Positions 1 to 64,000 of a stretch of 64,000 bases of DNA are shown piece by piece. The stretch comes from Elusimicrobiota bacterium (GTDB lineage Bacteria; Elusimicrobiota; Elusimicrobia; Elusimicrobiales; UBA9959). Where the stretch lies: assembly GCA_036574205.1 (NCBI GenBank), contig JAINCQ010000040.1:1-64000 (forward strand), read 5' to 3'. The translations under genes and the position numbers were made by a program. Positions within the stretch are counted from its first letter, which is position 1. Each line of letters starts with the position of its first letter. Under the pieces are notes generated by a model that was not told where the DNA came from, did not search any database, and was given only the letters and a program-made list of their open reading frames with translations.

Positions 1-24
1 TTCCATTTTGAACCTCAACTTCAT
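1..24 (-). CDS. 5' end of a gene running off the window (MKLRFKME...)
   Basis: Minus strand reads AAAGGAGGG (SD) then ATG at 24..22, open to the window edge; only 8 codons visible. Confidence 0.55.
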
Positions 25-57
25 AATGCAACCCTCCTTTATTGAGGGTTACATTAT
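23..57 (-). promoter_or_regulatory. 14-bp inverted repeat covering the SD and start codon of the truncated minus-strand gene
   Basis: ATAATGCAACCCTC-ctttatt-GAGGGTTACATTAT; the single mismatch is a G.U pair on the minus-strand RNA. Confidence 0.55.
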
Positions 58-169
58 ATAAATTTCAGTTACATTTTAAATGAGTTGACATTTAGCCTTA
101 TGGTTACATTTTACATGATTTGATTCGCAGTATTTTGCTTTTCGCTTATTAGTATGTATAATTTTATTA

Positions 170-952
170 ATGGCAAAGAAATATTCTCTAAAAAAATACA
201 GACCAAAAAGAAGAAGACTTAGGGTATCGCTTCCGTTAAGCAATAAAGGTATCTATATTTTTTTGTCTTTTGTAGCCTTTATTTTTTTTGCAGTTTATAT
301 TACAAACAATGTCTCAAAGATAAAAATTAAAGGTAATATTTTTTCTAACATTATACAAAAGGTAACCATTGATATTGCTAACGATAAAATAAAACAGGAT
401 ATAATGTCCACTCTTTTTATGTATAAAAATACAGTTTATGTAGAAAAAATAAAAGAAGATACCATAAAGTATATATCTCAGAAGTACCCCTTTATTAAAA
501 ATATAACAATTAAATTTAACCCAGTTACAGGGGTATTATCATTAAAAGGAGAGATCTTAAATTCAATTGGGTATATATCAAACAACAAAAAATTCATACT
601 CTCTGATGGTTCTATCTCTCTTTCCTCATATAACAGTCCATCCGAATTAATTGATATCAGATGTAAAAATGAATGCGAATTTTCAAAAAAAGATATAGAT
701 CTGATTAAAAATTTTTTGTCTTATAAAAACAACTTTGGGACAAATTTTTATTTATATTTTTCAGATAATAAAATATATGCAAACGATGACGAAAAATCGA
801 TTATCTGGGGCAGCCATAATTTTTTTAACGAAAAAATGGAGAAAATAAATTATATCGTAAATGATGCAAGAAAAAAAATAACACCTCCCTTAAACATAGA
901 TATGAGATACTTTGAAGAGGGAAGGATATTGGTTTCCCCACAAAAAAAATAG
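170..952 (+). CDS. ftsQ: Cell division protein FtsQ/DivIB-like
   Basis: Basic N-terminal tail, one TM helix, POTRA-like segment (KYPFIKNITIKFN), C-terminal IDMRY motif; immediately upstream of ftsA-ftsZ; divergent sequence. Confidence 0.7.
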   Translation: MAKKYSLKKYRPKRRRLRVSLPLSNKGIYIFLSFVAFIFFAVYITNNVSKIKIKGNIFSNIIQKVTIDIANDKIKQDIMSTLFMYKNTVYVEKIKEDTIKYISQKYPFIKNITIKFNPVTGVLSLKGEILNSIGYISNNKKFILSDGSISLSSYNSPSELIDIRCKNECEFSKKDIDLIKNFLSYKNNFGTNFYLYFSDNKIYANDDEKSIIWGSHNFFNEKMEKINYIVNDARKKITPPLNIDMRYFEEGRILVSPQKK

Positions 953-1083
953 AAATGAACTTTTAATTAAATATGCAATATTGATATTTTTATTTCTCAA
1001 TAAAAGATGCTAAACTGTTATAACTTACTGTTCAAAAAAGCAAAGCGGATTGAAAAATTTTGTAAAATATATACGGAGAATCT

Positions 1084-2328
1084 ATGGATATAGACGAGAT
1101 TATAGCTGCGGTTGATATAGGCAGTGATAATATTGTTGCTGCAACTGGAAAACCAACCACAGATAATAAAATAGAGGTTATCTACGGAGCCTGGAGACAG
1201 TGTAAAAAGGGGCTTAAAAATGGGATAGTCACAAATATTTCGGCTCTGTCAAACACATTTAAGGATTTAATGGATGAAATGGAAAGGGAGTCTGGGAACA
1301 TAAGGATAAACGATCTTTATGTTGGGGTGAGAGGATCTCATATAGAATCGATGAACAATAAGGGTATTTATACCGTAACAAGAACCGATAAAGAAATTAT
1401 ATCTGAGGATGTATTCAGGGTCATAGAAAACGCAAAGGCCATTCATCTGCCAAATGAAAGAGAGATAATACATATTATACCACAGGATTTTTCGGTTGAT
1501 AAAGAGAAAGGATTTGAAAACCCAGTAGGAATGGAAGGTAATATCCTTGAAACGAATGTTCATATAGTCACAGCTAATATATCACATCTCAATAATATCT
1601 CAAAGACAATAGCTAACTCTGGCTTTGGGTTGAAAGAGCATATTTATCATATATATGCGATAGGAGAAATAGTTTTAACAGAAGAGGAGAAAAAACTTGG
1701 ATGCGCAATAATAGATATAGGGGATCAGATAACATCAGTAGCTATTTACTATGATGGGAAAATAAGATTCTCAAAAGATATACCTCTTGGCAGTTACTAT
1801 ATAACCAATGATATAGCATTTGCTCTTCACATCCCTTTTGATGTGGCAAATAATCTCAAAGAGACAAAGGGATACGCAATGAGTTCGCTAATTGAAAACG
1901 AGGAAGAGATAGACATAATCTCAATGGATAGGACAAATAAAAAAAAGGTGTCTACATCAACGCTCGTGGAATATATCAAGCCAAGGGTAGAGGAATTGCT
2001 TGTATCAGTTAGAGAAACTATAAACAAAACCGAATATGGTGGTTATGTAAACGGAATAGTTATTACTGGAGGCGGTTCATTGCTTAAAGGTATGAAGGAA
2101 GCGGTGGAAAGAGTTTTTAAAGTTTCTGATGTGAGATATGGAGGTATAAACACAGATTATGTGGAAATAAAAGATAAAAAATACACACATCAAAAATATC
2201 TGACCGCAATTTCCCTGCTCTGTTATCCAGTTTTTATAAAACCGCAATTGGAGCAATTTTTAAATACCGAGCTTGAATCAAATGGTTTATCAGAGTTTTT
2301 TAAATGGGTTAAAAAACTTTTTTCATAA
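1084..2328 (+). CDS. ftsA: Cell division protein FtsA
   Basis: AVDIGS, IIDIG and VITGGGSLL actin-fold motifs; C-terminal amphipathic helix FFKWVKKLF. Confidence 0.97.
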   Translation: MDIDEIIAAVDIGSDNIVAATGKPTTDNKIEVIYGAWRQCKKGLKNGIVTNISALSNTFKDLMDEMERESGNIRINDLYVGVRGSHIESMNNKGIYTVTRTDKEIISEDVFRVIENAKAIHLPNEREIIHIIPQDFSVDKEKGFENPVGMEGNILETNVHIVTANISHLNNISKTIANSGFGLKEHIYHIYAIGEIVLTEEEKKLGCAIIDIGDQITSVAIYYDGKIRFSKDIPLGSYYITNDIAFALHIPFDVANNLKETKGYAMSSLIENEEEIDIISMDRTNKKKVSTSTLVEYIKPRVEELLVSVRETINKTEYGGYVNGIVITGGGSLLKGMKEAVERVFKVSDVRYGGINTDYVEIKDKKYTHQKYLTAISLLCYPVFIKPQLEQFLNTELESNGLSEFFKWVKKLFS

Positions 2329-2350
2329 CTAACCAGGGTTTATTTAAAAA

Positions 2351-3433
2351 ATGACAAATTTAGACATCTATAATGTGAAAGAAGCAAACATCAAAATAAT
2401 AGGTGTTGGCGGGGGCGGCGGCAATACAATTAACAGGATTGCCTCCAGAATGTTCAAAAATGTAGACCTTATAGCGGCAAACACTGATATTCAGGCATTA
2501 AGAGCAAACTCCGCTCCAATAAAAATATCTCTTGGGATGAAACTGACCAAAGGACTTGGCGTTGGTGGAGACCCTGAAAAAGGAAAACAGGCGGCAATAG
2601 AGTCAATTGTGGAGATAGAGAACTGCATTAAAGGGGCTGATCTTGTTATAATAACAGCTGGACTTGGCGGAGGGACAGGGACAGGAGCTGCCCCGGTAAT
2701 TGCTCAGGTAGCTAAAAAGATGAATGCGCTTATTATGGCAGTTGTAACAAAACCATTTAAAACTGAAGGCGCTTATAAAATGGGGCTTGCGGAAAAAGCT
2801 ATAGAAGAATTAAAACCAAATATTGATGCGATGATAATAATCCCAAACGATAAACTTTTAATGCTGGATACAACAAGCAAAAATGCTTACCAGGAAGCTG
2901 ATAAGGTTGTGATAGAAGCAATAACAGGGATAACAGACCTGATAACCACCCCTTCAATGATAAACGTAGATTTTGCAGATATTGAAAGTATTTTAAGACA
3001 ATCGGGAACAGCCCTTATAGGAATCGGAGAGGGGACTGGCGAAAGAAGACATATGGAAGCAATAAAAAAAGCGCTTAGTTTCCCTCTTATAGAAAATGCA
3101 GATATACAAAATTCAAAAGGATTGATAGTTTATTTTAAATGCAGTGACAATTTTAAGACAAAAGAACAACACGAAGTACTGGATTATCTTAACAAAAAAG
3201 TTTCTAACTCTCAGGTTAAAATAAAATTCGGACAACATCTGGATAACGATATAGCTGAAAATAAAATTTATATAACTGTCATAGCCGCTGGATTTGGTTA
3301 TGAAGAAAAATTTTTGACAAAACCATATTATGAGATATTAAATGATCAGATTGAAAATCAACCACGCCCCAATGAAGAGATAAACATGGCAAAACCCGCA
3401 TATTTAAGAAGGAGAACGTCCATACTGGACTGA
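2351..3433 (+). CDS. ftsZ: Cell division protein FtsZ
   Basis: GVGGGGGN, tubulin signature GGGTGTG, NVDFAD T7 loop, C-terminal PAYLRR peptide. Confidence 0.98.
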   Translation: MTNLDIYNVKEANIKIIGVGGGGGNTINRIASRMFKNVDLIAANTDIQALRANSAPIKISLGMKLTKGLGVGGDPEKGKQAAIESIVEIENCIKGADLVIITAGLGGGTGTGAAPVIAQVAKKMNALIMAVVTKPFKTEGAYKMGLAEKAIEELKPNIDAMIIIPNDKLLMLDTTSKNAYQEADKVVIEAITGITDLITTPSMINVDFADIESILRQSGTALIGIGEGTGERRHMEAIKKALSFPLIENADIQNSKGLIVYFKCSDNFKTKEQHEVLDYLNKKVSNSQVKIKFGQHLDNDIAENKIYITVIAAGFGYEEKFLTKPYYEILNDQIENQPRPNEEINMAKPAYLRRRTSILD

Positions 3434-3435
3434 TT

Positions 3436-4530
3436 ATGATAAATTTAAACCTTCTTTTGAAAATAATGGTTCAAAATAACGCAAGCGACCTTCATATAAG
3501 AAGCGATTCTCCAGTATATTTGAGAATAAATGGAAGGCTTGTGCCTATAAAAGATTCTTTCCTAACTGCAGCTCAATTAAACGAGATGATATTGCCTTTT
3601 ATGAATGAGAGGATTAAGAAAATTTTTAATGATACCCATGAGGCGGATTTCTCATATCAAATGGAAGGAGTTGGAAGGTTTAGATTCAATTATTTTTTAC
3701 AAAAAAATAAGCCATCGGTAGCTATAAGGCATATACCTTTTAAAATTCCCACATTTGAAGAGTTGAAACTTCCAGTTCAGCCGCTAAAAAAATTATCATC
3801 AAACGACAGGGGCTTGATCCTCGTAACTGGCATAACCGGCTCGGGAAAGTCGACAACTCTGGCAGCAATGATAGAATATATAAATAATCTTTATGAATAT
3901 CATGTAATAACCATAGAAGACCCGATAGAATATGTATTTACAGACAAAAAAAGCATAATAAGCCAGAGAGAAATAGGAACAGATACAAACAGTTTTGTAA
4001 GCGCTTTAAGAGTTGCACTAAGACAGGATCCTGATGTAATTATGGTAGGTGAGATGAGGGATCTGGAAACAACTCAGGCAGCCATAACAGCTGCTGAAAC
4101 CGGGCATCTTGTTTTTTCCACCCTGCACACAATGAACGCAGTTCAGACAATTTCAAGGATAATAGATCTCTACCCACCGCATCAACAATTACAGGTAAGA
4201 TTACAGTTATCAGAAACATTAAAAGGAATAATTTCTCAGAGGTTGATTGCTTCTTCAAAGGGCGGACGAATAGTAGCAGTTGAGATAATGATAAACACGC
4301 CTCATATAAAAAAGCTGATTGCCGAAAACAATCTTGACGGGGTATATCAGGCTATAGCAAAAGGCGGTTATTACGGCATGCAGACATTCAATCAGTCTCT
4401 GGTAAGCATATATAAATCAAACCTCGCTTCTCTGGAAGAAGTTGTTGCCGCCGCTTCAAATCCTGACGATGTTCTGCTTGCAGTAAAAGGTATAGAGCAG
4501 GATACTGGCAATACCCAGATAGAACCTTAA
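3436..4530 (+). CDS. pilT: Type IV pilus retraction ATPase, PilT/PilU family
   Basis: ASDLH, Walker A GITGSGKSTT, TIEDPIE, LRQDPD, GEMRD, GHLVFSTLH, GMQTF. Confidence 0.92.
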   Translation: MINLNLLLKIMVQNNASDLHIRSDSPVYLRINGRLVPIKDSFLTAAQLNEMILPFMNERIKKIFNDTHEADFSYQMEGVGRFRFNYFLQKNKPSVAIRHIPFKIPTFEELKLPVQPLKKLSSNDRGLILVTGITGSGKSTTLAAMIEYINNLYEYHVITIEDPIEYVFTDKKSIISQREIGTDTNSFVSALRVALRQDPDVIMVGEMRDLETTQAAITAAETGHLVFSTLHTMNAVQTISRIIDLYPPHQQLQVRLQLSETLKGIISQRLIASSKGGRIVAVEIMINTPHIKKLIAENNLDGVYQAIAKGGYYGMQTFNQSLVSIYKSNLASLEEVVAAASNPDDVLLAVKGIEQDTGNTQIEP

Positions 4531-4541
4531 CGGAGGATAAT

Positions 4542-5261
4542 ATGTTTGCAGAAGGATACATAGGAATAGCCGGAATAATAGGAGTTGGAAAGTCCACCCT
4601 TACGATGGAACTTGCTAAAGCTTTAAACTTTGAGCCGGTTTTAGAGGAAGTAAGCGGAAATCCATACTTAGCAAAATTCTATAGTGATATGAAAAAATAT
4701 GGCACTATTATGCAAATATGGCTCTTAAATCATAGATTCCGTCAGCACAGGGAATTTGTGGCAAGGATAAGTCTGGGAAAAATAAGAGGTGTGGTTCAGG
4801 ATAGAACCATATGGGAAGATACTATTTTTGCAAGGATGCTAAATCAACATCCAGAAAAGATAATAAGCGATATAGATTATAACACATATCTCGACCTTTT
4901 TGACAATATGGTTTTAAGGGAACTTGTTTTCCCTCAGCTTTTGATATTCTTAGATTGCAGTGTTCAAACAGCAATGCAAAGGATAAAAAACCGCGGCAGA
5001 GAAATGGAAAAAACAATTACAGAGGATTATCTTAAAAGCCTTCAGGAGAATTATTACCAGTTTATAGAAGAAATGGAAGACGCCGGGGTTAGAATACTTA
5101 GAATAGACTGGGAGACATTTAAGCCAACCAGCGAAGTAGTAAGACTTGTCAATGAGTATTCTCTCAAGCCTTCAAGTTTTACAAAATGGGTTCGCCCGTT
5201 AAGAAAGCCACCTGATGAGAGCCAATTAAAAACAAAAACTGAAAGCGCTGTTAAGGTTTAA
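4542..5261 (+). CDS. Deoxynucleoside kinase (dAK/dGK family)
   Basis: GIIGVGKST P-loop, NPYL..FY, DRTIWED, RIKNRGREME lid. Confidence 0.9.
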   Translation: MFAEGYIGIAGIIGVGKSTLTMELAKALNFEPVLEEVSGNPYLAKFYSDMKKYGTIMQIWLLNHRFRQHREFVARISLGKIRGVVQDRTIWEDTIFARMLNQHPEKIISDIDYNTYLDLFDNMVLRELVFPQLLIFLDCSVQTAMQRIKNRGREMEKTITEDYLKSLQENYYQFIEEMEDAGVRILRIDWETFKPTSEVVRLVNEYSLKPSSFTKWVRPLRKPPDESQLKTKTESAVKV

Positions 5262-5953
5262 TGATGAGAAGAAATGGTATAATAATAGCGATTGATGGAC
5301 CGGCAGGGGTTGGTAAATCTACTATAGGCAGGATGGTGGCAGAAAGAATAAATTATAAATTCATAAGCAGTGGGAAGATGTATAGAGCTGTAGCCTGGCT
5401 TTGTGTAAACAATAAGGTTGATTTATCTAATGAAGAAGAAGTATTAAAAATTGCTATGCAGTCGGTCATGAAATTTGTTGAAAACAAAACCCCTGAACCT
5501 TCACTTTCAATAAACGGTCATATTCTTGAAAAAGAGCTCTTTGACGAAGAAATAGCCGCCGCAACAAGTTTAGTGGCAAGACTGATGAACTTAAGAAAAT
5601 ATCTCGTAAAACTCCAGAGAGAAATAGGCAAAGATGGCGGTATTATAATGGAAGGTAGAGATATAACAACAAACGTTTTTCCAGACGCTGAATTAAAAAT
5701 ATACCTTGACGCCTCAGCCGAGGCTCGTGCTAATAGGAGAGTGAAACAACTTAAAGAGCAAGGAATCTCAGCAGATTATAACGAAATCCTTGATATGATA
5801 AAGAAAAGAGATGCCCAGGATTCTTCAAGAAAACATAACCCCCTGATGAAATCCCATGACAGTTTTTATATAGATTCAACAAATCTATTCAAAGAAGAAG
5901 TAGTTGATAAAATATTAAACCTTTACAAAGAAACGATGGAAGCCAAAAACTGA
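5261..5953 (+). CDS. cmk: Cytidylate kinase
   Basis: AIDGPAGVGKST, SGKMYRA, MEGRDI, RDAQDSSR. Confidence 0.96.
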   Translation: MMRRNGIIIAIDGPAGVGKSTIGRMVAERINYKFISSGKMYRAVAWLCVNNKVDLSNEEEVLKIAMQSVMKFVENKTPEPSLSINGHILEKELFDEEIAAATSLVARLMNLRKYLVKLQREIGKDGGIIMEGRDITTNVFPDAELKIYLDASAEARANRRVKQLKEQGISADYNEILDMIKKRDAQDSSRKHNPLMKSHDSFYIDSTNLFKEEVVDKILNLYKETMEAKN

Positions 5954-6540
5954 TGAAGAATTTAGCCACATTCTTAATAAGAATTTTTTTAAAAGTTTTT
6001 TATAAAATTGAAGTAGTAGGGATTGAAAACGTTCCTCCTAAGGGAAAAATTATTATAGCCTCAAACCATATATCAAACATAGATCCACCGGCAATACTTT
6101 CCTTTATAAACAAAGTAAGAAATGACACAGTGGTTCTTGCCAAAAAAGAACTATTTAAAAATAAACTTTTTGGAAAATTTCTTAAGAACATGGGGGCAAT
6201 AGAAGTAGACAGACAAAACCCGGGTATAACTCCGATTAAAAAATCAATTGAGGCTTTAAATCAAGAAAAGTGTCTTTTGATTTTTCCACAAGGAACTAGA
6301 AAAAAACAAGACAATGAACCCCAGCCGAAACACGGAATATCCTATCTTGTAAAGAAAACCGGAGCTAATGTACTGCCAGTAAAAATTTTTAATAAAAAAA
6401 ATGGTTCAAAATTAGGTAAAATAATAATTGTATTCGATAAACCTATCGATACGAAAGTTTATGATTTTAGTGATAATCAGTTTTTCGAAAGATTTCCACA
6501 ACTAATCATGGATAAGATTTTATCAATTAATAAGGAGTGA
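5953..6540 (+). CDS. plsC: 1-acyl-sn-glycerol-3-phosphate acyltransferase
   Basis: NHISNID (HxxxxD), AKKEL, FPQGTR. Confidence 0.92.
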   Translation: MKNLATFLIRIFLKVFYKIEVVGIENVPPKGKIIIASNHISNIDPPAILSFINKVRNDTVVLAKKELFKNKLFGKFLKNMGAIEVDRQNPGITPIKKSIEALNQEKCLLIFPQGTRKKQDNEPQPKHGISYLVKKTGANVLPVKIFNKKNGSKLGKIIIVFDKPIDTKVYDFSDNQFFERFPQLIMDKILSINKE

Positions 6541-6542
6541 TT

Positions 6543-7796
6543 ATGGAAAATAGCGAAGAAAAAAATAAAGATTTAATAAACAATAAAGGAGAGGAAATTA
6601 CGAAAGGCAACGATATTCAGGCGGATGATTCAGCCGAGCAAAAATCTATAACATCAGCTGAAGTAGAGGAAACAGATATAAATGAAGAAATGACCATGGA
6701 GGAGATACTTAAATCTGAAGAAAATATTACTGAAAAACTTTATAATAGAGAAATAGTATACGTAAGGGTTGTAGATGTAAGGAGCGATTATATATATGTT
6801 GACATAGGTGAAAAGAACGAAGGACTTATACCTGTAAAAGATTTTGAAGGGTTCAAACTTCCAAATATAGGAACCAAAATAGTTGCAGTATTAGATAAAA
6901 GAGGAAATAGTGAAAAAAACGCTATACTTTCTTATAGAAGAGCTAAAGAAGAGATAATGACTAAATGGATTGAAAAAGCGTATATGAATAAAGAAAGGGT
7001 AAAAGGGAAAGTGGTTCAGCATGTAAAAGGCGGGTATCTTGTCGGTATAAATGGTGTAAATGCTTTTATGCCTCTTTCTCTTTCAGAATTAGGTGGAGCA
7101 CCAAGACATTATCTACCGATAAATGCAAAAATCAAGTTTTATATAACCGAATTTGACCCAAAGAATAAAAAGATAATAGCTTCAAGGAGAGCGGTTCTTG
7201 AGGAAGATGAGAAACAAAGAAGGGAAAAAATTATATCACAAACAAAAGAAGGAGATTATACAAGGGTTGTTGTATCAAAAATAATAGACAGCGGAATATT
7301 TGTAAGATATCAGGGTATTGAAGGTTTTGTAAAGCTTGAGGATGTTGACTGGAAAAATCCTAAAGAAAGTATAAAGCAATATGCAAGAGGGCAGAGAATA
7401 AAAGTTAAGGTGCTATCCATAGATAGGGAAAAACAAAACATAAATTTTGGGATTAAACAGACAAAGCCAAATCCAATAGATATATTAAAAAGAAAATTTC
7501 CGATGCGCAGTATAGTAAAAGGGAAAGTGATTGAACTTGGCGAGAATTTTGCAAGAGTCCATATAATCGATGATGTGTATGGAGTTATATCAGAAGAGGA
7601 TTATAGCTACGAAGGAGCACCTGAAAAAGATAGCGTTATAGATTTGGCTGTAATAGGGGTAAATCCTCAAACATATGAACTCAAGCTTTCTATCAAGAAA
7701 TATGAGCAGATAGAGAACAGAAAAAGGCTTGAACAGTATACCAGACAAACGCCAAAGATAACACTTGGACAATTGCTCAAAGACGAAGGCAAGTAA
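6543..7796 (+). CDS. rpsA: 30S ribosomal protein S1 (about four S1 domains, short form)
   Basis: Repeated S1 motifs (VDIGEKNEGLIP, VKGGYLV..NGVNAFMPLS, QGIEGFV); cmk-plsC-rpsA context; SD AAGGAG before ATG 6543. Confidence 0.8.
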   Translation: MENSEEKNKDLINNKGEEITKGNDIQADDSAEQKSITSAEVEETDINEEMTMEEILKSEENITEKLYNREIVYVRVVDVRSDYIYVDIGEKNEGLIPVKDFEGFKLPNIGTKIVAVLDKRGNSEKNAILSYRRAKEEIMTKWIEKAYMNKERVKGKVVQHVKGGYLVGINGVNAFMPLSLSELGGAPRHYLPINAKIKFYITEFDPKNKKIIASRRAVLEEDEKQRREKIISQTKEGDYTRVVVSKIIDSGIFVRYQGIEGFVKLEDVDWKNPKESIKQYARGQRIKVKVLSIDREKQNINFGIKQTKPNPIDILKRKFPMRSIVKGKVIELGENFARVHIIDDVYGVISEEDYSYEGAPEKDSVIDLAVIGVNPQTYELKLSIKKYEQIENRKRLEQYTRQTPKITLGQLLKDEGK

Positions 7797-7818
7797 AAAA
7801 CACTTTAAACTTTAAAAA

Positions 7819-9402
7819 GTGAAATTCATTCTTTTTGCAAATATAATTATACTTACAGTTTCAACTAAAACATCTCTCTTTGCCTTTGTATCCAAAAATC
7901 AAAATCACACTCAAAAAACCGTATGGGAAAGGATAATGGAAGAACAAAGTTATATCAATATAAACAAAGGGGTTTATTACCTCAACTTGCAGGACTATTC
8001 AAAAGCATCAATAGAATTTTTAAAATCAATAGAAAAAAATCCGTCTTCCATGGCTTATGCCCTCTACGGCGCTTCGTTATATTGGCTTGGAGACAATAAT
8101 GGAGCGTTATTAAATTACGATAAGGCGATAGATATGGATCCCAAAAACGATGTAGCCTGGCAGTTAAAGGGGATTTCTTTTGCAAGGAATATGGAACTTG
8201 ATAAAGCGCTTGACTGTTTTAAAAAAGCGCTTGAGCTAAATCCAAAACGATCTGATGTTTTGATGAATATAGGATCGGTCTATTTTTCAATGAATAATAT
8301 TGCTCAATCTATTATATATCTAAAAAATGCCATAAGAGTGGATGACAAAAATCCATTACTTTATTATCAATTGGGACTGGTATATTTTAACATGGGAGAT
8401 TACGAAAACTCAATAAAAAATTTTAATATTGCATTAAACAATAAACCTGACTATGAAGATGCAGCCTTGTGGCTTGGTATATCATATGAAAAAAACGGCG
8501 AAACTGAAAAGGCAATAAAAATGTATAAAAAATCCATTGAACTTAAACCATATGACTTTTTTGCAAGATACAAGCTTTTAAGGCTGATTAAATTGAAAGG
8601 CAATGAAATGCGTGATAAAATCTCACCATGCCTTGAGCTTGCGCCAGATAATGATAAAGGTGGTATAGGACTTCAGATATCATATTCTATAAATAAAAAA
8701 AACGGAGAGGATATCTCATCAAAGCCAGCGATAAGAACATTATATGATAATATAATGAAAATTGACAGGGATGAAGAAGCAATAATTAACATTGATATAA
8801 TAGAAATGGAGAATATCACACTTGAAACCAAAAAAGAAGGAGAACTTGAAAAAAAATTTTTACAAAAATATAAACCTCTAACATATAGGATCAAATCAAA
8901 AACATATGAAATAAGTTCAGATATTCAAAAAAGAGAAAAAGCCATTCAGATAGCCAGGGAGATAGAAAAAGAAATAGTTGAAGGCTCAAATTACAGGATC
9001 AATTTCAATATACAAACAAAAAAAACAGCTAAAATTCTTTCAGAAGAAAGAGAGTTAACATACATACCAAGAAATGTCGGAAATGATATGGGTTTATGGA
9101 TAATAGGCAACCCATGGATAAGCGTCATAGAAGAAGATATAGAAAATGATAAAGACCAGAACCCTTTTATTAATGCTCTTGGTTTCTTATTGATCGGCAA
9201 CATAAAAAGTTCAAAAAAAGCTTTTGAAGATGCTTTTAGTTTAGATCCTTTTCTTTCATACCTGGGTAGCGGAGTAATAAACTATCTTGAAGGGGACAAA
9301 GAAGAGGCTGTCAAAAATTTTGAAAAGGCTGTTAGTATAGATCCTAAAAATAAAACTGCAAATAAAAATCTAAAATGGATTAAAGGAGGAAAATGGAAAT
9401 AA
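7819..9402 (+). CDS. Exported tetratricopeptide-repeat protein
   Basis: Signal-peptide-like N-terminus; several TPR units (e.g. AWQLKG...ALDCFKKALELNP), plus C-terminal TPR. Confidence 0.85.
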   Translation: MKFILFANIIILTVSTKTSLFAFVSKNQNHTQKTVWERIMEEQSYININKGVYYLNLQDYSKASIEFLKSIEKNPSSMAYALYGASLYWLGDNNGALLNYDKAIDMDPKNDVAWQLKGISFARNMELDKALDCFKKALELNPKRSDVLMNIGSVYFSMNNIAQSIIYLKNAIRVDDKNPLLYYQLGLVYFNMGDYENSIKNFNIALNNKPDYEDAALWLGISYEKNGETEKAIKMYKKSIELKPYDFFARYKLLRLIKLKGNEMRDKISPCLELAPDNDKGGIGLQISYSINKKNGEDISSKPAIRTLYDNIMKIDRDEEAIINIDIIEMENITLETKKEGELEKKFLQKYKPLTYRIKSKTYEISSDIQKREKAIQIAREIEKEIVEGSNYRINFNIQTKKTAKILSEERELTYIPRNVGNDMGLWIIGNPWISVIEEDIENDKDQNPFINALGFLLIGNIKSSKKAFEDAFSLDPFLSYLGSGVINYLEGDKEEAVKNFEKAVSIDPKNKTANKNLKWIKGGKWK

Positions 9403-9932
9403 ACAAACTTATAATAATATTTGACTCATATAAACAAAAAAAACAATTGCTTGAAACAATAATCCTTCCTTATAGGGATTTCCTTGAAGGATATTACTCC
9501 ACAGAAATAAGGAACAAAAAAGAGCTTAAAGGATATGAAGTAATTTACATAGGTGGAGAGAAAAAAATACTTGCTTCTAATGAAATACTAAGTAATGTTT
9601 CATTCAATAAATATGCTGTTTCACTTGATACAATAGAAGAAATATCTCATAAAATTCCAGAGTATATCACCACCCCACATAAAATCGTGCTTATGGAGGT
9701 GGGAAGTATTTTTCTTTTGAGTCAAAGATTCATCAATAACCTTATAAAAGCACTTGCAAGTGATAAAAAGGCTATTATATTTGCTAAAAAAACTAAGGAG
9801 ATAGAATTTACACTCAAAAAATTAGATGATTCATTAACTATAGAGCTTACAAAAAAAACTTTGAAAGATGTAAAAAAAATCACGGACAAATGGCTTGGTA
9901 ACTTAATAAACAGGATGGAAATAAATGAGTAA
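9393..9932 (+). CDS. THEP1/NTPase_1-like protein with degenerate Walker motifs
   Basis: GYYSTEIR..KELKGYEV..GGEKKILA...FNKYAVSLD resembles the THEP1 core; no GxxxxGKT P-loop present. Confidence 0.6.
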   Translation: MEINKLIIIFDSYKQKKQLLETIILPYRDFLEGYYSTEIRNKKELKGYEVIYIGGEKKILASNEILSNVSFNKYAVSLDTIEEISHKIPEYITTPHKIVLMEVGSIFLLSQRFINNLIKALASDKKAIIFAKKTKEIEFTLKKLDDSLTIELTKKTLKDVKKITDKWLGNLINRMEINE

Positions 9933-11319
9933 TATAACTCATATCAGAAAAATTTATTTTATAGGAATAGGCGGTATAGGGATGAGTGGGCTTGCAATAA
10001 TTTCAAAAAGGATGGGATATGAGGTTCTGGGTTCTGATATCTCAGAAAGCTATATAACTAAAAGACTTAAAAATGAAAAAATAAAAGTTTTCTTAGGACA
10101 TAAAGAGGCAAATCTTGAAAAAGACGTTGATCTTGTGGTTATAAGCTCAGCTATAAAAAGCGATAATATAGAGCTAAAAAAAGCTCAAAGAATTAAAATC
10201 CCCATAATCCCCAGAGCCAAATTTCTCTCTCTACTTGCCTCTAAGTCTAAGACAATAGCAGTCTGTGGAACTCACGGCAAAACAACCACTACAAGTATGA
10301 TAACTTCCATATTTGAAGCAAGTAAGGCAAAATACACATCTGTTATTGGCGGGATATCAAAACACATTGATTCAAACATAAAATTTCATAAAGGTCAATA
10401 TTTTATAATAGAGGCTGACGAATCAGATGGAAGTTTCTTATATTACTCCCCCTTTATTATATGTGTAACAAATATAGATAATGATCACCTTGATTTTTAT
10501 AAAAATTTAGAAAATATTAAAAAAATATTTACAACTTTTATAAACAAACTCCCTTTTTATGGTCGCGCTATATTATGCGGAGACGATAAGAATATAAGGG
10601 ATATAATACCCAGTATAAATGCCCCATTTTTTACTTATGGATTTAATCCAGAGAATGACTGGCAAATAAAAAATAAGAGACAAAATATTAATGGAGTGTC
10701 ATTTGAAATATTTCATAAAGGTAAAAGAGAAGCATTAATAAATCTAAGGGTGTTTGGGAATCACAATATCCTCAACGCAACAGCATCATATCTAACAGCA
10801 TTATATATCGGTTTTGATAAAAAAACAATAACAGAGGGATTATTATCTTTTAAGGGAGTAAAAAGACGACTTGATATTATTGGAAAAGTCGGGAAAACTC
10901 TTTTCTATGATGATTATGGTCATCACCCAACGGAAATAAAAAACACCCTTGCTTCTTTAAGAAGTTTTTATCCTGAAAGAAAAATAATAGCAATTTTTCA
11001 ACCACACCGCTATACAAGGACTAAAATGCTTTACAAAGAATTTGGAAAATGTTTTAAAGACGCAGATAATATATATGTAACAAAAATCTATCCTGCTGGA
11101 GAAAAACCAATTAAAGGTATTTCAGAAAAAAATATAATAAAAGAACTTATGAAAAATGGGGAAAAAGTGTTTGAATTCACATCCCCCATTGAGATAGCAA
11201 AAAATATAAAAAATGGAGATATAGTTATATCCATTGGAGCGGGAGATGTTTATAAAATTTTAGACGAGATAAAACTAAAATATGAAAGCATTGTATTAAA
11301 TCTATATGAGAAAATTTAG
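9925..11319 (+). CDS. murC: UDP-N-acetylmuramate--L-alanine ligase
   Basis: GIGGIGMSG, GTHGKTTT, EADESD, DHLD, DDYGHHPTE, FQPHRY. Confidence 0.97.
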   Translation: MSNITHIRKIYFIGIGGIGMSGLAIISKRMGYEVLGSDISESYITKRLKNEKIKVFLGHKEANLEKDVDLVVISSAIKSDNIELKKAQRIKIPIIPRAKFLSLLASKSKTIAVCGTHGKTTTTSMITSIFEASKAKYTSVIGGISKHIDSNIKFHKGQYFIIEADESDGSFLYYSPFIICVTNIDNDHLDFYKNLENIKKIFTTFINKLPFYGRAILCGDDKNIRDIIPSINAPFFTYGFNPENDWQIKNKRQNINGVSFEIFHKGKREALINLRVFGNHNILNATASYLTALYIGFDKKTITEGLLSFKGVKRRLDIIGKVGKTLFYDDYGHHPTEIKNTLASLRSFYPERKIIAIFQPHRYTRTKMLYKEFGKCFKDADNIYVTKIYPAGEKPIKGISEKNIIKELMKNGEKVFEFTSPIEIAKNIKNGDIVISIGAGDVYKILDEIKLKYESIVLNLYEKI

Positions 11320-12067
11320 TCAGGTTTTTTTGAAAAATAGAGCAATAGCAGAAAAAATAGTTAAATGTTTTGAAACTTTAGTTGCCAGTTGCAACAAAAT
11401 AACTGAGATAGGACCTGGTAAAGGCATATTGACAGAGTTTTTATTTAAAAAATATGGTCAAAATTATACTGGAATTGAGATAGATCCAATAATGATTGAT
11501 ATTCTAAAAAGAAAATTTAAAGGGATAAATCTTATAAACTCAGATTTTCTTCAAATTGATCAAAATTTATTGAGCTCATATTTTATTGGAAATCTTCCTT
11601 ATCACATCTCAACAGCAATAATTGAAAGCCTGATATCATTTAATAATTTTAAACTTGGTATTTTTATGTTTCAAAAAGAGGTTGCAAAAAAAATAGTTTC
11701 AAAACCAAAAGAAACAGGATATGGCTATATATCTGCTTTAATAAACCTGCTAGCTCATACAGAATATCTTTTTGAAGTTTCAAGGAAAGAATTTGAACCT
11801 GTCCCCGAAGTAGATTCTGCCGTTATTTTAATAAAAATTAATAACAATCAAATAACACCTGATGAGTTTGAAAATTACAAAAAATTTATCTCAATGGCTT
11901 TTATGCATAAAAGAAAAACTCTTATCAACTCCCTTCATCTTTCATTAAATAAAGATAAAAAAACAATAACGGAAAAATTAATTGCTAAAAAACTCACAGA
12001 AAACACAAGAGCCGAAGAACTTTCTCCATTGCAACTTTATGATATTTCAAAATCTTTTAAATCCTGA
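11306..12067 (+). CDS. rsmA: 16S rRNA m6,2A dimethyltransferase
   Basis: SQVFL, EIGPGKG, EID, GNLPY, FQKEVA, PVPEVDS, RAEELS. Confidence 0.95.
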   Translation: MRKFSQVFLKNRAIAEKIVKCFETLVASCNKITEIGPGKGILTEFLFKKYGQNYTGIEIDPIMIDILKRKFKGINLINSDFLQIDQNLLSSYFIGNLPYHISTAIIESLISFNNFKLGIFMFQKEVAKKIVSKPKETGYGYISALINLLAHTEYLFEVSRKEFEPVPEVDSAVILIKINNNQITPDEFENYKKFISMAFMHKRKTLINSLHLSLNKDKKTITEKLIAKKLTENTRAEELSPLQLYDISKSFKS

Positions 12068-12106
12068 TTGAATTTATTTTATATAATTGAATTTTAGGAG
12101 GAAAGG

Positions 12107-13150
12107 ATGAAAAATATTCACAAAATAAGAACTGAAGAACTTCAGCAAAATCTCAAAAAACAGAACATTGATGCCATTCTAATATCTTCTATAAAAGAAG
12201 CTTTTTTTATAACAGGGTTTCATCAGGATAGAACAGTATTGCTTTTAACAAAAAATGAGTTATTTGCTTTTTTGCCAAAGATGTTTGTTGATCATTTCAA
12301 AAATGAATGTGATTGGGCAAATATAATTGTTTATGAAAATTTATACTCTGATATTCAAAACAAAATAAAAGAGTTAAAATTAAAAAAAGTCATTTTTGAC
12401 GGCTCACTTATATATTTTGAAGAAGGCAAAAAATTACTTGACATGGGGCTTGAAAATAAAACAGGTTTTTTCAAAGAGTTTAGAATGATTAAAAAGCTTG
12501 AAGAATTTGAGAACATAAAAACATCATGTGAAATTGCCGCAAAATCATTTTCTATTATAAAACCTAAGATAAAACCCGGGATAAAAGAAATAGAAGTGGC
12601 AAGGGAACTTGAATATACGATGCAAAAGCTTGGAGCGTCAACGAGATCCTTTGAAACTATAGTTGGATTTGGTTCAAACTCAGCATTGCCACACCATGAA
12701 ACATCTGAAAGAAAACTTAAAAAAAATGAGGTAGTTTTAATTGATTTTGGATGTATATACAAAAGATATTGTTCGGATATGACAAGAACATTCTTTTACG
12801 GCAAAGCCACTGAAGAATTCAGAAAAGTATATTCTATAGTAGAAAAAGCACAAAAGGAAGGGATTAAAGCAGCTAAAGAAGGTATTTTTTCAAATCAGAT
12901 AGATAAAATCTCAAGGGACATTATAAGCGAAAACGGATATGGGCAATATTTTACTCACGGAACAGGACATGGTGTTGGACTTGAAATCCATGAAGAGCCA
13001 TATCTAAATACCAGATCATCAACAAAACTTAGGGAGGGGATGGTCGTTACGGTTGAACCTGGAATATATCTTTACGGCAAATTTGGGGTAAGGATAGAAG
13101 ACACAATATACATAAGAAAAAAAGACTCTCAGGTACTTACAAAAATTTAG
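12107..13150 (+). CDS. Xaa-Pro aminopeptidase (M24B)
   Basis: DFG..Y..YCSDMTRT, HGTGHGVGLEIHE, TVEPGIY, GVRIED. Confidence 0.93.
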   Translation: MKNIHKIRTEELQQNLKKQNIDAILISSIKEAFFITGFHQDRTVLLLTKNELFAFLPKMFVDHFKNECDWANIIVYENLYSDIQNKIKELKLKKVIFDGSLIYFEEGKKLLDMGLENKTGFFKEFRMIKKLEEFENIKTSCEIAAKSFSIIKPKIKPGIKEIEVARELEYTMQKLGASTRSFETIVGFGSNSALPHHETSERKLKKNEVVLIDFGCIYKRYCSDMTRTFFYGKATEEFRKVYSIVEKAQKEGIKAAKEGIFSNQIDKISRDIISENGYGQYFTHGTGHGVGLEIHEEPYLNTRSSTKLREGMVVTVEPGIYLYGKFGVRIEDTIYIRKKDSQVLTKI

Positions 13151-13174
13151 TATAATTCTAAAAGGGAGGAGTTT

Positions 13175-13744
13175 ATGATTATATTAAGCATAATAATAGC
13201 GATTGTGATATTGTGGGTTATTTTTTCATTTAACAAGCTTATAACTTTAAAAAATCAAGTTAAAAATGCTTTTACTCAGATAGACATCCAGCTTAAAAGA
13301 AGACATGATTTAATACCAAATCTTGTTAACGCTGTAAAAGGCGCAATGAAGTTTGAACAGGAAACTCTTGAAAAGGTTATGGAAGCAAGGGCTAAAGCTA
13401 TAAATGCTTTTCAAAGCGGAAATATAAAGGAAGGATTTCAAAACGAAAACATAATAACACAGGCTTTAGGCAAACTTTTTGCTTTAAAGGAAGCCTATCC
13501 AGAACTCAAGTCTAATCAGCAGGTATCCCAGCTTATGGAAGAACTTACAAGCACAGAGAACAAAATATCATTTTCAAGGCAATTTTACAATGATATAACA
13601 ACTAAGTTTAATACGCAAATAGAGCTTTTCCCCACTAATATGATAGCAGGGATTCTTGGTTTTAAACATTTCGAATTATTTGAAATTCCAAAAGATTCTC
13701 AAGAGAGGGAAACTCCTAAAGTAGATTTAAGTTTAACAAAATAA
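13175..13744 (+). CDS. lemA: LemA family protein
   Basis: IDIQLKRRHDLIPNLV, EAYPELKS, ENKISFSRQFYN, FPTN. Confidence 0.95.
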   Translation: MIILSIIIAIVILWVIFSFNKLITLKNQVKNAFTQIDIQLKRRHDLIPNLVNAVKGAMKFEQETLEKVMEARAKAINAFQSGNIKEGFQNENIITQALGKLFALKEAYPELKSNQQVSQLMEELTSTENKISFSRQFYNDITTKFNTQIELFPTNMIAGILGFKHFELFEIPKDSQERETPKVDLSLTK

Positions 13745-13800
13745 TAACTACTTGATATTTTTATAAACTACTGTAATATTTTATCTTTTCTGGGTTTAGT

Positions 13801-14793
13801 ATGAATATATATGAGCAACAACAAAAAAATAAACGGCTTACCTGGGTATTGGTAATAATATTTATACTATTTTTTCTCTTTCTTGGATTTGGCTTTGACT
13901 ATTTTTATTTAAGTTATACAAAAATAAAATATACAGGTGATTCTGAAATTATAGAAAGAAATTTTATTCCTTTTGGAACTATTACAGCTCTTTTAATATC
14001 TATAATTATGGTTATAAATGCTTTTAAAAATGGAATAAAAATGATTATCGCATCCACAGGCGCAAGGCCCGCAAATTTATCTAACTTAAAAGAGAAACAA
14101 TTTTATGATGTAGTAGAGGAGATGGCTATTGCTTGTGGCATTCCACGTCCCCAAGCATTTATAATTTCAGATTCAGATTTAAATGCTTTTGCAACAGGAT
14201 TTACTCCTCAAAATTCATATGTTTTTATAACTGAAGGTTTGCTTGAGCAACTAAACAGGGAAGAGCTTCAAGCTGTAATAGCTCATGAAATAAGCCATAT
14301 AAGATTTTATGATATAAGACTTCTTACAATGATTACGGTTTTAATGAATACAATAGCTATAATATCCGATTTCATAGCACGATCAAACAGAGCTGGATTA
14401 AGGAGTTCTCCATCATCAAGATCTTCAAGAAAAAGCTCTGGAAACGGTATAATATTTTTCATCTGGATAATACTTATAATACTTGCGCCAATAATCTCAA
14501 GGATTTTAGCTATGGCGATATCAAGGCAAAGAGAGTATCTTGCAGACGCAGGAGCTAGTGAGTTAACCAGAAATCCAAAGGCATTAATATCGGCTCTTGA
14601 GAAGATAAGAAAAGCGATTCAACCAACAAAAAGCATAAAAGATTCAATAGCTCATCTTTGTATAGCTGATCCACGAGGAAGCTTAATAGAAGAAAAAACT
14701 GGATTTCTGGCCAATTTATTTGCCACACATCCTCCAATGGAGAAAAGAATCCTTGCCTTAAAATTGATGGCATACGAAGCTTCTAAAACATAA
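13801..14793 (+). CDS. htpX: M48 zinc metalloprotease, HtpX family
   Basis: NAFATG, AVIAHEISH, SRQREYLAD, ATHPP; adjacent to lemA. Confidence 0.92.
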   Translation: MNIYEQQQKNKRLTWVLVIIFILFFLFLGFGFDYFYLSYTKIKYTGDSEIIERNFIPFGTITALLISIIMVINAFKNGIKMIIASTGARPANLSNLKEKQFYDVVEEMAIACGIPRPQAFIISDSDLNAFATGFTPQNSYVFITEGLLEQLNREELQAVIAHEISHIRFYDIRLLTMITVLMNTIAIISDFIARSNRAGLRSSPSSRSSRKSSGNGIIFFIWIILIILAPIISRILAMAISRQREYLADAGASELTRNPKALISALEKIRKAIQPTKSIKDSIAHLCIADPRGSLIEEKTGFLANLFATHPPMEKRILALKLMAYEASKT

Positions 14794-14840
14794 CAATTAC
14801 AAATAAATTTTAACATGATAAAAACACAGTTTTTAACTAC

Positions 14841-15317
14841 TTACACTTCACTCAATTTTTTCAATTTTTTCTTAAACTTATTAACAGCATTAGAAAGATC
14901 ATCTTCATTTTTAACCTCAAATAACTTTGCTTCTATACGATTACCTAATTTTTCTTTCATTTTACCATACAAAAATTCCCACAACTTTATATGAGACTCA
15001 TAATCATTTTCTGAATTCTTTTTAAATATATGCAAAAGAATGATATCTTTAGAGATTTTAGGCTCAGTTTCAGAGGAAGAAAGAATATACCAATATTTAA
15101 CTAAATTTGTCACCCCACCACTAGACTCCACTTCAACTATCACAGAACAGTTCCCTGTTTCAACTCTTAGATCACCAAACTGAAAATATATATTATCTCC
15201 AACTTCAATCCTGTTATTTTTACCTTGTCCTGAAAAAATATCCTTGGTGTACTCTTTTGCAGCTTTCCTAAACTCTTTTATCATTTCTTCTTCTATATTT
15301 CTTCGCTTTCCTGCCAT
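14841..15317 (-). CDS. Hypothetical protein, possible PD-(D/E)xK nuclease fold
   Basis: 158-aa ORF with an SD-like AGGCGG; GDL...IVEVES resembles a D..ExE/K active-site pattern. Confidence 0.55.
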   Translation of the reverse strand: MAGKRRNIEEEMIKEFRKAAKEYTKDIFSGQGKNNRIEVGDNIYFQFGDLRVETGNCSVIVEVESSGGVTNLVKYWYILSSSETEPKISKDIILLHIFKKNSENDYESHIKLWEFLYGKMKEKLGNRIEAKLFEVKNEDDLSNAVNKFKKKLKKLSEV

Positions 15318-15359
15318 TTTTTACCGCCTTTTTATAAAAAATTTTAATACCTTCAAAAA

Positions 15360-17531
15360 TTAGTTATTTTCCTGTTTTCTGGCAAATCTGTAAAGCATAT
15401 AAGCTATGATAAGATATAAAGCAGTTGAAAGAACAGCTTCAAAAAAGGGATTTCCAGATTCAGGGTCTCTTAAAACAAAATATTTATCAATTTTAGCTAC
15501 TGTAAGACCTGCAATTAAAATCCCCATCAAAGCATCTCCTGCAATAAGTCCTGATGAAAAGAGAGATCCATTATCGTTTTCTTCTTTAATATCTTTGTTT
15601 CGTTTCACAATATAAGATACTAAACCTCCAATAACTATCATTGGCCAGTTTGTAATTGGAAGATATAGTCCTATTGAAAAAGCAAGGGCTGATACTCCAA
15701 TTAATTCGCATATCAGTCCTATAGCGCCACCTAAAAGAAGCAAAAGCCAGGGGAGATTTCCACCAGTAGCCCCTTCAACTAATTTTGCCATTAACTGCGC
15801 CTGAGGGGCTTCAAGCGGATTTGGATGCTGGGGAGTTGCTGAACCAAAACCATAAGCCCAGTAAAGCAAAAGCAGTATAAAACCAGATCTTACACTGGAT
15901 ACTAAAAGCCCGGAAATCTGTGCTAGCTCTATTTTCCAGGGAGTTGCGCCTATTAAAGCTGCTGTTTTTAAATCCTGTGATAAATCACCAGAGGTTGATA
16001 TTGCTATACATACCACAGCGCCAGCCATTATCGCACTAATTTTGGCAGTAGCAGGATTATGCCCTAAAAAAACAAAAACAAGAGTCATAAAAAGTAATGC
16101 GGTTATTGTCATCCCGGAAACTGGTTGATTTGTAGTTCCTATAAGTCCAACCATCCTTGCGCTCACTGCAACAAAAAATGCGGAAAATATAACAACTATC
16201 AAGGCTTCTATAAAATTCAAATCAAAAAGAGGCACAAGCCATATTATCAAAAATAATATCAAAACTGTAAAGGCTACTATAGTAAGTGGGACATCCTGTT
16301 CAAATCTTAAAAAATTCTTTGATATCTTTGCTGAGTTAGAGGCAATAATATGGAATACAAAACTAAGAATAATAGCGCCAGCGCCTCCCATAATAAAAAC
16401 TCTTACAATAACACCTATTAGAAGCCTCAAGAAATTACCCCAACCTTCAGGTCCAAGGTGAAGCGGTGATTCTATAGCAAACATTCCTATAAGAGCGCCG
16501 AGTATCCCCGCAGATATTACAATTGATTTATGCTCATAATCTTTTAAAATATTATCCTCTTTGCTATTATCTCCCTTTTTTGACTCAAAAAGAGATTTTA
16601 ATGTATGTTTTATTGAAGATATTATATCAGGCAGAGATTTTATTATGCTTATAAGCCCGCCAAAAGCAACCCCGCCAGCGCCTATGTATTTTACATAATT
16701 TACTCTCAATTGGTCTGTAGTCATCTCAGAAATTGGGATGTTGCCCGGAAAAACTATGTTACTCCCCCCAAAAGCGTTTATTAATGGAATTATAACCCAG
16801 TATCCAAAAGCGCCGCCAGCAAACATAATAAGCGAAATCCTCAAGCCCACCAGATAACCAACCCCAAGAAACAACGGCGATATTTCATATCCAAAACCAG
16901 CTTTATTAAGATTTGGGAAACTCCATACTAAAACGTCTTTTAAAAGTTTCATTGCGCCAGTTAAAAATTTAAAAACACCGCCTACTAAAATTCCAATGAA
17001 AACAGGTTTTGCGCTTTTCCCGCCTTTATCACCGGCAATTAAAACATCAGCGCAGGCTGTCCCTTCGGGAAAGGGAAGATTTTTATGCTCTTTTACTACC
17101 AGAGAATGTCTAAGAGGAATCATAATCATAAGTCCCATAAGCCCGCCAACCGCTCCCAGAATAAACACGGTAGAATTTTTAAACTCGCCGCCTAAAAACA
17201 AAATCGCTGGGACGGTAAAGATTATGGCCGCCGCAGTTGATTCCCCAATAGATGCAAAGGCATGAACTATATTGTTTTCAAGAATAGTAGCATTTCTTTT
17301 GAAAAATTTTGGGAGTATAATTCTTAAAACAGTCATTGAGATTATAGCTGAAGGAATTGATGCTGAAACTGTCATTCCTATTTTGAGTCCTAAATAAGCA
17401 TTTGCAGCATTAAAGATGACAGAAAGAATAAGTCCCAAAATAGCCGCCTGAATTGTAAACTCGGCTATTTTAGCTGACTCTTCAATGTATGGCTTAAACT
17501 CATAACCCGCTTTTTTAAGTTTTTCATCCAT
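15360..17531 (-). CDS. OPT-family oligopeptide transporter
   Basis: NAYLGLKIGMTVSASIP, ILENN, LPFPEGTACA, PVSGMTI, QDLKT, APQA; many TM helices. Confidence 0.93.
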   Translation of the reverse strand: MDEKLKKAGYEFKPYIEESAKIAEFTIQAAILGLILSVIFNAANAYLGLKIGMTVSASIPSAIISMTVLRIILPKFFKRNATILENNIVHAFASIGESTAAAIIFTVPAILFLGGEFKNSTVFILGAVGGLMGLMIMIPLRHSLVVKEHKNLPFPEGTACADVLIAGDKGGKSAKPVFIGILVGGVFKFLTGAMKLLKDVLVWSFPNLNKAGFGYEISPLFLGVGYLVGLRISLIMFAGGAFGYWVIIPLINAFGGSNIVFPGNIPISEMTTDQLRVNYVKYIGAGGVAFGGLISIIKSLPDIISSIKHTLKSLFESKKGDNSKEDNILKDYEHKSIVISAGILGALIGMFAIESPLHLGPEGWGNFLRLLIGVIVRVFIMGGAGAIILSFVFHIIASNSAKISKNFLRFEQDVPLTIVAFTVLILFLIIWLVPLFDLNFIEALIVVIFSAFFVAVSARMVGLIGTTNQPVSGMTITALLFMTLVFVFLGHNPATAKISAIMAGAVVCIAISTSGDLSQDLKTAALIGATPWKIELAQISGLLVSSVRSGFILLLLYWAYGFGSATPQHPNPLEAPQAQLMAKLVEGATGGNLPWLLLLLGGAIGLICELIGVSALAFSIGLYLPITNWPMIVIGGLVSYIVKRNKDIKEENDNGSLFSSGLIAGDALMGILIAGLTVAKIDKYFVLRDPESGNPFFEAVLSTALYLIIAYMLYRFARKQENN

Positions 17532-17724
17532 AAAAACTCCTTATGATTAGCAAATAAGCAATTATTAAATATTATAGATAATTTTAATTAGATTTATTTG
17601 TGTTTTAAAAATTTCGTGACCTGGTTAGTTTTTATATAATATTTTCAGGTCAAACTCTATCTTTTACTAACAAATCTCAATAAATAATGAAAAAAGGAAA
17701 TCTTTTACTTTGTTAAATGATGAA

Positions 17725-19086
17725 TTATCTTTTCCTTAAAAATATTATATTTTCCTTTAACATAGTAGGTAATGCCTCCCCTTTTATATTTGTCGGTGAA
17801 TTTCTATTTGGCATCCTTTTATTTATTATATTTCTATATAAAATTTTTTCCGTTTTAAAACCAATTTCCCTTGATAATTCACTTATTATTAAATCCGTTC
17901 TCAAAAAAACATTTTTTACTGTTCTATTACCTGTTACTAAAACAAAATATTTATTTTTTTTCAGATAATTATAAGCATTTCTAAGAGCATCATATAAATC
18001 CAAATAAAATGATAACACTTCAGCAGCTCTTTTAGAATCTTTCTCTTTTATATTATTATATTGTGTTTTTAATATATGTGAAAAACCTAAAATATCATTT
18101 TCATAAGTTTTCTTTATTTTTCCACCTAAAAGATTTTCATCTATTTTAAAAACCAAATTATCATTTTTTATCCACTGCCAAGATAGTCTAGAAAATTGTC
18201 CATAAGCCACAGTAGTTTTAGAATCACCATAAGGAGGAGAAGTAATTATAAAGTCCACACTATTATCTTCAATATCCTGTTTTTGTTTGGAATCTCCCTG
18301 TATAATCTTAATCTCTGTCTTTGAATCCATTGTTTTATAGTAAAATTCTTCCATAAGCAGAATATTTCTCTGTGAAATACTCTCAAAATACCAAAAAACA
18401 TCTGGATTAAAATCGTCTTTTAATTTATTTTTATCGCGATGCAACTTAAAACCATTATGATTTGTTAAAGATACCCTTCGCACAACATCGCTAAAACAAA
18501 GCAAAAAAAAGTTTTTGATATTATCATCATTTATATTAATAATAATTTCACGTAATTTTGATAAATCCTGAATCTGTTTTTCTTTAAACCAAAATTCGAT
18601 ATTATAAAAACCATACAGCTTTGAACTTTTTAAATTAAAGAACTCATTTTTTATATCAATAAATTTGTTTTTTAAATTATTAGGATTTATCCGTGTAGTT
18701 TTAACTTTAGCTATAAAACAAGCAAAGGGGTTCAACTCAATACCTATTACCTTTTTTCTATTTAAAAGTATACCTTCAATTAATGTTGTTCCGGATCCCA
18801 TAAAATTATCAAGTATTATATTTTTTTCATCTGTAAACACCCTTAACAATTTTCTTACTAATTGAGGTATAAATTTAGCAGGATATTGATGAAAACCATG
18901 TGAATATATATTTGGATTATATCCTTTAAAGTCCCATTCATAATACCATTCTTTAGTATCCTTTGGTTTATGATAATACTTATCTTCATTATTATATAGA
19001 GGAATTGAAGATTCAATTAATTTATATAAATCACGTGATGAATGTGTTTTTTTTTCTTCGTTAATTCCAACTTTACCAATTAACAT
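17725..19086 (-). CDS. Type II DNA methyltransferase, probably N4-cytosine (alpha-class motif order)
   Basis: YPAKF, FMGSGTT (motif I) precedes TSPPY (motif IV); adjacent to an REase gene. Confidence 0.9.
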   Translation of the reverse strand: MLIGKVGINEEKKTHSSRDLYKLIESSIPLYNNEDKYYHKPKDTKEWYYEWDFKGYNPNIYSHGFHQYPAKFIPQLVRKLLRVFTDEKNIILDNFMGSGTTLIEGILLNRKKVIGIELNPFACFIAKVKTTRINPNNLKNKFIDIKNEFFNLKSSKLYGFYNIEFWFKEKQIQDLSKLREIIININDDNIKNFFLLCFSDVVRRVSLTNHNGFKLHRDKNKLKDDFNPDVFWYFESISQRNILLMEEFYYKTMDSKTEIKIIQGDSKQKQDIEDNSVDFIITSPPYGDSKTTVAYGQFSRLSWQWIKNDNLVFKIDENLLGGKIKKTYENDILGFSHILKTQYNNIKEKDSKRAAEVLSFYLDLYDALRNAYNYLKKNKYFVLVTGNRTVKNVFLRTDLIISELSREIGFKTEKILYRNIINKRMPNRNSPTNIKGEALPTMLKENIIFLRKR

Positions 19087-19089
19087 ATT

Positions 19090-19845
19090 TTATCCTAATT
19101 TTTCATTCATAAAATTAATAAGATCAGATAAAGGAGAAGTAAAATCAGAATTTATTTCTTTAGCTATAAAAGCCTTATCAAAAAATTTAAACATACCTCT
19201 ATGTTGAGGATTATTTATTTCGTCATAAAAATTAACAGTTGCAAAACAAATTATTGGCATCTTGAAAACATTATATTTTATATCATACTTCTCTCTAATA
19301 GGGTTTTGAGTAGTTGCTATCTCCATTAACAACTTCCATTTATAGGTTTGCCCAGCTCTTTCTCTTAAAGATGTCTTTAGTGAGAGAATTATACATTTAT
19401 CCACAGTATCATCCTCTTTTTTTGTATATATAATTAAATCAATATCAGGTTTTTGTGTTTCTTCTCCAATTTTTATAGTAGCTATTTTGTCAAAATCTTT
19501 AATTCTTGATTTTTTAGAAGTAATAAAGATATTAGGCTTTATATTGCCCTCTTTTTTATTCATTAAAAATAAATAAACTATACAATTTGAAAAAGCATTT
19601 CCTGCAATTGACTTAAGCGCTTGATTGATATCCCTAATCTTCCCTTCTCTTTTACGGGTTTCTAGAAGTCTTCTAACATCATCTTCACAGCTTACCAATA
19701 TGTCATATATTTTATTTAAAGAACTTATCCAATTGTATTTTTTATTATTAATAAGTTCAGTAAATTTATCAATAATTGGTTTCATATAATAAGTATTTCT
19801 AATTTGCTCTAAGTTACTTACTTCTTCTTTATTTAATTGGTACAT
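19090..19845 (-). CDS. Type II restriction endonuclease, CCGG-core/BsaWI-like family
   Basis: PDIDL...SLKTSLRER (PD..SxK..RER typical of the Cfr10I/Ecl18kI/BsaWI group); 3 nt from the MTase gene. Confidence 0.8.
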   Translation of the reverse strand: MYQLNKEEVSNLEQIRNTYYMKPIIDKFTELINNKKYNWISSLNKIYDILVSCEDDVRRLLETRKREGKIRDINQALKSIAGNAFSNCIVYLFLMNKKEGNIKPNIFITSKKSRIKDFDKIATIKIGEETQKPDIDLIIYTKKEDDTVDKCIILSLKTSLRERAGQTYKWKLLMEIATTQNPIREKYDIKYNVFKMPIICFATVNFYDEINNPQHRGMFKFFDKAFIAKEINSDFTSPLSDLINFMNEKLG

Positions 19846-20080
19846 ATTTTCACCTCATTATCTCATGGAAAGTTTTACTTAATCATCTTCCATCAAAAAT
19901 GCTATTGGAATACTTATATTATTTATTATATAAAATTAAACAAAAATATACTGAGAAAAAATTATAACAAAAACATCCTTTTATAATAAATTTTTTCTTG
20001 ACATGACAAGTGCCTTTTGATCAAAATGCAATAGGACCATTTTAATTGATTTTAATTAATATTTTGAGTATATCTTAATT

Positions 20081-21424
20081 ATGAAAGTTTTTTTAGGTTT
20101 ATTTATTTTTTTGACATCAATCAATTATCTAAGTCTTAACGCGCAATTTGAGGATTTTAACAAAATAAAAGAAACTATCTCTGTCCCTATCCCAAAAATC
20201 AAAGAGTGGACAGTTGCAATATATATTAATGGAAAAAATAACGTTGATATGTTTGCCTATAAGGATTTTAACAGGATAGAAACTCAGGGATCTGATGAAA
20301 ATATAAATATCGTTGCTGAACTTGGCAGAGCCCAGGGATTTATGCCAGATGAAAATACCCCTGAAAAATGGAGTGGAGTTAGAAGATATTATATAAAAAA
20401 GGATTTAGATCCCAATAAGATAAACTCCGATATAGTTTTAGACAGGAAAGATGTTGATATGGGCAACTGGGAAGAAGCGGCAAGTTTTATAAGATGGGCA
20501 AAAACAAATTACCCGGCTAAAAAGTTTATGTTTATTATATGGAACCATGGATGGGGATGGATAGACCCTGTAAAAGAAGATTCCAATCTGGCAGGGGATA
20601 AATCAATATCACATGATTTTACCACAAATAATTATATAAAAACGACTGAACTAAAAAAGATTTTTCAAAAAGCCGGAAAGGTTGATATATATGCATCAAT
20701 GGCATGCTTTATGCAAATGGCTGAGGTAGTTACTGAGATAAAAGACTATGCGGATATAATTGTTGGAAGTGAAGAGGTTATTCAGCTGCCGAGCTTTAAC
20801 TGGGAAGATTTTTTTGCCCTGTTAAAAAAATATCCCAAATCTAATGAGGAACAACTTGGCATTTTCCTTGTAGATACATTTAAAGAGATGTATCAAAGAC
20901 CAGAGTATTTTCAACTTCTTGTAGAAGGAAAATATGGCACACAACTTTCAGCTATAAGAAGCTCAACTATGAACAAATTTTTAACCTCAATTAAAAACTT
21001 TTCCAATATAATACCAAAGCTTAAAGATATAAAAGCTATATCTAAAGCCAAAAAGGATGTTTTAAGATTTGAGGTTGGAGAACTTGATACCGATCCTGAT
21101 AAACTTATATCTTTCTATGCTGATATATATAATTTTCTTGAATTGATTGATAAATATTATTCAGATAAAAATGATTTTACTTATTTTGAATTCCAAAAAG
21201 AATTTTTAAATTTCAAAAAAATAATAAAAGAACTTGTAATTAAAAATGTATATTTAAATAAAGATAGAACTGGCAAGGATTTCTCAAATACTCATGGCAT
21301 ATCTATGCACATACCCGGCGCAAAAGGCCATCTTATAGATTATTATCAAACCTACAATGAACTTGAATTTGAGAAAATTACCAGATGGTCTGATTCTATA
21401 AAATTCCTTGAAAATATAGAATAA
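20081..21424 (+). CDS. Secreted clostripain-family (C11) cysteine peptidase
   Basis: Signal peptide; WTVAIY, DMG, FIIWNHGWGW (His), ACFM (Cys), GSEE. Confidence 0.85.
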   Translation: MKVFLGLFIFLTSINYLSLNAQFEDFNKIKETISVPIPKIKEWTVAIYINGKNNVDMFAYKDFNRIETQGSDENINIVAELGRAQGFMPDENTPEKWSGVRRYYIKKDLDPNKINSDIVLDRKDVDMGNWEEAASFIRWAKTNYPAKKFMFIIWNHGWGWIDPVKEDSNLAGDKSISHDFTTNNYIKTTELKKIFQKAGKVDIYASMACFMQMAEVVTEIKDYADIIVGSEEVIQLPSFNWEDFFALLKKYPKSNEEQLGIFLVDTFKEMYQRPEYFQLLVEGKYGTQLSAIRSSTMNKFLTSIKNFSNIIPKLKDIKAISKAKKDVLRFEVGELDTDPDKLISFYADIYNFLELIDKYYSDKNDFTYFEFQKEFLNFKKIIKELVIKNVYLNKDRTGKDFSNTHGISMHIPGAKGHLIDYYQTYNELEFEKITRWSDSIKFLENIE

Positions 21425-21552
21425 CTTCTTTTTTGGTATAATAGTTTATAAACAATAACACTGTTTTTGTGGATTTTAACTTAAAAAGTTAAAAATATTT
21501 GTTTTTAAAAGTGTTATAGTTTAGATTAAAATCAATTAAAGATAGCTACAAT

Positions 21553-22350
21553 ATGGAAGAGACTTATAAAAAATCAAACTTTTCAACTGCGTTTTTTTTC
21601 CTTTCCAGAAAACAAAAATATGCCCTTTCTTTAATATATAAATTTTCAAGAATAGCTGATGACATTGCTGATACCAGCGAAGATAAAGAGAAAAAACTCA
21701 AAAAATTAACTGAGCTAAAAGAAAAAACAAAATATTTGTATAGCACCAGCGAAATTAAAGACGATTTTTTCAAAAATCTTAAAGAAACAGTTAATGAATA
21801 TAAAATAGAAAAATTTTGTTTTGACGAGCTTTTAAATGGAATGGAAAAAGATATTCAGGGAATTGATTTTAAAACACTGAAAGAACTTGAAGAATATATG
21901 TTTCAGGTGGCAAGCGTTGTTGGAATAATGGTTTTAGACATATCCGGATATAAAGGCAAAGAAAAAGAAGATATAGCAAAATATACCGGTTATGCTTTAC
22001 AACTTACAAATATTTTAAGAGATATACTTGAAGATACTCAAAACAACAGGTTTTATATCCCTCAGGAACACAGAATTAGCTTTCTAAACTCTACAAAAAT
22101 TAATTTTTCACATCCTGAGTTTAAAAATCTTTTTGAATTTGAAAAAGAAATAGCCTTAAATTATTACATAAAAGCAAATGAACTTTATAGAAGGAACAAA
22201 ACAAAGGAGTTATTTGTATCCGCAATTATGAAGAATATATATTTTGAGATTTTTAAGTCTCTTGATTTTGCTAATCTCTCAAAAAATCATAAAATATCTA
22301 AATATAAAAAGATTAAAGTTTTAGTTAAAAGTTTTTTTGAAACAAACTAG
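21553..22350 (+). CDS. Squalene/phytoene synthase family protein (HpnD/CrtB-like)
   Basis: [28 protein letters not shown]. Confidence 0.88.
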
Positions 22351-22360
22351 AGGAGGAGTT

Positions 22361-22939
22361 ATGTTAAAATCAGATAAATGGATAAGAGAAATGTCACTTA
22401 AACATAAAATGATAACTCCATTTATTGAAAACTTAATTACTAAAAACAAAGTTTCTTATGGGCTTTCATCATATGGTTATGATATTAGAGTTGCTGATGA
22501 GTATAAAGTATTTACAGATGTATATAATACAGTCATAGATCCAAAAGAATTTTCTCCAAAAGCTTTTGTGGATATAAAAGCGCCTTACTGCATAGTTCCA
22601 CCAAACTCCTTCGCGCTTGCAAGATCTGTTGAATATTTTAGAATCCCAAGAGACGTAATAGGACTTTGTATAGGTAAAAGCACATATGCAAGATGTGGAA
22701 TTGTGGTAAATATAACCCCTCTTGAACCAGAGTGGGAAGGGCATCTTACCATTGAAATTTCAAATACAACCCCAATTCCAGCAAAAATTTACTCAAATGA
22801 AGGTATTGCGCAGTTAATATTTTTAGGGGCATCAGATATATGTGAGACATCATACAAAGACAGGAAAGGGAAATATCAATCACAGCGAGGAGTTACCCTG
22901 CCAAAGGTTATAAAACCGGGTGAAAAAGGTAAAAACTAA
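22361..22939 (+). CDS. dcd: dCTP deaminase
   Basis: [29 protein letters not shown]; start moved to ATG 22361, which follows SD GAGGAG. Confidence 0.96.
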
Positions 22940-22964
22940 AAAGTAGCCGGGGAAAAATTTTTAT

Positions 22965-24806
22965 ATGCTTTTAAAACTGATTATAATAACCACATTAAGA
23001 ATTTACAGTTGCATAGACCTTGAAAAAAATGAAAATCATAATATTGGATGTATTTCAATAATGACTGATCAAAAAGACATAAGCGAATCCACCCTTCTTT
23101 CCTGCTCAAAGATGGCAAGCGAAGATAAATGGATTGGATATCTATGCCTTTGTAGAATAAACTGGCTTAAAAATAACTTTAACACAGCGCAGGCCGCCTG
23201 CTTTAAAGCGAAAGAAAAAAATCCCTTTAACCCATATGTCTATACAGAGATAGCAAGGCTTTATCGTAAACAGGGAAAAATTGACAGCGCCATAACTGAG
23301 GTGGAATTTGCTTTGAATCTTTCAACAGATAATTTTGACGCCAACCTGCTTGCAGCAGAATTAATTGAAAATACAAAACCACAAAAAGCTCTTGAATTTT
23401 ATAAAAAAGCCCTTTTAATCGCAAAACAATCCAATAAATTTGAGTTAATAGGCAAAAAAACTTTTATAGAAACAAAAATAAAAGAGCTTTCAGATATAGT
23501 ACACAAAAAAAACATAGAAAAAGAAAACTTAATATATGAATCCTGCCTGAAAAACTATAAAAGTGAAACAGATAACTTAAAAGCGCTTGAAAAAATAGAA
23601 AAATGTATTAAAATGAGAAAAACACATTCCCCACAAATAACTCTCGATTATATAAAGCTTTTATATCTAAACTCAAACTATGATCTTACATTACAGCAAT
23701 CTAAAAAAATTGACCCTAAAAATCTTTTAGAAAGTCAGAGAAAAGATTTATATCTTATTCTGGCAGACTCATATTATCAAAAAAAAGATATAAAAAACTC
23801 TCTAAAAATATATAAACAACTTTTTGATATGGGTATTGAAGAATATTTTGTACTAATAAAATACGCACAGATACTTGAATCCGATGGAGACAAGATTACT
23901 GCTCTTGAGGTTTATAAAAAAATTTATTCTTTAAAGCAGGATCCACTTATTCATGAAAAAATAGAGTTATTGAAAATAGAAGTAATGGATAAAGATGAGA
24001 TTTTAAAAGAAATGAAGATTCGTGGATTTATTGAAAAAGAGAAAGTAGTTTTATTGCCTGAAAATAAAAAATTGTTTTACACATTAAAACTTCTTGAGCG
24101 AAAAGGCGCAATTAGCTGGCTTGAAAAAAACTATCCAGGATATGCTAATTTAATTTTAATATCTGAAAATGGCGAAAAAAAACTTATGAACTCAGGTTAT
24201 AACCTTTATCTAAGATATCTTTCGCAGCAGTTTATAAAACATCTTCAAACAAAAAATGTTATACCAAATTACCTTTTTAGACTTGTTGATGAAAACGGAA
24301 CTCCTATATTTGACACCAAAGGGAATCTGACTTATGAAGGATTATTGTCTTACTTTAAAGCTCAGGATACAAACTCAAAAACATGGTTTTATCCTACCGA
24401 AATACAAAGAAAAAAAATTGAACTAAAAACCTCTTATGAAGACAAAGAAAAAAGAAAGAAAGCGGAGATAGAGGCAAAAAAACTGATAAACTCTGGATAT
24501 GAAGAAATATCCGAACCAGAATATCTCTGGCTTTTAAGAGCAACAAACTGCCCTGAAGATATTTTATTAAATCCCCCCTGCAATTTAAGAAAAATAGACT
24601 ATGGCGATACAATAAAATACTTTATATGCTCGAAAAACGAAGTTTTATGCGGGGCAACATCTTTAACTCTTTATACCTATATTAATTCTTACCGTTCTGG
24701 CAATACGGATATAATAGATACCAGTAAATCAACTGCTTTTTTCGGAACAGGCGCGGTAAAAAAACATAGATTTTGCGAGGACGGCAAAATCTGGACTGGA
24801 AATTAA
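22965..24806 (+). CDS. TPR-containing protein with Cys-containing C-terminal domain
   Basis: TPR-like helical repeats in the N-terminal half; possible signal/lipoprotein N-terminus. Confidence 0.7.
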   Translation: MLLKLIIITTLRIYSCIDLEKNENHNIGCISIMTDQKDISESTLLSCSKMASEDKWIGYLCLCRINWLKNNFNTAQAACFKAKEKNPFNPYVYTEIARLYRKQGKIDSAITEVEFALNLSTDNFDANLLAAELIENTKPQKALEFYKKALLIAKQSNKFELIGKKTFIETKIKELSDIVHKKNIEKENLIYESCLKNYKSETDNLKALEKIEKCIKMRKTHSPQITLDYIKLLYLNSNYDLTLQQSKKIDPKNLLESQRKDLYLILADSYYQKKDIKNSLKIYKQLFDMGIEEYFVLIKYAQILESDGDKITALEVYKKIYSLKQDPLIHEKIELLKIEVMDKDEILKEMKIRGFIEKEKVVLLPENKKLFYTLKLLERKGAISWLEKNYPGYANLILISENGEKKLMNSGYNLYLRYLSQQFIKHLQTKNVIPNYLFRLVDENGTPIFDTKGNLTYEGLLSYFKAQDTNSKTWFYPTEIQRKKIELKTSYEDKEKRKKAEIEAKKLINSGYEEISEPEYLWLLRATNCPEDILLNPPCNLRKIDYGDTIKYFICSKNEVLCGATSLTLYTYINSYRSGNTDIIDTSKSTAFFGTGAVKKHRFCEDGKIWTGN

Positions 24807-24926
24807 TGTTTATAAAATACTCAAATATTGTTAAAAAAAATTACTTCATCTTCAGTAAATATAATTTTAAATAAAACCGCATAAAATTCTCAATATTGTA
24901 TAATTTATTATTGTAGGAGGGATTTT

Positions 24927-25124
24927 ATGGATTGCAGGATAAATGATAATAAGGCAAATTGTACATGTACTTATGAACCATGTTCAAGAAAAGGAATTTG
25001 CTGTCAGTGTATTGAGTATCATAGAAATAACGGGGAGCTGCCCGGTTGTTATTTTTCAAAAAATGGCGAGAAAACATATGATAGAAGCATAGAAAATTTT
25101 ATAAGGGATTGGGAGGCAAGGTAA
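24927..25124 (+). CDS. Small Cys-rich protein (DUF6485-like)
   Basis: Strong [29 protein letters not shown]...LPGCYF...YDRS. Confidence 0.75.
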
Positions 25125-25126
25125 AA

Positions 25127-25510
25127 ATGAAAAAAGTAATATCAACAGAAAAAGCGCCAAAAGCAATAGGACCATACTCTCAGGCTATTGAAACAGAAGA
25201 TTTTATATTCATATCAGGACAACTTCCTATTAACCCCAAAACACAGGAGATGCCAGATGAAGTTGGTAAGCAAACTAAATACTGCCTTGAAAATATAAAA
25301 GCCATACTTAACTCATGCGGGCTTGACTTAAATAATATAGTAAAAACTACTGTTTATATGACAGATCTTACTAAATTTCCCATTATGAATGAAGTTTATG
25401 CTACATATTTCAATGATAAACCACCCGCAAGGGCGACAGTAGAAGTTAAAGCGCTTCCAAAAGGCGCAATGATTGAAATAGAAACCATAGCTGTTAAAAA
25501 CAAGGTTTAA
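25127..25510 (+). CDS. ridA: RidA/YjgF imine deaminase
   Basis: APKAIGPYSQA, SGQLP, MNEVYA, PARATVEV, IEIE; start moved to ATG 25127. Confidence 0.95.
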   Translation: MKKVISTEKAPKAIGPYSQAIETEDFIFISGQLPINPKTQEMPDEVGKQTKYCLENIKAILNSCGLDLNNIVKTTVYMTDLTKFPIMNEVYATYFNDKPPARATVEVKALPKGAMIEIETIAVKNKV

Positions 25511-25512
25511 AA

Positions 25513-27093
25513 ATGCACGAAATATTAAAACAAAAACATACCGGAATTCTCATCCCATTATTTTCAATGTTTTCAAAAAACGATTTTGGTTGTGGAGATG
25601 TAAGTTCGCTGATAGAATGGGCTGAATTTGCAAAAGAGGCTGGATTTGATATAATACAGATTCTCCCAATAAATGAAATGCCACCTCAAACAAACTGCCC
25701 ATATACCGCACTAACTGCATTTGCTATAGACCCAATTTACATATCAATAAAGGATATTGAAAATATTTCGCCCCAAATACTAAAAAAAATAAAATCATCT
25801 GATTTTTTAAATACCATAAAGGAATTTAAGAAGAAAAAATATATAGATTATGATGGGATAAAGACTGAAAAGTTTAAAATTTTATGGGAGCAATATAATT
25901 ACTTTCATAAAAACTTTATCCTAACTCATTCAAAGGAAGCAATAGATTTTGAAAATTACTGTGATAAAAACCTGTGGTGGCTAAGAGATTATGCAATATT
26001 TAGAAGACTTAAGGATATCTATAGTTTTTCCACATGGACACAATGGCCTGATGGATTTAAAAACAGACAAAAAGAGGTTATCGATAGCTTTGAAAAAGAA
26101 AATTTATTTGAGATAAATTTCTTTAAATATATTCAGTGGGAAGTTGACAAACAGTTTAAAAAAGCCAGGGAAAAGCTTAAGGAATATAATATAAAACTTT
26201 TCGGCGATTTACCGTTTATGGTAAATCAGGAAAGCGCGGATGTCTGGTCAAGGCAACAAGATTTTCGCCTTGATCTTGAATCAGGCGCGCCACCTGATGC
26301 TTTTAGTAAAGAAGGCCAGCGTTGGGGGATTCCTGCCCCAAACTGGCAGGCGCAGGTGGCAAATAATTTTGAATGGTGGAGGATGAAAGTCAGAAAATTT
26401 GAAGAGATTTATGACATATTTAGAATAGATCACATGGTAGGTTTTTTCAGGACATGGGTAATACCACATAACAGAAGTCTTAAACCGGATTTTGATATAC
26501 TTGACCCAGTTCAACAAGAAGAAAGGGGACGGTTATTCTTAAAAACGATTACATCATCTACAAAAATGTATGCAATAGCAGAAGACCTTGGGGTAATACC
26601 AGATTACGTAAGAAAGGTTTTAAAAGAAACAAAAGTGGCAGGTTATAAAATAATGAGATGGGAGAAAAATAAAGAAAATTTTTATATACATCCCTCAGAC
26701 TATCCAGCCATATCAGTTGCTACTACATCCACCCATGATACTGAAGCAATGTCCAGCTGGTGGAAGAATATAGATAAAAGCGAAAGAACTCTTTTTTATA
26801 CAATGTTAACTGAAAATAAAAAACAAGAACCTCCTAAAAAATACATTGAGATAAAAGATCTTGTAAATGAGGCATTGTTAAACTCAAACTCCATATTTGT
26901 AATTATGACAATAAGCGATATTATAGGAACTAATGATAGAATTAACACACCGGGGATATCCTCAAAGGAAAATTGGAGTTATAGAATCAAAACTGAGTGG
27001 AAAAAATTTTATCAAAAAAATGAAAGAGATTTTGAAAAAATAAAAAAACTTGTAGAGAAACGTAAAAATGAAAAAGTTAATATTGACAATTAG
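25513..27093 (+). CDS. malQ: 4-alpha-glucanotransferase (GH77)
   Basis: IQILP, GDLP, SADVW, GAPPDAFS..GQRWG, RIDH..GF, AEDLG, THD, NTPG..NW. Confidence 0.93.
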   Translation: MHEILKQKHTGILIPLFSMFSKNDFGCGDVSSLIEWAEFAKEAGFDIIQILPINEMPPQTNCPYTALTAFAIDPIYISIKDIENISPQILKKIKSSDFLNTIKEFKKKKYIDYDGIKTEKFKILWEQYNYFHKNFILTHSKEAIDFENYCDKNLWWLRDYAIFRRLKDIYSFSTWTQWPDGFKNRQKEVIDSFEKENLFEINFFKYIQWEVDKQFKKAREKLKEYNIKLFGDLPFMVNQESADVWSRQQDFRLDLESGAPPDAFSKEGQRWGIPAPNWQAQVANNFEWWRMKVRKFEEIYDIFRIDHMVGFFRTWVIPHNRSLKPDFDILDPVQQEERGRLFLKTITSSTKMYAIAEDLGVIPDYVRKVLKETKVAGYKIMRWEKNKENFYIHPSDYPAISVATTSTHDTEAMSSWWKNIDKSERTLFYTMLTENKKQEPPKKYIEIKDLVNEALLNSNSIFVIMTISDIIGTNDRINTPGISSKENWSYRIKTEWKKFYQKNERDFEKIKKLVEKRKNEKVNIDN

Positions 27094-27883
27094 CTCAACT
27101 ATTTTTCTTGCCTCATGCTCTATTGATAGATTTGCCGCAAGAAAGACTTCTGAGATAATAGATAGAGGAAATGATTCAGTTTTCTCAGACCCAAACTTAC
27201 AATATATAAAAGAATCGTTGCCTGCAAATCTTAAACTAATGGAAATATTGATCGCAACTGATAAAAATCCAAAGCTTATAAAAAATCTTTCTATGGGATT
27301 TTGTGGTTATGCTTTCGCATTTTATGATGACAATAAGGAAATGGCTAATGATTTTTATTTAAGGGGAATAAAATATAGCGAGGAATATATAAAAAATAAA
27401 AATTTAAAAGATAAACAAAAACTTAATGAAGTTGAGTTTGAAATATTATTCTGGAACACATTTTGTAAAAGCTCATATATAGATTTAAACAGAGATGACT
27501 TAAATGCTCTTATATATTTAAATGATATAGAAACACAGGCTGAAAAGCTATTTAAGATAAATCCAGCATATTTTTACAACTCACTTTATTCTATACTTGC
27601 CTCAGTGTATGCATCAAAGCCAAAAATGATAGGCGGGGATATTTTAAAGGCAAAAGAATATTTTGAAAAAGCAATTTCTGGAGAAGGAGAAAAACTTTTG
27701 ATAAACAAATTTATATATGCAAAAATATATCCAGTTTTAACAGATGATGAAAAACTTTTTGATGAATTAACCGATGAAATACTTAATTCAAAACATAAAA
27801 ATATTCCTGAGATTATGTTTTTTAATAACATAGCTATAATAAAAACTCAAAAATTAAAGGAGAAAAAAAATGAATTATTTTAA
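27068..27883 (+). CDS. TRAP-associated TatT lipoprotein (T component)
   Basis: Lipobox FLASC; SLPANLKLME, PKMIGGD..KAKEYFEKA; directly upstream of dctPQM. Confidence 0.8.
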   Translation: MKKLILTISSTIFLASCSIDRFAARKTSEIIDRGNDSVFSDPNLQYIKESLPANLKLMEILIATDKNPKLIKNLSMGFCGYAFAFYDDNKEMANDFYLRGIKYSEEYIKNKNLKDKQKLNEVEFEILFWNTFCKSSYIDLNRDDLNALIYLNDIETQAEKLFKINPAYFYNSLYSILASVYASKPKMIGGDILKAKEYFEKAISGEGEKLLINKFIYAKIYPVLTDDEKLFDELTDEILNSKHKNIPEIMFFNNIAIIKTQKLKEKKNELF

Positions 27884-28901
27884 AACCATTGTTTTTTTAT
27901 CTCTTTTTGCAACAAATACTGTTAGATCTGAAATTGTCGCTGTTAATATGTCCAGCGAGCCAAAAACGGTTATAAAATTTGCAACCCTTGCTCCTGAAGG
28001 AACTACCTGGACAAAAATACTCAAGCAGTTTTCGCAGGAAGTTCAGTCAAGGACTCAGCTAAGAGTAACTTTTAAAATATATACTGGAGGGGTACAGGGG
28101 GATGAGAAAGATGTAATAAGGAAGATAAAGACAGCTCAGCTTAATGCAAGCGGTTTTACAGGTTTTGGTTTGGGAGAGATAGCAAAAGAATTAAGGGTTT
28201 TAGACGCTCCATTTTTATTTAAAAATACAGATGAAATAGACCACATATATTCTAAATTTAATGATGAGTTTTCAAAAATTTTAGAGGAAAAAGGCTTTAT
28301 TCTCTTAGGCTGGGCTGAGATAGGCGATGTTTATATAGTATCAAAGAATGAAATAAAATCACCGCAAGATTTAGCAAAATCAAAATTATGGGTCTGGGAA
28401 GGTGATGAGATAGCTCTAAAAACCTTTGAAACTTTTGGGGTTAAGCCAATACCACTTTCTATATCAGATGTAATGACATCCATACAAACAGGTATGATAA
28501 ATACAGTCTACGCAACCCCGGCCACAATTATACCTCTTGGCTGGCATAATAATATGAATTATATACTTGATATGCCAATAACTTATGCAAGTGGCGCAGT
28601 TTTATTATCAAAAGCTACATTTGAAAAGTTAAAAGAAGAAGATAAAAAAATTTTAATTGAAGCAGCTAAAAAACATTTTTCAAAATTAAACAAATCAGCA
28701 AGGGAAGATAATAAAAAAGGGCTTGAGATTCTTAAAAACAAGCTGAAAGTTGTCAAACCTCAGGATGTAAAAATATTTGAAGATCTTGCCGCAAAAGCAA
28801 GAGAAAATTTAAAAAACTATTATGGAAATAAACTTATAGAAAAAATAGAAAAGGAACTTTCAAATTATAGAAATGCTAAAAAATCTAATAATAAAAATTG
28901 A
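27870..28901 (+). CDS. dctP: TRAP transporter substrate-binding protein (DctP/TatP)
   Basis: KFATLAPEGTTW, GGVQGDE, APFLF, KLWVW, IQTGMI. Confidence 0.92.
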   Translation: MNYFKTIVFLSLFATNTVRSEIVAVNMSSEPKTVIKFATLAPEGTTWTKILKQFSQEVQSRTQLRVTFKIYTGGVQGDEKDVIRKIKTAQLNASGFTGFGLGEIAKELRVLDAPFLFKNTDEIDHIYSKFNDEFSKILEEKGFILLGWAEIGDVYIVSKNEIKSPQDLAKSKLWVWEGDEIALKTFETFGVKPIPLSISDVMTSIQTGMINTVYATPATIIPLGWHNNMNYILDMPITYASGAVLLSKATFEKLKEEDKKILIEAAKKHFSKLNKSAREDNKKGLEILKNKLKVVKPQDVKIFEDLAAKARENLKNYYGNKLIEKIEKELSNYRNAKKSNNKN

Positions 28902-29364
28902 CAAAAAGATTTATAAAGCTGAAAGAGGATTTATTATCTTTTGTGTTCTTTTAATGCTTTTTTTATCATTCCTTCAAGTTCTATTAAGGTTTTTTTTAAA
29001 CTCAGGCATAAGCTGGCTTGATATATTTTTAAGATATACCGTAATGATATCTTCATTATTTGCTGCATCAATTGTAAGTTATCATAACCAGCATTTTAAA
29101 ATAGAAATTCTCGAAAAAATAATTAAGAGTGAAAAACTTAAAAAAAATTTTAACATCTTCTCGCTTCTTATTTCTTTTATCGCAACATTATTTATACTCA
29201 TTGCAGTAATTAAGTATCTTCCAGTGGAGTTTGAGCTAAAAGAAGTAATATCAGAATTTAAATCTCTTAAACTAAAACCCCATCATATGATACTTTTTCT
29301 CCCATTAATTTTTTTTAATATGTTATTCCATTCAATTTCAAATTTCTTAAGGGAAAGAAAATGA
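28873..29364 (+). CDS. dctQ: TRAP transporter small permease
   Basis: Four TM helices, QVLLRF, HFKIE; operon position. Confidence 0.85.
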   Translation: MLKNLIIKIDKKIYKAERGFIIFCVLLMLFLSFLQVLLRFFLNSGISWLDIFLRYTVMISSLFAASIVSYHNQHFKIEILEKIIKSEKLKKNFNIFSLLISFIATLFILIAVIKYLPVEFELKEVISEFKSLKLKPHHMILFLPLIFFNMLFHSISNFLRERK

Positions 29365-30596
29365 TAACTCTTTTGCTTTTATCAGCTTTAGTTTTACTTT
29401 CAGGTGTTCCAGTTTTTGCTGTGATAATTCTTTTAACATTTTATCTGTATCATACAAATGATATATCAATAACCTCATCTGTGGTTGAGTTTTTAAGACT
29501 TGGCAATATGCCATCACTTATAGCAATACCTTTATTTTCATTTGGAGGTTTTTTACTTGCAAACTCAAAAGCGCCAGATAGACTTTTAAATCTATTTTCC
29601 TCGCTTTTTGGATGGATGAGAGGTGGAGTGGTTCTTGGTTCAATTATAACAGCTTCCATATTCACAGCTTTTAGTGGGGCTTCAGGCATTACAATTATAG
29701 CCATAGGAGGATTGCTTTTACCAATGCTTTTGAAATACGGCTATAAAGAAAAATTTTCACTTGGTATAGTATCAACTACTGGAAGCCTTGGGCTATTATT
29801 TCCCCCATCACTTCCAATAATACTTTACTCAATAGTGGGAAAGATTGATATAAATATACTTTTTAAAAAATCCTTTATATATGGGATTATCATAATTGTA
29901 GCCTTATGTATCTATGCTTTTATAATATCAAAAAAGGAAAATATCCCTACACAAAAATTTGATTTTTCAAAATTAAAGCTTGCAATAAAACAAGCCGGCT
30001 GGGAAATTCCTCTTCCATTTATAGTAATTGGAGGAATATACTCAGGTTTGATTACAGCGTCAGAGTCGGCAAGCATAACTGCTTTTTATGTTTTGATAGT
30101 TGAATGTTTTATAAAAAAAGAAATAAAAATAAATGAGATAGGGGATATTATAATAAAAACAATGCTTTTAGTTGGCGCAATATTCATAGTTCTTGCAACA
30201 GCCCTTGCTTTTACAAATTATATAGTTGATATGGAACTTCCGGCAATGATATTTAATTTCATTTCTCAATATGTTAAAAATAAATTTTTATTTCTTGTAA
30301 TTTTAAATATATTAATCTTAGCGATAAATATGATTGAGATATTTTCAGCCATAATAATAGTTGTGCCCATAATAGTTCCCATAGCATTAAACTACGGGGT
30401 TGACCCCATTCACCTTGCAATAATATTTTTAATCAACCTTGAACTTGGATATATGACCCCACCATTCGGAATAAATCTACTTTTATCCTCTATGAGATTT
30501 CAAAAACCACTGACCCAAATTTATAAATCAGTAATCCCGGTATGGCTGGTAATCCTTTTTGTACTTTTAATGGTAACATATTTTCCACCAGTCTAA
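29361..30596 (+). CDS. dctM: TRAP transporter large permease
   Basis: AIPLF, SGASG, GSLGLLFPPS, GVDPIH, TPPFGINL. Confidence 0.93.
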   Translation: MITLLLLSALVLLSGVPVFAVIILLTFYLYHTNDISITSSVVEFLRLGNMPSLIAIPLFSFGGFLLANSKAPDRLLNLFSSLFGWMRGGVVLGSIITASIFTAFSGASGITIIAIGGLLLPMLLKYGYKEKFSLGIVSTTGSLGLLFPPSLPIILYSIVGKIDINILFKKSFIYGIIIIVALCIYAFIISKKENIPTQKFDFSKLKLAIKQAGWEIPLPFIVIGGIYSGLITASESASITAFYVLIVECFIKKEIKINEIGDIIIKTMLLVGAIFIVLATALAFTNYIVDMELPAMIFNFISQYVKNKFLFLVILNILILAINMIEIFSAIIIVVPIIVPIALNYGVDPIHLAIIFLINLELGYMTPPFGINLLLSSMRFQKPLTQIYKSVIPVWLVILFVLLMVTYFPPV

Positions 30597-30652
30597 TACA
30601 CTTTTAAAAATTCACAATTTTTTATGCTCAAAAACTAAACATTATCTTTTTC

Positions 30653-31195
30653 TTAACTTTCTGAAAAGAACATCTTAACACATATTTCAGGTTTACACCA
30701 GATCCATTTTCCATCTATGAAATCATATTTCATTATATTATAAGGAAAGGCGTTTACATAAACCAGATTTCCATCTATTAGATAAAAATTATTCCAGAGA
30801 AATGTATATTTAGCCTTAGGGATTTCAGTAAGGAAATCTGGCTTTAGATCTTCAAGATTTTGGGGATAAGAACCAGTTCTGGCTTTGTAGTTTTCTACTG
30901 CTTTTATTATCTTATCTGCAGATGATTGAGCTGATAGATTATTTAAATATGGAAAGATATAAGCAATAACTCCTACAACCAGAAAAATTCCTGTAATAGT
31001 TAGCAACTCCTTGAGTTTTGCTTTATCTTTATACCTGAATAAGGTAAGTAAAACAAAAACCAACATAATAACCAAAGATTTTGTTAAGGCAATAGATGCT
31101 TCACTTGCAAAGATAATATCTATTACCACTATCACAACTGCTACTATCCCTGCAATAAGTATCGAAAAGTTTTGATTTTTACTATTTGTTTCCAT
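30653..31195 (-). CDS. Hypothetical membrane protein with pilin/GspG-like C-terminal motif
   Basis: SD AGGAGAG; three TM helices, then IIKAVENYKARTGSYPQNLEDL. Confidence 0.6.
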   Translation of the reverse strand: METNSKNQNFSILIAGIVAVVIVVIDIIFASEASIALTKSLVIMLVFVLLTLFRYKDKAKLKELLTITGIFLVVGVIAYIFPYLNNLSAQSSADKIIKAVENYKARTGSYPQNLEDLKPDFLTEIPKAKYTFLWNNFYLIDGNLVYVNAFPYNIMKYDFIDGKWIWCKPEICVKMFFSES

Positions 31196-31316
31196 ATCTC
31201 CTCCTTTATGTTATTTTATTCATCTTAAACTCTACTTCTATTTACTTGCTACTTACATAAGAAAACAATTTTACTGTAATTACATTTTATATCATTTTTT
31301 AAAAATATCAATCTCC

Positions 31317-32004
31317 TGTAAGATATCTATACAGGTTGGAGTTTTTATGATTTTTAAATTGCTCATCTAAAAAGCAATTTGTTGGGGTTTTTCTGATTTA
31401 ATTATTTATAGCGTTTTTCTATACCGTAACTATACATAACCAATTACAGCCGTAAAAAATTTTAAAAGATAATCAGCTAATTTTATAAAAAATTATTATA
31501 CACACTTTAACCACGATCGTATAAAATTCGTGTATGTTATTCACAGGAAAGTTATATAATTTCTGCTCAATAATTATACACAGTTTAACCACGACCGTGT
31601 AAAATTAGTGTATATTTTTTTTGAAGCAAAACACTTTCAACTTACCGCACATAAGTCAGTTCAATATTCATCCTTCATTTTCCCCCTCTCAAGGAGAAAG
31701 GGATTTTAACAGTCGTTTATGCCATTTTCTATTTTAAAGAGCCTTTATCTTCCTGCTACACATATCCCCTCTCCTTTTTTGGAGAGGGTTAGGGTGAAGA
31801 TTAAGGAGGAAGGGACGGTTTTTACCGTCTAAGGAAGGTAAAACCAGGTTTTGTTTGGGTTAAAAACAATTATCCACAGTTTAAACAAGATCGTGTAAAA
31901 TTAATGTATGTTTTTTGAAAGCAAAATGCCTTTAATTGTCTACCCCGGTCAGTCTGATATTGGAGATATATCTATTTGTCCCAATATGTTTCTGATATTT
32001 TGCA
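31317..32004. repeat. Mosaic intergenic repeat, copy A (possible MITE-like element)
   Basis: Shares the left end TAAGATATCTATACAGGTT with 36519; the palindrome unit TTATNCACA.TTTAA.CA.GA.CGT.TAAAATT (x3), ACCGTCTAAGGAAG and the right end TTCT.ATATTTTGCA are shared with copies B and C. Confidence 0.85.
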
Positions 32005-32094
32005 CCATATTGACTTTTTGGCTTTTAACTTCATCTATACTTTCTTTTAAATAGAGCTTACAATTCCCCCACAATTTAGTCATTTAAAAATTTT

Positions 32095-33549
32095 TCACCA
32101 TCTAATATTTGCTTCTCGTGCGGCTTTGACTTCATCAAGTCTTTTTACTGGCATATTATGAGGCGCGTTTTTTAATATTTCTGGATTTGTTTTCCCCTCT
32201 TCGTATATCTTTTTCATCGCTTCTATAAAACTATCCAAAGTCTCCTTGTTTTCTGTCTCTGTTGGCTCAATCATTATAGCCTCATGAACAATTAAAGGGA
32301 AATATATAGTTGGAGCATGAAATCCATAATCAAGTAATCTTTTGGCTATATCAAGAGTTTTTATGCCTTTATCTGTTAATTCTTTAGGCGGGGTTAAAAC
32401 ACATTCATGCATACAATATTCTCTGGCATAAGGTGGATAAATATTTTCAAGGTTTTTCTTTATATAATTTGCGTTAATTATGGCATTTTCAGCTACTTCT
32501 CTAAATTCTTTCATACCATGCATAAGCATATATGTATATGCTTTTATTAAAACAGAAGTGTTTGTAAAAAATCCTTTAACCCTTCCAATTGAATGAGGTC
32601 TTTTCTCATCCAGATCATATCTCTGAGATTTTTTAACAACTATTGGAATTGGCAAGTAATCAGAAAGATGCTTTTTTACTAAAATTGCTCCAGATCCAGG
32701 ACCACCTCCACCATGTGGGGTTGAAAATGTTTTGTGAAGATTTAAATGAAGTATATCAACTCCAAAATCGCCCGGCTTAACAAGCCCTATTAAGGCATTC
32801 ATATTAGCGCCATCCATATAAATAAGCGTTCCGTTATCATGGCATAATTTTACAATCTCATCTATTTGCTTTTCAAATATACCCAGAGTGTTTGGGATTG
32901 TAAGCATTAATACGGCAGTTTTTGAGTTTAAATGCTTTTTTAAAACATCAAGATCTATTCTACCCTGCGAATTTGAATGGATGTTAATGGTTTTAAATCC
33001 AGCCATAGTAGAGGTTGCTGGATTTGTTCCATGAGCGGAATCAGGGACTATAACCTCATCCCTATTTTCACCTTTAACCTCAAAATATTTTTTAGCTATT
33101 AAAATCCCTGTAAATTCTCCATGCGCGCCTGCCACTGGCCACATTGTCCCATCATCCATTCCACACAACTCGCATAATCTTGATTTTATGTCATATATAA
33201 TTTCAAGAGTTCCTTGAGCAAAATCAATCAGAGAATTTGGATTAAGCGAGGTAAATCCTTCAAAAGAAGCAACCTCTTCATTTATCTTAGGGTTATATTT
33301 CATAGTGCAGGAACCTAAAGGATAAAAATGGGTATCAACTGAAAAATTTAATTTAGAAAGTCTTGTGTAGTGTCTTACGACATCAAACTCGCTCATCTGA
33401 GGAAGTTTCGGGTCTGTTTTTCTTAAATATTTATCGTTTATATTTGTTTTAATCTCTTTACTTTCATCTACCAGCAAAACTCCCCTTTTCCCTTCCTTTG
33501 ATTTTTCTATACTAAGTTTATTATCAAAAATCTTTTCAGTTAAGTTCAT
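32095..33549 (-). CDS. gcvPB: Glycine dehydrogenase subunit 2
   Basis: YPLGSCTMKYNP, SAHGTNPA, HLNLHKTFSTPHGGGGPG, EPTETE. Confidence 0.97.
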   Translation of the reverse strand: MNLTEKIFDNKLSIEKSKEGKRGVLLVDESKEIKTNINDKYLRKTDPKLPQMSEFDVVRHYTRLSKLNFSVDTHFYPLGSCTMKYNPKINEEVASFEGFTSLNPNSLIDFAQGTLEIIYDIKSRLCELCGMDDGTMWPVAGAHGEFTGILIAKKYFEVKGENRDEVIVPDSAHGTNPATSTMAGFKTINIHSNSQGRIDLDVLKKHLNSKTAVLMLTIPNTLGIFEKQIDEIVKLCHDNGTLIYMDGANMNALIGLVKPGDFGVDILHLNLHKTFSTPHGGGGPGSGAILVKKHLSDYLPIPIVVKKSQRYDLDEKRPHSIGRVKGFFTNTSVLIKAYTYMLMHGMKEFREVAENAIINANYIKKNLENIYPPYAREYCMHECVLTPPKELTDKGIKTLDIAKRLLDYGFHAPTIYFPLIVHEAIMIEPTETENKETLDSFIEAMKKIYEEGKTNPEILKNAPHNMPVKRLDEVKAAREANIRW

Positions 33550-33560
33550 AAATCCTCCAA

Positions 33561-34907
33561 TTATTTCTTTAAGTTTATACTTACTTTTGATGAAATTATA
33601 TTTACAAGTTCATCTATATCTTTTTCAGTTTTTGTCTCTGTAAATGCCATTAACACAGTATCTTTAAACTCTTTTCCAAGTTCATCTATATTCAACCCTA
33701 TATCTATTCTATTTGATTTAGCTATCTCTCTTCTAATATCTATAGAATCAGGGATATCAACTGGAAATTCATTAAAAAATGGTTGATTGTATTTTATATC
33801 AAAGCCGCTTCCTTTTAATTTTTTAAGAGCATAATTTGCAAGATAATTGTTAAAGATTGCCAATTTTTTAAGACCTTCTTTTCCCAGAGCAGTCATATAA
33901 ATGCTTACCCATAAAGCGCAAAGCGCTTGATTGGAACATATGTTTGAAGGGGCTTTTTCCCTTCTTATATGTTGTTCCCTTGCTTGAAGAGTCAATGTAA
34001 ATCCTCTTTTGCCGTCTCTATCCACAGTCATACCACATATTCTCCCCGGCATCTGCCTTAAATGTTCTTTCTTACAGGTAAAAATCCCGAGATATGGTCC
34101 GCCATAAGAAAGTGGAAGTCCGAGAGATTGCCCCTCGCCTACTGCAAAATCAAACCCTGCTTCCCCCGGAGTTTTTAACAACATAAGAGAAAAAGGATCA
34201 GCAAGGCATACTGTAAGTATATTTTTAGATTTTGCTATTTTATTAAACTCCTCTATATCTTCTATAAAACCAAGATAATTAGGGTTTGAAATTACTGCGC
34301 ATGCCGTTTTTTCATCAATAAGTTTTTCAAATTTATTAAAATCAATGATACCATTATTATGAGGTATGGCAATAAATTCATATTCTTTTGAATTGGCAAA
34401 ATATGTTTTTAATACCTCAATATATTTTGGGTTTATCAAAGATGAATAAATTATTTTATTTTTATTGCTTATCCTTACACATGCTTTAACCGCCTCAGCA
34501 AGCGCAGTTGAGCCATCATACATAGAAGCGTTTGAAAAATCCATACCATATAAATTTGCCATCAAGCTTTGATACTCATATATTGTCTGTAAAATACCCT
34601 GACTTGCCTCAGCCTGATAAGGGGTATAAGCTGTTAGAAACTCTGATCTTTGAGCTATAGACTTAACAACAGCTGGTGTATATCTTTCATATACCCCACC
34701 ACCAACAAAGCTTTTAAGATTAATATTTTTATTTGAAAGATCTTTCATCCTGTTATATGCTTCCATCTCAGTTAATGGCTGTGGAAGATTATATTCGGGA
34801 TTTAAGAACTTTTCAGGCACAATCTTTTTTATCAGAGATTCAAAAGATTTTTCGCCTATAATTTCAAGCATCTCTTTTTTTTCATTATTTGTATTAGATA
34901 TAAACAT
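33561..34907 (-). CDS. gcvPA: Glycine dehydrogenase subunit 1
   Basis: TAYTPYQAE, NASMYDG, GGPYLG, REQHIRREKA.SNICSNQ. Confidence 0.97.
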   Translation of the reverse strand: MFISNTNNEKKEMLEIIGEKSFESLIKKIVPEKFLNPEYNLPQPLTEMEAYNRMKDLSNKNINLKSFVGGGVYERYTPAVVKSIAQRSEFLTAYTPYQAEASQGILQTIYEYQSLMANLYGMDFSNASMYDGSTALAEAVKACVRISNKNKIIYSSLINPKYIEVLKTYFANSKEYEFIAIPHNNGIIDFNKFEKLIDEKTACAVISNPNYLGFIEDIEEFNKIAKSKNILTVCLADPFSLMLLKTPGEAGFDFAVGEGQSLGLPLSYGGPYLGIFTCKKEHLRQMPGRICGMTVDRDGKRGFTLTLQAREQHIRREKAPSNICSNQALCALWVSIYMTALGKEGLKKLAIFNNYLANYALKKLKGSGFDIKYNQPFFNEFPVDIPDSIDIRREIAKSNRIDIGLNIDELGKEFKDTVLMAFTETKTEKDIDELVNIISSKVSINLKK

Positions 34908-34960
34908 AGAATCTCCTTCTATAAATAAAAATTATTTAAGAAATTTAAAAAAACTATAAA

Positions 34961-35347
34961 TCAATGTTGCTGGGTTTTTAAAAATTCCTCATATTGTTTA
35001 TAATCCATCAAAGAATCCAATTCAGCTAAATTTGAAATTTTAACCTTAAATATCCAGCCTTTACCAAAAGCATCTTGATTTATGGCTTGAGGATCATTGG
35101 AAAGTTCATTATTAACTTCAATAACCTCACCTGAAACAGGGGAATAGACATCCGAGGCAGACTTAACAGACTCAACAACACAACACTGCTTTTCTTTTTC
35201 AACTTTTTGCCCAATTTTGGGAAGATCTACAAAAACTATATCTCCCATCTGGCTTTGCGCAAAGTCGGTAATCCCGACAACTCCTTTATCGCCTTCAACT
35301 GCTATCCATTCATGAGTCTTTGTATATTTAAGGTTTTCTTTGTTCAT
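34961..35347 (-). CDS. gcvH: Glycine cleavage H protein
   Basis: HEW, GITDFAQ, VESVKSASD (lipoyl-Lys), GWIF. Confidence 0.97.
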   Translation of the reverse strand: MNKENLKYTKTHEWIAVEGDKGVVGITDFAQSQMGDIVFVDLPKIGQKVEKEKQCCVVESVKSASDVYSPVSGEVIEVNNELSNDPQAINQDAFGKGWIFKVKISNLAELDSLMDYKQYEEFLKTQQH

Positions 35348-35356
35348 AATCTCTCC

Positions 35357-36472
35357 TTATTTGTTTAATTTAAAATAAAAAACTCCACCTTTAAAAAACG
35401 GAATTTCACATACTTTTGCTTTAATCATTTTACCCCTGACTTCAACCTCAACCTCATCACCTATATTTAACCCAACAGGCATATATCCCATGGCTATTGA
35501 CTTTTTAAGTGATGGGGAGTAAGCGCCGCTTGTAAGAGTCCCCAATTCTTTCCCATTGCTAAAAACTTTATAACCTTCTCTTAAAACCCCGCTTTCCGCA
35601 ATTATACCTGTAAGTTTAATTTTTACACCTTCTTTTTTCTCTTTTTCATAAAGATCTTTTCCTATAAAGTTTCCCTTATTTAATTTAACAACCCATCCAT
35701 AATTTGCCTGATAACTTGAATGTGCATCATCAATATCAGAACCATATAAAAGATATCCAGATTCAAGCCTTAAACTATCCCTTGCTCCAAGCCCACACGG
35801 TTTAATATCATAATCCTTTCCAAGTTTCATTAATTCTTCCCATATCCTTTCAATTATATAGTTTGGGGCAGTTATTTCAAAACCATCTTCCCCGGTATAG
35901 CCAGTTCTTGAGATATAACAGTGCTCATCATAGATATCTTTTTCAATTATCCCAAACCTTGGATAGCTTAATATTTCTTTAGCAAATTTTTCCATCACAT
36001 TAACTGATTTAGGTCCCTGAATGGCTATCATAGAAAACTCGCTTGATTTATTTGTTATTCTAACCTCAAAGTTTTTTGATTGAGATAAAAACCAGTTATA
36101 ATCTTTCTCTGTTGTGGTTGCATTAACTATAACAAGAAATCTCTCATCATCAAGGCAGAAATCTATAACATCATCCACTATACCACCATTTCCATTTGGA
36201 AGATGAGAATAGACGCCTTCTCCTTTTTTAAGTTTTAAAATATTATTTGAATTTACATAATCTAAAAATTTCTTTGCATCTTTGCCTTCAACAAAAATCT
36301 GTCCCATATGGCTTACATCAAACATTCCAACACCATTTCTTACAGTTAAATGCTCTTTTATTATTCCTTCAAATTGAACTGGCAACTCCCAGCCGTGGAA
36401 ATCCACCATCTTTCCACCATACCTCCTGCAAATATTATTTAGATAAGTTCTCTTTATTGTTACATTGGTCAT
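35357..36472 (-). CDS. gcvT: Glycine cleavage aminomethyltransferase T
   Basis: FDVSHMG, SRTGYTGEDGFE, GLGARDSLRLE. Confidence 0.97.
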   Translation of the reverse strand: MTNVTIKRTYLNNICRRYGGKMVDFHGWELPVQFEGIIKEHLTVRNGVGMFDVSHMGQIFVEGKDAKKFLDYVNSNNILKLKKGEGVYSHLPNGNGGIVDDVIDFCLDDERFLVIVNATTTEKDYNWFLSQSKNFEVRITNKSSEFSMIAIQGPKSVNVMEKFAKEILSYPRFGIIEKDIYDEHCYISRTGYTGEDGFEITAPNYIIERIWEELMKLGKDYDIKPCGLGARDSLRLESGYLLYGSDIDDAHSSYQANYGWVVKLNKGNFIGKDLYEKEKKEGVKIKLTGIIAESGVLREGYKVFSNGKELGTLTSGAYSPSLKKSIAMGYMPVGLNIGDEVEVEVRGKMIKAKVCEIPFFKGGVFYFKLNK

Positions 36473-36516
36473 GATTTCCTCCTAAAACAATTATATAAAA
36501 TTTAAAGAATATAAAT

Positions 36517-36994
36517 TATAAGATATCTATACAGGTTAGATTTTTTCTTTTTATGATTTTGAAACTGTTCATCTAAAAAAATACTCCATTGGCGTTTTTT
36601 TGTTTATTCCTTATAGGCATTCTCATTTAGCTTATCAAACTTTGCATAAACAATTATCCAAAGTTTAACTATGACCGTGTAAAATTAGTGGATGTTGTTT
36701 TGAAAAACACCTCAACTGACCGCCCCGGTCAGTCCGGCGCTCACTTCCGCTACGCTCAAACCTTCTTTTCCCCCTTAAATTTCCTCACCCCAACCCTCTC
36801 CAAAAAAGGAGAGGGAATTTGTGTAGCAGAAAGATGGAGGCTCTTTAAAATAGAAAATGGCATAGGCGAGTGTCAAAATCCCTTCCCCCTTGATGGGGGA
36901 AGGTGAAGGATGAGTGTAAAAAAAGGAGAGGGGACATAGCAGTTAAACCGTCTAAGGAAGGTAAAACCAGGTTTTGTTTTTCTAATATTTTGCA
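36517..36994. repeat. Mosaic intergenic repeat, copy B
   Basis: Same left end, palindrome unit and ACCGTCTAAGG module as copy A; 36773..36913 is the approximate reverse complement of 31668..31806; perfect hairpin ACTGACCG-ccc-CGGTCAGT at 36715..36733. Confidence 0.85.
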
Positions 36995-37125
36995 AATTTT
37001 TTGATTTACAAACTAATCCAATAAATAGAGGGAAGACTATAGCATTTTTTAATCCAGAATTAGTTAACCCATGTTAACTCATCATAAACAGCAGGCTACT
37101 TGCAATTTTAAAATTAAAATGCAAT

Positions 37126-38307
37126 CTAATACATAACAATATTATTCTTTTTAAGATATTTCTGGTATTTTTTAATTCCTTTTTGAAATTTATTTAAAAT
37201 ATACTGAGGTTCTTTTCCTTTATATAACCATTTCAAAAACTTCTCATTAACCATTCTTTTCATCCCATCTTCTTCTATTAAAAGTTTATCTCTATGATTT
37301 CTATAAATAAAATAGATTGAATGAACAAATATATCCATCGCCCTAACTTTTTCCTTATCAAGAACTTTTATATAAACACCTTTAACCTTTTCACCTTTAT
37401 AAAGATCAGAGTCTGGAATTTTTTCTACTGGATAGAACTCAACCCCATCAAGTTTTTTAGAATTTAAATACTCTACAAGACTTTCATTATCAAGCCATGG
37501 CGAACCAAAAAATTCAAAAGGCATCTCAGTTCCCCTTCCAACAGATATATTTGTAGCCTCAAAACATCCTATACCAGCATACAATATAGCAGCATTTAAG
37601 TTTCTTATGTTGGGAGACGGATTAACCCAGGGAAGATTTGTCTCATTAAAAAACATCTTATGATTATAGTTTTTCATCTTTACACACTTTAAGTTAATTT
37701 TCAAATTTGATTTTAATTTATGGAAATAAGCCATTTCACATGGAGTAAGGGAATGTCTAACCGGAACCTCATAATAAGCTGTAAAAGCTTTTATATCCTT
37801 ATCAAGAACAGGTCCTTCAATAACATCTGAAATAGGGTTGGGTCTATCAAGAACAATAAACTCTATATCTCTTTTTGTTGCCTCCTCCATAGCATAACCC
37901 ATCGTTGTAAGATATGTATAAAATCTAACTCCAACATCCTGAATATCAAAAACAAGAGTATCTAAATCTTTAAGCATTTCATCAGTAGGTTTTTTAGTTT
38001 TTCCATATAAACTATATATCGGCACTAAATTATATGTTGAATTATCAATTGAAAATCCCCCCTCTATATCACCTTTAAACCCATGCTCAGGGGAAAATAT
38101 AGCTATAAGATTTATGTTGTTTTTAATAAAAATATCAACCAAATTTAAACCTTTTGAGTTTATGCTTGTATGATTGACTATAACCCCAATCTTTTTGTTT
38201 TTCAAGATATCAAAATTCTCTTCTTCTAAAACTTCAAGCCCGCTTTTAACTCCTTCGCAATATAAGGAAAAGCTAAAAACATAAATTAAAATAAAAACTC
38301 TTATCAC
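37126..38307 (-). CDS. namZ: Exo-beta-N-acetylmuramidase NamZ (DUF1343)
   Basis: FSPEHG, SLYG, FDIQDVGVRFYTY, LDRPNP, PSPN, GRGT. Confidence 0.9.
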   Translation of the reverse strand: MIRVFILIYVFSFSLYCEGVKSGLEVLEEENFDILKNKKIGVIVNHTSINSKGLNLVDIFIKNNINLIAIFSPEHGFKGDIEGGFSIDNSTYNLVPIYSLYGKTKKPTDEMLKDLDTLVFDIQDVGVRFYTYLTTMGYAMEEATKRDIEFIVLDRPNPISDVIEGPVLDKDIKAFTAYYEVPVRHSLTPCEMAYFHKLKSNLKINLKCVKMKNYNHKMFFNETNLPWVNPSPNIRNLNAAILYAGIGCFEATNISVGRGTEMPFEFFGSPWLDNESLVEYLNSKKLDGVEFYPVEKIPDSDLYKGEKVKGVYIKVLDKEKVRAMDIFVHSIYFIYRNHRDKLLIEEDGMKRMVNEKFLKWLYKGKEPQYILNKFQKGIKKYQKYLKKNNIVMY

Positions 38308-39584
38308 TTGCTATCCTTTAAGATAAGAAGATACAGATTACCAGGTTCCCAGATAGAATAAGCAAATTTTTTAGCCTTATCGCCTGTTCCCGCAAAAAAA
38401 TCAACCCGCGCTCCTTTTATGGCTCCACCTGTATCATGACAGAATACAAGCCTCTGTGATTGCTTAAAAGAATTTATATTAAGATTATCGTCAAAAACTG
38501 GAAGTTTTAAATTAACAACCGCCGGCATTCCAAGTGGAATTATTGAGTTATCTATAGCTATTGATCTTTGTGCAACAAGATTTAAACCATAAGTTCCTAT
38601 AGGACCCTCATCAAAAGATTTCATATCGTCAAGATAAAAAAAAGTATATCTTTTATTCTGGCTTATAATAGGCCTTTGTAAATCGGGTTTTTCATTTATA
38701 AATTTCTTTGCTCTGTCATAAAATGTTTTATCTTCTCCAACCCCACCATATCTCTGGATATACCCCCCTTCTATAAGCGCTGTCATCCAACCTTTAAATT
38801 TAAGCGAATTAGTTGCCGCAAATTTAGCTCTTTTATATCCACCTTCTTTTAGTTTTAATATTCCCGAACCCTGCGTATGAATATCTAAAACATCAGCTAT
38901 ATCTTTCATATAGGCAATTTCATAATTTTTGCCAGAAAGAACTTTATCAAAATCTATCTCCTCCCTTGTGTAATACGGGATAATTTTCGTCCCCAAAAGC
39001 CTGCCAGTTAATTTCTGACCTTTATATTTATCAGCATCAAAATCTTCAAGATTTATTTCAATCATATCATCAGGTTTTCTATATAAAGGATATTTATAAA
39101 TCTCGTCACTGCTTAAACTTGCCTCAAAAACAGGTTCATAATAAGAACTAAATATTACAGGGTTTGTACCCTTTTTAAGTTCATATATATCAAAACTTTC
39201 TTTTATCTTTGTGTTTAAATCTTCATCGTCTTTTGAGTTCTGATAAATCTCCATTAATTTTTGTGTGGATTCTAACAATATTTTAGGGGTTACTTTTTTG
39301 TCAGGGAAATTATAAGAGATATTTTTATCAAGAGAGTTTGTTAAATAATTAATATTTAAATCAAAAGCTCGTTTAATATCCTCATCCCATTCTTTACTAA
39401 ATAATGGATAATCCTTTTCATTAACCTTTATCAATCTCGCTTCTGGTGGCTTTATCTTCTGACACACTAAAACCTCATCTTTTCCACAGACAATTGACTC
39501 TTGAGCAGTTTCTTGCTTCTTTATAGCATGATGACATGATGAGAACAAAAATACAGTAAGAATAATTTTTTTTAAGTTTTTCAT
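38304..39584 (-). CDS. mltA: Membrane-bound lytic transglycosylase A (lipoprotein)
   Basis: Lipobox LFSSC; YYEP, QGSG, SIAID, DTGGAIKG.RVDFFAG (3D domain). Confidence 0.92.
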   Translation of the reverse strand: MKNLKKIILTVFLFSSCHHAIKKQETAQESIVCGKDEVLVCQKIKPPEARLIKVNEKDYPLFSKEWDEDIKRAFDLNINYLTNSLDKNISYNFPDKKVTPKILLESTQKLMEIYQNSKDDEDLNTKIKESFDIYELKKGTNPVIFSSYYEPVFEASLSSDEIYKYPLYRKPDDMIEINLEDFDADKYKGQKLTGRLLGTKIIPYYTREEIDFDKVLSGKNYEIAYMKDIADVLDIHTQGSGILKLKEGGYKRAKFAATNSLKFKGWMTALIEGGYIQRYGGVGEDKTFYDRAKKFINEKPDLQRPIISQNKRYTFFYLDDMKSFDEGPIGTYGLNLVAQRSIAIDNSIIPLGMPAVVNLKLPVFDDNLNINSFKQSQRLVFCHDTGGAIKGARVDFFAGTGDKAKKFAYSIWEPGNLYLLILKDSK

Positions 39585-39599
39585 TTCTCCTCCATTAAA

Positions 39600-40595
39600 C
39601 TAAATAGTATATGTAACCTTTTTAAGACCTTTTGGGTTGTCAGGATTTAATCCTTTTGTAACAGCTATTTTTAAAGCACAGAGTTTAATAAATACATCCA
39701 TACTAAGAGCATTAAATGGATAATTTTCTGAAAAGGGAGTTAAGATTATATATTTAATTCCTCTTTCATCAAGCTTGTTTTTAACAAGTAATAAATCTTC
39801 TGTTAACTTCTTGTCCCTTGAAAGTATAACAACCAAATCTTTTTTGGTATATGCTCCTATAGGTCCATGCAAAAACTCAGCAGCAGAGTATCCCAGACTA
39901 TGAGTCATAGCCATCTCTCTAAATTTAAGCGCCGAGTCCTCCGCCACAGCATTAAAAGGCCCCCTACCAACAAAACCAACAATAAATGATTCTAAAATCA
40001 AATCAAATCCAGTTTTATTGTAAATTTTTTCAAAATTATTTATTAAATAGTTAATCTCCTCAATTGTTTTTTTAAATATGCTTTCCTTAAAATTTGCTCC
40101 GAAAAACTTAGCTAATTTCAAAATACACCATAATTGTAAAATAAAGCTTTTAGTGGCAGCAACAGGTACCTCCTTTGAGTTTGAAAGAAGTATATGAATA
40201 TCAGACATCTTTGCTAAATCATTATTTTTTATTTTGCTTTCATTTGTAATTGCAACAATCTTTCCTCCCATCTTTTTTATTATCTTACTGCATTTTACTA
40301 TATCATAACTTTTTCCAGATTGTGAAAAAGAAAAAAGAACTTTATTGCTAAAATTCATCTTTTTTTTAGTATTAAATATAGAAAATGGATGAACTATATT
40401 ACTTATAATTCCACAATATATTTCCCATATATATTTTGCAAAAAGTGTGGCGTTGCCAGAACTTCCTCTTCCCAGTAAAAAAACCTCTCTATATTTTGAA
40501 ATCTTATTGAGATTTTCCGGAAGATTAAACCTTTCAAGTAAAATAGGTATTTCTGATATATCTTTATATGTTAAAGTATTTATATATTTGTTCAT
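39600..40595 (-). CDS. Double-SIS sugar-phosphate isomerase/deaminase (GlmS C-terminal-like, no glutaminase domain)
   Basis: GRGSS, SQSG, VAATKSF, ALKFRE, AEFLHGP, NPDNPKGLKKVT. Confidence 0.85.
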   Translation of the reverse strand: MNKYINTLTYKDISEIPILLERFNLPENLNKISKYREVFLLGRGSSGNATLFAKYIWEIYCGIISNIVHPFSIFNTKKKMNFSNKVLFSFSQSGKSYDIVKCSKIIKKMGGKIVAITNESKIKNNDLAKMSDIHILLSNSKEVPVAATKSFILQLWCILKLAKFFGANFKESIFKKTIEEINYLINNFEKIYNKTGFDLILESFIVGFVGRGPFNAVAEDSALKFREMAMTHSLGYSAAEFLHGPIGAYTKKDLVVILSRDKKLTEDLLLVKNKLDERGIKYIILTPFSENYPFNALSMDVFIKLCALKIAVTKGLNPDNPKGLKKVTYTI

Positions 40596-40635
40596 ACCGC
40601 CTCTTTTTTATGCAGTATAAATAAATTATATAATT

Positions 40636-40664
40636 TTGACAAATTAAAAATACTATGATAAAAT
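40636..40664 (+). promoter_or_regulatory. Sigma70-type promoter of the aminotransferase gene
   Basis: TTGACA (40636)-17 bp-TAAAAT (40659), with an extended -10 TG. Confidence 0.7.
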
Positions 40665-40711
40665 CTTGTTAGGAGCTAATCTGCTCCGCTTTTTTGTTGA
40701 AGGAGGATTTT

Positions 40712-41896
40712 ATGAATTTGGCAAAACGTATGAGCAGGCTTGGAACTGAAACAGCTTTTGAAGTTTTAGCAAAAGCAAAAAAACTTGAGGCTGAAGGAAA
40801 GGAAATAATCCATCTGGAAATAGGAGAGCCAGATTTTGACACCCCAAGAAATATAAAAAAGGCAGCGATAGACGCTATTAAATCTGGATATACTCACTAT
40901 ACCCCCTCTGCTGGGATCCCACAGGCAAGAGAGGCTGTGGCAGAATATCTGAATAAAACAAGACCAGGTATTGATGCAAAACCAGAGGATATAGTTATAA
41001 CAGTTGGAGGGAAACCAGTAATGCTTTATACGATAACAGCCCTTGTTGATGAAGGAGATGAGGTTATATGCCCAAACCCTTCTTACCCTATATATGAATC
41101 GCTTGTCAATTTTGTTGGAGGAAAAGTTATTCCAATACATATAAAAGAAGAGAAAGGATTTAATTTTGATGTTGATGAACTTGAAAAACTGATAACGCCA
41201 AAAACCAAACTGATTGTTATAAATTCACCAGCAAATCCAACAGGTGGAGTCATTCCCCAAAAAGATTTAGAAAAAATAGTTGAATTACTAAAGAAAAATC
41301 CGCAAATATACGTTTTATCTGATGAGATATACAGCGAAATTATATATTCTGGTAGTCATTTTTCAATAGCTACATATCCGGGGATGAGGCAAAGAACTAT
41401 TGTGCTTGACGGGCTTTCCAAAACTTACGCAATGACTGGATGGAGACTTGGTTATGGACTCTGTCCATCAGATATTGCTCCGTATATAACCAAATTGATA
41501 ACAAACTCTGTTTCATGCGCTCCCGCTTTTGGACAAATGGCATTGGTAGAAGCTCTTAAAGGGCCACAAAATTCTGTTAAGAAAATGCTCAGAGAATTTA
41601 AGAAAAGAAGAGATGCTATAGTAAAGGGATTAAATGAAATACCAGGTTTTTCATGCCAGGTTCCAAAAGGAGCTTTTTATGTTTTCCCCAATATAACAAA
41701 AACCGGGATGAAATCTCAACAATTAGCAGACATAATACTTTATGAAGCAGGTGTGGCATGTTTAAGTGGAACCTGTTTTGGATCATATGGGGAAGGATAT
41801 TTAAGATTTTCCTATGCAAATTCCCTTGAAAATATAAACAAAGCTATAGATAAAATAAAAGCTATATCAGGAAAGTGGGCAAGTAACGTAAAATAA
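40712..41896 (+). CDS. Class I PLP-dependent aminotransferase (aspartate aminotransferase-like)
   Basis: GEPDF, NSPANPTG, SDEIY, SKTYAMTGWRLG, GAFY, RFSYA; SD AAGGAGG before ATG 40712. Confidence 0.92.
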   Translation: MNLAKRMSRLGTETAFEVLAKAKKLEAEGKEIIHLEIGEPDFDTPRNIKKAAIDAIKSGYTHYTPSAGIPQAREAVAEYLNKTRPGIDAKPEDIVITVGGKPVMLYTITALVDEGDEVICPNPSYPIYESLVNFVGGKVIPIHIKEEKGFNFDVDELEKLITPKTKLIVINSPANPTGGVIPQKDLEKIVELLKKNPQIYVLSDEIYSEIIYSGSHFSIATYPGMRQRTIVLDGLSKTYAMTGWRLGYGLCPSDIAPYITKLITNSVSCAPAFGQMALVEALKGPQNSVKKMLREFKKRRDAIVKGLNEIPGFSCQVPKGAFYVFPNITKTGMKSQQLADIILYEAGVACLSGTCFGSYGEGYLRFSYANSLENINKAIDKIKAISGKWASNVK

Positions 41897-41916
41897 ACAA
41901 CTTAAGTCATTTTCAA

Positions 41917-43758
41917 TTATTTAGCTTTTGCAAGGGCAAAATAAAAAGTACTTCCCTTTCCCTTTTCAGATTCAAACCATATTCTTCCATTATGTTTTTC
42001 TATAATACTTTTGGCTATTGAAAGTCCAAGCCCTGTTCCATCTGTATTAAGCATGATATCTTTTGAACGATAAAATTTTTCAAAAATATATTTTTTATCT
42101 TCTTCACTTATTCCATAGCCGCTGTCTGAAACAGAAAATACCACTACACTGCCTCTGTCATGAATATTAACATTTACTTCAGAACCACCAGGTGAATACT
42201 TTATAGCATTATCTACAAGATTCATTACTGCCTGCAATATCCATCGTTTATCAACCATTACATAAACTTTATCTGAATTGTGATTAAAATTTATTTTTAT
42301 TTTTTTGAGATATGACTTAAACTGTAAGGATTTTAAAGAATTATCAACAATTTCAATTAAATCATTTTTTTCAAGCTCAATATCCTGCTCCGAGTTGAGT
42401 CTTGAAATATCAAGAAGATTTGTAACTATACCTATCAACCTGTCAGTAGCCTGACCTACCATATTTAGGAAAGCATTCTGCTGTTCATTCAACTCCCCCG
42501 CTTCTCCATTGAGCAATATTGAAACAAATCCCTTTATTGTAGTAAGAGGTGTTTTTATCTCGTGATTTATTGTTGAAATAAACTCATCCTTAATTTTATT
42601 AAGGTTAGCAAGATTGGCAGCATCTATAGAAATATTTCTATAAAGCTCAAATAAATTTACCATAACCGCCAATTCTTTTGAGATTATCTCCATTAACCTT
42701 ATATCATCCAATGAAATTTCTTTCTTCTCAGAAAATCCTGCGACAAGCACCCCGAACTTGTTTTTGGGACTATATATTGGTAAAATGACTGCGGTTTTTA
42801 TTTTATTATCAAGAAAAATCTTGTCTGATATATTCTTTTCATCATAAACGTAAAGAGTATTTTTATTAAGGAAAGATTTTACTATAAGCGAATCATAATC
42901 TCCAAGGTCTATTGAATAATTGGCTATATTTAAATTACCAGGGGCATAAGAATTAGGCGAAAGTTTTTTTTCCATTTCGTTATATGAATAATAAATGACA
43001 AATGTCGGTGTTATTGTGTTATATATCAACTCCACAAGATGTTTTATTGTTTTTCCCATATCATCTGAACTGAAACTTGTTATGCCTTCATAAAAAATTT
43101 TAGATTCCTTGCTTTTCTTTATAAGTCTTGAACCTTGATTTTCAAGTTCTTTAATTACGCTATCTATTTCTATTTTAAGCTTCTTGTTTTCATCAGAAAT
43201 TCTATATAAAGACTCATAATAATTATTTAAAAATCTAAAAAAAGAAAGCATAAATTTCAAATAATGTAAAATGCAATTTTTGTCTTCATCCCCTATATTT
43301 ATTGCGGAAATAATTTTTCTTGTAGATGTAAAAAGCGGCATAAGTATAAATTTTTTATGTTTACCTTCAAAAAGAGTACCTTTTTCCACCACAATAATAT
43401 CGTCCTTTATAGAAGATATGTTTTTTTCTATCTCAGAGAAATCTATTTCATCCCCCTCATTATTTACCCCTCCTATATAAGTCCATTGTCCATCTTTTTC
43501 CTCAAACAAATAAACTGATATATCTGAAAATATAGAAGTAAGCTTTATAAAAATCATGTTAATCAGATTGATATGGTCTTGCCTTGAAAGATTTGCAGAA
43601 ACAGAAAGGGTTGAAGAAACGAATTCATCAAACTTTACATAGAATTTATCAAGATATTCAATCCTGCTATATAAAGGAATAACCTGATAAAATTTTATAA
43701 ACCAATAGACAATAAAGACTAATACAACTATTATTGTAAAAACCGACAGGAAACTCAT
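41917..43758 (-). CDS. Membrane-anchored GAF-domain sensor histidine kinase
   Basis: N-terminal TM; GAF-like AVILPI..FGVL; H-box NHEIKTPL; N-box NLVDNAIKYS; DSGYG, FEKFYR, GTGLGL. Confidence 0.92.
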   Translation of the reverse strand: MSFLSVFTIIVVLVFIVYWFIKFYQVIPLYSRIEYLDKFYVKFDEFVSSTLSVSANLSRQDHINLINMIFIKLTSIFSDISVYLFEEKDGQWTYIGGVNNEGDEIDFSEIEKNISSIKDDIIVVEKGTLFEGKHKKFILMPLFTSTRKIISAINIGDEDKNCILHYLKFMLSFFRFLNNYYESLYRISDENKKLKIEIDSVIKELENQGSRLIKKSKESKIFYEGITSFSSDDMGKTIKHLVELIYNTITPTFVIYYSYNEMEKKLSPNSYAPGNLNIANYSIDLGDYDSLIVKSFLNKNTLYVYDEKNISDKIFLDNKIKTAVILPIYSPKNKFGVLVAGFSEKKEISLDDIRLMEIISKELAVMVNLFELYRNISIDAANLANLNKIKDEFISTINHEIKTPLTTIKGFVSILLNGEAGELNEQQNAFLNMVGQATDRLIGIVTNLLDISRLNSEQDIELEKNDLIEIVDNSLKSLQFKSYLKKIKINFNHNSDKVYVMVDKRWILQAVMNLVDNAIKYSPGGSEVNVNIHDRGSVVVFSVSDSGYGISEEDKKYIFEKFYRSKDIMLNTDGTGLGLSIAKSIIEKHNGRIWFESEKGKGSTFYFALAKAK

Positions 43759-45545
43759 ATAAGGTCTAATATAGCATTAAGATACATTGATTTGGCTTTT
43801 AATCTGTTCAGATATATCCATCCAGTCTTAATATTAAGACTTTCCATTATTTTTTCAGTAATATGCCTGAATTCTTCTTCTTTTGCGCTTAAAGCACTTG
43901 TTGGAGGTGGACCGATAACAACAAGCCCGTTTATATTTTTATCTACGACAAAATTTCCTATCTTAAAAGGAATTCCATATACCTCATCCGGATCATATTC
44001 CTCTACAAAAATATTTTTCCACGAGATATCCATAGATAAAGTTTTTGATAATTCTTCCTTCATTTTGTTAAAAACATAATTTACATAATTTTTCATGTTT
44101 TTAGGACAGAATACTCCCCCTTTATAAAAGCTTTCATCATCATTTGCAGCATAGAAATTGGCGCCGCTTATCTCCTTTTCAGAAGGAGAGCTCATATCAT
44201 CTTTTTCCCCTATAAGCATGGCAATAAGATCCTGATGCAAAAGAGATGGATTAAAAGGAGATATATATTTTTCTAACTTTTTCATTCTAAAAAGTATTTT
44301 ATTTACGGTTCTAAAGTCCATATTCTTAACAACAAAAAAATTCTTTATGTGATCTTCAGAAAGTTTAATATCCATATTAGTCAATATCTGATTTAATATC
44401 ATTCTATATGTCTGCGGATTAGGAGGCTTTATATCAACCATCCATCCCTGAGAAAATTGTATGCCTAACATATTCTCAAGCGGCTCAAGCTCCTGAGGAG
44501 AAAAAAGCGATGAAAAAACAACCTGTTTATTTGATTGCATGGAATTGTTTATAACCTTGGATATAAAAGATTTATTTTCTTTATTTATGAGCATTAAATG
44601 TATATCATCTATTATTATAACCTTACAATCATTTATAATTTTCTCAAGGCTATCAAGAAATGAATTCTTTATTGCAAGATTAACCCCCATAGAAAACTTT
44701 ACACCACTTGTAACGAATATATCCTTCTGCCCAATTGTTGAGGAAAGCCCATAAGACATTGAATGTATAAAATGAGATTTTCCATTGCCGCGAGGGCCAT
44801 ATATCAAAATCGGATTATACATTACGCCTGGGTTTTCAACAACCGCCATAGCTGCTGCATGAGCGAAACGGTTATGAGAAGCAGTTATTAGAGTTTGAAA
44901 ACTGAGCGTGGGATTTAAAGGAAGTTCTATGGACCATTTAAGTCTCAAGCTTTCTATGACCGTTTTATTTACTTTTGTCTGGCTCTTTTTAGCTTTTTCA
45001 TCCTTTTCTTTTCCTTCTTCCTCTGCACTTTTTTTTATCTTATCTAAACTCATTCTCATTGATTGAGACGCAGGCACAGCTGGACCAAAAGATTTGATAA
45101 CTTTTCTATCTGTTTCTTCCTTCCCTTTTTCTTGAGGTTTTGCCTCAACTATTGGCGGTTTTGTATCCTCTATATTACGTTGCTGGGCTTTAACTTCAAG
45201 ATCTGGCATCGGGATAGACAATGAATCAACCTCATTATTTTTAACAGATCCAGCACTAACAAAATCAACCTGAGCATTTGAAACGACAGTACTAGATTCC
45301 GTATCTGTAATTCTTCCACTAGTTATCTCTTCTATAGTTTTCCTTAGTTTTTTATCTACTTCTTCATTAAAATCAAAAAGATATATTAAGAAATTATAAT
45401 CAGAAGAAATTATTCTTTCAGGCCTTGAACATACTGCACCTAATTTTTTAACTATTTTTAAAATATCCTTTAATTCACACTTAAGCAAAAGCATATATTT
45501 GTTTTCTGAGTCTTTAACCTTTGAAGTCTCCCATTTACTAATCAT
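43755..45545 (-). CDS. DnaA/Hda-type AAA+ domain protein, not canonical DnaA
   Basis: LNP.LSFQTLI..HNRFAHAAA.AV.ENPG..YNPILIYGPRGNGKSH, IIDDIH; no recognisable domain IV HTH. Confidence 0.85.
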   Translation of the reverse strand: MISKWETSKVKDSENKYMLLLKCELKDILKIVKKLGAVCSRPERIISSDYNFLIYLFDFNEEVDKKLRKTIEEITSGRITDTESSTVVSNAQVDFVSAGSVKNNEVDSLSIPMPDLEVKAQQRNIEDTKPPIVEAKPQEKGKEETDRKVIKSFGPAVPASQSMRMSLDKIKKSAEEEGKEKDEKAKKSQTKVNKTVIESLRLKWSIELPLNPTLSFQTLITASHNRFAHAAAMAVVENPGVMYNPILIYGPRGNGKSHFIHSMSYGLSSTIGQKDIFVTSGVKFSMGVNLAIKNSFLDSLEKIINDCKVIIIDDIHLMLINKENKSFISKVINNSMQSNKQVVFSSLFSPQELEPLENMLGIQFSQGWMVDIKPPNPQTYRMILNQILTNMDIKLSEDHIKNFFVVKNMDFRTVNKILFRMKKLEKYISPFNPSLLHQDLIAMLIGEKDDMSSPSEKEISGANFYAANDDESFYKGGVFCPKNMKNYVNYVFNKMKEELSKTLSMDISWKNIFVEEYDPDEVYGIPFKIGNFVVDKNINGLVVIGPPPTSALSAKEEEFRHITEKIMESLNIKTGWIYLNRLKAKSMYLNAILDLI

Positions 45546-45548
45546 AAA

Positions 45549-46679
45549 TCACCTTACAATTAACTCCATTATTAATTCTAACGCTATGCTTCTATTAAAA
45601 TTATTTTTTTTGAAATTAACGAAATAAATATTATTATGAGAAAGCGCATTTTCTATTTCATACTTTTTCTCCATAGGCAACTCACCTATAAGGACAACAG
45701 CACAGACTTTCTCCTCTTTTGAATTTAAAAGCACAGAATCAGCGTTAAGATCGTCACTATACGGCAAAACAAAAGCCCTTTTTACAAACATTGGCTTATC
45801 TTTTGAGCTAAGACATATCTCATCTATTGTTTTAAGAGCCTCTTTAAAAACCTCTTCGTCTGAGCCATAAATAAACCCTACACTTTTTATACGTTCAGGT
45901 AAAACCTCAGGTGGTGGTTGTAAAGAAAGATATTTATTTAATTCCATGGAAAATTCAAGGTTTATATTAGAATTAGAGTTTTCATGTCCCATAGTAGCAG
46001 ATACATCGTTTTTTTCAATATCTAAAGCTAACGTTTCTTCAGATTTTTTTATATTATCTTCTAAAACAGGACTAAATTCAATAATTTCATCAGGTTTATT
46101 TTCTTTTAATCCCTCCGACAGGTTTATATCCAGGTTAATATCTTTTTCAATTTTTTCATCATTCTTTTCTTCGGTCTTAACCTCAACACCAACACTATCT
46201 TCATTTGTGTTTACAGAAATATCTTCTTTTTCCTTTTCTCTTTCCAAATTTTGACTATTATCAGCCGTCTGTAAAACAACATCAGAACCTTCCTCCTTAG
46301 TTTCATTGTTATTTACTTGTTCTATATTTTCAGATTTGACCTCAGTTTGATTTACATCTACTTTTTTTTCATCTTTATTTTCAGAAATAATAGTATGGTC
46401 AAACAACTGGATATCATCTAAATTAATATCATCGGTTGTTTTTTTAGAATCATCAGAATTTTCATTCTCGTTATTAATCTTGGAGGTATCAGCGTTTATC
46501 TTTTTTGTCTCTTCTTCCACCAATTGTTTGTCTTTGTTTAAATCAGTCAATTCTTCTTTCTCTTCTGAAGTTTTTTTAACACTATCAAGGACTTCCGGCA
46601 TTTTATCAAGCAAAGAATTCAAATCATTTAAAATATCATCAAAAGACCTTTTTTTATTTTTATCATCACTATTATCCAT
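45549..46679 (-). CDS. Hypothetical protein: short N-terminal helix, long acidic low-complexity linker, C-terminal alpha/beta domain
   Basis: 376-aa ORF with SD GGAG; E/D/K/N-rich middle; 3 nt from the next gene. Confidence 0.8.
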   Translation of the reverse strand: MDNSDDKNKKRSFDDILNDLNSLLDKMPEVLDSVKKTSEEKEELTDLNKDKQLVEEETKKINADTSKINNENENSDDSKKTTDDINLDDIQLFDHTIISENKDEKKVDVNQTEVKSENIEQVNNNETKEEGSDVVLQTADNSQNLEREKEKEDISVNTNEDSVGVEVKTEEKNDEKIEKDINLDINLSEGLKENKPDEIIEFSPVLEDNIKKSEETLALDIEKNDVSATMGHENSNSNINLEFSMELNKYLSLQPPPEVLPERIKSVGFIYGSDEEVFKEALKTIDEICLSSKDKPMFVKRAFVLPYSDDLNADSVLLNSKEEKVCAVVLIGELPMEKKYEIENALSHNNIYFVNFKKNNFNRSIALELIMELIVR

Positions 46680-46817
46680 ATCTATATCTCCAAAAATAGT
46701 ATTTTCTAGAGCTAAACTGTTACCAATATAAATTATACAATTTATTTAATTCATATTTCAGGATCTTTTATGTTTTAGTTTTCGCATAATAAATTCCTAA
46801 AATGTTATAATAATTTT

Positions 46818-48236
46818 ATGATAACAATTAATAATTTAAACCCAAATTTAAGAAAAGCGCAATATGCCGTGCGTGGCAAAATACTTCAACGGGCTTATGA
46901 ACTTGAAAAAAAAGGGAGAAAAATAATTTATTGCAATATAGGAAATCCTCAGGCTTTAAAACAAAAACCTATTACATATGTCAGGCAACTTTTAGCTCTT
47001 ACTGAATACCCATCTCTAATAGACAATCAAAAAAGAGGACTTTTTTTTAATGATGTAATAAAAAAAGCAAAACAAATATTGAAAGAAAATCCAAATGGAC
47101 TTGGAGCCTATACCCAAAGCGAAGGAATGCCCTTTATTAGAAAATCTGTGGCTGAATTTATAAAAAAGCGTGATACAATAGATGCTACTCCAGAGAGGAT
47201 AATTTTAACAGATGGGGCTTCAAAAGGAATTCAGGCAGTTTTTACCCTTTTAATAAAAAATTCAAACTCAGGCTTTATGATCCCGATTCCTCAGTATCCC
47301 CTTTATAGCGCTACAATAGCATTATATGGAGCAAAACAAATAAATTACTATTTAGACGAAGATAAACACTGGGAACTTAATGAGAATGAACTAAAATCAA
47401 GCATTAATGAGGCAGTTAAAAATAAAATAGAACCAGTTGCTATAGTGGTTATAAATCCAGGCAATCCAACAGGGGCTGTTCTTTCAAAAGAAAACATAAA
47501 AATGATAATAAACTTTGCAAGGAAATATAATCTTTCAATACTGGCAGATGAAGTTTATCAAGAAAATATATATAGTTCCAAACATTCCTTTCATTCTTTT
47601 GCTAAAGTAATGTCGGAGATGAAAATAACAGACGTTCCATTATTCAGTTTTCATTCAACCTCAAAAGGCTTTTTTGGTGAATGTGGACATAGAGGTGGAT
47701 ATCTTGAAACAAGAAATGTAGGAGATGATGTATATTATGAAATAATAAAACTTCAATCCATAGGGCTTTGCGCAAATACAGCAGGTCAAATTGTTACTTA
47801 TGCAATGGTCAATCCACCTCAAAAAAATGAAGATAGTTATGAGTTATACATGAAAGAGAAAAATTCAATACTTTCAGAACTTAAGAAAAAAGCTGAAATA
47901 CTGGGGGAGGAATTAAATAAAATAGAAGGGGTTTCCCTTAAAATACCATATGGTGCAATGTATGCTTTTGTAAAAATAGACTTACCCCAACCAAAGGATA
48001 TTAATTTTAAAAATATGACTCAAAAAGAGATTGTTGAGTATGAATCAAAAAGAGATTTTGATTACTGCCTTAATCTGCTTGAAGAAACAGGCATATGCGT
48101 GGTCCCGGGGTCTGGATTTGGTCAGAAACCTCATACATATCACTTCAGAACTACATTTTTGCCGCCATTAGAGGAAATAAAGTATTTTGTAAAAAAATTT
48201 AAAAACTTTCACTTTAATTATTTAAAAAAAATATAA
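46818..48236 (+). CDS. Alanine aminotransferase, GPT/plant AlaAT-like
   Basis: YAVRG, CNIGNPQ, TDGAS, PIPQYPLYSA, INPGNPTG, FHSTSKG..GECGHRGGY, VPGSGFGQ, HFRTTFLP. Confidence 0.9.
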   Translation: MITINNLNPNLRKAQYAVRGKILQRAYELEKKGRKIIYCNIGNPQALKQKPITYVRQLLALTEYPSLIDNQKRGLFFNDVIKKAKQILKENPNGLGAYTQSEGMPFIRKSVAEFIKKRDTIDATPERIILTDGASKGIQAVFTLLIKNSNSGFMIPIPQYPLYSATIALYGAKQINYYLDEDKHWELNENELKSSINEAVKNKIEPVAIVVINPGNPTGAVLSKENIKMIINFARKYNLSILADEVYQENIYSSKHSFHSFAKVMSEMKITDVPLFSFHSTSKGFFGECGHRGGYLETRNVGDDVYYEIIKLQSIGLCANTAGQIVTYAMVNPPQKNEDSYELYMKEKNSILSELKKKAEILGEELNKIEGVSLKIPYGAMYAFVKIDLPQPKDINFKNMTQKEIVEYESKRDFDYCLNLLEETGICVVPGSGFGQKPHTYHFRTTFLPPLEEIKYFVKKFKNFHFNYLKKI

Positions 48237-48272
48237 CAAATTAGTTTCTAAATAAGGTAAAATTTATTTAAT

Positions 48273-48360
48273 GGGCTGGTGGCGGAATTGGTAGACGCGA
48301 CGGACTTAAAATCCGTTGGCTGATTAAACAGCCGTGCGGGTTCGAGTCCCGCCCTGCCCA
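48273..48360 (+). tRNA. tRNA-Leu (anticodon TAA)
   Basis: Cloverleaf with D-loop GGTAGACG, anticodon arm ACGGA-CTTAAAA-TCCGT, long variable arm, T arm GCGGG-TTCGAGT-CCCGC, discriminator A; CCA not encoded. Confidence 0.96.
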
Positions 48361-48611
48361 CTGCTGGTACTAAGTCATGGCGGTAAGCCATGACGTGGGT
48401 GAGGACTGCCTTTAGAGCGAAACCTCAAATGGTTTTGCGTGCAGTCCGCAAGGCCGCAGTTCGCCCTGGGCATACAGGCGAACGAGGCGGGGTCGCGCAA
48501 AGCCCGCCAGGCTTATGCGTGACTCGAAAGCCCGCAGCAAAACTTGGGCAATACAGTTTTGCGAGGGGCGGCCCGCAAAAAATTTTGCGGTTAGCAAAAT
48601 TTATTTGTGGG
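48361..48611 (+). ncRNA. Putative structured non-coding element (six hairpins) of unknown family
   Basis: About 57% GC (hand count 48361..48600); consecutive stems with G.U pairs on the + strand; duplicated stem-loop motif. Confidence 0.55.
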
Positions 48612-48635
48612 AGAATTCCTTTGACATATTAAAAT

Positions 48636-48845
48636 CTCTTCCCCCTTAACTCTTCTCACCCTAACCATCTCCAAAAAGGAGAGGGGATATGGCAGTTAAA
48701 CCGTCTAAGGAAGATAAAATCAGTTTTTCTTTGGCTTAAGAAAACAATTATCCACAGTTTAATTATGGCCGTGGAAAATTAGTGGATGTTGTTTTATGGC
48801 TGACTGTTCTTATAAAACTGGCCAATATGTTTCTGATATTTTGCA
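48636..48845. repeat. Mosaic intergenic repeat, copy C (partial)
   Basis: CTCACCCTAACCATCTCCAAAAAGGAGAGGGGA, GCAGTTAAACCGTCTAAGGAAG, ACAATTATCCACAGTTTAA...AAAATTAGTGGATG and CCAATATGTTTCTGATATTTTGCA match copies A and/or B. Confidence 0.85.
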
Positions 48846-49672
48846 AAAATATTTTTAAATTTAAGAAAATCACTAAATTTTTTAATAAAGTATGAACTTA
48901 TTAGAGAAAATCCAAAAAGGCAAATAATTGTAGCACCTGTAGGAGTATCCAGTTTAACTGACAGAAAAATTCCAGCTGACATTATTAACAATCCTGAAAT
49001 CCAGGAAAATATTACTCTTTGTTTTATCGTTGAAAAGAATATAATAGACATAGCAGCTGGTATTATTAAAAAATTGAAAACAAGAAAAACTCCTGCAACT
49101 TCAACTGAACTTGTTACCACCATTCCAAACAAAACATAGAATAAAAAATCCCAGAAACGAATATTTAAGGATTTTTCGGCTTTTTGTGGCTCAAAAGAAA
49201 TCATTATAAACTTTTCTCTGAAGATATAGTGCAGTATACCTATGAAAGAATAAAGAAGGGCAGTTTTAATTATCTGGGGCCAGGAAACAAAAAGTATGTT
49301 TCCTACCAGCATCTCCTTTAAATGTTCAGCCTCTTTTGGCATTCTATCAAGCAATAAAACACTTAAAGCTGCGCTAACTACATATACTATTCCTATTATT
49401 GCCTCCTGTGGAATTTCCTTTATCTTTTTAGCTCTGGAAAAAGAAAAAATAAATGCCCCAATAAGAGTAAAGGAAAAAGATGTGATATATGAACCTAAAC
49501 TGTGAAGCTGAAAACCCAATAGTATCCCAAATATAGCTCCACATGCAGCAAGCTGTGCTAAAGCTAAATCAACAAATATAACACTCCTTTTAAGTATATG
49601 AAGACCTAAGTAAGAATGTATACCTATAAGTATAGTTGAAATAACAAAAGCTGGTAGAATTATTTCAATCAT
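48794..49672 (-). CDS. Metal ABC transporter permease (ZnuB/MntB family)
   Basis: LGLHILKRSVIFVDLALAQ, EAIIGIVY, GVFLVF..LIIPA, PTGATII; start moved to ATG 49672 after SD GGAGG. Confidence 0.9.
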   Translation of the reverse strand: MIEIILPAFVISTILIGIHSYLGLHILKRSVIFVDLALAQLAACGAIFGILLGFQLHSLGSYITSFSFTLIGAFIFSFSRAKKIKEIPQEAIIGIVYVVSAALSVLLLDRMPKEAEHLKEMLVGNILFVSWPQIIKTALLYSFIGILHYIFREKFIMISFEPQKAEKSLNIRFWDFLFYVLFGMVVTSSVEVAGVFLVFNFLIIPAAMSIIFFSTIKQRVIFSWISGLLIMSAGIFLSVKLDTPTGATIICLFGFSLISSYFIKKFSDFLKFKNIFAKYQKHIGQFYKNSQP

Positions 49673-49699
49673 AAAACCTCCATTTATAAAAAATAACAA

Positions 49700-50587
49700 T
49701 TACCTGTTTTGCAAAATCCTTTCTATTATTGTGTCAAAAAGCGATATGTAATCAGCTGTTTCTTTTTCTCCGCCAACTGAAGAAGGTAAAACTATCACCT
49801 TTGCCGATGTTTTTTTAGCTATTTCAGTAGCAGCTTTAAGAGGGTAAAAATTATCAACTAAGATAATATTTACATTCTCTTTTTTGATAAGCTCTATTAA
49901 ATATAAGATATGATTTGCATTGGGAGGCATTCCAGGTTTTGGTTCTATATTGGCAACAAGATCAAGATTAAAAGCCTTAGCAAAATAAACCCAGGAATTA
50001 TGATATGTTATTATTTTTCTATTTTTAAGTACCTTCATTTTTTCTTTCCATTCATTTATTTTAAAATCCAGCTTATTACAAAACTCAATGTAATTTTTTT
50101 CAAAATATTCTTTTCTTTCAGGTTTAATAGCTAAAAGAGCATTTTTTATATTTTTAGCTATTATCTTTCCATTTTCAGGATCAAGCCAATAATGAGGATT
50201 GCCAAATATGTGTATATCACCCATTGAACCATCTATACGATGTTGGGGCTTTTGCAGTATTTCAATTCCAACAGAAGCATCAACATAACCTTCTCTTCCA
50301 TAAAACAATTTTTTATTTCTTGCCGCATTTATAAGAGAATCAAGCCACATATCAAAATCAAGCCCTATCTTAACTACCATATCTGCTTTTTTCAGTTTAA
50401 ATACCATGCTCGGTCTTGGCTCTATCATATGTAAGTCAAAATTTCCAGAAGTAAGCGATTCAACATCAACTTCATCTTTTCCAACAAACTCTGCAATACT
50501 TTTTAAGTCCCAAGATGAAGTTACAATCTTTATCTTAGCTAAAAGAGGTGAATAAAAAAGAAATAAAATTAAAAAAAGATTTCTCAT
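49700..50587 (-). CDS. Metal ABC transporter substrate-binding protein (ZnuA/TroA family)
   Basis: DLHMIEPRPS, GDIH..GNPHYWLDP, YHNSW.YF, EPKPG.PP. Confidence 0.92.
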   Translation of the reverse strand: MRNLFLILFLFYSPLLAKIKIVTSSWDLKSIAEFVGKDEVDVESLTSGNFDLHMIEPRPSMVFKLKKADMVVKIGLDFDMWLDSLINAARNKKLFYGREGYVDASVGIEILQKPQHRIDGSMGDIHIFGNPHYWLDPENGKIIAKNIKNALLAIKPERKEYFEKNYIEFCNKLDFKINEWKEKMKVLKNRKIITYHNSWVYFAKAFNLDLVANIEPKPGMPPNANHILYLIELIKKENVNIILVDNFYPLKAATEIAKKTSAKVIVLPSSVGGEKETADYISLFDTIIERILQNR

Positions 50588-50625
50588 ATAAACTCCTTTT
50601 AAATTTAAAATATGCTGTTTTATGA

Positions 50626-50642
50626 CCAGGGAGTTGCCCTGG
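50626..50642. other. Intergenic GC-rich hairpin within the metal-uptake operon
   Basis: CCAGGG-agttg-CCCTGG; no clear U-tract on the coding (minus) strand. Confidence 0.4.
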
Positions 50643-50652
50643 CTATAAATAT

Positions 50653-51768
50653 TTACTCAAGCTCATGGCTATGAGGACCTATGCCAAAAGAAAGTTGAAT
50701 CCATGCCTCAGTAACTTTTTTCCCATTAATATTCCTATGTTTTCCAGTTAAACGCCAGAATGAAGTTTCAGTAAGATGCCCTGTGATTATGGCTGAAAAA
50801 GCTCTTTCGTATGAAATATCTGGAAATGCATTTTCCGAGTAATCAAATCTCAAGCCATAATCAAAGTATTTATTGGCTCTGTAGTTTATAAAAGAATAAA
50901 AACCATCTCTATTAATTTTTCCAGTAGGTACCTCTCTTCTAAGGTGCAGCCATTCATTTTGAAATGTTAGTTTTTTATAACTGGATGGAAACCATTTAAA
51001 TGTAATATCCAAGCCAACTATCTCAACATTGTCGTTAAAACGCATATTTTCTTCAGGATGCTTATAGTGAGGTCCTCTACCTTTAAGTCCACTAAAACCA
51101 ACTTCAAGTTCTTTCTGACTTCCTATCTCAAATGAAGAATTCCATCTAGCAGTATAGACCTTATCAGCTGGAGAAAAAGAAGAATCATGATGATCTTCCT
51201 CATCATGATGATGGGCGTTTATTTTCCAGAATCCTGCTTGAAGTTGACTGTAGAAAGGCAGTACAGGAATTAAATATTTAAGTGTCATTCCCTGCCCTCC
51301 AAGCTCATGCTCACCTAAAAATTTCTCTAAAACAAAAGGTCTGTCAGTTGTTGGAAGATGATGAGTATGAAGTTTGTTTAACTTTCCAAAATCGATATGT
51401 ACTTTTCCTATTTCTGCTGAAAAACCATATCCAAGATTTAAAAAACTTGCTTTTGCCTCGCATATCTCAGTTTCATACTCATCACCATGTTTATGAATGG
51501 CAAGTATAATGTCAGCTCTCATTTCAGGATAAATATATCCTTGAAATGCAGTTTCAACTTCATTGATATAAAGATCATTTCTACCTTCATCTTTTTTATC
51601 ATCGCTTGTATAGCCAACTATGTTAACCAGAGCACTTACATCTGGAAGATTTATAGGCTTGCCTCTCATCCCTTGAGGAGGCGTTCCCTGGCTAAAATTA
51701 GAAATGTCTGCCGATTTAACATATTGAGATAAGAATAACATAACAAATACAAAAAACATTTTTTTCAT
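50653..51768 (-). CDS. Putative outer-membrane beta-barrel for metal uptake, with His-rich loop
   Basis: Signal peptide; alternating beta-strand pattern; FGKLNKLHTH, HHHDEEDHH, C-terminal GPHSH; upstream of SBP and permease. Confidence 0.7.
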   Translation of the reverse strand: MKKMFFVFVMLFLSQYVKSADISNFSQGTPPQGMRGKPINLPDVSALVNIVGYTSDDKKDEGRNDLYINEVETAFQGYIYPEMRADIILAIHKHGDEYETEICEAKASFLNLGYGFSAEIGKVHIDFGKLNKLHTHHLPTTDRPFVLEKFLGEHELGGQGMTLKYLIPVLPFYSQLQAGFWKINAHHHDEEDHHDSSFSPADKVYTARWNSSFEIGSQKELEVGFSGLKGRGPHYKHPEENMRFNDNVEIVGLDITFKWFPSSYKKLTFQNEWLHLRREVPTGKINRDGFYSFINYRANKYFDYGLRFDYSENAFPDISYERAFSAIITGHLTETSFWRLTGKHRNINGKKVTEAWIQLSFGIGPHSHELE

Positions 51769-51832
51769 ATAACCTCCTTAACATTTAAATAACCTTAAAT
51801 TCAAAGACACAAAAGATATAGATATATATAAC

Positions 51833-52129
51833 TCAGCAAGGATTTTTTAACAGAATTGGAGGTGAGCGTATTAATGTTTTATAGAAAAAATTTTCGACTA
51901 ATATGTTTTCAAAAGATAGTTGAATAGTTAAAATAAAACCTTCAGGTTTATTAATAAGCTTATTCCCAAAATCTGAATTAACTTGAGGCGAAGTTATAGA
52001 GATACAAACAGCACATTCACCATCTTCATGTGTATGCCCTTTTTCATTTATATGCAATGGCCATACTATAAGAAGAATCAAAGATATAATGAGATTGAGT
52101 AAAAAAGCAAATTTATTTTTTTTACTCAT
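51833..52129 (-). CDS. Small DUF2946/CruR-like leader protein (TM, HxH..CxxC, C-terminal RSPP)
   Basis: Hydrophobic N-terminal helix, GHTHEDGECAVC, LIRSPP near the C-terminus; first gene of the metal operon. Confidence 0.65.
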   Translation of the reverse strand: MSKKNKFAFLLNLIISLILLIVWPLHINEKGHTHEDGECAVCISITSPQVNSDFGNKLINKPEGFILTIQLSFENILVENFFYKTLIRSPPILLKNPC

Positions 52130-52207
52130 AGCAAAATTTTACAAATTTATACTTTTTAAATCAAATCACTTTTTTTAAATTTGCTATAATTAAATTTGGA
52201 GATAACT

Positions 52208-52840
52208 ATGAAGATAGTGAGAGAAGCGTATTTAGTTGTATTATTAAGTTTAACAGGTCTTTGTTTTTCATTATATGCCATCAGATTCTCAAAGCTTTCA
52301 TATATACTTGTATTTTTATTTTTAACTACTTTAGTGTTTTCTTTGTATTTTTTCAGAGATCCTAAGCGCAATATTCAATTTAGTGAAGATGAAATAGCAT
52401 CTCCTGCAGATGGAACTATCATTTCAATAAGCAATGAAAACTTTAGTGATATTCTTGTTGTAAGAATTTTCTTATCAGTGTTTGATGTTCATCTGCAAAG
52501 AACCCCTATAAATGGAAAAGTAAAAGATATAACATTTACCCCAGGAAAATTTCATATAGCATATAAGCCCCAGGCAAAGGATAACCAAAGAAACATAATA
52601 AAAATAGAAGGAGAAAACAATAAATGGGCATGGGTTGAACAGATAACTGGCGCAATAGCCAGAAGAATAGTATCATATGTTAAGGTTGGAGACTATGTAA
52701 AAACTGGTGATAAGATAGGAATGATTTATTTCGGTTCGCAGGTTGCATTATATCTGCCAAAGGATGTTGAATTAAAAGTCTCAGTGGGAGATAAGGTAAA
52801 AGCCGGGGAAACATTGCTGGGTTTATGGAAGAAGAATTAA
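52208..52840 (+). CDS. psd: Phosphatidylserine decarboxylase proenzyme
   Basis: FFRDP, SPADG, IFLSVFDVH, ARRI, FGSQV cleavage site; SD GGAG before ATG 52208. Confidence 0.95.
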   Translation: MKIVREAYLVVLLSLTGLCFSLYAIRFSKLSYILVFLFLTTLVFSLYFFRDPKRNIQFSEDEIASPADGTIISISNENFSDILVVRIFLSVFDVHLQRTPINGKVKDITFTPGKFHIAYKPQAKDNQRNIIKIEGENNKWAWVEQITGAIARRIVSYVKVGDYVKTGDKIGMIYFGSQVALYLPKDVELKVSVGDKVKAGETLLGLWKKN

Positions 52841-53625
52841 ATAAAACTTCATCTATAAAAATAAAAACTAAAAACGCAATTCCATCTATATTTACTCTTT
52901 CCAATATGGCATTCGGGATGATGGCTATTTTAAGCATATCGAGAGAGGAGTATATAACAGCATGTTATTTTATAATAGGCTCATACATTATGGATATACT
53001 TGATGGAAGAGTGGCAAGATTTATAGGCGCGGAGACAGAAATAGGAATTGAACTTGATTCATTTTCTGACTGGTTATCCTTTGGTATAGCACCAGCTTAT
53101 ATGATATATGAATTTGCGCTTAAAGAATATGGTATTGTCGCCTATCCCGTAGTCCTTATATATGTTATATGTGGCGCATTAAGGCTTGTCAGATTCAATC
53201 TTAAATCACTATCAGGAGAAAGCTCAAAAACTTTTTTTCAAGGGCTACCAATACCAGCTGCAGCAGGTGTGATAGTATTTTTCGTTTTATCTTATTCAAT
53301 AATAGAAAGCGATTTACCTTCAAAAACAATATCTCTTTTAAACAAACACATGCCACTGCTTTATACTATATTCCCATTTATAATGATAATTATATCTCTT
53401 TTGATGATATCATCAGTACCATATGTTGCGCTAAAATCAGGGAAAAACTTTAAAGTAAAATCTCCATTGGGTTTATTAGCAACAGTTTCTGTTATCTTTC
53501 TTTTTATTTTTTACCCGCAAAATGCTTTATTAATATTCTTTTTCTTATACGCCATATCTGGCATAATATATTTCTTTTATAGATTATTTTTCTCAAAAAA
53601 TACCGGAAACACTGAAAATAAATAA
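52825..53625 (+). CDS. pssA: CDP-diacylglycerol--serine O-phosphatidyltransferase
   Basis: DILDGRVAR..G.ELDSFSD motif, ALRLVRFN, FQGLPIP; downstream of psd. Confidence 0.95.
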   Translation: MEEELNKTSSIKIKTKNAIPSIFTLSNMAFGMMAILSISREEYITACYFIIGSYIMDILDGRVARFIGAETEIGIELDSFSDWLSFGIAPAYMIYEFALKEYGIVAYPVVLIYVICGALRLVRFNLKSLSGESSKTFFQGLPIPAAAGVIVFFVLSYSIIESDLPSKTISLLNKHMPLLYTIFPFIMIIISLLMISSVPYVALKSGKNFKVKSPLGLLATVSVIFLFIFYPQNALLIFFFLYAISGIIYFFYRLFFSKNTGNTENK

Positions 53626-53634
53626 TTTTTTTAA

Positions 53635-55110
53635 CTAACTTTTTTTTGGGAAAAGAGGAGGAATTTTTTCTGATTTTTGTTCGCTACCTCTGGCATCTCC
53701 AATAGCAAGATACATATTCATTCTCGCTGATGTATCAGGCATAAACGGATAAATCCATCTTGAAATAAGTCTCAGACACCATACTGTTTCATTAAGAAAC
53801 TTTCTTAAGCCCTCAAGATTATCCTTAGCCATATCCCATGGCTTTTTATCTCCAATCTCCCTATTTACTATAGCGATTGCCTTCCATATATTATCAAGAG
53901 CAACTGAAAATTGAAGAGACTCTATACTTTCGTAAATATCTTTTTGCATATCAAGAAGTCTTGAAAAAAGTTCGGATTCTTCGGGTTTTTCAGGCATAAC
54001 ATTATCAAGATATTTTTTAATCATATTAATAACTCTTGAAAATAAGTTTCCAAGTCCATTAGCGAGATCAGCATTATATCTTACCTTAAGCATTTGTGTT
54101 GAAAAATCTCCATCCTGTCCAAAAGGGACTTCCCTGAATATAAAATATCTGAAAACATCCACACCATACTCCTGAACTATATCTATAGGATTTATTATAT
54201 TCCCTCTTGACTTAGACATCTTTTCACCCTCTACAGTCCACCATCCATGCGAATAAACTTTTTTAGGAAGTGGAAGTCCTAAAGACATCAGCATAGCAGG
54301 CCATATTACACAATGAAACCTTGATATTTCTTTGCCTATAAGATGGACATCGCATGGCCATAAACTTTTAAATACCTCATTGTTTTCATCTTCCGCTCTG
54401 TATCCCGCTCCAGTTATATAATTAAGCAAAGCATCAAACCAAACGTAAATTGTATGGCGACTATCACTTAAAACAGGTATTCCCCATTTAACCCTGGTTC
54501 TTGAAACAGATATATCCTTTAATCCACTTTCCACAAACCTTAATATCTCAGGCGCTCTAAACGACGGGGATAAAAACTCTGGATTTTTATTATAATATTC
54601 AAGAAGTCTTTCCTGATATTTTGAAAGTTTAAAAAAATAAGTTTCTTCATTGACTTTTTCAACCGGTTTTTTATGTATAGGGCACATACCGTTAATAAGT
54701 TCAGATTCATCATAAAAGTTTTCACATGAACTACAATAAAGCCCATCATATTCACCTTTATATATATCCCCGTTTGCTATCATCTTCTCAAATATAACCT
54801 GAACCTGTCTAACATGATTGTCATCAGTAGTTCTTATAAAATAATCATATTCTATATGAAGGCTGTGCCACATATCTTTAAATTCGCCAACTATGATATC
54901 AGCCCATTCCTTTGGCGATTTTAAATTTTCCCTTGCAACTCTCTCTATATTTATCCCATGTTCATCCGTACCAGTTTGAAGGTAAACCTCTTTGCCTGTG
55001 GCTTTTAAATGTCTTTTAAGCACATCGGCAGCAAGTGTGGTATAGGCATGTCCTATATGCGGCTTTGAATTAACATAATAAAGCGGAGTGGATATATAAT
55101 ATTTTTTCAT
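53635..55110 (-). CDS. metG: Methionine--tRNA ligase (short form)
   Basis: YYVN..PHIGH, GTDEHG, YVWFDAL, KMSKS; no C-terminal dimerisation domain. Confidence 0.97.
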   Translation of the reverse strand: MKKYYISTPLYYVNSKPHIGHAYTTLAADVLKRHLKATGKEVYLQTGTDEHGINIERVARENLKSPKEWADIIVGEFKDMWHSLHIEYDYFIRTTDDNHVRQVQVIFEKMIANGDIYKGEYDGLYCSSCENFYDESELINGMCPIHKKPVEKVNEETYFFKLSKYQERLLEYYNKNPEFLSPSFRAPEILRFVESGLKDISVSRTRVKWGIPVLSDSRHTIYVWFDALLNYITGAGYRAEDENNEVFKSLWPCDVHLIGKEISRFHCVIWPAMLMSLGLPLPKKVYSHGWWTVEGEKMSKSRGNIINPIDIVQEYGVDVFRYFIFREVPFGQDGDFSTQMLKVRYNADLANGLGNLFSRVINMIKKYLDNVMPEKPEESELFSRLLDMQKDIYESIESLQFSVALDNIWKAIAIVNREIGDKKPWDMAKDNLEGLRKFLNETVWCLRLISRWIYPFMPDTSARMNMYLAIGDARGSEQKSEKIPPLFPKKS

Positions 55111-56090
55111 AAAACAACTCCCTTAATAAAATAGTTAAAATTTTTGAGAAATTTGTAAATAACAACCGTTAATATAATCTTTGTGTTTACGTTTCTTTTA
55201 ATATACTCTTTATATTTAAAATTTTCTCTCAAAAGCTCAAGAATCTGTTCCATCCCTGCATTCCCCTCTCCAATTTTAAGATATAAATAAGCATTTATAA
55301 AATTAATAACAAGATTTGCAAATTCTCTGAAATCCCCTCTTTTTGAAAGCTTTGAAACAATTAAAAAAGGGGATAAAGAGCGGTAAATAGAAACTTCACT
55401 AAAAATACTTAATATTTCATCATATTTTAAAGCAATAGAAACCGAACCTTCGCTTAACTTAGCTAATAACTCAGCTCTTTTAAACTCGTAATTTTTAGAT
55501 ATAAGGATATCCATCACATCCTGCTCTCTCAATTTTTTAAACATTATTTTATAGCATCTGGAAAGAACAGTTGGAAGTAGTAAATTTGGATTTGATGAAA
55601 CAAGCAATATAACAGTATTTTGCGGTGGTTCCTCAAGAGTTTTAAGCATAGAATTCTGGGCATCAATAGTCATCTTATCAGCCGTATCTATAATTATAAC
55701 CTTCCTTTGACAAAAGGAAGGGCTTAAATTTGAAAACTTTATAACCTCACGCAATGTATCTATCTTTAAACTTTTTTGATCCTCAATTTTCTCATTCAAA
55801 AGCGCAGCCTGATATCCCATATTAACAAGCAAAAAGTCTGGATGAATACCTTTATCAAACATATTTTCGCATTCTGATTTTTTATCCTCATCGGCTATTG
55901 CGCCAAACAAATTAGAATCTCCGCCGCAATATTTTAAAAGTATCTCTCTGGCAAACTCTTTTGCGACCATAAGTTTCCCAATCCCATCTTTGCCGTAAAA
56001 AATGATAGTTGAGGGAATTTCACCCAAATCAATCATTTGTTTTAGTTTTTCAATAATGTTTCTATGACCCTTTATAAATTCAAAAGACAT
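55107..56090 (-). CDS. holB: DNA polymerase III subunit delta'
   Basis: GKDGIGK, HPDF, KVIII..ADKMT..AQNSMLKTLEEP, LLPTVLSRC; follows tmk. Confidence 0.92.
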   Translation of the reverse strand: MSFEFIKGHRNIIEKLKQMIDLGEIPSTIIFYGKDGIGKLMVAKEFAREILLKYCGGDSNLFGAIADEDKKSECENMFDKGIHPDFLLVNMGYQAALLNEKIEDQKSLKIDTLREVIKFSNLSPSFCQRKVIIIDTADKMTIDAQNSMLKTLEEPPQNTVILLVSSNPNLLLPTVLSRCYKIMFKKLREQDVMDILISKNYEFKRAELLAKLSEGSVSIALKYDEILSIFSEVSIYRSLSPFLIVSKLSKRGDFREFANLVINFINAYLYLKIGEGNAGMEQILELLRENFKYKEYIKRNVNTKIILTVVIYKFLKNFNYFIKGVVL

Positions 56091-56719
56091 TTTACCTTCT
56101 TCAAAACAACCTTTCCAATATACTCACTTATCTTGTGTATTGGCTTTGACGCATCAATAAGTACAATATCTCTGGTTTTACTGAAAATTTTAGAATAACC
56201 CATATTAACCCTTCTTCTAAAATCCTCATCTTCCTGTTCAATCCTATCGTTATCCCCTCTATTTCTTTTTTCATATTCTTCATCCGATATCTTAAAACCT
56301 ACAATAATATCAGGTTTAAGGCCTAAAGTTGCTATATCGTTTAAATCTTTAACCAATTTCAATTCTATCTTCCTTCCATACCCCTGATATGCCATAGTAG
56401 CAATAGTAAATCTGTCGCAGATAACTATATACCCCTTGTCAATGGCAGGCTTTATTTTTTCAAAAACATGCTGCGCTCTTGAAGCCTCATAGAGCAAAAG
56501 TTCAGTTAATGGAAATATTTTATTTGAAGGATCCAGCAATATTTCCCGTATTTTTTCCCCTACATCTGTGCCACCAGGTTCTCTTGTCATTAAAACTTTA
56601 AATCCACTTTTTTTTAAAAAATCACACAACAACTTAGCCTGAGTAGTTTTTCCACTTCTATCAGGTCCTTCAAAAAGTATAAATACACCCTTTTTTTTAC
56701 CTCCATTAACTTTTTTCAT
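56072..56719 (-). CDS. tmk: Thymidylate kinase
   Basis: FEGPDRSGKTTQ, TREPGG, CDRF..AYQG, DRIE. Confidence 0.96.
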   Translation of the reverse strand: MKKVNGGKKKGVFILFEGPDRSGKTTQAKLLCDFLKKSGFKVLMTREPGGTDVGEKIREILLDPSNKIFPLTELLLYEASRAQHVFEKIKPAIDKGYIVICDRFTIATMAYQGYGRKIELKLVKDLNDIATLGLKPDIIVGFKISDEEYEKRNRGDNDRIEQEDEDFRRRVNMGYSKIFSKTRDIVLIDASKPIHKISEYIGKVVLKKVKCLLNL

Positions 56720-56777
56720 AGAATAATATTTTATAAAATTTAATTATAATATAAATTAAACTTATCAAGGAGATGAA

Positions 56778-57233
56778 ATGCCAATTGAAAAAACTCTTTT
56801 ACTAATAAAACCGGATGCTGCTAAAAGAAAACTGACAGGACTTATAATAGACAGACTTGAAAACTCAGGTTTTGAAATGGTAGCTGCAAAACTTGTAAAG
56901 GTAAGCGATTCCTTAGCAAGAAAACATTATGAAGCATTAAAAGATCAGCCATTTTTTGAAAACCTCATAAAATACATAAAAGGAGAATTTCATAACATAC
57001 CTAATAATAAAATACTTGCTCTTGTATATAAGGGAGAAAATGTTGTAGCGGAAATGAGAAAGATTGTTGGAAAAACAAACCCGGAAGAAGCCGACCCAAC
57101 TACAATAAGAGGGTCATTTGGAAGGATAACAACAAATGGACAATTTGAAAATGTTATACATGCAAGTGGAAATACTGAAGATGCTGAGAGAGAAATAAAA
57201 TTATGGTTTAAGCCGGAAGAAATAATAGAATGA
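56778..57233 (+). CDS. ndk: Nucleoside diphosphate kinase
   Basis: TLLLIKPDA, HY, GKTNP..A.PTTIRG, NVIHAS. Confidence 0.96.
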   Translation: MPIEKTLLLIKPDAAKRKLTGLIIDRLENSGFEMVAAKLVKVSDSLARKHYEALKDQPFFENLIKYIKGEFHNIPNNKILALVYKGENVVAEMRKIVGKTNPEEADPTTIRGSFGRITTNGQFENVIHASGNTEDAEREIKLWFKPEEIIE

Positions 57234-58099
57234 AAAAAAACATTTTCTTGTGTTTTTTGCTTTTTGTATTTTCATGCTTTTTGTTTTCACAGGAAAGTGT
57301 ATTTCTTGAAACAGATGACGGATGGAAAATACATGCTAAATTTGTAAAACCAAAAAAAGATTTTATCCCAACGCTTTTATTAATACATTCTCAGAAATCA
57401 AATCATACTGAATGGAAGAAGTGGTTTGGGGATATAGAAAAATACGGATTTGGCTGGATGGCATTAGATTTAAGAGGGCATGGAATTTCAACATATAAAA
57501 CTGATGGAAGCACTCAAAGCTATCTGTCCTTTTCTATCTCTGATTTCAGTAATGATTATAATAAAATGATAAGGGATATAGATTCTGCTGTAATATATCT
57601 TTCTTCTATGGGAATAACAGAGGATAAAATAATCCTGGTCGGTTCAAACTTAGGGGCAAATTTAGCTATGAAATATGCTGCAATAAATAAAAATATATAT
57701 GCTGCAGTAGTTATAAACCCTTCTACCAATATAAATGATGTTTTAACAGTTAACCCGGCAAGGCTTTACGGAGAAAGACCTATTTTGTTTGTAACATCAC
57801 AAAATAATAGAAGGAAAATGGGAGAAGGGCTTATACTTTATGAAATAACAAAGAAAAAAACAGGTTTTGAAAATACTTTTTTAATTGTTGAATATGCATT
57901 TAAGTCTGCTGATGATATCTCAAAATCAGGAATATACAAAATTTTAAACTGGATAAAAAATCCAGTTATGCCAAAAATTATAGAGATTGACGATATTTTA
58001 ATATCGTCCCAAACAGTTATTGATACAATTACTGCATCTTCGCCATATATTATATTAAATGATGATGAAGAAAAGGAGAATAAAAAAAAGAATGAATAA
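57230..58099 (+). CDS. Exported alpha/beta-hydrolase-fold protein
   Basis: Signal peptide; LETDDG, DLRGHG.S, elbow LVGSNLGAN. Confidence 0.8.
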   Translation: MKKNIFLCFLLFVFSCFLFSQESVFLETDDGWKIHAKFVKPKKDFIPTLLLIHSQKSNHTEWKKWFGDIEKYGFGWMALDLRGHGISTYKTDGSTQSYLSFSISDFSNDYNKMIRDIDSAVIYLSSMGITEDKIILVGSNLGANLAMKYAAINKNIYAAVVINPSTNINDVLTVNPARLYGERPILFVTSQNNRRKMGEGLILYEITKKKTGFENTFLIVEYAFKSADDISKSGIYKILNWIKNPVMPKIIEIDDILISSQTVIDTITASSPYIILNDDEEKENKKKNE

Positions 58100-59000
58100 A
58101 AAAGAGGATAATTTTTTAATTTATTCCAGACTTCCAACTGAAAAAATAAATAAGAACACGTTTAATATAGATAGAATTGATATTTTAAGTGTTGTGAAAA
58201 AATTAAATGATGAAGATAAAAAAATCCCATTAGCAATTTCAAAAAAGCTAAAAGAAATAGCAAAAGCGGCACAAATCGTTTCTGATGCTTTTTTAAATGG
58301 TAAAAAAACTTTATTTATTGGCGCAGGCACAAGCGGGAGACTTGGAGTTTTAGAGGCGGTAGAATTAGTTCCAACATATGGAGTTAATTCAAACAGATTT
58401 ATACCCATAATAGCTGGTGGGAAAACTGCTATGTTTAAAGCTAAAGAAGGTGCTGAAGATTTATATATAAATGGGAAGAAAGAGATTAAAAAAATCGGCA
58501 AAGAAGGTGATATATTGATAGCTATTGCAGCAAGCGGCATAACCCCATATGTAAGAGGAGCAATAGATCAAGCTAAAGATCAAAAAATGAAAGTTATATT
58601 CATAACCTCAAACACAAAAATAGAAACAAATAAAGCTGATATTACAATAGCAGTAGATGTAGGACCTGAGCCTATAAATGGATCCACACGAATGAAAAGT
58701 GGAACAGCAACCAAGCTTGTTTTAAACATGATTACCACCTCCGCAATGGTATTATCAGGAAAGGTATATCACAACTGGATGGTGGATTTAAAACCAACAA
58801 ATTATAAATTAATTTTAAGAGCCCAGAGAATCTTTTGCGAGATAACTGGCAAGGATATAAAAACAGCAAAAAAAATTTTAAAGGAAACAAATTACGATTT
58901 AAAAACGGCAATTGTTATGGCTGTTAAGGGAATTTCACAAAAAGAAGCCAAAAAACTTATAAATGACAACAACGGTTTTTTAAAGAATATTATTGGATAA
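58092..59000 (+). CDS. murQ: N-acetylmuramic acid 6-phosphate etherase
   Basis: PTE..N, GAGTSGRLGVL, EGAED, AASG.TP, GPE...GSTRMKSGTA.K, MVD...N.KL..RA; start codon uncertain. Confidence 0.95.
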   Translation: MNKKEDNFLIYSRLPTEKINKNTFNIDRIDILSVVKKLNDEDKKIPLAISKKLKEIAKAAQIVSDAFLNGKKTLFIGAGTSGRLGVLEAVELVPTYGVNSNRFIPIIAGGKTAMFKAKEGAEDLYINGKKEIKKIGKEGDILIAIAASGITPYVRGAIDQAKDQKMKVIFITSNTKIETNKADITIAVDVGPEPINGSTRMKSGTATKLVLNMITTSAMVLSGKVYHNWMVDLKPTNYKLILRAQRIFCEITGKDIKTAKKILKETNYDLKTAIVMAVKGISQKEAKKLINDNNGFLKNIIG

Positions 59001-60980
59001 ATGAACTTTAACCTTATATCAAGATTCAAACCTAAAGGTGATCAACCCAAAGCAATACAAAAATTATTTGAAAATATAAAAAGCGGAGCAAGAAATCACA
59101 CTCTTTTAGGTGTTACTGGAAGTGGTAAGACCTTTACAATGGCAAATCTAATAGCAAAGCTAAACAAACCCGCTCTGGTAATTTCTCCAAATAAAGTTCT
59201 TGCAGCGCAACTTTATTCTGAGTTTAAAACTTTTTTTCCTAACAATCATGTTGAATATTTTATATCTTACTACGATTATTACCAGCCTGAAGCATACATT
59301 CCACAAACAGACACCTATATAGAAAAAGATGCCTCAATAAATGAGCATATAGACAAACTTAGAATAAAAGCCACAACCTCAGTTTTAAATTTTTCAGATA
59401 CTATTGTAGTAGCATCAGTATCGGCAATTTATAATATTGGTTCTCCAAAGAACTTTGAAAGGTTTACTTTTTTAATAAAAAAAGGAGACGAATTTAATAG
59501 AAAAACATTCATAGAAAGACTTGTTGAGATGGGATACACAAGGAATGATAATAAATTTGAAAGATCAAGTTTCAGGATAAGAGGAAATATAATAGATATT
59601 TTTCCATCAGATTCAGATAACTTTATAAGATTAGAAACTTCAAGTGTGATAGAGAACATAATAGAGATGGACCCGCTGAACATAACTGAAAGAGCCCGAC
59701 TTAATGAATATATAATTTCTCCAACCTCACATTTTATAACAGATTTTAACACTATAGAAATTGCTATAAAAAGCATACAAGAAGAACTCAATCAAAGATA
59801 TAAAGAACTTATGAAGATGAAAAAAACTTTATATGCTGAACGTTTAAAACAGAGAACAAACTATGATATAGAAATGTTAAGAACCACAGGCTTCTGTCAT
59901 GGCATAGAAAATTACTCAAGACACATTACACAAAGGCCTCCGGGAGCACGCCCAATATGTCTTATGGATTATTTTCCAGAAGATTACATATTATTTATAG
60001 ACGAATCTCACATATCAATTCCTCAAATCAGGGGAATGTATGAAGGGGATAGATCACGTAAGCAAACTCTTGTAGATTATGGCTTTAGACTTCCATCGGC
60101 TCTTGATAATAGACCTTTAAAATTTGAAGAATTTGAAAATATTAGACCTCAAACTATATTTGTCTCCGCAACACCAGGTCCATATGAGCTATCTATATCA
60201 GGCGAAAAAATAGTAGAGCAAATAATAAGGCCAACGGGACTTGTTGATCCAGAAATAAAAATAATGCCATATAATAACCAGATTAAATTTTTAATTGAAG
60301 AAATAAAAAAACAGATTGAAAAAAAACAGAGAACACTTGTCCTAACCCTGACAAAAAAAATTAGCGAAGATCTTTCAAATTTTTTTAACCAGAATAAAAT
60401 AAAATCAAGCTATATACATTCTTCCATGGATACCCTTGAAAGACTTGAGATAATAGAAAAATTCAGAAAAGGGGAATTTGATGTTCTTGTTGGAATAAAC
60501 CTTTTAAGGGAGGGTATAGATATTCCAGAAGTTTCTCTTGTAGCAATACTAAATGCTGATGCCAGCGGTTATCTAAGAAGCAAGACAACTTTAATACAAA
60601 TTTCAGGCAGAGCGGCAAGAAATAAATGCGGAAGGGTTTTGTTATTTGCTGACACAATTACTGAAGCTATTAAAGAAGCAAAATCTGAGATGGATAGACG
60701 AAGAAAGATACAGATTGAATATAACAAAAAACATAAAATAACACCACAAACAATACAAAAAGAATTTATAACCTATGAGGAACTAAGAAAACAGAAAAAT
60801 ACAAAAACAATTAAAACCATTGAAGAGATATACTCCAAAATAACCCCTGATAATCTAACTGAACTAATAAAAGAACTTGAAAGACAAATGAAAGAAGCAG
60901 CTGACAATTTGAACTTTGAGCTTGCAATAGAGATTAGAGATAAAATAAAATTTCTAAAAGATATGCAGGCAAAACATTGA
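59001..60980 (+). CDS. uvrB: Excinuclease ABC subunit B
   Basis: GDQP.AI, LGVTGSGKT, YYDYYQPEAY, DESH, GFRLPSA.DNRPL, C-terminal UVR domain. Confidence 0.98.
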   Translation: MNFNLISRFKPKGDQPKAIQKLFENIKSGARNHTLLGVTGSGKTFTMANLIAKLNKPALVISPNKVLAAQLYSEFKTFFPNNHVEYFISYYDYYQPEAYIPQTDTYIEKDASINEHIDKLRIKATTSVLNFSDTIVVASVSAIYNIGSPKNFERFTFLIKKGDEFNRKTFIERLVEMGYTRNDNKFERSSFRIRGNIIDIFPSDSDNFIRLETSSVIENIIEMDPLNITERARLNEYIISPTSHFITDFNTIEIAIKSIQEELNQRYKELMKMKKTLYAERLKQRTNYDIEMLRTTGFCHGIENYSRHITQRPPGARPICLMDYFPEDYILFIDESHISIPQIRGMYEGDRSRKQTLVDYGFRLPSALDNRPLKFEEFENIRPQTIFVSATPGPYELSISGEKIVEQIIRPTGLVDPEIKIMPYNNQIKFLIEEIKKQIEKKQRTLVLTLTKKISEDLSNFFNQNKIKSSYIHSSMDTLERLEIIEKFRKGEFDVLVGINLLREGIDIPEVSLVAILNADASGYLRSKTTLIQISGRAARNKCGRVLLFADTITEAIKEAKSEMDRRRKIQIEYNKKHKITPQTIQKEFITYEELRKQKNTKTIKTIEEIYSKITPDNLTELIKELERQMKEAADNLNFELAIEIRDKIKFLKDMQAKH

Positions 60981-61000
60981 TAGTTTTATATAATTTACTT

Positions 61001-61846
61001 ATGAAACAAATAGAAAAAATAATAAAAAGCGCATTAAGGGAAGATATTAATGGCGGGGATATTACAACAATGTTTTTTATTGATAAAAAATCTTTATTTA
61101 AGGGTGTTATGATAGCAAAATCAAATATGATTTTATGCGGCACAGATTTTGCTATAACCTGTTTTAGGCTTCTAAATAATAATTTAAAAGTTAAAAAATT
61201 AAAGAATGATGGCGATTTCGTTAAAAAGAAAGAAATTATAATGGAGATAATCTCAGATAGAAGTATTTTAAGCGCCGAAAGAACTGCTTTAAATATAGTT
61301 CAGAGATTAAGCGGGATAGCATCAAAGACTCATAACTTTGTTAAAATAGCAGAAAAATATGGTGTTAGTATATTTGATACAAGGAAAACGACACCCAATC
61401 TAAGAATAATGGAAAAATATGCTGTAAACTGCGGTGGAGGAGTTAATCATAGATTTGGACTTTTTGATGCATTTATGATAAAAGATAATCATATAAAGGC
61501 TTTTAATAATTTAAATGAGATAGAAAAAAAAATTAAAATTGCAAGAAAAAAACATCCTGAAAAAGAGATTGAGATAGAAGCGCAAAATATAAAACAGGCA
61601 AGTAATTTTGCAGATCTTGATATTGATGTTATAATGTTAGATAACATAAAACTCAAAGATGCAAAAAAAGCCATTGAAATCATAAGAAAAAAGAGAAAAG
61701 ACATTGAAATTGAAATATCTGGCGGAATAACTGAAAAAAATTTTGTGGATTACCTTAAATTGAAACCGGATAGAATCTCAATCGGCGCTCTTACTCACTC
61801 ATATGACTCCGCAGATATATCTCTTGAAATTGAGAAAATAAGATGA
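61001..61846 (+). CDS. nadC: Quinolinate phosphoribosyltransferase
   Basis: ALRED...GDITT, ERTALN, DTRKTTP, HRFGL.D, IKDNH, MLDN, SGGI; alternative start at 60977. Confidence 0.95.
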   Translation: MKQIEKIIKSALREDINGGDITTMFFIDKKSLFKGVMIAKSNMILCGTDFAITCFRLLNNNLKVKKLKNDGDFVKKKEIIMEIISDRSILSAERTALNIVQRLSGIASKTHNFVKIAEKYGVSIFDTRKTTPNLRIMEKYAVNCGGGVNHRFGLFDAFMIKDNHIKAFNNLNEIEKKIKIARKKHPEKEIEIEAQNIKQASNFADLDIDVIMLDNIKLKDAKKAIEIIRKKRKDIEIEISGGITEKNFVDYLKLKPDRISIGALTHSYDSADISLEIEKIR

Positions 61847-62409
61847 ACTTATGTGGGATAAATTTTTTAGTCGTTCTTAATAAGATTGACTCTACGCAAA
61901 CACTGGCAAAAAAATTAATTAACAATAGTCAGATTCAAAAAAAAGATAAAATATTAATAATTTCAAAAACTCAATATGCTGGAAGAGGACAAAAAGATAA
62001 CAAATGGTCAAGTGAATATGGAGGACTTTATTTTTCTTTTATTACCAGAACAGGTGAAAAAAATATAAAAGATATCCAGAAATTATCATTAATCACAGCA
62101 AAAGCGATAAAAGATACAATAGAAAAAATTTATAATATAAAATGTTTTATAAAGCATCCAAATGATATTTATGTCAATCAAAACAATAAAAAGATATCAG
62201 GGATATTAATTGAAACAATTCCATATGGTAAGATAAGATATATAATTACTGGCATAGGAGTTAACTTCCATAACAAAATCCCACAAGAACTAAAAAATAC
62301 CGCCACAACAATATATGAGATTACAAAAAGAAAAAATAATCAGGAGCTATTTCTTAAAGATTTTTTTTCTAAATACTTTAAATTGACAGATTTTTTATAT
62401 GAACCATAA
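61843..62409 (+). CDS. birA: Biotin--protein ligase (no HTH)
   Basis: DSTQ, Q.AGRG...W.S..GGLYFS, KHPND, KKISGILIE, GIGVN. Confidence 0.9.
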   Translation: MNLCGINFLVVLNKIDSTQTLAKKLINNSQIQKKDKILIISKTQYAGRGQKDNKWSSEYGGLYFSFITRTGEKNIKDIQKLSLITAKAIKDTIEKIYNIKCFIKHPNDIYVNQNNKKISGILIETIPYGKIRYIITGIGVNFHNKIPQELKNTATTIYEITKRKNNQELFLKDFFSKYFKLTDFLYEP

Positions 62410-63238
62410 AATAGCAGAAATTTCAAAAGAACTTAATATTACAGATTTTGCGATAATATCATATGAAAGCCTTAAAAAAGCAATAAAATATCCATATGAA
62501 ATATTAAAGGGATATCCTCCTGAAATAAAAAAATACTTAGAGGAAGAAAATGTTGATTTAAAAAATTTTTTCCCTGAGGTTAAATCTGTAATAGTCTGTA
62601 TCTTTCAATACTGGAACAGTAAAAAAAGTTATGAGTCTGAAATTAAGAAAATAAATGATATAAATCTTTTTCTAAATCAAAGAAAGGGAAAAATAGAAAA
62701 TCCCCAATTAATAAAGAATAGAAAGTTTAAAATATCAAGATATGCTCTTGTGGATGAATATCATAAAAAAATAAAAGAAACACTTAAAAATATGATTGAT
62801 AAAATTAAAACTATAAATCCAGAAACTAAAGGCAAAATATTTGTGGATAGTTCAGGGATATTTGAAAAACAAATTGCTGCTGCATCAAACCTTGGATTTT
62901 ATGGAAGAAACACAGTTTTAATAAATCCTGTATATGGAAGTTATTTTTTTATAGGTGGAATTGCATTAAATATAAAATTGGATGAAATGATACCCTCCAA
63001 AAAAGAAAATTTACTGTGCAATAGTTGTAGATTGTGTGAAGAAAGATGTCCCACAAAGGCGTTGAAGGATTTTAAAATAGATCCCTCAAAATGCATTTCA
63101 TACTGGACAACTCATCCGGGAAAACACAAAATCCCGGATAATTTAATGAAAACATCTGAATATATTTTTGGATGTGACATATGCCAGGAATGCTGTCCAT
63201 ATAATCAAAACATCCCAAAAGCAAAAAGTATTTTCTAA
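62399..63238 (+). CDS. queG: Epoxyqueuosine reductase-like Fe-S protein
   Basis: ISRYA...YH, FVDS...EK, G.N..LI.P.YGS, CNSCRLCEERCPT, CISY.T, FGCDICQECCP. Confidence 0.9.
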   Translation: MNHKIAEISKELNITDFAIISYESLKKAIKYPYEILKGYPPEIKKYLEEENVDLKNFFPEVKSVIVCIFQYWNSKKSYESEIKKINDINLFLNQRKGKIENPQLIKNRKFKISRYALVDEYHKKIKETLKNMIDKIKTINPETKGKIFVDSSGIFEKQIAAASNLGFYGRNTVLINPVYGSYFFIGGIALNIKLDEMIPSKKENLLCNSCRLCEERCPTKALKDFKIDPSKCISYWTTHPGKHKIPDNLMKTSEYIFGCDICQECCPYNQNIPKAKSIF

Positions 63239-63250
63239 TGAATTTTAAAT

Positions 63251-64000
63251 TTATTTTCTCAAATCTAAAAGAATATAAATAAAAATCTCTGAGAAATTAT
63301 CTTTCCCAACACCATTATCTTTTATATATCTTAACATCTCATCCTTAATTTTTTTAAAAGAGCGAGTATCTTTTTCCGCTATTAGATAAATATATTCAAA
63401 ATCATAAGGTTTTAAAAATTTATATTCGTTTCTTTTTAAAAATTCTTTATCAACAAGAGTTTTTTTCACAAAAACCATATTCTTTCTATCAAAATAAATC
63501 AACCCCCACTTATCAAAATTTATATTCTTAATAAAATATGGCCTTGCTACAAAATATTCTCTTTCATTATTGATAACTTTATACATTTCCTTTTTGACAG
63601 ATGGAGGAATATGAAAATAAAGAAGGCCAAAGTTGTATTTTCTGTCATATTTTTCGAAATTATTTGAATTCTTAGTAGTTTCAATATATTCTTCAAGCAT
63701 ATTTGAAAATATATATCTTCCATCCATAAATGTTTTATTATAGCCATACAATCCAAAAGCAAGACTGCCACCAGTATTCCATCCATTATAAAGCTTAAGA
63801 GATCCAAGATATTCTTTGTTTTTAACAATAAAATTTATAGACGCATCGCTTACCCACTGATTGACATAAAAACCGTTTTCAATTAAAACTTTTATATTCT
63901 TTTCAAACTGATTAAACCCTTTAAATAAAATAAATGATACAAGCAAAATTGCCAAGATATTTTTTAGTGCTGATGAAGCAAAACCAAGAAAATACTTAAT
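63251..64000 (-). CDS. 3' part of a probable membrane protein (runs off the window)
   Basis: Frame is open from 64000 to the stop at 63251; YN.WN.GG.L...FMDGRY and W.LIYFD motifs. Confidence 0.6.
   Translation of the reverse strand: MKYFLGFASSALKNILAILLVSFILFKGFNQFEKNIKVLIENGFYVNQWVSDASINFIVKNKEYLGSLKLYNGWNTGGSLAFGLYGYNKTFMDGRYIFSNMLEEYIETTKNSNNFEKYDRKYNFGLLYFHIPPSVKKEMYKVINNEREYFVARPYFIKNINFDKWGLIYFDRKNMVFVKKTLVDKEFLKRNEYKFLKPYDFEYIYLIAEKDTRSFKKIKDEMLRYIKDNGVGKDNFSEIFIYILLDLRK

Follow-up and report, generated by a model that had tools for sequence, protein, structure and literature searches.

A putative Elusimicrobiota signalling module that joins a DnaA paralogue to an acidic partner protein and a histidine kinase

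Why would a relative of the bacterial replication initiator be encoded between an acidic protein and a sensor kinase? No bacterial replication protein is more conserved than DnaA, and the paralogues known so far, Hda and HdaA, are short AAA+ proteins that inactivate it. The question is raised by three minus-strand genes in a stretch of Elusimicrobiota DNA of 64,000 nucleotides, referred to here as the window. A preliminary description had taken them for an undescribed module of an acidic scaffold, a DnaA-type AAA+ protein and an orphan histidine kinase, and our literature search found no published description of a DnaA paralogue-kinase arrangement. We suggest, with a probability of roughly 0.45, that the three genes, here termed A, D and K, make up one lineage-specific signalling module of Elusimicrobiota in which D and A act as the input or the scaffold of K. 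The genes and a possible promoter are located as follows.

46732..46761, minus strand: candidate sigma-70-type promoter 5' of A (CTGAAA, 18 nt, TATAAT), weak
45549..46679, minus strand: gene A, acidic partner protein of 376 aa (open reading frame; Pfam families, none)
43755..45545, minus strand: gene D, DnaA paralogue of 596 aa without a DNA-binding domain (Bac_DnaA match)
41917..43758, minus strand: gene K, membrane-anchored histidine kinase of 613 aa with cytoplasmic sensing (open reading frame, Pfam and orthologue alignment)

The tight coupling first described is fully reproduced by the coordinates, with a gap of 3 nt at the A/D junction (TGA-ttt-ATG) and an ATGA overlap between D and K, and the genes are indeed isolated by oppositely oriented neighbours, since plus-strand genes lie on both sides (40694-41896 and 46818-48236). 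No terminator-like site was seen on the minus strand within the operon, and a GGAG stands 8 nt ahead of the ATG of A. The promoter candidate lies in a region that contains 31 promoter-like sites where 27.8 are expected in shuffled sequence. Because the arrangement recurs across the phylum, it is not due to chance.

This recurrence is seen at several depths. D is present in 40 of the 41 genomes of the order. Of 20 loci of the order that were picked by their D gene, 17 have A immediately upstream of it and 15 have K immediately downstream; the complete A-D-K arrangement is found at 15 of the 20, which shows the proposed trio to be a conserved one. At 14 more distant loci A was found in 6 and K directly downstream of D in 8. 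Wherever A was found at the loci examined it lies directly upstream of D (17/17 and 6/6), the A-D-K order is kept across the class, and a profile of the A C-terminal domain has matches in 46 of the 301 genomes searched from the phylum. By their coordinates, D and K are neighbours on one strand in 44 sampled genomes, to which the window's family and the other families of the class contribute 20 each and other classes the remaining 4. In one further family, f18, a PilT-like gene, D, K and a single-domain receiver gene follow one another on one strand at all 8 loci long enough to judge. Family f2, on the other hand, carries D in 88/88 genomes and A and K in none (0/88 each), and genus g8 has A and D without K; because D occurs without K in these groups, K is best regarded as accessory to the core function of D. 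D itself is single-copy and occupies a syntenic housekeeping position across the phylum. The conserved block also keeps unrelated genes, among them deoC, an aminotransferase gene and comM-dprA-topA-xerC, and long-range synteny alone is therefore no proof of a common function.

What kind of protein, then, is D? Its predicted anatomy comprises four parts, with one codon of note in the last of them.

45312..45545, minus strand: N-terminal alpha/beta domain, residues 1-78 (predicted structure and alignment)
44946..45311, minus strand: disordered linker, residues 79-200 (pLDDT 30-38)
44211..44936, minus strand: DnaA-type AAA+ domain III with lid, residues 204-445 (Foldseek and alignment)
43758..44138, minus strand: (beta-alpha)4 C-terminal domain replacing DnaA domain IV, residues 470-596 (predicted structure)
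44118..44120, minus strand: codon 476, GGG (Gly) in the window, in an alignment column that is Trp in all 30 family members

The assignment of D as a DnaA-type AAA+ protein devoid of the DNA-binding domain held up, as Pfam places Bac_DnaA on residues 210-370 (E 2e-28) and finds neither DnaA_C nor DnaA_N. The former (PF08299, Bac_DnaA_C) is absent from the window's D at E up to 0.1 and from seven relatives at E up to 0.01; the DnaA of the same genome carries it with an E of 3.1e-27. DnaA domain III provides the top Foldseek matches of D (8btg_A, E 5.3e-10; 8bv3_A, TM 0.71; 2z4r_A, TM 0.72), and immediately ahead of this domain the 30-sequence alignment shows an invariant WSxELPL block that has no leading Q. 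The N-terminal and C-terminal domains are common to all members of the D family. The former, predicted with block-mean pLDDT of 74-91 in the order strand-strand-helix-strand-helix, carries the invariant residues M1, K4, W5, D27, K33 and S40-E43, and its structural neighbours in the Atlas are small domains of the RpoL/Rpb11, Pcc1 and ACT-like kinds (TM 0.59-0.71). The linker is highly variable in length and extends D to 1091-1624 aa in family f2. The C-terminal domain, predicted with block-mean pLDDT of 87-94, has no match in Pfam or among PDB sequences; its Atlas neighbours are Argonaute (TM 0.68) and lumazine-synthase (TM 0.63) structures. A profile of it yielded 159 matches among 1.84 billion representatives, and 118 of the 150 matches listed also bear a DnaA-type AAA+ domain. 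As to codon 476, a Logan contig from what is probably the source run has A at plus-strand position 44120, which makes the codon TGG and restores the Trp.

From its sequence, D is a DnaA paralogue that arose by duplication of dnaA. A separate canonical dnaA is present in the genome, in a dnaA-dnaN-dciA cluster on another contig (C27), and the A-D-K module is adjacent to none of these three genes. On the DnaA equivalog model TIGR00362 the window's D scores 136.9 bits, under the cut-off of 343.9; deep-branching members reach 352-378 bits over domain III only, and do so beside a separate full-length DnaA in 5/5 genomes. Walker A (GPRGNGKSH in the window) and Walker B (IIIDDIH) are present in 34/34 D sequences, with G250, G253, G255, K256, D313 and D314 invariant in 30. 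Other DnaA motifs have had another fate. Box VII reads ENMLGIQF in D as against ERLISRF in the DnaA of the same genome, its arginines being replaced by M and Q; they are gone in the window's class, while the four deepest members retain LEDRLRSRF. The stretch in place of box VII, QGWMVD-K, is itself highly conserved. In the sensor II column the window's D has R (MDFRTV) and most relatives of the class show G, N, S or some other residue; SN[IV]RELEG persists in the deepest members. The deep lineages thereby still carry every DnaA oligomerisation and ATPase motif, with sensor I, the two arginines of box VII and that of sensor II all in place. With the helix-turn-helix domain IV replaced by a (beta-alpha)4 domain, D should be unable to read DnaA boxes, and since Walker A and B are intact and the arginine finger is absent, our reading is that the window's D would be a switch or scaffold that binds ATP, and not a filament that hydrolyses it in the manner of DnaA.

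Gene A, whose product has no match in Pfam, consists of three parts.

46572..46655, minus strand: conserved N-terminal helical motif, residues 9-36, consensus EEILxDLNxLLxKMPxIL (alignment and model)
45951..46568, minus strand: acidic disordered region of variable length, residues 38-243 (pLDDT and composition)
45552..45914, minus strand: folded (beta-alpha)4 C-terminal domain, residues 256-376 (predicted structure)

The view of A as a largely disordered acidic protein applies to its middle but not to its ends. Residues 38-243 are acidic (D+E 29%, net charge -35) and have pLDDT below 50, a few short stretches excepted, and it is mainly this region that makes the orthologues range from 216 to 773 aa. 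The predicted structure has helices at 13-25 and 27-35, within which L20, L24 and P28 are invariant among 17 orthologues, and a well-defined fold at residues 264-375 (block-mean pLDDT 90-95) with strands 264-271, 298-306, 327-331 and 352-356 and helices between them. By these models A is more than a disordered scaffold, and its C-terminal domain is in the same fold class as that of D: the secondary-structure elements follow in identical order in the two predictions, and both domains resemble the MID and lumazine-synthase folds. When their profiles were compared, the two domains gave no significant match (hhalign probability 2.9%, E 0.015), and their presumed kinship is one of fold class only. 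Neither has a sequence-level relation to any PDB chain.

For K, the features are those of a kinase that listens to the cytoplasm.

43684..43749, minus strand: single N-terminal hydrophobic helix, residues 4-25 (from sequence)
42658..43059, minus strand: GAF-like sensor domain, residues 234-367 (GAF_2 match)
42391..42591, minus strand: HisKA (DHp) domain with H399, residues 390-456 (Pfam and alignment)
41929..42252, minus strand: HATPase_c catalytic domain, residues 503-610 (Pfam and alignment)

HisKA (E 4.2e-16) and HATPase_c (E 9.7e-30) both pass the Pfam cut-offs, and all catalytic boxes are in place as had been reported: H399, N513/N517, D545-G547-G549, F559/F562 and G574-G576-G578 are invariant in 14 orthologues, as are W19, F23 and P28 at the N-terminus. 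On the window's K the GAF_2 match is weak (E 9.8e-4; 19.8 bits, under the Pfam cut-off of 28.6); orthologues from other families score 51.7-140.8 bits (6/6) and have a GAF-HisKA-HATPase architecture without a receiver (6/6). The sequence leaves no room for an extracytoplasmic domain, and with one N-terminal membrane helix and no domain outside, the signal perceived by K must be cytoplasmic. A survey of receiver domains across the 1.85-Mb genome returned 25 matches, none of which lies on the contig that holds the window (C34), in agreement with the earlier statement that operon and window lack a response regulator. Whether K is an orphan depends on the lineage: in that of the window it is, but in family f18 a single-domain receiver gene directly follows K (8/8 loci). 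The window's genome encodes at least three orphan CheY-like receivers of 120-123 aa amid housekeeping genes; as the closest matches to the f18 receiver are only 33-36% identical, no orthologue of it can be named there.

How might these parts work together? Our proposal builds on what was observed of the domains and motif states of the proteins, of their conservation and evolutionary origin, and of the order of the genes. A would be a dedicated partner of D, and the D/A assembly, or a ligand on D/A or on the GAF domain of K, would set the autophosphorylation of K, which in turn would hand its phosphate to a CheY-like receiver that stands on its own; the gene for this receiver is part of the operon in one family of the phylum and presumably lies elsewhere in the window's genome. 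That the proteins bind one another, which way the signal runs and what it acts on in the cell are what we infer here. A bolder version, which we offer with considerable reserve, has a DnaA-family initiator that once read DNA boxes become the input of a two-component system. In the ancestral form, as preserved on the deep branches, D would have been a fully competent DnaA-type ATPase, devoid of the box-reading domain, that assembles with ATP, DnaA or single-stranded DNA. The GAF kinase would have relayed its assembly state to a CheY-like receiver, so that the cell's behaviour, for example the retraction of pili, would be tied directly to the state of replication or to incoming DNA. The D of the window's lineage would by now be a cap or scaffold that lacks the arginine finger and has its own acidic partner.

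Could D instead control chromosome replication through DnaA itself, by joining or capping DnaA oligomers at the origin, with K coupling this to a two-component output? The preliminary description had proposed a kinase-linked system that acts through a DnaA paralogue on replication initiation or on polar or cell-cycle organisation, and neither action finds support in our results. We consider the replication reading unlikely. The descent of D from DnaA, the ATP site that is intact everywhere and the full set of DnaA oligomerisation and ATPase motifs in the deep lineages would all fit, and the loss of the arginine finger alone is what a chain-capping subunit might be expected to look like. The D of the window's lineage could accept the arginine finger of DnaA without offering one. 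Moreover, comM, dprA, topA and xerC lie nearby in most lineages, and the invariant W-S-x-E-L-P-L block sits where Hda has its clamp-binding motif. The consensus of that motif, QL[SP]LPL, begins with a glutamine, however, which the block lacks; D attains only 39.1 bits on the Hda model TIGR03420 (cut-off 194.8), and in the window's lineage it has no arginine finger, on which the inactivation of DnaA in the manner of Hda depends. The conserved QGWMVD-K in place of box VII suggests a new interface over decay, and the dnaA, dnaN and dciA cluster lies apart from D.

Another explanation is that there is no functional link: K would be an ordinary kinase that stands after D by chance, in a block of housekeeping genes whose order changes slowly, and A a lineage-specific protein with a separate function. 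The order of unrelated genes preserved around the module across the phylum, and the existence of D without K throughout family f2 and in genus g8, would agree with this. Yet start and stop codons overlap or almost touch in the window, the adjacency of D and K survives in 44 genomes, other classes included, A is always directly upstream of D where found, and A and K were lost jointly in family f2, all of which makes the explanation rather improbable to us.

Similarly doubtful is that the module serves type IV pilus control or DNA uptake, with D, A, K and a CheY-like receiver regulating a PilT-family retraction ATPase or, in a variant, with D sensing incoming DNA through a possible binding of single-stranded DNA. 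At 15 of the 22 loci from other orders, A/D is immediately preceded on its own strand by a gene of the PilT family (T2SSE, E 2e-39 to 1.4e-47), the f18 block ends in a single-domain receiver, an output often met in the control of motility, and the transformation genes comM and dprA are found downstream in many lineages. Against this, PilT-like adjacency is seen at none of the 20 loci of the window's order, and in the window the best PilT-like gene is 38 kb away, directly after ftsA-ftsZ; three PilT paralogues in the genome make orthology uncertain, and the same syntenic block holds the unrelated deoC and aminotransferase genes. It is highly improbable that D loads the replicative helicase as DnaC or DnaI does, or that it belongs to a mobile element or a defence system, for although IstB, DnaI and DnaC models match weakly (28.7, 24.3 and 23.7 bits) and many members of the family are annotated with Pfam IstB_IS21, these scores are far under the cut-offs of 228-357 (IstB 300, DnaI 228) and DnaA models score much higher, PADLOC yields generic ATPase fragments only, D is single-copy at a syntenic housekeeping position across the phylum, and DciA, which is reported from Elusimicrobia in the DciA literature, is encoded next to dnaN in the window's genome.

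If D feeds the kinase, as we favour, it would be the first DnaA-clade protein to serve as a signalling input; if it talks to DnaA, a new mode of initiation control would exist in a little-studied phylum. Either way the locus offers concrete testable proteins and, in the passage of the D family from a full DnaA-like ATPase to a form without arginine finger, a natural motif series for experiments.

Compared with known systems, D is closest to DnaA, with which it has in common a four-part plan (small N-terminal domain, flexible linker, AAA+ domain III and C-terminal domain) and a domain III alike in sequence and fold. It differs in the family-specific (beta-alpha)4 domain that stands instead of the helix-turn-helix domain IV, in the lack of a DnaA_N match and, in the window's class, in the missing box VII arginines and the sensor II arginine that is not conserved. 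Hda is a bare AAA+ protein of about 230-250 aa that binds the clamp through a motif at its N-terminus and cannot do without its arginine finger. Like Hda and HdaA, to which HdaB (PMC7049699) may be added, D is a DnaA-related AAA+ protein without DNA-binding domain whose gene lies apart from dnaA. Unlike them, D is phylum-wide and single-copy, keeps the DnaA plan with the DNA-reading domain swapped for a new alpha/beta domain, measures 596 aa owing to additional domains at both ends, and is fixed beside a histidine kinase; in the window's lineage it also lacks the arginine finger and remains under the Hda cut-off.

For the C-terminal domain of A, the closest structural matches are the MID domains of Piwi and Argonaute proteins (Z 11.4, 10.7 and 10.6; rmsd 2.8-3.6 over 107-114 residues; the best with rmsd 2.9, 114 aligned and 8% identity). 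At 6-13% sequence identity to these MID and flavodoxin-like matches we claim no family membership, the more so as the search tool warns that best Z values of 7-8 are common for such folds. Receivers match this domain at Z of about 9; a receiver identity of the A and D domains is ruled out by their four rather than five beta-alpha units and by the missing phospho-acceptor Asp at the end of strand 3, after which come an invariant glycine (G332) and a variable residue in A and GPxP in D.

In Caulobacter, SpmX-DivJ, PodJ-PleC and PopZ exemplify disordered polar scaffolds that recruit histidine kinases. By analogy A resembles these scaffolds in its N-terminal helix, acidic disordered spacer, folded C-terminus and kinase partner gene, but it has no sequence similarity to them and its C-terminus is a (beta-alpha)4 domain, not a helical oligomerisation domain. 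In the KaiC-SasA-RpaA system of cyanobacteria an ATPase is read by a histidine kinase whose regulator is unlinked. KaiC belongs to the RecA superfamily and D to the DnaA clade, and SasA binds KaiC via a KaiB-like domain whereas K has GAF-type domains; as an analogy of working only, both would take a protein in a given nucleotide state as a cytoplasmic input, dispense with an outside sensor and pass the signal to a regulator encoded elsewhere.

The operon lies on the minus strand of the window, with a candidate promoter ahead of its first open reading frame:

45549-46679, minus strand, A, gene of the acidic partner protein, 376 aa
43755-45545, minus strand, D, gene of the DnaA paralogue, 596 aa
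41917-43758, minus strand, K, gene of the histidine kinase, 613 aa
ahead of A, minus strand, candidate promoter CTGAAA, 18 nt, TATAAT, with GGAG

The window sequence bears out the coordinates and tight coupling of this trio and its isolation by oppositely oriented neighbours, as put forward in the preliminary description: the stop codon TGA of A is followed by ttt and the ATG of D, the stop of D and the start of K overlap as ATGA, and the neighbours on both sides are plus-strand genes. Promoter-like sites in this region are in no excess over shuffled sequence (31 observed versus 27.8 expected), and no minus-strand terminator-like site was seen within the operon. Past the upstream aminotransferase gene lies a tRNA gene (48273-48360, plus strand, 88 nt, 59.6 bits), and the short stretch beyond it, richer in G+C, has an 80-aa open reading frame that is probably no gene.

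D is a DnaA-clade AAA+ protein, yet by the features that define those two it is neither DnaA nor Hda. Its sole Pfam match is Bac_DnaA (residues 210-370, E 2e-28), and it scores well below the NCBIfam cut-offs for both DnaA (136.9 bits, cut-off 343.9) and Hda (39.1 bits, cut-off 194.8). The AlphaFold2 prediction from 30 sequences (mean pLDDT 73, pTM 0.60) has four parts:

residues 1-78, N-terminal domain, strand-strand-helix-strand-helix
residues 79-200, disordered linker
residues 204-445, AAA+ domain with lid, of the DnaA domain III type
residues 470-596, C-terminal (beta-alpha)4 domain

D had been described as a DnaA-like ATPase without a DNA-binding domain, and this holds, given the single Pfam match and the predicted (beta-alpha)4 domain at its C-terminus. 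The top Foldseek matches are DnaA structures (8btg_A, E 5.3e-10; 8bv3_A, TM 0.71; 2z4r_A, TM 0.72), with Hda ranking behind (E 1.8e-6). Walker A and Walker B are invariant in the 30-sequence alignment, whereas the arginines of box VII, the arginine-finger motif, are lost by comparison with the genome's own DnaA (ERLISRF to ENMLGIQF); the QGWMVD-K block that follows this position is itself nearly invariant. The C-terminal domain belongs to no Pfam family, and a PDB sequence search with its profile gave nothing below E 0.05. Among 1.84 billion representatives the profile finds 159 matches at E <= 0.001; of the 150 matches listed, 118 carry a DnaA-type AAA+ region and the other 32 are short fragments, and the domain is therefore private to the D family. 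In the Atlas the N-terminal domain has as its structural neighbours small alpha/beta domains that dimerise (RpoL/Rpb11, Pcc1, ACT-like; TM 0.59-0.71), which serve as a lead only. Codon 476 of D (window 44118-44120) reads GGG, for glycine, at a column occupied by tryptophan in 30/30 aligned family members, one of them a 99.8% identical cluster representative, and at depth 16.8 a Logan contig from the run that is the probable source has the base giving TGG; an error of assembly or polishing, or else a minor variant, is the probable origin of the glycine in the window record. That run, a metagenome stored as contigs, is the sole one found to contain the stretch, and no RNA run was among the holders listed.

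How did such a protein arise? In a motif comparison of 34 D sequences the four deepest, from other classes, retain the canonical DnaA motifs (sensor I TSD[RK]PP, box VII LEDRLRSRF, sensor II SN[IV]RELEG). In the window's class the box VII arginines are lost and the sensor II arginine mostly so, and in family f2 the second box VII position is often R or K. In 5/5 deep genomes tested, the DnaA equivalog model gives the D-type protein 352-378 bits, confined to domain III, and each of the five also encodes a separate full-length DnaA (483-562 bits). All five deep proteins scanned match Bac_DnaA (233-242 bits) without Bac_DnaA_C, the marker of domain IV, the DnaA helix-turn-helix, and the N- and C-terminal domains of D are common to all deep members. 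From the motifs, domain III scores and shared end domains of the deep members we conclude that D originated from dnaA early in the history of the phylum, when domain IV was exchanged. By then it was coupled to K; its arginine finger degenerated afterwards.

The acidic partner A matches no family in a Pfam scan. Its 17 aligned orthologues range from 216 to 773 aa and have in common a conserved motif at the N-terminus and a conserved domain of about 125 aa at the C-terminus, with an acidic region between them that varies greatly; the predicted model of the window's protein places these as follows:

residues 13-35, helices
residues 38-243, acidic region, mostly pLDDT < 50
residues 264-375, (beta-alpha)4 domain, block-mean pLDDT >= 90

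The earlier view of A as largely disordered and acidic is thus correct for residues 38-243, but not for the helices or the folded C-terminal domain. In the predicted models the secondary-structure elements of this domain come in the same order, and at matching spacing, as those of the C-terminal domain of D. Its best VIA-align matches are Piwi/Argonaute MID domains (Z 11.4, 10.7 and 10.6), followed by B12-binding and CheY-like domains (Z about 9), and Foldseek returns Argonaute and lumazine synthase (E about 1e-3), both of which are likewise among the Atlas neighbours of the D domain. Because of this common element order and these common neighbours, the two domains are, as modelled, of the same fold class. 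A profile-profile comparison of the two was non-significant (probability 2.9%, E 0.015, 108 colinear columns), and we therefore claim the same fold class and not homology. In addition, 0 of the 150 representatives listed for the D C-terminal profile match the A profile, and a PDB sequence search with the A C-terminal profile found nothing below E 0.05. A receiver-type aspartate after strand 3 is absent from both domains. A predicted complex of full-length D, ATP and the A C-terminal domain gave an ipSAE of 0.00 in two runs, which speaks neither for nor against binding.

K begins with one hydrophobic helix, in which W19, F23 and P28 are invariant among orthologues; since no sequence precedes this sole helix, the rest of K would be cytoplasmic and membrane-tethered. 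The helix is followed by a conserved region, part of which resembles a coiled coil, by a GAF-like domain (below cut-off in the window's protein, clear in 6/6 orthologues) and by HisKA and HATPase_c domains. That all catalytic boxes are present is confirmed by the orthologue alignment, in which every one is invariant. None of the curated kinase equivalogs was reached, the best being PnpS (197 bits, cut-off 400). The preliminary description had found no response regulator in the operon or the window, and indeed none of the genome's 25 receiver-domain matches lies on the window's contig. The label of orphan kinase accordingly stands for this contig, but not for family f18, where the order PilT-like gene, D, K, single-domain receiver is found on one strand in 8/8 loci long enough to judge, with a weak A-like gene between the PilT-like gene and D in three of the eight. 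The best matches to this f18 receiver in the window's genome are generic (33-36% identity) and do not pin a cognate regulator. The genome holds at least three single-domain receivers of 120-123 aa (loci L059-L061), among housekeeping genes and with no kinase beside any of them:

contig C10, 27611-27979, plus strand, single-domain receiver, beside hexapeptide transferase and HhH-GPD glycosylase genes
contig C4, 35192-35563, minus strand, single-domain receiver, beside an epimerase gene
contig C8, 14442-14804, plus strand, single-domain receiver, beside rpe and rpsP

Each is a candidate partner for an orphan kinase like K.

D is found in 40/41 genomes of the order, the sole miss being a genome 60% complete, and A in 26/41 (0/14 in family f2), counts that describe distribution and are not statistics, as the genomes are related and not independent. 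The conservation of the trio is evident in the 20 same-order loci, of which 17 have A immediately before D and 15 have K immediately after it; the exceptions are three f2 loci without A and K and two loci of genus g8 with A but without K. In 44 genomes D and K are same-strand neighbours (20 of the window's family f1, 20 of other families of the class, 4 of other classes), and in two more they are on separate contigs; of 14 more distant loci, 8 have K after D and 6 have A before it. Named relatives of D carry Elusimicrobiales or Elusimicrobiota annotation. Over 301 genomes of the phylum the C-terminal profiles, by family, give:

D C-terminal profile, 162 genomes matched: f1 21/21, f2 88/88, f8 23/27, f15 0/89
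A C-terminal profile, 46 genomes matched: f1 21/21, f6 4/4, f7 1/1, f8 17/27, f2 0/88

In f2 neither A nor K was found. The K sensor profile matches 115/301 genomes but also detects generic GAF domains, so this figure is no orthologue count. In f2, D reaches 1091-1624 aa (for example L032:7220-10840, minus strand; L033:7398-12272, minus strand; L034:4270-7545, plus strand) owing to a giant disordered linker of 700-1100 residues with acidic, proline-rich tandem repeats of about 50 residues. One f2 genome (G081, genus g18; L046 and L047) has two D-type genes (798 and 681 aa) on different contigs, neither with adjoining A or K. In a deep-branching genome (L050:7070-9111, minus strand) D is split into a 227-aa frame (N-terminal domain and linker) and a 448-aa frame (AAA+ and C-terminal domain), perhaps through a frameshift, a genuine split or an error in assembly.

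Sequence analysis and modelling thus establish the anatomy, origin and conserved coupling of A, D and K. We suggest that D, together with A, would act as a cytoplasmic input or scaffold of K, because K has no other obvious input, the ATP site of D is strictly conserved, and the D-K pair is older than the divergence of the phylum's classes. K in turn may signal to a stand-alone receiver, encoded within the operon in f18 and in the window's genome probably one of the orphan receivers listed above, of which there are at least three. K would not be central to D, since family f2 and genus g8 retain D without it.

In a rival reading D would act on DnaA or on the clamp. The 1.85 Mb genome (43 contigs, 95% complete; the window is contig C34) encodes on contig C27 the separate canonical dnaA that had been sought (438.9 bits on TIGR00362; DnaA_N, Bac_DnaA and Bac_DnaA_C present), with dnaN and a DciA gene after it, so the role of initiator does not fall to D. 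Another rival assigns to the module the control of type IV pili or of DNA uptake: in 15/22 loci outside the window's order, the gene directly before A or D is of the PilT family. This adjacency is found in 0/20 loci inside it, however, and the wider block also retains deoC, an aminotransferase gene and comM-dprA-topA-xerC; since such unrelated genes are kept too, long-range synteny in this phylum is by itself no proof of a common function, and the PilT link is to be weighed cautiously. The window has a PilT-family gene elsewhere:

1084-2328, plus strand, ftsA
2351-3433, plus strand, ftsZ
3436-4530, plus strand, PilT-family ATPase gene

The three are consecutive (gaps of 22 and 2 nt), and of all genes in the genome the last comes closest (47% identity) to the PilT-like gene that other lineages have directly upstream of A or D. 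A link of ftsA-ftsZ to the module was rejected, neither gene occurring in any of 42 fetched relatives' loci. An aminotransferase-like gene (40694-41896, plus strand) converges on K; its counterparts in relatives (58-61% identical) directly follow D-K-receiver in four f18 loci and D in L044 and L050, and as they share the operon's strand the window copy appears inverted. A 369-aa gene after D/K in relatives is not dnaN, as it belongs to no Pfam family, and its neighbours are not recF and gyrB but comM, dprA and topA. Neither this gene (E 3e-12 over 115 aa) nor the relatives' HEAT/zinc-ribbon gene upstream of A (E 0.0033) has a clear counterpart in the window's genome.

It might also be that the adjacency of A, D and K has no functional meaning; the loci that keep D without its partners would fit this, the persistence of the D-K pair across classes would not. 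Finally, it is very unlikely that D is a helicase loader, since the DciA gene already provides the genome with a helicase operator, or part of a defence system, a candidate that was likewise rejected.

Literature searches, covering listings and abstracts, found no published description of the D family. K is an ordinary HisKA kinase. For an input or scaffold role of D and A, the KaiC-SasA pair and the scaffold-kinase pairs of Caulobacter offer analogies, which bear only on how such a module might work.
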